A stretch of 64,000 nt of DNA. It comes from Octopus vulgaris. Its lineage: Eukaryota. A model generated the notes under the pieces. The model saw nothing but the letters and a program-made list of their open reading frames with translations. It was not told where the DNA came from and made no database searches. Made by a program: the position numbers and the translations under genes. This document shows positions 1-64,000 of the stretch, in pieces (positions within the stretch are counted from its first letter, which is position 1; each line of letters begins with the position of its first letter). The DNA lies in the NCBI GenBank assembly GCA_951406725.2, contig OX597824.1, positions 51,708,001-51,772,000 of the forward strand. Direction: 5' to 3'.

Positions 1-59
1 TAGATGGACAGTAACAGCTGATGGCGTTTACAAATATTACATAAGGTAATGATTTACGG

Positions 60-295
60 GCTTTAAGCAGAGATTGTGCAACCACCTTTCTTCGTTCAAA
101 AATAGGGAAAAATTAATTGTACGGGTTTGAGGTGGTTCATCTGGTCTTTAAAGGATAAGAACACGAAATATGATATTAGATGGATAATAATTAGTAGAGC
201 TTCACCATATAATATTGGGAACTCGAAGTGTAATTTCTGCTGGAAGAAATATCCCATATATTTACCTCTAACTACAATCGAAACGAATTAACTCT
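60..295 (+). mobile_element. Decayed Penelope-like GIY-YIG endonuclease C-terminal fragment
   Basis: Manual translation with a frameshift gives FKQRLCNHLSSFKN...GLRWFIWSLKDKNTKYDIRWIIISRASPYNIGNSKCNFC, collinear with the GIY-YIG ORF at 6070-6537 (FKTRFYSHKNSFK...LAKYVWELKE...WSILDRAASY...CKLC). Confidence 0.75.
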
Positions 296-566
296 GAAAT
301 ACGCGCAGTCTTTAGGAACGTATTCAAGTACACTCCAAATAAGGATTTTAGTCGGAGAGCCTAGTCAAAAATCGTAAATTTGCTCTAGTTAGTTTTTAGC
401 AATCTCATAAGAAACATAATTCCTCTTTAGTTTTTAATTCTCCTTTTATTTCCTCTTTCTTTTGATTCTTTTTAAGCTATCTGTTTATATTATACAGTAT
501 CATTCTATCTTCATTATGAGTGGTTAGTGAAATGAATGCATCCTGACCTAATTGAAGTTTCTTTTA

Positions 567-1829
567 TTCGGTTGGCAAGAAAGTAATTTCGTTTTCCGCA
601 AATAGTTACGATTTATTTGAATGACTTTTGTGAATGTAATGATGTTTTCTTTTTGACACTTGATAGCCATTACTTTAAGCTTACTTTAGAAGCAAATTGC
701 GCGTAATTTTGTTTACAGCTGTTAGTTCAGTGTCAATTTTAACATGGAGTGCAAAAACGAACACTTCCCCATATTTTTCTTTTTTTTATTTCAGCAAGAA
801 AGCTGCTGAGGCTCACAAAAGGATATGTGAAGTTTATGGTGTTGATTGCTTAACAGAACACACATGTCAGAAATGGTTTTAAAAATTCCGTTCTGAAGAT
901 TTTTCACTCAAAGGTGACCAACGTTTTGGTCGACCTACTGAAGTTGATGACCGAATCAAAGCCATAATTAAATCTGATTATCATTTGCGAGAGATTGCAG
1001 AGGTTAAATGTATCATACGCAGCAACTGGAAATCACTTAAAATGTCTTGGACTCGTTAAGAAGCTCGATATTTGGGTTCCACATAAATCGAAAGAGATTT
1101 ACTTAACAACGAATTAATATTTGCGATATGCATCTCAAACGCAATGAAATCGACCTTCCTTTTGAAACGAATCATCACTGGTGATGAAAAATGGATTGTC
1201 TACAATAATATCAATCAAAAACGATCATAGCTCAAGCATAATGAACCAGCACAAATCACATCGAAAGCTGAATTGCATATAAAAAAAGGTCATGTTGTCA
1301 ATTTTGTGGGATTACAAAGGTGTTGTGTATTTTGAGCTGCTTCCAAGGAACCAAACGATCAATTCAGATGTTTACTGTCAACAACTAATGAAACTAGAGG
1401 AATCAAAGAAAAACGGCCGAAATTAGCAAGCTGTAAAGGAGTCGTATTCCACCATGACAACGTTAAACCACACACGCCTTTATTAACTCGTGAAAAATTA
1501 TTGGAGCTTGGTTGAGAAGTGATGTCACAACCACCATATAGCCCTGATCTTGCACCATCAGATTACTATTTATTTCAAAGTTTGCAAAATTCTTTGGATG
1601 GTAAAACTTTCAATAATGGTGATGACCTGAAATCGCACCTGCTTCAGTTTTTAGCTGATAAGAACCAGAAGTTCTGTGAGCGCAGAATCATGAAATTGCC
1701 AGAAAGATGGCAAAATATCATCGAACAAAATGGGAAATATATAATTGATTTCAAGTTCATTCTTTGTATGATAGAAAAATGACTTTCAGTTCACACTAAA
1801 AATTCGAAATTAAATTTTTGCCAACCCAA
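567..1829 (+). mobile_element. Mariner (DD34D) transposon, full length, transposase disrupted
   Basis: Imperfect TIRs TTCGGTTGGCAAGAAAGTAATTTCG / CGAAATTAAATTTTTGCCAACCCAA, TA on both sides. Motifs WVPH, TGDEKWIVY, HDNVKPH and YSPDLAPSDY are spread over frameshifted or stopped frames (ORFs 697-882, 1519-1782). Confidence 0.95.
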
Positions 1830-2770
1830 TAATCAATAATACTAAGTATATAAAATAATCTATGCCCTCAAATTCTAAAAGGTCATTCTAAGTTTAAATG
1901 ATACTAAAACTATAGCCATATCGTATTTCAAAGCAATCTCTACTATCATGTGCACAATTTTATGATTTCCTCACCTAGAGTATAATATTAGAAAGACTAT
2001 ATAACACTAAATTCCCCAGTTCGCTTATCCCACCTACATGGGTCAAACCTTGAAAAATACCTGTATTTGAATGTCTACCCTGGATGAATAGGTACTGCAA
2101 AAAACGAACCAAATGCATATAAATGCTACATAAAAGGAGATTAGGATATTTATGCAGCAGAAACACGTGTCGGATTGAAATGTAATGAGAATTTATTGAG
2201 AATAATACTGTAATAAACAAGCTTTGAAGATGAATAGTTCTCTATTCTTCGTTAGAGTATATGATGCATTTATACGTATACATATATATATTATATAAAT
2301 TTACATACAATCATTTACACATACACACGCGCACACACGGACAGACGGACACAAGCACACACACGTACGCACGCGCGCACACACACCACACCACACCATT
2401 CACCCCCCCCCCCCCCAACACGCACACACAAATATCCACACACATGCATAAACGCTGTAAGCAATGTTGACATTTTAGCGGATTGTTAAAAATTGTTATC
2501 TGGTGATGACACTGCGATAATTGTTATTTTCGTTTCACCACGAACAGATACCAAGTTTTAACTCGAATCGTTTTCTTTCTTTTCCCTTCAACTATTTACA
2601 GACTTCCCTTATCAGAACTGATACCTTCATCATCTCACCTAACTGCTCTCCTCTTTTGGTCTCTCTCTCTCCTATTTAGTAACCACTTTTATTTATTTAT
2701 TCATTTATTTGTTGTGTATATATATATATATATATATATTGGTATGTATGTATGAATGTATGTATGTATG

Positions 2771-2820
<50 letters not shown>

Positions 2821-3414
2821 ACTTGTTTACGTTATTTAAGATGTTGTTAACTGCCATCTGGCTTTACCAACAAATTCTCGGCTCTTCCTCGGGTCAGGTT
2901 TTGTTGGGAAACATCTTAGTGGAGTTGAGGGATATTTATACTATCAATCGTAACCCCGTTTGGTCTTAACCCTCGATTAACTATAGTGTTTAAGAGGAAG
3001 AAAATTATTTTATTATTGTGAGTCATCACTGTGATATGACACATCACACCACATACTCCCAAGCGCATTACTCACAGACACTGACATTATTCTCCCAGGC
3101 AGATATCACACGCACCAACATCTATAAAAGTTCTTTCTTGGGTCGAATTCATGATTCTTTGAATATTGAAAACAATCCATTTATTATAAGTGCGTAATCT
3201 GTTCCCAAAACAGTGATGTAAATGTTGTGAGTCGGTGTGAAGTTAAATTGTGCTTTCTTTTGTTTAAATCTGAGGGTTGTTCGTCTTTCTGCCGTGTTGA
3301 AGGAAAGATGAAAGGTGTTGATAATTATAAACTTGGAGATTTCATGAAAAATGAGTTATTAAAGCTAAATTTATAACATACAAAAGGCAAGGATTGATGT
3401 ATTGAATATTGTAA

Positions 3415-3530
3415 TAAGACTTTACGTTCTGTGTTCAAATTCCACCGAAGTCGACTTTGCCTTTCATTCTTTCAGTTGCGGGTCCCCTCCCCCAAAATTT
3501 CAGGCCTTGTGCCTTGAGTAGAAAAGAATA
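3415..3530 (+). mobile_element. tRNA-derived SINE family A, partial
   Basis: GTTCAAATTCC B-box, GTCGACTTTGCCTTTCAT core and GGCCTTGTGCC...AGTAGAAAAGAAT tail match the copy at 48668-48890. Confidence 0.8.
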
Positions 3531-4074
3531 TTATAATCAGACAATTCTCAATTGAAAATATCCTCTTAGCTTCAGAAAATAAACAAAAGCTTAGTGGTAA
3601 TAGTCAACGATTCTCACAGAAAAGTGGAAATAATTCCAAGAATTAAAAGTTCAGTTTAAAACATTTTAATATACATGTTTTGGTGGCAACCTGTTATTTG
3701 TTATCAGGCAAAGTGATTGTTACCGACAAGTTTCAGTTTTTACCTCATATAAGTTCCTATCGGATGCATCTGTACTTTGCATATTTGGAAAATAAATGAA
3801 TAAATAAATAAATAAATAATAACAAACAAATAAATAAATAAATAAATAAAAAGCTCGTTCGGATGCTGTTTTCGGTTTCACACAGCAAATCTGATTTTTC
3901 TGAAAACTAAACTACATCTGTGTAGCAATTAAAAAAGAAAAAAATTGTGTGCGAACCATCTTTTGTTCATAGTATATTTAGGACTACATTATCAAAATTG
4001 TTCCTCATTATTTAAGTCCGTAGAGTATAATTTGTGGGAGACATGGCTACCAATTCTAGCAGGCCAAGCGATTC

Positions 4075-4360
4075 CCGGTTCTGGGTTCCAGGTCCCGAGT
4101 CCGATTTAACAGCTGAGCACCGTAGTCAAGTGTCACTTCCTATAGCCTCCGAAGCTGAACAGAAGGACACTGCATGAAAGCGCGTCGGATCGATTGTACC
4201 TGTAATTTAAAAGCTACGTACTGGGTCTGTCAAGGAATTAGGTAAGCGGTACACATGTCTGTGGAATACTCAACCAGTTGCATGTTAATTCAGAAGCAGG
4301 TAATTCAGTTGATCGAACAACTGAATCCTCACCGTCGATCGACGGAGTTACATCATCACC
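4075..4360 (+). mobile_element. Old tRNA-derived SINE related to the 43261 element (family C)
   Basis: 3' half (GTACACATGTCTGTGGA...GTTAATT...GTTGATC...CGTCG...ACGGAGT) parallels 43467-43575. Confidence 0.55.
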
Positions 4361-4361
4361 A

Positions 4362-4401
<40 letters not shown>

Positions 4402-4436
4402 ACATACACACACACATACACACATACATACATACA

Positions 4437-4470
<34 letters not shown>

Positions 4471-4553
4471 CATACATACATCACTTCAGCAATGTAACTA
4501 CACACGTGCTTACTTGGATCATTTTTCCCTTCTCCGAACCTTTCACTCTCCTC

Positions 4554-4586
4554 TTTCTGACGAAGAACCAAGCTCGAAACGTTATA
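4554..4586 (+). ncRNA. Minimal type I hammerhead-like motif (Penelope type)
   Basis: TTT-CTGACGA-A-GAAC-CAA-GCTC-GAAAC-GTT-ATA. Core intact, palindromic AACGTT stem III, stems I and II each with a mismatch. Confidence 0.65.
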
Positions 4587-4888
4587 CACCCACTCTTTTT
4601 TCCATCTTATACTGAACGTCAACCTAATATATTCTATGTGTACGCCCTTTTGACATTTGTTGTTTTATGGTTTATAATGTTCGATTAACATATATACACA
4701 TATACATACATATACACACGTAGAGTACATACATAGAAACAGGCACTTTATTGGCAAGAAATCTTGAAATTAAATTGAACAATGACAAACATACACATAC
4801 ATATATCTCTCTCTATATTTACACACACACACAGACATATATATATATATATATACTTTATTTAAAGCAGCTGAAAATTCAACAAAAT

Positions 4889-4926
4889 CTGTTACTCTGA
4901 GTTTCTCGTTGCCGTTCATCAGACAG
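4889..4926 (-). ncRNA. Minimal type I hammerhead ribozyme
   Basis: Minus strand reads CTGT-CTGATGA-A-CG-GCAA-CG-A-GAAA-CTCAGAG-TA-ACAG: stem I CTGT/ACAG, complete core, GUA triplet. Confidence 0.85.
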
Positions 4927-6069
4927 TTTTTGCTAGAATGGAACCGATATATCAATTCAATCCAGACTCTTACAAACGCTTCACCTTTTTTAAAAAATGG
5001 ACTTGTTTGACTGGCCCTTTAGAAATAACGGTCAATCTTCGAGCGATAAACAAAAAAAGAGCTCAAAAATATATGTATATATATATATATATAAAAATTA
5101 TAAAAATTATAAAAAATTATAAAATTCGAGGAAAAAACCTTACATTGAATAAAATACATATTGACGTTAATGAAGAAAATATAATTAATGCATAGAAATT
5201 AAAACTTATTATAAATATTACACTGCAATACATATTCATATTAAAGTGTACATATATATATCAACATACACAGAAGGATGCGTGCAAACGCCATACATAT
5301 ACAGACGTATAAATATAAATCTAAAATATACACACAAATGCATGCATACATATATGTACGCAATCTATCTCGCACGCAAGTTAAAATCATCGATGTAGCG
5401 TTTCTCATTTACTGAGTAAAGCTTAAGTAAGGGGGACGTAAAGTTGTATCAGTATCAGTTAGAGAAAAAAGCGAAAGAAAGGAAGAGAGAGAAAAAGGAA
5501 CGAAGAAGGGGGAAGGAAAAAGAAAAAGGAGGGGTGGGGAAAAAAACGAAATAAGAAAAATTATGTAACAAGCTGTGTAACCGCGTTATTGACATATATG
5601 GAGACAAGTATACAAATACACAAGTTCGAATGGATACATACACATACAGTCGTGTATGTGTGTGCTTAAGCACAAACATACGCTCATTTACACATACACA
5701 GATACGCATGCTTACAAATACATATCCACGGCTATACACATATTTATATAAAAATTCTAATTTTTGACAACATTGCTTTTTAAAAAAAGGTGAGTGCAAT
5801 AATGAAAAATACACGAAAGACATATAAAATACAACACCCTATTTTGGATCATCTATAAATTAAAAATCAAGGTAATCCTATACAATACAATAACATGAAA
5901 TAAACAAAGCCGAAGGTTTTTCCTAATGTATATGTAGAAATATAAGACTTTGCTATACGGAATGAAATCTGCATAGCGCGAAACAAATCCATCGTCGCGT
6001 TTACATACTAGTTCAAGAGTCAAAATCAAAATTTCAAAAATCAAAAATACAAAATATATACTCAATCCA

Positions 6070-6534
6070 TATGGTATATTTATATTTGACATTTTAAATT
6101 TGGTTGCGTGTCTACATAAATTCATTAGCTCACTTCTTTGATTCAAAGAATTATTGTCTTTGAATAAAATGTACAGTTTTTCTAATAGGCAAAGCTTGCA
6201 TTTAAAATTATTTCTGTGTGCTCCATGCCTGTATGATGCCGCTCTGTCCAGAATGCTCCATGTCACGTTGAAAGGTGGGGTTTCCTTTTCTTTTAGTTCC
6301 CAGACATATTTTGCTAGGCTGGTCCTCTTCCTATTCTCTGGGTATTTAAATGAATTTTTATGTGAATAAAATCGTGTTTTAAATGAATTTTCTGAAGCCC
6401 CTGTGTATATCTTGTATTCCGATGAGCCTTCTATTTGCACCTTGGCTCTATAAACTACTCCTTTCACTAGACATTTCCCTTCTAACGGACAGGAGTTTTC
6501 GTTTTTGAAATTGCATTTCTTAATGGGCTCGGCA

Positions 6535-6537
<3 letters not shown>
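6070..6537 (-). mobile_element. Penelope-like element GIY-YIG endonuclease domain, 5'-truncated at (TA)n
   Basis: Within ORF 5853-6653: KKCNF..CPLEGKCLVKGVVYRAKV...YTGASENSFKTRFYSH...CKLCLLEK...LNQRSELMNLCRH. This has the GVVY/YTG signature plus the Cys motifs typical of PLE endonucleases. Confidence 0.9.
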
Positions 6538-6570
<33 letters not shown>

Positions 6571-6790
6571 AGAATAATCTTACTTAGAAATGGATGCGTG
6601 CGTTCCGTCATATAATAAATTAATAAATAAAAGATATGCATATATACATACATATATGTACGTACCTACCTCTACATGTATATATACACGCATATATGGG
6701 TACAGGACACCAAAAAACGTCGAACACAATGAAAAACGAAAACATAAACACAACAAAAAATAGAGTACAGGACAAATAACACAAGGAAAA

Positions 6791-6926
6791 TTTCCCTTCT
6801 TCAGTCGCCATGGTTTCATCTACTCTGCGTTTCGAAGGTGAAGGCGATACGCATCTTCGATAGAAACTTTCCTTCCCGCGAAAAGCAAATTAAATAAAAT
6901 TTGAGATCTTTTTGCGGAGGGGTAAA
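6791..6926 (-). ncRNA. Candidate non-circularly permuted (pseudoknotted) hammerhead ribozyme, copy 1
   Basis: Minus strand order: TGCG-TA-TCGCC ... CCTTC-GAAA-CGCA ... GGCGA-CTGAAGA-AGGG. Stems I and III pair perfectly and four extra helices match copy 2 at 26629. Confidence 0.7.
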
Positions 6927-7294
6927 AATGGTAACAAAAACGAGTCCATATGAGAAGGCCTCCCAAGGTAAATAATGCAGTGATTTGTGTTCTAAAAAAT
7001 TACACACGTTAAGTTGGTGATCAAGATTACCTATATATATGTATATATCCAGGTTGGTACTGTAAGAGCTCTCAGATATAGTCCAGGTTCCGGCTAACTA
7101 CGTCTAGTAGTAAGAAGCACCAAGGATAGGTACTGCACATACTCGATACAGTAGAAATACGCGTCGGTCACTTTAACTAATTATGTAAATTATGCCGTAT
7201 AATTAACTGTGAAATTAAAAGAAAAATTTGAAAATGTAACAGTCTCCGTATTCTTTGTAATTGTTTTGGGTTAGTGTTAGGGTTTTAAATGCTT

Positions 7295-7551
7295 GATACT
7301 TATTCTATCGGGTTTTTTTGCCGATCCGCAAAGTTACGGGGTCGGAAACACACCACCACCAGTTGTCAAGCAGTGCTGGGGACAAATAGACAAAAATACA
7401 CACACACACACACGACGGGTTTCTTTCAGTTTCTGTCTACAAAATCCACTTACATGGTTTTGGTCGGTCCGAGGCTATAGTAGAAGATACCACCCCAAGA
7501 TGATCCCGAACCATACTGTTGGAAAGCAAGCTTCTTACCACACAGCCATGT
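7295..7551 (-). mobile_element. tRNA-derived SINE family B (internal microsatellite), partial
   Basis: Reverse complement of 27841-28240 (GGCTGTGTGGTAAGAAGCTTGC head, ACTATAGCCTCGG core, CCCGTAACTT). Confidence 0.85.
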
Positions 7552-7561
7552 CGTATGTATG

Positions 7562-7595
<34 letters not shown>

Positions 7596-7927
7596 TGTAT
7601 GTATGTATGTATGTATGTATGTATGTATGTATGTATGTATGTATTAAGCAATGGTAGATAATCTAGTCGTTGTTATCTGTAAAAAGAGAAGATAATCACG
7701 GCTGTAATATATATGGTCAGGAATTGGCTGGATTAGAGCTGATCTTGGAACTTAAACTTCTTTATTTTCTGTTTCCTTTTCTGTCTTTCATCCCCTCTCA
7801 GAATGAAACGACGATTTTGTATACTCAGCATTGTGAAAAGCTTTTCTCGTACATTTTTGAAATAATTTCTTTAAATAATGAAAATTATTCGCCATGTTTA
7901 GCAAATAACGAGCTTTCCAGCGTTAAG

Positions 7928-8356
7928 TGAAGAAGGAGAAGAAGAAGAAGAAGAAGAAGAAGAAGAAGAAGAAGAAGAAGAAGAAGAAGAAGAAGAAGAA
8001 GAAGAAGAAGAAGAAGAAGAAGGAGAGGAGGAGGAGGAGGAGGAGGAGAAGAAGAAGAAGAAGAAGAAGAAGAAGAAGAAGAAGAAGAAGAAGAAGAAGA
8101 AGAAGAAGAAGAAGAAGAAGAAGAAAAAGAGACTGAGGCTGACGATCCACTTTGTAGTTGTGATCTTCTATGCTAGTTCTCTGAAGAAGAAGAAGAAGAA
8201 GAAGAAGAAGAAGAAGAAGAAGAAGAAGAAGAAGAAGAAGAAGAAGAAGAAGAAGAAGAAGAAGAAGAAGAAGAAGAAGAAGAAGAAGAAGAAGAAAAAG
8301 AGACTGAGGCTGACGATCCACTTTGTAGTTGTGATCTTCTATGCTAGTTCTCTGAA
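7928..8356. repeat. (GAA)n/(GGA)n tracts with a duplicated ~58-bp unique segment
   Basis: Long pure trinucleotide runs. AAAAAGAGACTGAGGCTGACG...GTTCTCTGAA occurs twice (~8124 and ~8295). Confidence 0.95.
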
Positions 8357-9214
8357 AATTGCTAATCGTTAAGTTTATTATTTTATTGTTTTATTTCTTT
8401 TTTAAGTCTTTGTACTTTACAGAGAGGTCCGAGTATATCCCACCTCCACCGCAATAAATAAATGAACAAAAAGGAAGTAAAAAGCTAAAAACAAAAACTC
8501 CGATCCTTTGATTTACTTATGAAAGCAAACTCGTAAAAAGACATCATACTTCTTTAATTTTGGTCGTCTTAGATTCTCCAGTCGTATGTCAAACTCTCTT
8601 TAACGGGTTAGAGTATGTCTACTGCTGATTAAATAACGACTAATAAGATTCTAAGCACAATAGAATGGACTGCACCGACTTAATGAAAAATAATTATAAG
8701 AAGAAAAACAATAATGTTGACTTTTGCTTTAACATTGGTACAAACCTCAAATTGCAAGGGCGTGGGGCAAAGGGCGAAGGGTAAAGTAGAAACCCAAAGC
8801 TCGACCCTGTACATGTTTAGTCTTTATGCTTCCGAACCTGGAATGATAAAAAACAAAACTGAAATCCAGAAATGAGATCTTCAAATGAAATGCTATGTTT
8901 GGCCCGGTGGTCTTAAACAGAACTTCCATTTCTAACAGTAATAAAATAACCAACCTTATAAAACACAAGACCAATTATCCGGCAAGCTCGCGACCAGAAG
9001 TGTCCTTAAAATATAAAACAAATAGCATATCTGTATTGCTTAGTGCAATAGTTACACAAACCCATTAACTTTCTGACCGGTTAGATACTATAAAAGTATA
9101 AGTACACAAATTCTTTTAGAGAGTGCTTCTTTTCTGAATTAGTGATAACTGACTGATAACACAAACACACACACACGCGCGCGCGCGCACACACACACAC
9201 ACACACATAAAATC

Positions 9215-9625
9215 TTTCTTTTACTTTTTTCAGTGATTAGATTGTGACCATGCTGTGGCACCGCCTTGAAAAAATTTATTTTATTCGAATGAATCGGCCC
9301 CGGGACTTTTTTTAAGTGTGATATTCGATCAACATCTTTTGCCGAACCGTTAAGTTACGGGCACGTAAATATGCCAATTATCAAGCGGTGGTGAGGGACA
9401 AATACACACATACATACACGTACGCGCAAGCACACACGCATACGCACATGCACACACACACACGTGTCAGACTTCTTTCAGTTTCCCTCTCCGATATTCA
9501 CTCACAAGGCTTTGGTCGGCCTGAAGCTAAAATAGAAGGCACCTGCCCAAGGTGCCACGCAATGGGACTGAACACGAATCCATGTGGTTGGGAAGCAAGT
9601 TTCTTATCACACAGCCACGCCTATA
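9215..9625 (-). mobile_element. SINE family B, near full length
   Basis: Head, core, internal (CA)n and tail match 27841-28240 in reverse. Confidence 0.85.
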
Positions 9626-10012
9626 TGAATACATACACACATACATACATGGATATATATGTGTGTGTGTGTGTGTGTGAAACACACACATGCGTACGCC
9701 ATAATGTAATCCTGCATAACACTAAAAAGACAATCTTTACAGCAGGAATATCTTTCATCAGAGATCTCTGCTCAATGAGGACTGACCACCATGTGTTAAA
9801 CAACGATAAATATGTTAGAAATATCAGTCATATCTTCCTCAAATCACATCCTAATGAATTAAAAACAATCATACTTTCGTCGATGTTAATTGACTATGTC
9901 TGATTAAAAACAAACAAGCAATGCTTCTGACCGGTGTGTCGTTTGATTCTAAGTCTTTTCGATTTCATATCCCCTAAAGACAGCACTTCATTTTTCATAT
10001 TCACTCATTTAT

Positions 10013-10137
10013 CTCTTCTTCTTCTTCTTCTTCTTCTTCTTCTTCTTCTTCTTCTTCTTCTTCTTCTTCTTCTTCTTCTTCTTCTTCTTCTTCTTCTTCT
10101 TCTTCTTCTTCTTCTTCTTCTTCTTCTTCTTCTTCTT

Positions 10138-10230
<93 letters not shown>
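10013..10230. repeat. Compound (CTT)n(ATT)n microsatellite
   Basis: Seen directly. Source of the poly-L/I/R pseudo-ORFs. Confidence 0.98.
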
Positions 10231-10233
<3 letters not shown>

Positions 10234-11422
10234 CTCATTTCACTGATAAACCTTTTCAGTGGGCGAGCGCATGTTTATTTAGTATTGAATGTAAATGAAA
10301 CTCAAATAATCCGAAATGGTGACCATTCAAAGTTATTATGAAGCTTAATGTCGCGAAAAAAAAGTAATAGTAAATTGTGTCGTAGGCGACGCAAGTGAAA
10401 TCCCTTAATTTCATTGACACTTGCCCTTAGTTATACAATATCTTCTAGTAATAGCATGGACATTTCTGAAAGAGCAGCTCAGATATGTCGCTTCAACGTA
10501 TCATTGTTGTATACCCAACAATGAACACCAGTGAAAAGCCAGAAGAATGCGTTTGATATGCGATGGTGAGCTTCTTATGTTAGTTTAGGCCACAAATATA
10601 GTTATAAAATTATAAATCATTTTAAAATTTTGTTGATCCAACAATAAAAGCACCCACACAGACTATCGAAGGGTGACAGATGCTCGTCAAAAAAGACTCA
10701 GGTGACAACGTGGAACAAGTGATGCTTTATTTACATAACTGTATGAGTATAGGCAGAGAAATAGATTAAGAGACTGCAAAGAAACCTATATATGTGCTCT
10801 ATGCATTGTGTTCATTATATGTAATCTATAACAATTTACTTCTACATTTTTAGGACACTAAACCTTATGTTAACTTCATTCAATTGCCGGAGTAACAACT
10901 CTGTCGCGATGTATAACATTATGACTGTAGAGAGCGAATCTATCAATATGTATGGAGAATCGTTAATAAATATGTATGTATAAATATGTGTGTATCTAAT
11001 ACATACGCGAAGACGTATTATATAGTTTCTTATGGAAAAACATTTCAAAGCTATACTGTTTCACCTTATATTTCGTTTATCTCGTAATTCATAAAATCAT
11101 TTACTATAAAAATACATCTGTGAAAGATATAAATCATATTGACTGACGCTAATAATCAATTATTATGAATACATCTCCACCATCGACGTATAGAAGGAGT
11201 TTTTCCTATTTTAATCATAATTTATCTCCCCAAGAAAACAACTTTAAAACCGAGGGGAAATAGAATGAAGTGTTGGTTTATACAACCTGTTTATTATATA
11301 TTTAATTGGCTTCGAAACGTAATCTACATGCAGTCATTCGCAAAGATACATACAAGCAATCGCACAAAGATACATACAAGCAATCGCATACTTACCGTCT
11401 TTCACATATATATTTAAGGCTC

Positions 11423-11632
11423 AAATTTTGGCTCAAGACCAAGAATTTTTTTGGAGGGGACACGTAAATTACATCGATCCAGTAGCCAACTGGGTCTAAC
11501 TTTGTTGACCCCCGAAAAGATGAAAGACAAATTGGACCTCAGGGGAATTTGAGCTCAGAACGCAATGAGCTGGAAGAAATGTCGCTAAGCATTTTGCCCG
11601 ATGCACTAACGATTCTGCCAACTTGCCGCCTT
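11423..11632 (-). mobile_element. SINE family A
   Basis: Ends in CTAACGATTCTGCCAACTTGCCGCCTT, the reverse complement of the family A head. Confidence 0.85.
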
Positions 11633-11899
11633 CCTTGTTTATAAATACAACTTGAAGCATATCAAGCGGACCTTACAATCTTATCTTGAGCACCAAACAC
11701 GTGAAGCACAATTTGAAAGAAAAGCTGGTGGCTATATAAACACACTATCTAGAAATGTTGAGGCGTTAACCGACAAATATCTTAAACTACCTGTTCCATG
11801 ACGTCCATTTCATTCGTACTTGTATGTAACGCTTTGTTGCTGTTGTTGCTGCAGTAAACTGTTGTTTATTTTGATGTTGTTTTCTTGTTTGGTTACGTT

Positions 11900-12887
11900 C
11901 CTTTCAGTCGAGTTCAAACCTCGTCGACCTTATCTCTTCCCTTCATTCATTCCGGGTCGATAAAATAAAGTACCAGGCATAAATAAAGTATATATGCTTA
12001 GCGACATATATACTGAAGTAGATGGCATCGACAAAACCCCTCCCTCTACTTTGTGCTGAAACTAGAAACAATTATTTTGAGCGAATGGATCGGGAGAATC
12101 GTTAAAGTGTCAGAAAAAATGTCTGTAGTATTTAGCTATGACTCTTTAAATTCTAAGGTCAAATCCAACCGGGGTCGATTAAATAATGTACGAGTAGGGC
12201 AGTAGTACTGATTTAATCAACTAATTCCTCCCTGCTCAAATCTCAGGTCCATGTTTAAGAGGTTAGGGGCAGTGATTGGTAAAATCCTTAGAGCCTTGCG
12301 GTATTTGTTCCAGCTCTTTACGTTCTAAGTGCAAATCCTGCCTGGTCGCTTTGCCTTTCTGTCTCAATAAAATAAAATGAAATGATGGAGTTAATGGCAT
12401 AGACGTAACAACCCACCTCACAAAATTGCTATCCTTTTGCCTAATTAAGAAACAATTGGTGACTTGGTAACATCATTAGAGCATAGAAATGTTTTGTAGT
12501 ATTTAGTTACGAATCTTTATATTCTAAGTTTAAATGCTGCTGAGACGAACTTTGTCTATTGTCTATCGTTCTTCCTGTGTCGATAAAATAAAATACTAGT
12601 CACGAAAGGTGGGCAGGTGGCTTGCGTCTTTAGAAACAATTATTATTGTTGTTGTCTTTGCAAAAGCAGTGAACTGTCAGAATCGTTAGCACGCCGGACA
12701 ATGGACTAAACGGTATTTCGTCCGTCTTTTTACGTTCTGAAGTCAAATTCTATCGAGGTGGACTTTACCTTGTATCTTTTCGGGGTCGATAGAATAAGTA
12801 CTAGCTGAACACTGGGATCGACATAACCTTCTCCCCTAAGTTATCTCCCCCAAGATATCAGCCTTTGTGCCTGTGGTAGAAAGAATT
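11900..12887 (+). mobile_element. Cluster of about five head-to-tail diverged SINE family A copies
   Basis: Recurring head (GAATCGTTA-like), B-box (GTTCAAA/GTCAAATCC), GTCGATAAAATAA core and AGAAACAATT tail, roughly every 190-200 bp. Confidence 0.7.
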
Positions 12888-13419
12888 GCTGTAGACTCTG
12901 TATAATAAGTTTGCTGTTTGTTATCTAGAGGTTTTTAATTGTTAAGCTAATCATAACTCCTGTGGTCTAGTTGGTTGTTTAGTTTCTTGCACCTTTAAGG
13001 ATAAAGTTTGGAATAAAAAAAAAGTTATTCTTCGATAGCCAGCCAACCAACTAAAGAGGCCAGTGGAAGATGATTTTAAGAGGAAAAGGAAAACTGCTTT
13101 TAGATGTAGCCCCTTTACTCCGTCTATGGAAAAAAATTGTCTTCCTCTAAGAGTCCATATTACCATCACCATCACTGCTGCACTCTTCAAGAAAACAATA
13201 ACGATAATAACAGCAACTGTAACAACATACCAATAAAAAAGAATAACAACCTGTCAACCACCACCACCATCACCACCACCACCACCACCACCACCATCAC
13301 CACCACCACCACCACCACCACCGCCACTGCTGTCAAGACTGACACGAGCAACGCTACTACTATGACCTCGTCCTCAGAGGCTGTACCACTGCAATGAACA
13401 GCGATATTTACATCGCGGT

Positions 13420-14300
13420 CAAAATAAATGGCCGATCGTTGGAACAGTTTTGTATCACATTATTAGTTTATCAGGATGTCCTCGCTTCTGTATATGGTAA
13501 CTATTGAGGCATTACTGCAGAAAACGGAGCTTCGAAGAGCGTTCTGTCGGCACACATGCACGAGGTCACCGGAATTGTGATCGAAGTAATCGGCTACATA
13601 GAAGTAGTGAATGCATATACCATCTCCGTCATGTATTACTATTTGTTCGTTGAGCTTTGCCTCACTTACCCTTAACTTCTTGTGGAATGGATGCATTCCA
13701 CTTATCAGACAGTCTGCTGCCAATCTTTTGCTCGAAGGCATCGATATGTTGTGGCTGATGATGCTCAGACATGCGCTGAGGCTTCACTGGAAGGTGAAAA
13801 GATTGGTCATTCTTTGCCAGATTAATTTTCCTGCAACTCATTTTTTGTCGCAGTTGCAATCCTAGCATCTGGAATGTTGCCGGACGTTCACTGTCCTGGG
13901 AGATTAGTGGTGGTATAGAGGGACAACGTTCTCAAGAGAACTCAGAACGTGCGGCTCTGATCTAGAGGACTTTCAGTCTGGGAAGTATGAACCCTTTTCA
14001 GAAATTCCTGGCAACGTTAACGGGAGATGGACGTTGCCAGAATGAAATAAACTCTGCAATGACGGAAGCGCTTTCAGCCGGTGGGACTATTCTAGCACGC
14101 ATTTGTTTCGTGAGTATCGCTGAATTGAGGAGTTTTGTCAAACAGCTGGTGTCATGTGGAGAATGAACCCGGCTGTCAGCTGACTTTCTTCGGCTGGGAA
14201 GGGCAGGCCAGTTTGCCTCTGTCTGATGGATAAAGTGAAAATTGTATGGCCGACGCGGCTTAAAAAGCTGAAGACAAGATACCTCTTCGGTTAAGTCCTC
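13420..14300 (-). pseudogene. Possible highly decayed hAT-superfamily transposase
   Basis: Fragments across shifted frames: IRAA..., ENVVPL, (F)PDARIA...MSCRK, VADYFDHNSGDLV. They resemble the EHNxP...FPDSxIA...SCGRTK...RYFD pattern of hAT-like transposases. No TIR or TSD found. Confidence 0.35.
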
Positions 14301-14440
14301 ACATGTTTCACTTTGAGAGAAAGATAAGAATAGGGAGTGAAGTGCTGTAACCCAGTAATGTTGAAAGGTTGAGAGTAGTGAAAATGACTTGAGTAAATGA
14401 GGCTAGTTTTAGTTTACTCTTGTAGGCTGAAATGGAAGAT

Positions 14441-14500
<60 letters not shown>

Positions 14501-16543
14501 GTGGGGAACACTTGACTTTTGTACCCTTGGCAGTATGATTGATGTATAACATAACTTGTAGGTAACGGACTTAAACTATGTAGAAATGTCTTACTCCTCC
14601 ACGTTTATATTCTGCGGCAGGTTTTGGTGGGGTATTTTAATTCTCCAGAACCTTTAGAAAAGTAGCATAGATTTATCGAGCACACTTAATCAGTTATATG
14701 CCTCCAACAAATATGTGACTTTTCTCCAATGTGATAATACGTTATTTTATATCTTGCTCGTGTTCTTTCCGCCTCTTTGTCTCCATCTGCCATTATGTTT
14801 ACAGAAACTGTAGCTTTAAATAGCATATCAGGAGCTACCAGATGTACGATGCTATAAATAATTGCTTTGATCTTAAGAAACTGCTCACTAATAAAAGTCT
14901 TGCACCTATCTTTTGGCATAATATCTAGAGAATGATATAACTTTGAAGATCAGTGTACGTTTCAATGAGTGATTAGATCAACTGAATTCCATATGTAACT
15001 AGTGGGACACTACATGAGATGAGCTCAGTATTGCAAATTAGAAAAAGAAAACATTAATCCACAACAAATTGTAGATGGATCGAGTCATTTGACAGTTACA
15101 GACACAACACAGTTCCCGTGAAAAGATATATGCTGCCTACACCCCGATAAATTGTGTGCTACCGTTTAGGCTCGGTCATTTCGCTCTAAGAATCCTGTAT
15201 AAGGAGGAGGGAAAATTAGAGTTCATAAGGACGTTTAAGCAAACAAACTGTTAATGACTATATTAGTGGTTTTCTAGAGTCAATGATGGAATTATAACTT
15301 CATGAAGATCAAAGAATAAGCTAGAAATAAATAAAATAAAGAAAACATGCAAGCCCATTGGAGATGGGCTTCCTGCAAAGCAAGAGATCTGGAAAAATAC
15401 GTTAACTATAGCTTATACTTCACTTATATGCTTGTTGTACATGGGAAATGCTTTCTCATTTAAATTTTCCTGACCAATTATCCCTGAAACACCTTTTTGA
15501 GAGCATGATCACTAGCACACATAGATATCATAATGCCACAAACACTGTCGCTATTTATTATATATGTAAGGCGTAGTCATAGCAATGAAGTTAAGAAGTT
15601 CGTTTCGCAATCACATGATTTTGGGCTCGATCCAGCAGTGCATTACCCTGGGCAAAAGACTTTTAATGTAGACATGACTAGTGAGTGGACTAGGTAAATA
15701 GAAACCCTGCAGAAGCCCTGGGAATGTATTTTACTGTTAGTTCGTTTCCACGATTTAATAACTTGCAATTAGAGGTGACGATATGGAATATTTCTTCCAA
15801 GCATAGATTACATTTCGAATTTACAATAGTATACAATATGGGTGACAGGAGGAGAAAAGATGAACCAGTCAAGAGTGCATGAGGGGTGGTGGCATGAGAC
15901 AAACCTTCTCTGAGGAACACAAAAAGAGAAAACAGTATGGTTGTGGACCAGAGGCTAGAGCGTGTCTGCGAGTAATTTTTTACGGATGAATACGTCAATA
16001 TGAAAGCAAATATAATGTTTGGGAATTTTGATAATCTTGTATGGAGTGGAGAAACACATGCGCGGGTGTTTCCTTCCATTGCCCTCCATCACGTCAATAT
16101 TTAGTATTGCACAAAATAAATAGCTTATTGAAAAATTTTTCCAATATAGACCCCACTAGTTGAAACAGGGCAATGGGTTTTTATTTGCTGAATGCAGATA
16201 TGCTAATAATTATATTAGGACTTTTCTTATGAGATGCCCTCCCCACCACAAAAAGCAACAACTACATGTGCCTTGATTTGCACTCTGTTGTGCTACAAAT
16301 ACAATTTCTTCAGTATTTATATCTTGAAACGATAACGATGCGCTGTTCCGGTTGTCAGCTGCAATGAATGAATAGCTGCTATGAATATATACATAAGTAA
16401 TACATAGACTTACGCACGCACGCATACGCACAGATACGTACATATATTGGTAGGTGTGTATGTGAGACAGAGAGAGATAAAGAAGGAGTGTGTGTGTGTG
16501 TATATACATATACATGTTTAATATATTTGTATGCATTTACACG

Positions 16544-16607
<64 letters not shown>

Positions 16608-17339
16608 CACAAGTACATATATATATATTCATACGTAAATATAAATACATACGTATGTATGTAGATTCTCGTACATATACAAATATACACTCCTACTACT
16701 CATATACAGCTACACACACACTCAGAGTTATCTCGGTTAGGAAATTTGCTAGTGTGTGTATTTACTTAAGAAAGTAAAAAAAAAGAACGAAATGAAGAAG
16801 AAAATGTCAAAGCAAACTTTTACATTTTCTTCAAACTCATTTCGTTTACTTAGCAAAATACTAAGTACATTTTCAGCTCTTCCTCAAAATATATTCCATA
16901 TTTCTACAGTTTACCATTTAAACAAAAATGTAACACTTTAATACCGGAAATTTCGAAATCATAATAATAATGATTTCTAACTTACGCACATGAGTACACA
17001 AGTTGGGGATAAGTACACTGTCGATTCAATCTCTATACCAACTCTTCATCAGTTCTGTTTCATTGAGCACAAAATATGAAAAACGAAGTCAATCTTTATG
17101 GAATTTGACACTAGGTTATAAAAGAATGCAGCTAAAACTGCATATGATATTTCTCCAAAGATCTGTCGATTTTCATATAATTTAAAGCATCATTTTCCCT
17201 TAATTGCTTTATTTGTTTAAACAATTCAAAACCAATTGTTCACCGAGTCATCAACAGCTATTATTGCGCTACATATGCAGAGTGTATGTATGTATGCATT
17301 TTCTTTTCTAATTTTAGTTATTTAAGTCCTTCCTTTGAA

Positions 17340-18335
17340 GAAGGAACTGGTTTCTAACAAAGATACAAAGTTCTATATTTAAGAGATGAGGAATTATGTA
17401 CATTATTTACATTTGATGGATATTTGTCCTCATCTTGTTTGTTGTTAACACAACGTTTCGGCTGATATACCTTCCAGCCTTCTTGGGGAAATTTCGAACC
17501 TGAGTTCTCATTCCTAAGGTATTTTTTGATGTTATCATCATCATCATTATCATTATTATTATTATTCAGGTCACTGAATAATAGTATTCGAACTCGGAAT
17601 CTTGGGGTTAGTAGCCCGAGCTCTTAACTACTACGCCATATGTCCATGGGCAATTATGGAGTGAATTTTAGGGCTTATAAATCTAATATTTTCCTATTCT
17701 TCCTTAATATCAGTTCCCATATGCTACTCATATCTGCACTCGGTCTGCTTAGGAAGTTGTTGTGTCCTTGCATATGTGCTGCTTCTATTAGTTTTCGTAT
17801 TTTCCAGTGGCGTTCTCTGTTTATTATTTTTATTTCATCCCACAGGGAGAAGTGGTCTCCATTTTTCCATATATGATCAGCGATACCCGATTTATCAATA
17901 TCTCCTCGTGTCACAGCTTTGCGATGTTCGTCTGCCCTTATTTTGAGAGGCGGCATGTTTCGCCTTTGAATAACCTACCACAGCTGCATGGGATGGAGTA
18001 CAGTCTTTGGTCATATTCTCTTCTATTGGTGGTTTTACTTGAAGGAGATATTTGCGAAGTGTTGTATTACTTTTGAATACTGTCCTGATGTCATATGGGA
18101 CGCATATCTCTTGTATCTTTTCGGAGAGGCCTTTCACAGAGGGTAGACAGACTGTGGACAGTTAATTGGTTTCATCCTCTATTTTCTTCATAATTGGAGT
18201 GGATATTATGTTTTTAGGGTAGTTGTTACTTAATAGATTGTTAATTAGCTTGCTCATTTCTTCGTGGTGGGTATCATGATCTCTACTTATATTCTTTGCT
18301 CGACGTTTTAGGAACTGAGCGATCCCTTTCTTTAC
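17340..18335 (-). mobile_element. Penelope-like element 3' part (RT thumb/linker, GIY-YIG, 3' pLTR-like region)
   Basis: ORFs 17895-18137 and 17675-17956 plus a shifted YSIPCSCG..FKGET: KGLSEKIQEIC...VFKSNTTLR, EHRKAV...KSGIADHIW...WDEIKII.RE.HWKIRKLIEA. Hammerhead remnant downstream, inverted terminal piece at 18385-18430. Confidence 0.88.
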
Positions 18336-18415
18336 ACTGTATGGATGTTGGGAAATGAAGTTGAGGTATCATCCAGTGAAGATCGCAAGATTCCGAGTTC
18401 GATTTCAGGCAGTGA

Positions 18416-18500
<85 letters not shown>

Positions 18501-18502
<2 letters not shown>

Positions 18503-18986
18503 GGTCACAGAAAACGAGAAAGCAACCATACTCTGGGATATGCCGATACACACAGATAGAGAAATTAAGGCCAACAGACCAGATATAGTTGTCAGAGATC
18601 ATGAAGAAAAAAATGCTTTCTAATTGATGTATCAATACCGGCAGATGACAACGTGTCTCTAAAAGAAATGGAGAAACTCTCAAAATACAAAGACCTGGAA
18701 ATAGAGGTAACTAGAATGTGGAACCTGAAAACAGAAACAATTCCTATCATAGTAGGTGCATTAGGCATGATAAAAAAATATTCAGACAAATACATAACAA
18801 AAACACCAGGACTTACAAACACATATAACATACAGAAAATTGCACTACTAGGCACTGCACACATCCTACGCAGAACACTTTCCATACAATAACCATCAGA
18901 GCATCACAACAAATCACAGCACATACCCAAGGCACACAGAGCTGCGCTCGGTAGTGAAGTGAAAGCACGCTATAAAAATAAAACTA

Positions 18987-18992
<6 letters not shown>
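18501..18992 (+). mobile_element. Dong/R4-clade non-LTR retrotransposon 3' end (restriction-like endonuclease) inserted in (TAA)n
   Basis: ILWDMPIHTDREIKANRPDIVV...LIDVSIP.DDNVSLKEMEKLSKYKDL...IPIIVGALG (PD..D/ExK RLE). (AAT)n on both sides. Dong elements are known TAA-repeat targeters. Confidence 0.92.
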
Positions 18993-19037
<45 letters not shown>

Positions 19038-19233
19038 AATAATGATAATAATAATAATAATGATAACAACAACAACAACAACAACCACAACAGCAATAAT
19101 AATAATAATAATAATAATACCATCGTTGGAATGTAGTTAACGAAATCAATGTCACATTTTAAACTTAAGAAAAGTCATGCATAAGCTTTACTGTTCTGCT
19201 TACAGATTGCATTTGTAATGGGCGAGTCAGCTG

Positions 19234-19264
<31 letters not shown>

Positions 19265-19318
19265 TGTATGTATGTATGTATGTATGTATGTATGTATGTA
19301 TGTATGCATGTATGTATG

Positions 19319-20300
19319 AAGGGAGGAGACTAACAAGAGCTTGGGCGTGTGGGCTGCCACTCGGTATAGAGCCCGAATGAATAGAGGACAATATCCATCG
19401 GAGTCTGGGTGGCAACACTGCCAAGCTTTTGAATGTCAAAATCCTGTCTGCGGCTGATTGGGTGGGGTCAAAAGCAATTTTGACCTTATGGACCCAATCA
19501 GCCAAAGATCTGGTTTTTCCAGATTTCCTAAAGATGGCCGGTTCTAGGTATCCGGTGATTCTTGAGGGACACCCCACCAAGTGTCACCTGTGCCTGGAAT
19601 TGGGTCATATTAAGAAAAACTGCCCCAGGGACCAAAGTAAGGTCCTGGAGCAACTAATTGAAAATGTGTCCCCTGCTCCCACTTTGGAGGGAGAGGAGAG
19701 AGGAAAGGAAAAAGTTGAGGAGGCGGTAACCTCCTCGAAAACAAAAGGGAAGAAATGAAAGAAGGTGGGCAACAATGGTTATCCACCAATGGATCCTAAG
19801 GCGGCGGGAGGGAACTCCACCCTCCCGTCGTAAAGGAAAAGAAAAAAAGAAAGAAGAAAAACGGGGCATTGACGGCGGTTGTTGGTGCACTGGCGGCATG
19901 TCCCGAAACCCCTTCGATGGGACGTGTGCCACCGGAGAGGGAGAAGAAGAAGGCCCCTCCCAGTGGAAATGTTGAAGAATATGTGATTTTCTATCTCAGG
20001 GGAGGGGCTATAGAGAATTTTATAGAAATTTCCTTTAATAGTCGGGACCTGATGTACCCGACTTGTATTCCGGAGTGGTCTCCGCAGGTGGATGCTCTGG
20101 TACTAGGAGAAAGGAACTTTACTATATAATGGACTCTTTCTCAAAGGAGGAGTATAGATCTTGTTTATGGGCCCCCAACTTGCGGCTGCAGGAATGCCTG
20201 CAGGAGGCAAGAAAGTTGATTGGGGATGAAGACTCATTTGTGTAAAAGGTTTATCGCCTCATTATATGTGTTATATTGTTTTTATAATGGACTTTTTAGT
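19319..20300 (+). mobile_element. Tx1/L1-type ORF1 (gag-like) fragment with CCHC zinc knuckle
   Basis: VILEGHPTKCHLCLELGHIKKNCP (CX2CX4HX4C), then a low-complexity linker and a C-terminal domain. Same layout as ORF1 at 60150-61350. No ORF2 follows. Confidence 0.75.
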
Positions 20301-20599
20301 CCATAAATTGGAACAATTGCAAAATTGTAAGTGGGTTAATACATCATTCAGTGCTTTTTAAAAAGAACAGTGTTTTAGAGAAGCAAAAGTCTTCTCCCAT
20401 TCTTATCATCCTTGTATCATTATCATTCATCTCATTAATGTCCGTATCCAGCCCGCAAGCTACCTTACTCTATGTACTGCCTTTATGGCAAATTTAATAA
20501 AATAATGTATGTATGTATGTATGTATGTATGTATGTATGTATGTATGTATGTATGTATGTATGTATGTATGTATGTATGTGTGCATGTGTGTATGTTCT

Positions 20600-20917
20600 C
20601 TTTCGGTTTTTAATTTGGAGTAGATTTTGACGGCCACCTACTTGATAGCAAGGTTGTGAAGAAAAGTATCTTCTTTTAGCCATCGTCCTTTAAATCTTAA
20701 GAAGGTCTTGCAGATTTTTATAGACCCAGATATTGTGATTATTTGTAGCATATGAATTAAGGATTTGCATTCTATCTGCAAGATCTCAGGTTCAGCCATA
20801 CTTTGCTCCAGGCAGATTGGTATGTATCCTGTTGCTCCAATAAAAATAGGTATGAAGCTATCAACGGTCCAGAGATGTCCTCTTTCTCTTGTATTTTTCT
20901 AACCTCATTCGTGTCCA
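20600..20917 (-). mobile_element. R4-like RLE LINE 3' fragment in (TATG)n
   Basis: Minus strand encodes LQIITISGSIKICKTFLRF, like the C-termini at 46840 and 54950. (TATG)n on both sides. Confidence 0.6.
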
Positions 20918-20919
20918 TG

Positions 20920-20953
<34 letters not shown>

Positions 20954-21828
20954 TGTATGTATGTATGTATGTATGTATGTCATTGACTGAGGGCCAAATG
21001 TAAAGGTTTATCTTATTAAACTCAAATGACTTAAATAATTTCAAAAACTTTTATGCAGTGGTTTTTGTAAACAGTTAAGCTTGGATACATCGTTATTGCA
21101 ACATACATGCATTCTTAAAGTTTAACTTTTCCAAGTTTCCACGATATGTGGAGCTTTTGACATGGTGTTTATTGATAATTTAAATTTTGTGATTAAAGAA
21201 AATATCATCTTCATGTTTTACTTTACATATTTTCTTTCAATTCTAACTTGATATACAACACACAAAACAGAATCACCTCTAACAGAAATGCCATTCGTTT
21301 AGCAAAAATCTCTGTGTCATCGTTTGGTGCAGGTTGGTGCTCCGGCAGAAAGAAGTCTATTTGGCTCAACACGTGAGCATACAGTTAAGAGCTGACCATG
21401 CGAGAATTATGAACTTGTCACTTTAAGTATATCAACTCTGAGGGATTATGAGGGACTATAAGACATGCTGATCGCCATAGATAGAGGCAGGGCTACTGAT
21501 AATTGAAAGTGCTTGAAATGAAATAGCATATCTAACGAGATGTGGAGATCGCAAGGAATGAAAACATTGCCTTGTTTGGCACAACCAGTCATAATGTAGT
21601 TTGGATCACATAGAACATAAGAATTTTGACAATTACCTTTGTACCAATACAGGGTTTTGGTGCATCTAAATTACGTAGCAATATGTTGCTTGCGTGAACG
21701 AGCTTTTAGCAGAAATTACGCTGATGAAAAATAGTTTTACCTCTTTCAGAAGCATCAAGTAAAATTATTCCTAAGACAATTTGTACGTTACACCATCGTC
21801 CAAACGTCTCTGTCAGGGAACTGAAAGC

Positions 21829-21829
21829 T

Positions 21830-21921
<92 letters not shown>
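21829..21921. repeat. (GA)n microsatellite
   Basis: Seen directly. Confidence 0.98.
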
Positions 21922-21924
<3 letters not shown>

Positions 21925-22003
21925 GAGCAGAGATTTAAACTTTTATACTTCGATATAAAATTGTGCGTGCTTAAAGTGATTTTCCAGTATCAGTAATAAG
22001 AAG

Positions 22004-22133
22004 GAACAAGACCTGAAATTTTAAGGAGGGAATAAGTCGATTAATTCGACCCTGAAACTCAGAACGTGAAGACAGACGAAGTACCTTGAGGCATTTCGCC
22101 CGGTGTGCTAACGATTCTACCAGCTCGCCGCCT
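22004..22133 (-). mobile_element. SINE family A, internally deleted
   Basis: GCTAACGATTCTACCAGCTCGCCGCCTT head in reverse, tail ACAAGACCTGAAATTTT. Confidence 0.8.
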
Positions 22134-23739
22134 TTCCGGTATCTGTAATAATATCGGAGAAATCTATTTCATGCAAAATATCTATGGAATATGTATTGGA
22201 ATGTTGTTAGTATTGAAATTATATCTTCTAAAAAATATCATTTAAAAGTTAGGAGTCGTTTCCATAAATCATTGTTTAACGTTTAAATTTGTTTATACTT
22301 CTAAAATATTCAGCAGTTTAATGAATCCGACTCAATTTTTTTAACAAACTTACATCGATACTTGTAGATATGTATTTATATAGCTGTTGTACAATATATC
22401 TGCATATATAATTATAATATACGTATGTATATATAGTCCCAGTGGTCTGCATTTGTCATTTGCTGAGGTATGTAATTTTGAAGTATTTTAGTTCACTCAA
22501 CTGTAAATACGTACGAAGAGACATGGCACTAATTACTTTTCTCGTGTTTTGTTAGTTTGCACTATATTATTCAATATCACTATATATATATCAGCGACAG
22601 AGGCAGTATTAATACCGGTAGCAAATATTTATTCCTACTTAAGCGTGGATGTTCTGTTAGAACAAACTTTGCTGCTATGGATACCATGAGAGTAACTGTC
22701 ATATTGGTTTTTGGTACAAAATGCACTCTTGTTTATATCGCTAGCGGGGAGATAAATCCCCACAATCTCCAGCCCCGAGATCACCAGGTCATGTGACTTT
22801 CGACCTTCTTCAGTCTCATCAATGATGGACGCTAAACCGTTAGTGATAGCAATAACTCATCTCGCTCCAAGAGATATATACAAAATCCGTTCACTATTTT
22901 AAGAGAGTTGGCTGTAAGTTGAAGGATATATGGTCGTTACTTCTAACGAGTCGAGGGACAACATGGGAGTTCTCCCACTGTAGTGTATAAGTATGGTTAT
23001 TCCCTGTTAATATGAATACTGTTTAGCTTCTGCATTAAATCCCAGCCCATAGCCGCAGCACAGAAATACATAACCTACAGCAGTCTACTGAGGATGGGTT
23101 TGTACAGGATGCAGGAAACTCTCTTAATTTTCTTTTCGAGCTATATCTCTATGCATTAAGCTTCAGGAGGTTTCTATTATATTCATTTTTAAAAAGTTCC
23201 TTAAGATACTCTAGCCATCTGGTGACGCGTAAATTACATTGCTTGAGATTGTATTTGAAAATATGGAATTGATAAAGCTGGCTTACAACATCGTTTCCCT
23301 AGACAACTGTCGCTCATACTGTTATATTTACATAAACTAGTTGACATATACATAGATACGCACGTATGTGTATATATATGGATAAATGCATGTCTGTATG
23401 TGTGTGCTTGTATGTGTGTATATATACATATGTGCGTGTGTGTGTGTGTGTGTGTGCGTGTGTGTTGCGTTATTCCTATTAATGCGTGTGTAAACGTGTG
23501 TGCACAGCTCTTTAAGATGCGAATAATAATATTAGGTAGTTATTGTTATCAAAAGTAAGAGGACCGAAATGTAACTTGTAGGGGCTGTTACATATTTTCT
23601 TTACACTGGGTTTTCCGTTTGCTTAATTAACATAAAGTCCTTATCACTGACTACCTGTTGAATGGTTGTGCGCTGTCAGTTACTGAACATCTCAGAGGGA
23701 CAAAGTTTGTGTTACATAGGCTTACGTAGATCTTTCTTT

Positions 23740-23798
<59 letters not shown>

Positions 23799-24605
23799 GT
23801 GCGTGTGTGTGCGTGTGTGTGTGTGTATGTGTGTGTATGCATGTAGGGGTGTGTGGTATGTATGTATGTGTGTGTTTGTACGGATGCAAATAAACAAATA
23901 AAACTGCTTAAATATTTGTTTATTTGCATCATCGTTTCCATATCTACTCACCTGGATTCCTCTTAGAGTTACTTTTTACGTTGCGGACTTAGTCCTCGGT
24001 AAAGATTTGGGAGTGTAATTTCAAATCAGTTGAGCGATCTCTGGATCTCATCTTTTGATTCTCTCTTTCTCCCCTCTCTCTGTATTAATAGTAAGTTCGT
24101 AATAGATTTTCTGTAATATGAAAGGAACGTACATGACTTAGTATTCTGGTGATGATTATGTTCTCTCTCCATAATTCGGTACCCAGTACAAATAATTTCC
24201 TTATCGGCTGTCAAGGCGTGGAATTAACCCTTTCTAATTTTGGCACACGGCCAGCAGATTTTGAGTGGCGAAAAAGTCGATTACATCAATCCCAGTACTC
24301 AACTGATATTTATTTTATCGACCCCTAAACGAATAAAAGTCGGCCAGCGCGGAAAAGATATGAAACTTAAATGTTTCTCATTTCTTTATGCCACCACCAC
24401 CCTAAAACGCTTGCTGACGTTCTTCAGCTTTCCTCAAGCAGGTAGTACTTTCATCTTTGTATAATACGCGTTCCTCAATTTTAAATTCTTTCATTCGTTT
24501 CAGCCATGCAACTTCAGTCATGCTGGAGCACCACCGTAGGAGCACATTTTAAATCAATAGCTTTAAAGCAGGCACAAACTGCATAACCAATCGTGGTTCA
24601 AGGGA

Positions 24606-24820
24606 AGGCAGCGAGATGGCAGAACTGTTAACATGTCGGGCTAAATGCTGAGTAGCATCTCGTCCGTTTTTACGTTCTGAATTTAAATTCTGTCGAGGTC
24701 GACTTTGCCTTTCATCCTTTCGGGATCGATAAGGTAAAGACCAATGGAATACTGGTGTCGATAAAAATCGACTTATCTACTTCCTCGAAATTGTTGGCCT
24801 TTGTGCCAAAATTTGAAATC
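24606..24820 (+). mobile_element. SINE family A
   Basis: GGCAGCGAGATGGCAGAA head, GTCGACTTTGCCTTTCATCCTTTCGG core. A partial minus-strand copy lies at ~24236-24345. Confidence 0.88.
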
Positions 24821-25225
24821 ATTACTACAGTTGGGATGTTGGGTTTGTTTTTATTCCAACTATTCAGCTTTCATCGGAAGTAAATGGGGTGTCTTAAAAA
24901 AACCCAACAGTATTGAGAGTTAGGAATACGTCCAGTTCATCAATATTAGCACGGTAGAATACCACTCCATACTTGTTAATCACTTGAACATAATTACAAC
25001 TGTATTGATGCATTGGTGAATGATATCGTTTATAATTAGATTGGTATTACATCAATGCAGACTCACAAGTCCCAAGTTAAGAGAGAGAAAACAAAAGAAG
25101 ATAAAATGCTGCATATCAACAGATTTAACAAAAGGTAGATTTACTCTCATACAAAAAGCCAACTGACCAAAATATAAAAGAATTACGCTATTAAATCGAA
25201 CCGAAATATTTGGAGTACCCTTTAA

Positions 25226-25436
25226 GTGTTTCAGTCATTGGATTGCAGCCTTGCTGGGCACCACCTTGAAGCAGATTTAGTTGTGTTAATTGACCCTAGT
25301 ATTCATGCTTTCTTTTTCAAAAGCCCTGTACTTACACTGTCGGTATCTTTTGCTGAATCGCTAAGTTGGGAAGAGTGTAAAGAAACCAACACCTGTTGTC
25401 AAGCGGTGGAGGGGACAAACACGGACACAAAGACAT

Positions 25437-25503
<67 letters not shown>

Positions 25504-25986
25504 CACACACATACACATACACACACATATATATACACACGCACATACACATGCACACACATATTCTTTTATTCTTTTTCTTTTATTTGTTTCAGTCATT
25601 CGACTGCGGCCATGCTGGAGCACCGTCTTTAGTTGATCGACCCCAGGACTTATTTTTTGCAAGCCTATTCTATCACTTTCTTTTGCTGAACCGCTAAGTT
25701 ACGAGGACTTAAACACATCAAGATCGGTTGTCAAGTGATGGTGGGGAGATAAACACAGATACACACAAATTTACACACGCACGTGCGCACACACACACAC
25801 ATACGACGGGCTTCTTTCGGTTTCCGTCTACCAAATCCACTCACATGGTTTTAGTCGGTCCTATGCTATAGTAGAAGACACTCGCCCAACGTGCTACGCA
25901 GGGGAACTGAACCTGGAACCATGTGGTTGGTAAGCAAGCTACTTACCGCATAACCATTCCTGCTCTTACGGCCATTCCCGCACCTA
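25226..25986 (-). mobile_element. Two tandem SINE family B copies (partial 25226-25440, full 25565-25986)
   Basis: TTTCAGTCATT...GCGGCCATGCTGGAGCACC tail and core blocks in reverse. Confidence 0.88.
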
Positions 25987-25998
25987 TACATACATACA

Positions 25999-26113
<115 letters not shown>

Positions 26114-26367
26114 CTGGCCATTGATTTTAAAAAGATACAATGGAACTTTATTATTGACCAGGTTGCAAGAATACGAAGAAACTTTTTGAAACTTTATAGT
26201 AGACGGTGCTATTAAGAAATACAGATAAAGTTTTATAAAGCAGTTTTGATATATTCTTAACTGGTTAAAATAACTATTTCACGATGTAAATAATTCAGTT
26301 TAAAGTTCCTGATCAAGTCATTTGTCAGACAAAGAGAAACTTGAACTTAACGTCACAAGTGTATAGT

Positions 26368-26440
<73 letters not shown>

Positions 26441-26628
26441 TGTATATATTACTCCCTGTGCCTGTGAAATCTTGAATCCCTGCCGTAAGGGTTTAATTCC
26501 ACACACGCTAGCTTAATTTAATTCGCCCTTACTCGAAAGACACCTATTGTTATGTCCTATTATTATTTTTATTGTACTTGTGTAACATTGTCCGTTTTTT
26601 CGTCCTTGTTTTTGTATACATTCGCTGC

Positions 26629-40155: not shown

Positions 40156-41261
40156 TCAACTGATTTTCATCTGCTCCAGTACTGTTCTGACCTCGTCCAT
40201 AGAATTCATATTTTTTCCGTCAAAATGATTTTGAAGACTGCGGAATAAATGATACTCAGATGGGGCAATGTCCGGCGAATATGGTGGGTCGAGCATCATT
40301 TCCCATTGAAACTGATCCAGCTTTTGGAATGTCATACTCGCTGTATGTGGCCGATCATTATTCTGATGGAAAAACACCCTTCGTCTTGAAATCAAAGGCG
40401 GTCGCTTTTCTTCTAGCGCTAACTTAAGCCGCTCAAGCTGCTTGCAGTAGATCTCCTTTGTTATCGTTTGGCTTGGGTTTAAAAGTTCAAAGTGGACTAA
40501 ACATTTCATATCCTACAAAACAGATAACAACACCTTACGTGGGTGAAGATGCCGGTGTTTCTCCTTTTCCTACCCACTGTCTTCGGTATTTGATATTTTT
40601 ATAGTGAACCTATTTCGCGCCATCAATCACTATTCGGTCTAAAAGAAAAGTTTCATTGGTGAGACATGGCATCAAAGAAGAGCACACATTCACTCTCTGC
40701 GCACGATTAGACTAGGAAAGTTTGTGAAGAACCCAATTTGACCCAATTTGCTGACTTTTCCGATTGCATGCAGGTGTCGATGAATAGTTGAATAACCAAA
40801 TCCAAGATCTCTGTTAGTTCCTCAACAATTACAAGGGATATTGTTCCACTAGAGTTTACAGGATGTCCTCGTCGAGCTCTACAGATCATCCAGGGTAAGG
40901 CTCGTCTTCTAGGCTGTAATTTCCGGCTCGGAATTTCTGGAACTACCGTTAACACTGGCTTATGCTTATTGTCCGATCCCCATATACTGCATTAATATCC
41001 CTCGCCTTTTCCGTCGTGTTGTTGCCTTATTGAACTCAAAAAGCAAAATATGCCGAATATGCTCCTTTGTCAATTCCATTATAGCTCTGAAAGAAAAACT
41101 GTTAAAATCGAACTGCACTCTTCAAAACTTGCACTAAGAATAAGTACAAGGTAAAATTACTACCTGCTTTTATAGCAAGTTCATGCAGGTAGTTTATCCC
41201 GTCCCCCTCCGACTTTTAGTTCATGCAATTGAAAATAACTGCAATATTTATGGGATGACCA
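40156..41261 (-). mobile_element. Mariner transposon, decayed, 3' TIR missing
   Basis: HQNNDRPH and PPYSPDIAPSEYHLFRSLQN in ORF 40156-40509. TIR-like TGGTCATCCCATAAATATTGCAG next to (TA)n at the right end. Confidence 0.88.
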
Positions 41262-41339
41262 TATATATATATATATACACCTATATGTATATATGCATAC
41301 ATATATACATATATATATAGGCATATATATATATAAATG

Positions 41340-41420
<81 letters not shown>

Positions 41421-41778
41421 TGTGTGTATGTATGTTTCATGTTGCAGAGGGTGGTGATGGTGTTTGTAAAGACATTACCCATAATTGCTCCTGTGTCATT
41501 GGGTTCAAAACTTAGCATTGAAATAATCAGATCGCCAGTCACTCAGTGAAGTTGTCTTTCTGTCTGCCTGTCTGTCTGTCAGTGCGCTCGGCCTCAGAGA
41601 AGGCAGTTTCGCCACTTTCCTTTGACTAACAATTTCGGTGCTAATTTGTAGCTTTTGACGTTCACAGGACTCCCCCGCCTACCTCCATTTGTATTTTCTC
41701 ATTTCCTTTCTTTCTCACCGGCTCCCTCCCTCCATTTCTCTCTCTCTTTCTCTCTCTCCCCGTCCATCATTCTGTCAA

Positions 41779-41789
<11 letters not shown>

Positions 41790-41848
<59 letters not shown>

Positions 41849-41857
41849 CATCCATCC

Positions 41858-41912
<55 letters not shown>

Positions 41913-41921
41913 CATCTATCC

Positions 41922-41992
<71 letters not shown>

Positions 41993-42001
41993 CATCCATC
42001 C

Positions 42002-42043
<42 letters not shown>

Positions 42044-42089
42044 TTATCTATCCATCCATCTATCTATCTATCTATCTATCTATCCATCC

Positions 42090-42164
<75 letters not shown>

Positions 42165-42189
42165 CATCCATCCATCTATCCATCCATCC

Positions 42190-42264
<75 letters not shown>
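41790..42264. repeat. (CTAT)n/(CCAT)n microsatellite, ~470 bp
   Basis: Seen directly. Confidence 0.98.
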
Positions 42265-42267
<3 letters not shown>

Positions 42268-42512
42268 TCCTTTTAGTCCTTCCTTTCTTACAGCTACGCT
42301 TAAAAAAATGAATCAATAAGCAAACCTTGAATTAAAAAAAAAGAAAGAAATGAAATCCCGGTTTTAAAAATAACACCAATGAAAATTGTAGACAAAATAA
42401 AAATGAAGGAATGGAAAAACCAAACCACTCACCATCCAAATAAACTAATGAATAAAGCAAGGAAACTAATGTAAACAGAGTGTATTGGTGCATGTGTGTG
42501 CGTGTGTATATA

Positions 42513-42587
<75 letters not shown>

Positions 42588-43186
42588 TACATACATAGGG
42601 AGAAAAAGAGAGAGAGAAAAAGAGAGAGAAATACAAGCATATCAAATACCCTACAACATAAATTCTAGAGTGTGTATCCTAATTACTACATGGCAATTAA
42701 GACAATCTTCATTTAAGAAGGAGAAGATCATCTCAAGAAACAAGGATTTCCCAAAATTGTAAAGGTAAAGTTACATTCTCGATTGTATGTATGTATGTAT
42801 GTATGTATGTATGTATGTATGTATGTGTGTATGTATGTATGTATGTGTGTATGTATGTATGTATGTATGTATGTATGTATGTATGTATGTATGTATGCGT
42901 GTGTGCGTGTGTGTACATTAACATTTACAAAATAGCTATACATAGTAACAACTCTACAATAATTTTACAAGTGAAACAATCTTTAGGAATCAGATGTAGT
43001 GTGTGAGTATGGGTGTGGGGAGGGATGGCACCGAGTTGATGGTTGATAATTGCACTGCATCAACAAACTGTTAGCTTTGATTATCACTCCACTCGTGCCA
43101 CATCCAGGTATTATCATCTCATCAGGATGACAAGTCGAATGTATGAGATCTATTCATTCACACATTCGGATGCACAAGCACGTCCA

Positions 43187-43233
<47 letters not shown>

Positions 43234-43260
43234 ACACACCCACGTATATATGTGTATGAA

Positions 43261-43578
43261 GGCGCGTGGCTTAGTGGTTAGGGTCTTTGGTTTACGGTCA
43301 TAAGGTCGTGAGTTCGATTCCTGGCAGCGTGTTCCATGAGCAAGACACTTTATCTTATGTTTCTTCAGTCCACTCAACTGGCGAAAATGAGTAGTACCTG
43401 TATTTCAAAGAGCCAGCTTCGTTATATTCTGTGTCACGCTAAATCTCCCTGAGAACTACGTTATGGGTACACGTGACTGCGGAGTGTTCCATTCACTTTC
43501 ACGTTAATTTCCCGAGCAGGCTGTTTCGTTGATCAAATCAACTGGAACCCTTCTCGTCGTAATCAACGGAGTGGCAGT
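43261..43578 (+). mobile_element. tRNA-derived SINE family C
   Basis: A-box TGGCTTAGTGG, B-box GAGTTCGATTCC, followed by a non-tRNA body (TGAGCAAGACACTTTA...CAGTCCACTCAACTG). Confidence 0.85.
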
Positions 43579-45180
43579 TATATGTATGTGTGCACACATA
43601 CACTCCACAATATTTTCCTTTATTCAGTTGCCTCCTATCCCGACCGTGCACATTGACTTCCTAACCCATCTGATTTAATTGCGTGCGTCTCCCTTTTAAT
43701 ATGACGAATTTTTATTTACAATATCTCACATTGATAGGAGGTCAATCACTTATCCATTGTCCGTTCCTGTCCAATCTGTGTGTTCTACACTGCACTTATT
43801 TCATCTTTCATTTCCACTGTGGTCTGTCATATAACCAGCTTTTCTGATATCAAATTTCCTTCCTGTCAGCTGAGCAGCTAAAACAAATGCGATTCATCAA
43901 ATCCCATTGCATCATGTGACAACTAGCTTTTGTTATTTCAAACCCCTTCACCAGTGATGTTAAATGAAATTGGAGTTTTGTAGTGGCACTATACAATCTC
44001 ATTCCTGTAAAACATAGAGATGGATGAAACTACACCGGTTAGAATTTTGCTAGTACTTAAGGTGCTTGCGCACCAGTCTTATTAACGATATTTCATACAT
44101 TTGAAATGGTTAGTAAATCGTCAGTATAAGGCTAAGTTGATAACATCAGGCTTTAAGTTATCCTGGCAAAGTTTGTCGATGGCTCCACTAGTACATGTTA
44201 GCTTGCCTACATGAAGTATAATCAATTCAAAGTACTCTACAAATAATTAAAAAGTAAACAATCCCCAGCCATAGCTAAATGCAAAGTTTACAAAATTGAA
44301 TTTCTGGCACACCATATGAAAAGGATAAGCGGCATAGTCTTCAAATACTGTGTTATGATTATTCTGCCCGAGAATTACATTAAGGATATACGTGTTCTTC
44401 TACAACAAACATATTTGTTCCTGTTTTCGTTTCTGGGGTTGAAAAGCAATGTCTAGCAAATTCTGTTGTTACGCAGCAGCCTGACTGATATAAAAGTGGA
44501 TGCGAGAGAATGTACAAAACTAATATTGTCTAATGATTTTGTCAAGAAAGCACTGTGAGGTATTGGTACACGAATTGTCATTATATAGTGTGTTAATTAC
44601 CTTTATAGCGGGGTCTGAGCAATTTATGATCATATTTTGAACATTTTCCACTGAGTTTAATATGTGTGTAAGCATGCGTGAATGCGTACGTGTGTGTGTG
44701 TTTCTATTTAACGGAAACTGTATAGAAATCTGTCGGGTGGATTGAAATAGTCATTCAAACATTAAAAACTGTGGCTGGCTGATTCTGCCCGACAATTACT
44801 TTAAGTGAACACTTGTTTATGGAATGCTCAGCCACTTACATGGTGATTCAGGAGCAGATAACTCCGTTTGAACCCTCATCGCCAAACGATGGAAATCCAC
44901 CACTACGACAACGACGACGACCACCATCATCACCATCACCACCATACACATATTTAAGAGCGATTAAAAAGCATACAAAAACTGTTATATTCATTTTTTG
45001 CTTATTTGTCAATGTGTCAAAATGTTCGTCGCATTTCCGCGACCTGATTATAACTGACATAATTTAACAAAGATACTAAGGAATTGTGATTGTGACATCT
45101 CAAAAAATAAACGTAAAGTCAATTTAACAGATTTTTGTGTGTGTGTTCCTAAATGGTTTGAATGGCTCTTCCTCGATGTA

Positions 45181-46401
45181 ACAGGTTGAGTAAAAAGTAA
45201 ACAACGTTTTGAGCCATGGAGAATTTGTACTGGATTTTTGCAGAGTTTTGAAATTTTATAAACATTTTAATTTTGCAATTGTCTGATAATATAGACATAG
45301 ACTTGCCCAAATGAATCAATAAATTAACATTGATATTTTTTTCTGGATATTCGAGCAATTCAACTTCAAAAAAGAACGTAAAGCAGCTGAAACTGCTCGC
45401 AATATCAACGAAACATTTGGTGAGGAAATTATCAGTGAGTGGTCAAATCGAAAATAGTTTGAACGATTTCACAGAGGAGACCTGAGCTTGAAGACCGTGA
45501 ACTTAGTGGATGCGCATCTACCATCGATGACGGTCAATTAAAGACCTTTATTGAGAAAGATCCATGTAAAACCACTTGAGAACTGGCAAAAGAACTTCAA
45601 GTTAGCCAGAATACTGCCTGCAACCATTTGCATGCGATCTAAAAATAAAAACAGCTCGATAAATGGGTACCATACGATTTGAATGAAAATAAAAAAAATA
45701 TGCGCGGGTATGAAATGTGCTCGTTGCTTCTTCTCTGTAACCAGACCGATCCATTTCTCGACCGTATTGTAACTTGCGATGAAAAGTGGATTCTGTACAA
45801 TAATAAAAAATGTTCTTCGCAGTGGTTGGACCAAAATGAAGTACCGAAAACCTTCTCTAAACCCGAGCTCTTCAAAAAGAAAGTTATGGTGAGTGTTTGA
45901 TGGTGTACTGCTGGACTCATCCACTATAACTTCTTAAACCTGGAAAAACCATTACGGCAGGAACATTGCCATGAAATTGCTACTCCTCCATCCCAGACTG
46001 GTCAACAGAAGAAGGTCAATCGTTCTTCATGACAATGCTCGACCACACGTTTAACTAATAACACTCCAGAAGTTGAGGGAACTTGGCTACAAAGTTCGTT
46101 CCCACCCACCACATTCCCCAGACCTTTTTCCTACTGACTCCCACTCTTTCAAGCACCTTGATGGTTTCCTGCGATAGAAGGAGTTCAAAAATCAATCCGA
46201 TTCTGAAAGTGCGTTCAAAGAGTTCATCAACTCCAGAACTCCAGATTCTTATGTTACCGGAATAAACAAACTTGTAATTCGTTGGCAAAAATGTATTGAT
46301 TCTAAAGGTGCTTACATTGATGAATAAAATTCCCGCATTGTTGAAATGTATTGTGATGAAGTTCGTGTTTCAAAACGTTGCTTACTTTTTACTCAGCCTG
46401 A
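45181..46401 (+). mobile_element. Mariner transposon, full length, disrupted
   Basis: TIRs CAGGTTGAGTAAAAAGTAAACAACGTTTTGA / TCAAAACGTTGCTTACTTTTTACTCAGCCTG, TA on both sides. Motifs WVPYDL, TCDEKWILY, HDNARPH. Confidence 0.95.
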
Positions 46402-46492
46402 TAATTCCGTCAGTTTCAACACACCGTCTCAGACTATAACATTTGCTTGACATTTGTAACTCCCAAAATCTATCTAATCTATCTATCTATCT

Positions 46493-46546
<54 letters not shown>

Positions 46547-46621
46547 GCCTGCCTGCCTGTCTGTCAGTGCACGCTTATGATATAAATGCATGTGTACATG
46601 TATGGAATGTATATATATGTG

Positions 46622-47248
46622 ATTATTCAGTTTTATTTTAAGATTTCCTGCCAATAGTGAAAGAGCCGGTTTCTAACTTAGATCAAAGGTTCCTTCATTG
46701 GAATTTCAACATCAACGATTGGGTATATTTGTATGCATGTGTGTGTTTATGAATATGTGCATATTTGTATATCTTGTTTTATGTATGTCTTCTCATACAT
46801 ATACTTGCATATCTAGACATGCTCATATATACTTAAATGATTAACTTCTGGAAAGTTTTACAGAATTTTTAGTCACAGTGATGACTTTGATATGTAGTCT
46901 TCGAATCAGCTTTCTCCTTCCTGGTTTTGAGAAGCTTAATTTCCCAACATTGGTATTTAGACAGTGTGTTACATATCCCAGTGCCCCTATAATCACAGGT
47001 ATAAACCTGAACTTGTAATCTGGGTAGAGTAGCTGTATATTCCTCAATAGTTCAGCTCAGGTGTTTCGATTTTCGCTAATCTTTAGCTTAATGTTAACAT
47101 CAGCCCATTTCTAAAACTGTACACAATTTCTCTTCTCTTTCTAATATTAGTATGTCAGTTCTCTTATGTTTACATTTTATTGAGGTTTTCACTGGGACAT
47201 TGTACCAGTACTCCTTTTTTGTTATGAGTGGCTATGGCTTCTACCATA
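46622..47248 (-). mobile_element. R4-like RLE LINE 3' end next to (TATG)n
   Basis: KEYWYNVPVKTSIKCKH..., LRNIQLLYPDYKFRFIPVIIGALG. 3' end AAATAAAACTGAATAA. Confidence 0.85.
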
Positions 47249-48089
47249 ATGTATGTATGTATGTATGTATGTATGTATGTATGTATGTATGTATGTATGT
47301 ATGTATGTATGTATGTATGTATGTATGTATGTATGTATGTATGTATGTATGTATGTATGTATGTATGTATGTATGTATGTATGTATGTATGTATGTATGT
47401 ATGTATGTATGTATACATATGTATGTATGCATGTATGTATGTATGCATGTATACATATGTATGTATGTATGTATGTATGTCAATGAAATTGTTACTTTTT
47501 AAGAGAGCAAAATCTTGATTCTTTCCTCTAAGTAAGAAATCATTTCCACCCTGATTCTTTATAACTTTCGGGATTGAAGCAAGAATGAGACTAGATACAA
47601 ATGCTAAATCGAGGTTAGGGACTCATGCTAGCTTTCATTATATTAATAGCTTCTCTCTCTTCATTGTCAAATGTGGAGATGAGAAAGCAGACAACGCTGC
47701 TGAGTTGTGGAATAAAGAAATAAAATCATTTTCAAGGAGACCACCCAGAGTTTATGTTGTTGATGTCAGTTTTAGTTTGTTGCCACTACTTAACAAGACC
47801 ACGAGTAGACAGGGAGGAGAAAGCAGCTGAGTCAATCCGAAAATTCTGGAAACCTTTTTCTATTCTCATGTGTGACCGTCAGAAACTGAATTGCCATGAG
47901 ATACGTTTGGCCGTTTAACTGTTAGGATAATGATACACCATTTCCCGTCTTCTTTATATAATTGGCAGGAAAGTTGTATTAAGGAAGCATTCATTAGTTT
48001 GAAAGTGCTATCATCGTTTGTAGTTGTGTACTACACTTAGCTTCTGGTACCAGTTCGCAGCATATCCTACATAATAAAGTTCTCAGGAC

Positions 48090-48230
48090 CATATATTTGT
48101 TGGGTACCTAAAATAAATATTGACAGGCCCTATCTATCAACAAAGGAAGCAGAAACAGGTTTGTTAAATGTAGAAGTCAACGTCAGTACTGCGATATTGG
48201 GTTTGAAAATGTAAACTGTGCATAGTGAAG
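48090..48230 (+). mobile_element. Old R4/Dong-like RT C-terminal remnant
   Basis: PKINIDRPYLSTKEAETGLLNVE resembles the HPKxxxDRLYLPRxEGGRGL motif. Confidence 0.5.
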
Positions 48231-48432
48231 AAAGAAAACACTGTTACACTGTTGCTAGACGCTAATATATTACTGGTACTTAATTTATCGAGCCCTAAGT
48301 GATGAGAAGAGAAGTAAAATTCGGTGGAAGTCTAACACGGGATGAAGAAAGTGAATAAAAAATTATTCGGTATTTCGTTTGCTTCATTACGGTTCGTACC
48401 ATGCCATCACCTTAATCTTTGTACATAATATT

Positions 48433-48638
48433 AGTTTCAAATTTTGGTACAAGGCCAGCAATTTCGGGGAGAGGGTAAGTCAATTACATCAACTCTGGTA
48501 CTCAAATTTTATCGATCCTGAGAAGATGAAAGGCAAAGTCAACCTCAACAGAATTTTGAACTCAGAATGAAAAAACGGAAGAAATGCCGCTAAGCATTTT
48601 ACCCGGAGCGCTAAAGATTCCGTCAGATCGCCATCTTA
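48433..48638 (-). mobile_element. SINE family A
   Basis: Diverged reverse complement of the adjacent copy. Confidence 0.88.
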
Positions 48639-48667
48639 CATCTTTAAACGTAATATTATTTATTTAT

Positions 48668-48890
48668 TAAGGCGGCGAGCTGGCAGAAACGTTAGCACGC
48701 CGGGCGAAACGCCTAAACGGTCTTTCGCTTGTCTTAACTTTTTAAATTCAAATTCCGCCGAGGTTGACTTTGCCTTTCATCCTTTCGGAGTCGATAAATT
48801 AAGTACCAGTTTCGTACTGGAAGATCGATCTAATCGACTGGCCCTCTCCTCCAAAATTTCGGGTCTTGTGCCTAGAGTAGAAAAGAATAT
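48668..48890 (+). mobile_element. SINE family A, full length reference copy
   Basis: GGCGGCGAGCTGGCAGAAACGTTAGCAC A-box-like head, TTCAAATTCCG B-box-like, core and AT-rich tail. Confidence 0.92.
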
Positions 48891-49260
48891 TATTTATTTA
48901 TTGATTTGATAAAAGGTTTTCGCATTTACAAGATCACCTTCTCCAGCTGAATTTAGCTTTTCTAGTAAATCTAGAGGTTTCCATTAACAGATTTATTGGT
49001 GCAGTGAACAGACTGGTTTGTCTAACGGAGATGGAAGTTCATTAGGCATTAAAATAAGCGGAACCACATTTCTGCTACACAGAGCTATCTAGAGTTAAAA
49101 ACTCTCATGAGTTTGACTTGGAATGAGCAATATGGTCATGTATTTCACAGAAGCACTAATAAATGATCCTTTCAGATCATTTACTTGTGATGAAAAAAAA
49201 AAAATTGAGTCAAGCTTGTAGTAACAGAGGTCGATCGTTCAACTGAAAAAACTAATATTG

Positions 49261-49451
49261 ATTTCAAATTTTGGCACAATGTAAGTCGATCACATCGACC
49301 CTAGTGTTCAACTGGTACTTATTTTACCGACCTCGAAAGAATGAAAGGCAAAGTCGACCTCGGCAGAATTTGAACTTAGAAAGCAAAGACGGGCGAAATG
49401 CCGCTAAGCATTTTACTCGGCGTGCTAACGATCCTGCTGGCTAGCCACCTT
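49261..49451 (-). mobile_element. SINE family A
   Basis: ATGAAAGGCAAAGTCGACCTCGGCAGAATTTGAAC core in reverse. Confidence 0.88.
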
Positions 49452-50431
49452 CTGGACAACTAATACTAAACATCATTGAATAACACCTGATCACCTCTAA
49501 CAGTGGACTACTACTTCACATAAGATAGTAAAAAAAATCCCACAATTCAAAGCGCTCTAAATTCAAACCTTATCAAAGACTTTTATTTAGTTCAAGTTCA
49601 TCAACTTTTCCTTTGTGAAGACTTAAGTTTTTACTCTGTCCGCGTATTTTGCATTAACTCTTAGTTGTCCCGGCTGATGCAGGTTTGAATTAATAGGAAT
49701 CTCAGTCAGGGATTGAAAATTTATAACTTTGCATGTGTTTTGTTTCAAAGAAAAAGAGGTTTCTTTGTTTTCTGCTTTGGGATTTGAAAGTGTTTCCTGA
49801 AATCGACTACCGTCCTGTCAGAGGGCATACAGTGTATCCTGTGCGTTTCTTCACTAGGTGAATATTTCAGTGTAGGTGTGTGTGTGTGTATGTGTGTGAA
49901 GGGGAGAGTGGGAGAGAAAAAGAGAGATAGAGATATGAGTTCATATATATGTGTGTGTATGTGTATGCGTGTGTGTGTGCATATACATATATATGTATGC
50001 ATGCATGTATGTATGTATGTATGCATGTATGTATTATGTATGTATGTATGTATGTATGTATGTATGTATGTATGTATGTATACATATACACACGTACAAA
50101 ACTGTTACAAGGTAAAGGTTGATCGTGACTTCAAAATTTCAGATTGCTCATGTTAAACATTTTATATATAACTTGACATAAATACAAACATTTATACATA
50201 CAAACATACATACATACATACATGCATACATGCATACATACATACTTACATACATACATACATTCATACATACATACATGCATGCATACATAAATACACA
50301 TACATAAATACACACACACACATACATATATATATACATACATATATATATATGTATATATGGATATTTATATATACATATGCATATACATATGTGTTTA
50401 TATATATATATATATGTATATATATATTTAT

Positions 50432-50516
<85 letters not shown>

Positions 50517-51056
50517 TGTATGTATGTATGTATACACACCCAAAGAAATGATAATAAAGAAAATTATAAAGAATAATATATTAAGAATGATATACAAAAA
50601 ATAAAGAATTGGCAATTTTGAAGAAGACAGGTCTGAAATTTCTAGAATTCCGCTGAACAATCGAACACTTTAATAAAAAAGAAAAAAAAAGGAAAAAAAA
50701 GGTCACTTATGAGAGGTACATCATGTCAGCCGCATCGTAAATGACAACATGACAAATAAGAAGTAAAGGAGGACAGAAAGAACGAAAGAACGATGGGATT
50801 GAAAGGGTTAAACAAATAGATGAAGAACGAAGAACAAATATAATACTTGACAGAAATAGAAAATAAAATGTATGCCCACGTTAATGTAGGTCTCTTAAAA
50901 ACATAGCACATAAAATAACAAGTGGACCAATATGCTTACAACCTCGCAGCTTTTATTGCTTCATATCTTCCCAGGAACATATTTCGTTTATTCCTTTCTT
51001 CTATTTTTCTTCCTTCGATAGAGTTGATTTATGTGCTAGGTGTGTGTGTAGTTGTT

Positions 51057-51102
<46 letters not shown>

Positions 51103-51377
51103 TGTTTGTGTGCGCGCGCGTGTGTGTTAGTGATGTATGTTTATATTATTTTCCGACGCCATTTCAAAGTGTGCAACAAAATATTTCGCTTTGTTACATC
51201 TTATTGCATAATGGCAACTACACACACACACATATTTCGCCTAGGCATTGCGAGACTAATAACCTGGTGTAGAACTCAGTATACTTATGCTTCAGATAGA
51301 AGTGTTAGACGAGTATAGAGCGGTAATAAGAAAATATGGTGACAAAGGAAAAGAGCTATTATGTTATGAACTTCATT

Positions 51378-51423
51378 AGCTTACAGCTGTTTCTGCTATA
51401 AGATGCAGTGGACTCATAGTTGA
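51378..51423 (-). ncRNA. Degenerate type I hammerhead
   Basis: CTATGA (G5 missing)...GCA-GAAA-CAGCTG-TA-AGCT with palindromic ACAGCTGT stem III. Confidence 0.45.
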
Positions 51424-51747
51424 GTGCCTAAATAACACCCTACAACTTCATGAGAGTCTCGAATATGAAATGCAATTCATTTGGAAAAAGAATTGCTTAT
51501 GTGCATATATATAGGAAAAAGCATTACTGGTGGGAAAGTCAATTCGGATGTATATAAAAAGTGTATATCCAAAAGGTAATTAGGGATAATAGTAAAAATA
51601 TGTATATATACACGTACACACGCAGCCAATACATCTGTATTCCGGGTTTAGGTTAGTCCTACTGCGTGACATCTTGGGCAAGTGTCTCCTACCATAGCCC
51701 AGGCCGAGCAAAGCCTTGGGAATAGATTGGCAAACTGAAATGATAGG

Positions 51748-51805
<58 letters not shown>

Positions 51806-51892
51806 GTAATTGTTAAAGAAGACAACAAACGTAAAGGCAAGGCAAACATCTCAAGTTATATACATTATTATTATTGGAAAAAAGATTCAAAA

Positions 51893-51946
51893 TCTTACAG
51901 CTGTTTCTGGGATATCCCAGAGTGTGGGATATTCTGTCATCGGAGA
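51893..51946 (-). ncRNA. Type I hammerhead-like motif
   Basis: TCT-CCGATGA-CAGA-ATATCCCA-CACTC-TGGGATAT-CCCA-GAAA-CAGCTG-TA-AGA. One core change (U4 to C), 8-bp distal stem II, palindromic stem III. Confidence 0.65.
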
Positions 51947-52169
51947 CAAATAGGGAAAATGAAAAGGATATAGATTAATGAAATGACGACATAGAGGACA
52001 GGAGTAAATGAATAAGAAGATGAAGAAAGAGAAGAAAAAAGAAGCATAAAAGTTCACAGTTCAATTCTTCAATAAGGATGTGCAATCTTGCGCAATTCCA
52101 TGTAGGTTAAACATCTACACTATCAGGACTTTATGGCCGCAGTCTAATGACTGAAACAAGCAAAAAGTA

Positions 52170-52732
52170 TTGGGTTGTCTGGAAAGTTCGCGCTAATTTA
52201 TAGTAGCTTACCTTTCGACTTATTTTAGAACATGGTTGAGTCCATAAAATAGGATTTAACTACGCCTTCATTCAGAGACCAGTTTAAGCTATCTTTTCGC
52301 GGAAGAAGGTTTATGTTCCTATAACCTGTGTTAATTTTGTAACCCTTTAAAATGGAAGATAAGAAAGTTCATTTTCGGCACTTGATGCTTTGGGAACCAG
52401 ACAAAAATTGCTGCTGCTCGGCTGGGATGTGTTACCCCACCCTCCATATTCACCAGATATTGCTCCTTCGGATTGCCACTTATTCAGGTCTCTGCAGAAT
52501 AGTCTTAATGGTAAAAATTTCAATTCCTTGGATGACGTAAAAAGATACCTTGATGAATTCTTTGCCATGAAACTACCTCAATTCTGGGAAGAGGGTATTT
52601 TCAAGTTAAAGGGAAAATGGAAACGCATTGTGCAACAAAATGGTTTATATTTGGTTGATTAAAAATGTAATGGCAAGTATTTATTGACCTTTTTTCCTTT
52701 AAGAATCGGCACGAACTTTCCGGACAACCCAG
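52170..52732 (+). mobile_element. Internally deleted mariner (MITE-like, ~563 bp)
   Basis: TIRs TGGGTTGTCTGGAAAGTTCG / CGAACTTTCCGGACAACCCA, TA TSD. The N-terminus MEDKKVHFRHLMLWE is joined to the C-terminus LGWDVLPHPPYSPDIAPSD. Confidence 0.93.
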
Positions 52733-53309
52733 TAAAAGTCAAAAGGTAATATTTCTTTACCTTCATCTTTCTGGGTGCAAATAACATTCAACTACTAGGA
52801 TGATGGATGGGGTTTACTGTTCTTTCGTTCAAAATTTGTTGGGTAGCGGATAAAATGACTCTCGCTCAGTATTTAAACCCAGCGCGAATTAACTTTCCAT
52901 TTAACCCTTTCTATAGTTTAGAAACTAATTATCAATAAACTATTGGGACTAATTAATTAACCGCATACATTTTTAATTAGAAAAAATATGGCCTTAGGCC
53001 AAAGTTAGAAATTATTTGTTTATACTAAGCGCGTCTACATTTTAAAACTTTATATCCAGTTACAGAATTAGTAACTGGAAAGCAAGAAAAATGACTTTAT
53101 ACATTTGTACACACGTGCGTATGTAAGTGTATGTGCGTGTGCATGTATGTGTGTGTCTACGCGTGTGTGCATGTGTGTGTGTGAATATTCTCTTTGGAAC
53201 AAAATATATATGCATATATGTACGTATGTATGCTTATATGTACTCACACGATACACATACACTGCCCTACGCACGCACACACACACATACACACACACGC
53301 ACACACACA

Positions 53310-53366
<57 letters not shown>

Positions 53367-54165
53367 GCACTAGATGATTCAGCAAATGTAGGCAATATTT
53401 GAAAAGAGAGAATTAGAAAGGTATATATTGAGGAGCATGATGAGAAAGAAACATATACGGAAAAGGAAATCTGATCGCGAGTAAGAAAAAGTAGGAGGGA
53501 GAAAGAGTAGGAACAGGGTAGAGTGATAGAGAGAGAGAGAGAGAGAGGGGGAGGGAGAGAGATAGAGAGAGAGTGGGGGGAATGGGATTAGGATTAAAAG
53601 GTATAAGGTGAAGTAAACATACGAACATGAGATGAGATGTGATAATATGCTTGTTTACGAAGAACGAATGATTTTGTTTTTCTTGTCTCGCCCGCGTTCT
53701 TTTGAAGGGGTGGGTATGTGTGCTGCTAATTATTGCTGCTGACACCTTACAAAAATTTCGATTTGTTAAAGTTACCACAACAACAACAACAACAACAACA
53801 GGAACAGCAGCAACATCGACGATAAAACAACAGCAATAACAGCAACAACAGCAGCAGAATCAACAGGAAACACATCATCATCAGCAACAACAACAGTAAC
53901 AATCAGAGAGAAGTCAGTGTATGTTGCGTGATTACATAGAACATGTTGACAATTTGCTTCTCTCCAGGCAGAATGAAGGTCTGAAAGAGATGGATATACG
54001 ATACAACATGAAATAGTGATTTATCGACAAAATAACTGAACCGTACGGCAGAGGTGAACGTCTGCTTCCAGCTAGACTTCGTCAGTCGCTGCTTTCATTT
54101 CAACAACAATAACAATTCCTTCTTTCACTTTGCTCATACAGCTAAGCTTTCTTTCTTTCCTTTTC

Positions 54166-54217
<52 letters not shown>

Positions 54218-54698
54218 TTCTGTCTAAGGAAAAGGGTATTCATTGGACATCCTGTAGGATGGAATACAAAGACGTGTCAAAGGGCAGATGAACTCAGTAG
54301 TTGGGAGTGAAAGACCTCTTGTCTTCGTTTTAAGGGAATTCCGAAATATCACCCGCAGAAGATCTTGCTCGTGCTTGTTTCTGGATTTGTTGGTGAGAAT
54401 TTTAGGATGTTGTGCATGCTGTTACAGCCTTCACATTTCAGCACGAGTATTGCTTAACATTTGGGAGAAGGTAAATTGTCAGTGATGGTTCATACTCGTT
54501 TACGAGTTGCTAGCCACCATGTATGTATGTATGTATGTATGTATGTATGTATGTATGTATGTATGTATGTATGTATGTATGTATGTATGTATGTATGTAT
54601 GGATGGATGTATGTATGTATGTATGTATGTATGTATGTATGTATGTATGTATGTATGGATGGATGGATGTATGTATGTATGTATGTATGTATGTATGT

Positions 54699-55597
54699 CA
54701 TTATTCAGTTTTATTTCAAAATTCCTTGCCAATACATAAGGAATCGGTTTCTAACCTAGATCCAAGGCTCCTTCATTGGAATTTCAGCATAATCAATCGG
54801 GTATTTTTACATGTATGCGTGTATGTGTGCAGTATTTGGAATCAGTGCATGTGCAGATTTGTATGTCTTGTTTTATGTATGTCTTGTTTTATGTATGTCT
54901 TCTCACGCAAGTACATGTATATCTAGACATGCTCATTTATATTTAAATGATAAACTTCTGGAAAGTTTTACAAAGGTTTACAGTTCTAGTGATGGCTTAG
55001 GTCTGTAAACTTTGAATCAGCTTTCTTCTTTCTGGTTTTGAGAAGCCTAATTTCTCAGGATTGGTTTTTAGGCAGTTGAGTTCCATATGTCAGTGCTCCA
55101 AGAATTACAAGTATAAAACTGAACTTGTAATCTGGATAGAGTAACTATAGATTTCTCAATAGTTCAGCGTAGGTATTTTCTGTCTCACTGATCTTTAGTT
55201 TTATGTTAACATCTACAGGGCAGCTTATTTCCAAAACTGTACACTGTTTCTCATCCTTATCCCAAATCACAATGTCAGGACTATTATGTTTGCATTTTAT
55301 TGAGGATTTCATTGTATGTATGTATGTATGTATGTATGTATGTATGTATGTATGTATGTATGTATGTATGTATGTATGTATGTATGTGTGTATGTATGTA
55401 TGCATGCATATATATGTACAGATTTATATGTTTTGTTTTATGTATGTCTTCTCATGCCTATAGTTGCATGTCTAGATATACACATATCTACTTAAATGAT
55501 AAACTTCTGGAAAGTGTTACAGATTTTTACAGGTCTAGTCATAGCTTGGATCTGTAATCTTCCAATGAATTTTCTCCTTTCTGTTTTTGAGAACCCT
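54699..55597 (-). mobile_element. Two stacked R4-like RLE LINE 3' fragments in (TATG)n (54699-55312 and ~55400-55597)
   Basis: KCKHNSPDIVIWDKDEKQCTVLEISCPVDVNIKLKISE.ENTYAELLRNL (RLE motif). Each fragment is bounded by (TATG)n. Confidence 0.87.
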
Positions 55598-55715
55598 ATG
55601 TATGTATGATGTATGTATGTATGTATGTATGTATGTATGTATGTATGTATGTATGTATGTATGTATGTATGTATGTATCTATATATCTATCTATCTATCT
55701 ATCTATTTATCTATC

Positions 55716-56338
55716 GTCACGCCTCCTTCCTTCAGACGGGAAGGAAGAGTTATTTTTATCATACTTGTGGCTTTGGCGAAAGAATGTATCTGGTGGACGC
55801 ACCTGAAAGGATTAGAGACAAACACTTTTCTCTCTGGTCAATCTCTCATCAATTTCTTCAAGTATCACTTGAAGAGGAAAGTGAGAGTAGAGAAGCAAGT
55901 TTTGTCTAGTGAATGTTTTAAAAAAAGATGGGTGAATGTAGCAAGGATGGCACGTATGAATGACGAAGCCGCCTTCACCATGATCCTATGAACCGTAAAA
56001 ATTAATACAGAGAGTTGCTTATTTGTAAAAAAAATATAACATGTGACTTCATTGACCGATGTTACCGTGGTCTTTTCCGTAGGCTTTTCTTTCCACGGGT
56101 AAGCCTCACCTGTCCTCCCCTTTACACTTTATATTGACATTTCTGTGATAACGATCACTATTGATCGATTTTTTCTTTTTCCTTATATTCCTCACCTTTT
56201 TTTTGCTTTCCTCTTTCTTTCCTTTTACGATCCCTTTTGATCGAAAACCAACCCCCCTTTTTTATCCCCCAACAGAAAAGCTCTACCTTGTAATTTGTTT
56301 CGTCTGTGTGCAGCCCTGTGTGGCTAATAAAGAAACAC
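55716..56338 (+). mobile_element. Tx1/L1-clade LINE 3' fragment in (CTAT)n
   Basis: VTPPSFRREGR...KECIWWT...FLSGQSLINFFKYHLKRKVRVE...FKKRW, homologous to the ORF2 end at 39600-39900. Ends AATAAAGAAA. (CTAT)n on both sides. Confidence 0.82.
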
Positions 56339-56396
<58 letters not shown>

Positions 56397-56478
56397 TTCT
56401 ATGAATAAGGGCATGTGTGTATTGAATTTGGACACCGTATCTAACTTAATTGTACAACCTAGTGTTTCCTTTAAAGTC

Positions 56479-56578
56479 GTGTTTCAGTCATTTGACTGCG
56501 GCCAACATCGGTTGTCAAGTGATGGTGGGGTGACAAACATAGACACACACACACAAACATATACATACATACATACAT

Positions 56579-56624
<46 letters not shown>

Positions 56625-56764
56625 GACGGGCTTCTTTCAGTTTCCGTCTACCAAATCCACTCACAAGGCTTTGGTCGGCCCGAGGCAGTAGTTGAAGACA
56701 CTCGCCCAAGGTGTTACACAGTAGGACTGAACTCGGAACCATGTGGTTGGGAAGCAAGCTTCTT
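56479..56764 (-). mobile_element. SINE family B, body and 3' side of an interrupted copy
   Basis: Stops at GGAAGCAAGCTTCTT. The missing 5' end resumes at 61780-61812. Confidence 0.9.
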
Positions 56765-59700
56765 TATTTCATGAAATTTCCATAAAAGCAGTACACAGAT
56801 CGGTCGGACAAGGACAGACAAACACAAAGAGTGAAGAAGCTGCTTTTAGTTAAAAATAAATGTCGTATGAATGATGTAATTAAAAAATTTATTTACATAA
56901 ATATTGTTGCAAAAAGCAACAATTTGCCTCGGAAGGAAAGGAAACCAGCCATCTGGGTAGAACCATTGCTTTCTACCACTGACCCCACGTACCTGGTCCC
57001 GGTCATTCTCAAGTTGCTTGCTACAAGCTTCCATCTTTTTACAAATGTACTCAGCGACAGGCACCTCTTCTCCAGCATGCAAGACTTATGAGGTGGTAAC
57101 TAAAAAAGTTTACCAACACCTGCTGGAGACGAAGGTACCTGTCACTTTCCCTCTTACACACGTCTTCTATATTGTTTCTTTCGGTATGGCTACTACGCAG
57201 AAAAAACAAGCCTTCCTTTCCATGTTAAGGGAGGCAGGCGGCAAAATCTCGATGATAGACTCAGCCGATAGCTGTACACTTCCACGACAATCTCCACCTT
57301 ATACACTACTTCTTAGAGAGGGTAGGGGAACTTTCTGGCGTAGGGGGGCACTGGTACATTTACACCAGTCTAAAACATTTGATAGGGTCGACTATCGGTA
57401 CTTGGCGGCGGTCCTCGAGAAGGCTGGTCTGGGTCCGACCTTCCGCGGTTGGATTGCTGTTTTGTACAGCGACATGAGTCTGTCGTCAAAGTGATTGGCT
57501 TCTTCTCGAAACCATTAACGCTCAGTGCGAAAACTACCAGTCTCTTTAATTCTGGACACTCCATAAAAGCGTGCAAGACAGTTTCCTTGTCCTGTCCGCA
57601 CCTCGAACATGTCGGCGAGACGGCACTTACGTGCCTTGACAGTTTATCTCGAAGAGGTAACGCCGCACAGAAGCACTGCCAAACCAGGATTTCTGGTAAT
57701 TATCCATATACCAATTACCAGTCAGCCAGCCTAGGTTTCTGCTTGATCCATGCTTCAATGTCCCTTAATGACGTTAAACGCAGAAGGTGGAACCGGACGT
57801 GCGGTTACCACACCTGCTCCTAATTCAGGTAAAGCCAGAGGTGCCTCAACCTTAACGCGAGTTTTCGCATCTTCAGCCAAGACTTCCCTAATCCACCTTT
57901 TAGCGGTTTCTGGCAGCAGACAGCGCTTCACAAGTGGCTTTCCTCCCTTCCACAAATAGCAGAAAAGGATTCTCTCCAACTTGTTCAGCCACAAATCGGG
58001 GTAGGTTACCATGGTCAGACGGTAGGTGATAACTGATGCTATAAACATCTGCACCACCTCCGCCTTCCCTGGTAAAGATACCGCCCGCCCAGACCAGGGC
58101 TGTGTTACAGCAGTCCCCCTGCTGGTTACCTCACTCCAATTTTTCTCGATCTGGAGGTCTGGACCAAACTAGACCCAAGCAGCTTCACAGGACCCTCCGT
58201 CTAACGTTCCACGACGTTATTGCACGTCGGCTTGCCCCTCCAGGTGCCGAGTTGCAAAACGACTGACTTATTCTTGTTAACTTTTGCTCTGCCACCGCCT
58301 CGTAACTTTTGATGGCCTCTTCCACCACGGGAAGCTGGCCCTCATCCGCCACGATGATGGAGATGTCATCCGCATACGCAGTAGCTCCTTTTCCACACCA
58401 CAGATCCTTTGGCGCGCACCTTAGTGCCTCCAACTTCCGCAGCAATGGCTCAAGAGCCAACAAATTCAGAAGCGCGGACAGGGGACACACATGACACACT
58501 GAGCGTTTGATCCTGAATGGTTTCGAGAAGAAACCATTCACTTTTACGACAGACTCGATGTCGCTGTACAAAACAGCAATCCAACAGCGGATTTAGACTG
58601 GTCTAAATGTACCAGTGCCCCTCTACGCCAGAAAGTTTTCCTACCTTCTCTAAGGAGTAGCGTATAAGGTGGAGATTGTGGATCAACCTGCCTGGGATGG
58701 CGCAGGTTTGCGTCTCCCCAACAAGTCTGCCCACGACTCGCGCCAACCTTTTCGCTAGCACATTGGCCAAAATCTTTAATTCTGTCAGCAGAGTTATGGG
58801 CCTGAAATTACTTATCTCGTCCCGCTTGCTCGGGTCCTTGCTGATCAGCATCACTACCTGTCGGCTTGCAGACTTGGGAATTTGCCAATTGGCACAAACG
58901 CTGGCCAGCAGGTGCCCGAACAAGTCTGGCATGCTTTTATAAAATTCATAAGGTAGACAATCGAGACCCAGCGACCTCTCACCGGGGCACTCGGCCAGTA
59001 CCTTAATCACCTCTTCGGCTGTGATTAGCCCCTCACAGCACTCAGCTGTGCAGAGAGACGCGGGCCGTCAGACATGAAGTCCCTAAGGGCTTCACCATGA
59101 TCCAGCGACCCGCTCCCCCGAACAACTCGGCAAAGTGCTTGTGAAGCGCCTCACACATCTCGTTCTGTCCTTCGACCGAACACCCACTGTCATCCACCAG
59201 AGACCTAATTGTGGTATCATTGCCACGCTGGGTTTCTACCGTACGGGCCCATCCGGCAACATTAATCTCCTCACGGCACAATGCTCACACTTTAGCCCGA
59301 ACTCTGCACCCCTCGTGTTTGGCTTTGAGGTGACGGTCCAAGGCCGTCCTCGATGCAGAGCCCAACCTCAACGTCTCCTCTAAGTCCTTAACTAATTGCC
59401 CTTCTATTCTGGGCTGATCTAGTTTTAGCTGATGGCTAAACTTAATTGACTCAAAACGAATGGCTCTCTTGAGGGCGAACCACCACCGGTTTATAACCAC
59501 GGCTCCAGCTAACGCCCTCTGTACTAGTTCCTTAATCCCGCTACCGTATGCCTCGCAAGTCAAAATAGACTTGTTCAGCTTCCAGTAGTCAGATCCTCGC
59601 TTAACTATGCTATCTGTGTTCAGCCTACACTTAACCATTCTATGGTCAGTGTAGGATGCTTGAACAAGCTGTGGACAGCTAAAACTAGCCTTATTTCTAG

Positions 59701-61779
59701 TTCTTATCACTATCCCTTCTAAGTAAGACTTGAGCTTTCTGTTGCCACTAATCCAGGTCCACGCTGGGACGCTCGGATGGTCAAGCTTGTAACGGTCTGC
59801 CAGCTGAAAACGCTTAAGCAGATCCACGAGACGTGAGTTTACTTTTATACCAGTCGAGTCAACACAAATCTTTACGGATCAGTACCACTACGCCCCCTTG
59901 TCCTCTGGTCTGGCCAGGAGACATGATTTTTTCATAGCCATTCAGGAGTGGCGAGAAGATTTGTAGACTGCCTAACTTGGTCTCTGTAGCAACTATCATA
60001 TGTATATCGTGTGATCTGAGGTCGTCGAGGAAACAAGCCGGCTTCCACTTGAACTCAGACCACGCAATTCAATCAACCAAGGTTAAGTAAGGCCATTGTA
60101 TAAAAAGTAAGGGCCGTACTTATTCTTTACTGGAGAGGTTGGAGTCGATTTCACCACGCGTATAGCTGCCCCTTCCTTCTCCTTCTTCAGATAGCCGGGC
60201 AGGTCCACCCACAATCCTCCAGATGGCTGTTGGATTCCTGTACTTCAGTTGCCTGTATAGGGTTTCCCCTATCCAGGCACATTGTTTTTTCAAATCCTTA
60301 TGTACAGGGTATAGTGTGATGTGACTCTAGGATATCACGGGTATAATCGTGCCTAGTGTTAAATTCCACTAGTATTCTTTTCTCTGCGGTGACAGTTGGC
60401 CGGGGTCTTTTTAAAAAATTTCTGTGGCGTTGTGTCTGTTGGGATGGTGTCAATGTACGCTTGCGTACCATAGTAAACTTCCCCTCCGATATCTCCATGG
60501 TATCGTCTGGGTGAGTTGCGTTTGTGTTTTCAGGTGGCTTAGATTTCAGGGGTATGGGTAATTTTATTTCTGTAGGGGCTTGTGTGTATAGGGGTTGGGA
60601 GTTTTTATTTCCAATGTTCCGTTTGGGTATTGGCACCGCTGCATGGTGGATGGGAGTTTTTGTCTTTGTGGGGATGGTGCATGTGTGGGAGTGGGGGTAT
60701 TTTTGAGTTTGAAGGGTCTGGTGTCTGCGTTTTTTCCTTTTTTAAAATTCACAATCTGCCCGAATGTGGCCCTTTTTGCTACAATCGAAGCAGGTGGTTT
60801 TTTTTTACCTTCAATAGAGATTCTCAATACAATATTCTCACCCACGAGTACCCCGTCTGGAAGCATTTCAATGTCTTCCTGGGTCCCCTGAATAATTGCC
60901 GAGATGTTCTGTCCGAGCCGATTCTGGGAGGCAGAGCATGTAATCTGGAGGAATTGGATCTTGTCCGCCCTGTTAAACAACAGGGCAGCCATCACTTCTC
61001 TCGGGTCTACTTCTGGTGGCACTTCTGTCACCTTTACACGAGAAGTCCGCCTTCCCATGTAAGTTGGTAGAAGCACAACATCTGTTTTCAGGAGGCCCAC
61101 AGAGCGAAACGCACCTCAACGGTGCCATATGTCCAGCTCCTTGCAATATACGTTACGTCTTTCCAAATCCGAGCAAGACATTTTTCAATTTTCTCTTTTA
61201 CGAAATGTTTAAATCGTCTGTTTTTCGGACAGAACGATTTAGATATTATTGTTTTTCGGTCCGTTTCAACCGTCTTGGAGGAGGGTGATATTTTTATATC
61301 CCCATCCTCCTCTTTCATTCTCTTGAAATATTCCTGTAGCTTCTCAACAGGAATATCAATGTTTTCGGTTGCAACAGCGGCAACCGCCGAAAAGTTTTTA
61401 CGGGATTAACATTACTCTCTTCGAGAGTGCATTTTTCGTGTATAATATCGACCGACATACTCGGCCGAAACTAATTACACAAGAAAATATAACACAAAAA
61501 TCACAAAATAATTTTTCGCAAAAACAGCTTATAAAGGGCGGTGCACAAAAATAAAGTCTAACACGACTTTAACAAGTCCAATTTTTTTGCAGTATTTTGT
61601 TTAAAAATTGCCACAATGGCTACAAAAAGAAAAAAACAATTTATATTACTCGGTATACCGGGCAACAGCACGAAGTTCAACAATAATAAAAACCCCAAAA
61701 TACCATAACAGTAACAAATCCAATATTAAACGATAAAATTCCTTTCGGTGCAAAACAACACTGACCTCAGTCAACGAGC
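56765..61779 (-). mobile_element. Tx1-clade LINE with both ends present, decayed (5' UTR, ORF1 with CCHC knuckle, APE endonuclease, RT)
   Basis: ORF1 ...SIEGKK/TCFDCSKKGHIRADC. EN motifs YTDHRMV and YWKLN. RT motifs GLDCLPYEFY, NFRPITLL, QTCAIPGR, CPLSALL, AYADDI, WKGGKPLV. Perfect 15-bp TSD GGAAGCAAGCTTCTT at 56750-56764 and 61780-61794. Confidence 0.93.
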
Positions 61780-62911
61780 GGAAGCAAGCTTCTTACTACA
61801 CAGCCATGCCTGTTATCAACATTCTTCTTTTTCTTTGTCTTGTGTAATATATTGGATTGTAGATGCATAGTCATTCGGAGGAAAAAGTGTGGTAGGGTTT
61901 ATGTTACCGAAGAAATGATGAAGACTTATGTATTGATCTTAACTAAGTGAATTACTTTAGTAGTGTGTATATATACATGTAGCTCTGACATACGCATACA
62001 CGTACATATATATACAATTCGACCATTTGGCAGAGTCATTACATCGAAGGAAACAGTTAAAATTACTCAGAGTTCAAATCCCGCTGAGGTAAACTATACC
62101 TTTCATCCTTTTAGGATTCATAAATAAAGTACCAGTCAAGTACCAGGACCGATCCTTCTCTTTCTTTTACTTCACTATTTCTGTCTGACTTATTCTCTTC
62201 TGGAAGAAATCAGCTGTGATCGGACGTTGAGGGGGATGAGCTCTGCCAGATCAAAAATTGACCAAGACACGCCGTATGTCACGATGGTACTCCTACGATT
62301 TTCAAGGTGTTGAGAGCCTATGACTATATAATATAATAGGTATTTATGTACATACATATATGCATTTAAACGTTAGTTGAGTACATCAATCAATGCAACA
62401 AGCAAGTTTAATGAAAGAAAATAGGAATTAAAGCATTTGCTTTTACTTCGTTCCCTTTTTCTGCTTAGATTCCGTTTTTTATTCTCTTATTTCAGTCTTC
62501 TGCTATTTCTCTTCCTCTCTCCACCTGTCTCAACCTACCGCTCTGTTTCCGACACATCTCATCCTCCACCTCATTTGTCTTCCCCTTAAACAATCACAGG
62601 GAAATAACTCTTTACACTCCTTTCGTTACATGTGTTACAAACAGGAAATACGGTATTATATCCTCGATACAATTATAGGTATTCCATCAATGCATTTGCT
62701 GGCGCTGCTTTTGGTATTGATGTTGTTATTCATGTGTTCATTGTAATAAGACTGCTACTGCCGCCGCCGCTGCTGCTGCTCACTGTCGTCATAATTCCTT
62801 TAATCAATGTTTGTTATCGTTGTCATAATTATATGATAGAAGAAAAACATAAAATTTTAAATGTAAATGATATAAAGAAATAAAAAAAGAAACACAAAAC
62901 CAAATAATTAT

Positions 62912-63620
62912 TTCTACTAAAAGAACAAGGCCTGAAATTCAGTGGGAGGGGACTAGTCCATTACATCGACCCCCAGGGTTTCACTGGTACTTAATTTATC
63001 AACCCCGAAAGATAAAGTCGACCTCGGCGGAATTTGAACTCAGAACGTACCGACGGGCGAAATTCCACTAAGCATTTCGTCTGACGCGCTTATGATTCTG
63101 CCAGCTTGACGCCCTATAAAACTAAATAATAAAGTATATAATTGATAAATATATAAATAGCAAAAACAAAACATTATTATGAATATTTAAAATAGTAATG
63201 GTGTTGTAAATTAAAGCGTCGAGCTTGAAAAAATCGTTAGCGCACCGGACAAGATCCTTAGCGGCATTTCGTCTGTCTTCACAATTTGAGTTCAAATTCC
63301 GCCGAGCTCGACTTTGCTTTCCATCTTTCTAGGCGTCAATAAAATAAGTACCAGTTGAGCACTGTGGTCGGTATAATCGACTTAACCCCGCCTCGAAATT
63401 GCTGGCTTTGTGTCAAAATTTGAAGTGAATAACGGTTTCTAAATTTGGTCCAAAACCCGTGGTTTTAAGAGGCTGGATTGGTCGAAACTGAAAAGCCAGT
63501 TCTGGCTGCTTTATTCCATAGAGCCCGAAAGGATAAAAGGTAATGTTGGCTTCGGCAAAACTGAACGTCGATCATTAAGAACCGAAACAAATACCGCAAT
63601 GCATTTCGTTCCGTTTATCC
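62912..63620. mobile_element. Three SINE family A copies (minus 62912-63115, plus 63212-63425, minus ~63438-63620)
   Basis: AAAGTCGACCTCGGCGGAATTTGAACTCAGAAC and its reverse complement. Heads and tails recognisable. Confidence 0.85.
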
Positions 63621-64000
63621 ACTGTCAATTGAATAAAACCAGAAAATTGAAGGGAGGGGTTAACCGATTATATCTGTGTCAGGATTTGACTAGTACGTTA
63701 TTCTCAACATGAATTTGACAATGTGGTTGGGCAAAGGTAAGTGGTTGGTGAGTTCTTTGATGTCTCATCCAACCTTCCAGTTGGCCGGTCTTCAGCGCCG
63801 TGCAACTGTTGCTCTAGACGGGATATCATGCCTGGTCCCACGATATTCATCTGTGCATTTTTCTGCACTCGGCTTTCGATTGTTCAAGGAATATTTTCCA
63901 TGACCCTATTATTTGAGCAAATGATACTGTTTTAGAGAAGAGTTTTATGGGTTTTTTTTTGCCTTTTTCTTTAGCTATTGTTAGCTGTGGTACGAAACAC

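Follow-up and report, generated by a model that had tools for sequence, protein, structure and literature searches.

We identified a predicted self-cleaving hammerhead ribozyme with a split core and non-circularly permuted blocks on the minus strand of a 64,000-nucleotide stretch of the Octopus vulgaris genome (the window), at positions 6794..6921. Its conserved blocks follow one another in the order S-G-C, the core is likely opened between A9 and G10.1, and the carrier, a repeat denoted F1, is likely a non-autonomous Penelope-like element (PLE) of the Naiad type. We regard this reading, taken as a whole, as quite probable. An earlier note had proposed a permuted hammerhead belonging to a Penelope element at this position; the permuted motif and its Penelope-type mobile repeat are upheld, but the adjacent GIY-YIG element drops out as the carrier.

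Read 5′ to 3′ on the minus strand, the motif has the order X′-H-II5′-Y-III′-UA-I′-II′-GAAA-III-Y′-I-CUGAAGA-X. In the available sections of Eckert et al. (2023, PMC10085705), the hammerhead is divided into blocks C, G and S, and a non-circular S-G-C order is shown to cleave. Block S of the window motif (6843..6853) consists of stem III′ (6853-6850), U16.1/A17 (6849-6848) and stem I′ (6847-6843), which gives a GUA site with a predicted cut at 6848/6847, and block G (6826..6838) consists of stem II′ (6838-6834), GAAA (6833-6830) and stem III (6829-6826). Stem I (6809-6805) and CUGAAGA (6804-6798) together represent block C (6798..6809) minus its stem II strand. The missing 5′ strand of stem II is displaced upstream (6875-6871, with G10.1 at 6875) and pairs with II′. 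Helix Y, the counterpart of the I-II interaction helix of type-SGC hammerheads, is formed by 6867-6859 and Y′ (6820-6813). Hairpin H (6917-6876, -10.5 kcal/mol) lies between X′ and stem II without a linker, and the junction is closed by X′ (6921-6918), which pairs with X (6797-6794), the 4 nt after A9; the partner sequence differs in families F2 and F6. The CUGAnGA, GAAA and UH core is complete in the window and retained across families, and the core bases, five helices, GUA site and cut position proposed earlier were all recovered where they had been placed on this strand. The block order is S-G-C and non-circular, not the circular C-G-S order of types I, II and III. Since the 5′ strand of stem II lies upstream of block S and the bases after A9 pair with X′, the core appears to be opened between A9 and G10.1.

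A strict S-G-C descriptor matched exactly two sites in the window, this motif and one at 26.7 kb, compared with a mean of 0.1 in shuffled sequences (n = 30). A search of the window against Rfam (E<=1) gave 154 matches; the 150 that were listed include no hammerhead and are miRNA and snoRNA entries driven by microsatellites. Folding with ViennaRNA gave z = -1.94 and a minimum free energy fold different from the one proposed; the score is modest because the proposed fold is pseudoknotted, and pseudoknots lie outside the ViennaRNA model.

The second site (26641..26760, plus strand, predicted cut 26694/26695) belongs to another family, F2, with the same split-core layout, in agreement with the earlier remark that the 26.7-kb copy has little in common with the first. 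The layout recurs with different helix sequences in five families of the genome other than F1. A BLAST search of 800 kb taken at round coordinates found 14 motif copies (5 F1-like, 9 F2/F3-like), and simple extrapolation suggests roughly 50,000 copies genome-wide. Family F3 forms a tandem unit of ~845 nt (L113:5843-7440, minus; L156-L175), and all 40 scored matches are 100% identical over the motif, which implies very recent activity. Further motif subfamilies, F4, F9, F8 and F1b, were noticed in flanking sequences (L006:2000-2090 minus; L185; L198; L274). A pattern scan of metagenomes gave one match, inside a bacterial-type coding frame, which we dismissed as chance.

To separate a split core from an unsplit one, we compared the helices within and between families. 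In the F1 group (8 sequences, 23 pairs, with slid alignments as controls), 98.9% of alignment cells are paired, against 41-49% in the controls, and two-sided changes are seen at 9 of the 23 pairs; preservation of the helices in a family alignment had been put forward earlier as a check on the motif. These changes are located in stems I and III and in hairpin H, which has them at 2 of its 4 base pairs. Stem II is invariant in this group and X shows no two-sided change, so the case for both helices rests on other families. Between families we compared the Watson-Crick fraction of each helix with its own partner and with partners from other families (8 representatives; F6, with no X found, and F7, with no match, were left out). 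The own and cross-family fractions were 0.94 and 0.46 for stem I, 0.97 and 0.57 for stem II, 0.96 and 0.29 for stem III, 0.79 and 0.52 for X, and 0.94 and 0.21 for Y. Stems I and III covary within the F1 group and stem II across families only, its upstream strand changing sequence together with its partner.

We also considered an ordinary type-SGC hammerhead, in which one A is bulged after A9, the next G-run pairs with the strand before GAAA, and the upstream strands are accessory or act as a switch. Such a register (G-C, G-U, G-U(+1)) is possible in F1, F1b, F5 and F8 with 93.5% of cells paired, although in the F1 group it amounts to 3-4 pairs, mostly G-U, and in the window copy to 3 pairs, two of them wobble, versus 5 Watson-Crick pairs upstream. 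It is impossible in F2, F2b, F3, F6 and F9, where a stem II directly 3′ of CUGAnGA could form at most 1 pair. An uninterrupted block C, with its stem II strand within 1-2 nt of CUGAnGA, was not found; F1 has only the weak alternative register. Stem II, the linker-free hairpin and X are kept in 45/49 intact F1 copies, 19/19 F5, 14/17 F6 and 9/11 F7 copies. The full junction is kept in only 4/13 F2 copies and in 2/2 distinct F3 contexts, in a test that is permissive (12/30 cross-family swaps also scored above zero) and for which the automatically picked F7 copy had a spurious X/H. Of the 6 S-G-C matches in the 800 kb, 5 form a stem II of at least 4 bp with an upstream strand and none with a strand directly downstream; the controls gave 0. 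The F1-group data alone are compatible with the unsplit fold; the other families decide for the split core, and we consider the ordinary type-SGC reading improbable.

The X/H part is ambiguous in F3, the youngest family, which despite its very recent activity has the least clear X/H junction of all families. An extra A between A9 and G10.1 may have a precedent in viroids, one that the literature passages did not confirm. By eye, the region between III and Y matches the standard kink-turn consensus in F2 and F7; in F1 the match requires the opposite orientation, and in F3, F5 and F6 there is none. A kink-turn is not treated as a defining feature.

The carrier F1 is a non-coding tandem repeat with a unit of ~800 nt. 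The window copy (6610..6941, minus) is 5′-truncated, covering unit nucleotides ~431-796 with an internal deletion of ~28 nt, and continues into a 44-nt tail (6565..6608, minus) that is the start of the next F1 unit. A (TA)16 tract (6537..6568) follows. A genome search gave 3136 first-look candidates, of which 40 were scored, all 96-100% identical. The copies share a common 3′ end beside (TA)n, have variable 5′ ends and form head-to-tail partial tandems; with its tail and microsatellite target, F1 shows the features of a non-autonomous Penelope-like element, and matching insertion marks are described for PLEs in the sections consulted of Craig et al. (2021, PMC8557442). No reverse transcriptase (RT) or endonuclease ORF was found in F1, only short low-complexity frames, and apart from inserted F1-like copies it has no sequence in common with the tested Naiad, Hydra-like or Neptune-like loci. 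F1 likely moves as a non-autonomous Penelope-like element of the Naiad type. F1 is covered by contigs of four runs presumed to be RNA, contigs of a kind that show neither ends nor strand. Inverted F1 pieces lie beside some main copies (L024:1708-1820; L081; L079), as described for PLE insertions.

Across the (TA)16 tract lies a GIY-YIG frame (6536-6066), which is real and on the same strand as the motif. It belongs to a separate, 5′-truncated copy of an autonomous Hydra-like PLE (4851..6538, minus) that includes a pLTR with its own canonical minimal type-I hammerhead (4926-4889, minus). The frame is the 3′ part of a 726-aa RT + GIY-YIG ORF, which resembles the Hydra clade by eye and sits in a 3.43-kb tandem unit. 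Pfam returned nothing for the GIY-YIG piece, for the intact 726-aa ORF (L176:1901-4078; E<=1) or for two Naiad pieces, which leaves this clade invisible to Pfam annotation. The clade labels used here are therefore drawn in part from motifs that we take to be characteristic of the PLE clades. In the other part they are drawn from resemblance to snippets of the alignment in PMC8557442.

The motif would be a pLTR ribozyme of this GIY-YIG element if the proximity of the two, 260 nt apart on the same strand, reflected common membership, as the earlier note had supposed. F1, however, occurs at 0/29 other loci of the 726-aa ORF family (1.5-kb flanks), the family has its own canonical hammerhead, and both the (TA)16 tract and the F1 tail lie in between. 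Conversely, a proposed search for GIY-YIG ORFs beside further F1 copies turned up no adjacent copy at 29 other F1 loci, with one distant match (35% identity, opposite orientation). On these sequence comparisons the GIY-YIG element is refuted as the physical carrier, and we give the pLTR reading almost no credence. F1 and the Hydra-like PLE abut the same (TA)16 tract, and their independent insertion is the simplest reading. The canonical and permuted hammerheads lie 1.9 kb apart in the window.

If the F1 RNA is cut at the predicted site before reverse transcription, genomic copies should record the cut in their 5′ ends, and element termini at this position had been named earlier as a check. We sampled copies chosen only by sequence downstream of CUGAnGA (30 F1, 30 F3); the samples are top-scoring matches that include the query and reference copies, and the F3 tandem copies are not independent. 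Among the F1 copies, 5′ ends fall at 0..+29 after the cut in 9/30, where the upstream rate predicts 2.95 (P = 0.0018), at -30..-1 in one, and at +30..+49 in none. Among the F3 copies, 6/30 end at 0..+29, 0 at -30..-1 and 0 at +30..+49 (expected 0.69, P = 5.6e-5). The termini thus show the looked-for excess just after the cut in both families. Three copies start exactly at +0 (one F1, one F3 and one unselected F2/F3-like), while most clustered ends lie 5-28 nt inside the cut and 21/30 F1 copies run through it.

Read-through in most copies, and the position of the clustered ends mainly at +5 to +28 and not at +0, would also suit a conserved RNA structure that does not cut, for instance a hammerhead derivative that binds the RT or makes it stall, with 5′ ends that cluster by RT stalling. 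Against this, all catalytic bases are kept in families whose helices differ. The 5′ edge of the cluster is sharp at +0, with 1/60 ends at -30..-1 and none from +30 to ~+50, whereas stalling should place ends at the 3′ edge of the fold or all through it. We judge such a non-cutting structure unlikely, somewhat more so than an ordinary type-SGC hammerhead, and retain the self-cleaving motif as the preferred reading.

The link to Naiads is based on layout. In the sections consulted of Craig et al. (2021, PMC8557442), Naiads are described as devoid of canonical hammerheads, no fold is given, and eight Naiads, including Naiad_Ovul, are flagged as 'HHR_half_core'. The Naiad_Obim and Naiad_Ovul consensuses available from that source end, by eye, in the split layout. 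The octopus Naiad has family F7 as its 3′ end, a sequence with 156 exact pattern matches in the genome versus 0 for controls. Among 30 loci chosen by the Naiad RT C-terminus, 17 have the motif on the same strand, 0.7-1.4 kb downstream, and RT motifs lie further upstream in many of these loci. The 3′ ribozyme layout is common to F1 and Naiad, and sequence homology between F1 and the F7 loci was not detected. The Naiad RT matches are decayed, with open frames of up to 292 aa in the top 30 and no intact Naiad frame among the matches.

We inspected part of the CUGAnGA occurrences in the 54 Naiad consensuses of the PMC8557442 supplement (54/62 for one variant, 10 each of 43, 25 and 23 for others). 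By eye, the split layout with other helix sequences is present in three near-identical Acropora consensuses and at four further places (supplement parts 9, 12, 12 and 19), among which file order indicates hydrozoan and cubozoan entries. Six places in the nematode-section Naiad consensuses of the same supplement read by eye as unsplit CSG. In supplement parts 13-17, A9 of one nematode-section Naiad is followed by one additional base, and a place in part 17 can be read as SGC in which three additional bases follow A9. Judging from their sequences, nematode-section forms with extra bases after A9 are possible intermediates to the split form.

An intact 753-aa ORF with RT, a C-terminal GIY-YIG and a cysteine linker was noticed at L417 (G000:C3:61674600-61678600, minus), and several copies have 753-aa frames. 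We take this ORF to be Neptune-like. No split-core motif was found in the ~1.7 kb downstream of it in one copy; in that copy a CUGAAGA lies 355 nt after the stop, with no clear GAAA partner.

In the mechanism that we propose, the RNA would fold a standard hammerhead core with A9 continuing into helix X, and this core would be joined by X, stem II and hairpin H in a four-way junction. Tandem or read-through transcripts would be cut after GUA, ~263 nt before the 3′ end of the F1 unit, and a PLE reverse transcriptase, an enzyme that F1 would borrow in trans, would prime at the 3′ end of the unit on nicked (TA)n. On cut RNA, the enzyme would run off at the cut and leave copies starting at +0 to +22; on uncut or re-ligated RNA, it would read on and produce the longer copies (21/30 in F1) and partial tandems. 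In a monomer running from cut to cut, X would shut the remainder of the unit off into a large loop and both ends would be held by several helices, an arrangement that would favour circle formation. As the Naiad RT matches are decayed and the F3 copies identical, either an intact Naiad went undetected or intact Hydra-like or Neptune-like ORFs act in trans; F1 may be mobilised in trans by the RT of the Hydra-like family. More broadly, we lean slightly towards the view that the hammerheads used by Naiads and their non-coding satellites are non-circularly permuted (as CSG in nematodes; in cnidarians and cephalopods, as forms in which a four-way junction opens the strand at A9/G10.1), that these would cut in vivo, and that they would circularise the cut-to-cut monomer into a template through several helices.

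In the available sections of Eckert et al. (2023, PMC10085705), type-SGC hammerheads (HRIMA-1 and variants) are known only from metatranscriptomes, type-CSG is known from two metagenomic examples, and block C (stem I, CUGAnGA and stem II) is assumed to be uninterruptible, with at most 1-2 nt after A9. The F1 motif resembles type-SGC (PMC10085705) in its S-G-C order, its short I′-II′ linker, its intact CUGAnGA/GAAA/UH core and an additional helix that connects the far sides of stems I and II, namely helix Y in F1. It differs in that the stem II 5′ strand and the Y strand lie 5′ of block S and in that A9 is followed by an inserted closing helix and hairpin. By sequence, then, the F1 motif would work like a type-SGC hammerhead yet lacks an uninterrupted block C. 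With type-CSG (PMC10085705) it shares the same reversed circle of blocks, and a tandem or circular F1 RNA would equal CSG/SGC with a long insert after A9; block C of CSG is, however, whole.

Among mobile elements, the Naiad PLEs covered in PMC8557442 resemble F1 in their (TA)n targets, partial tandems, 30-40 bp tails and 5′ truncation, whereas F1 is without coding capacity, and no homology to F7 was detected in its sequence. Non-LTR retrozymes and non-autonomous PLEs, as presented in parts of bioRxiv 10.64898/2026.07.22.740005 and PMC4209133, likewise consist of tandem non-coding units that each contain one hammerhead and are presumed to be mobilised by PLEs. The PLE hammerheads in the sections seen of PMC4209133 are type-I, often dimeric and weak in stem III, in contrast to the permuted and monomer-competent fold predicted for F1. 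Permuted hammerheads are not discussed in the main text of the animal-retrozyme preprint (bioRxiv 10.64898/2026.07.22.740005), where 'permut' appears only in a reference title. Searches of the openly accessible literature, in part limited to main texts, turned up no paper on the split form or on permuted Naiad hammerheads.

If the proposal is true, non-circularly permuted ribozymes, so far a feature of anonymous environmental RNA, would be present in many copies in animal genomes, the published assumption of an inseparable CUGAnGA and stem II would no longer hold, and the missing Naiad ribozyme would be accounted for. The role of PLE hammerheads would become directly testable with short synthetic RNAs and with the 5′ ends of thousands of insertions, which record the cut. 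At 7300-7560 and 26870-27280 of the window lie copies of an abundant interspersed repeat that recurs in many flanks. It may be an octopus tRNA-derived SINE, which it resembles.
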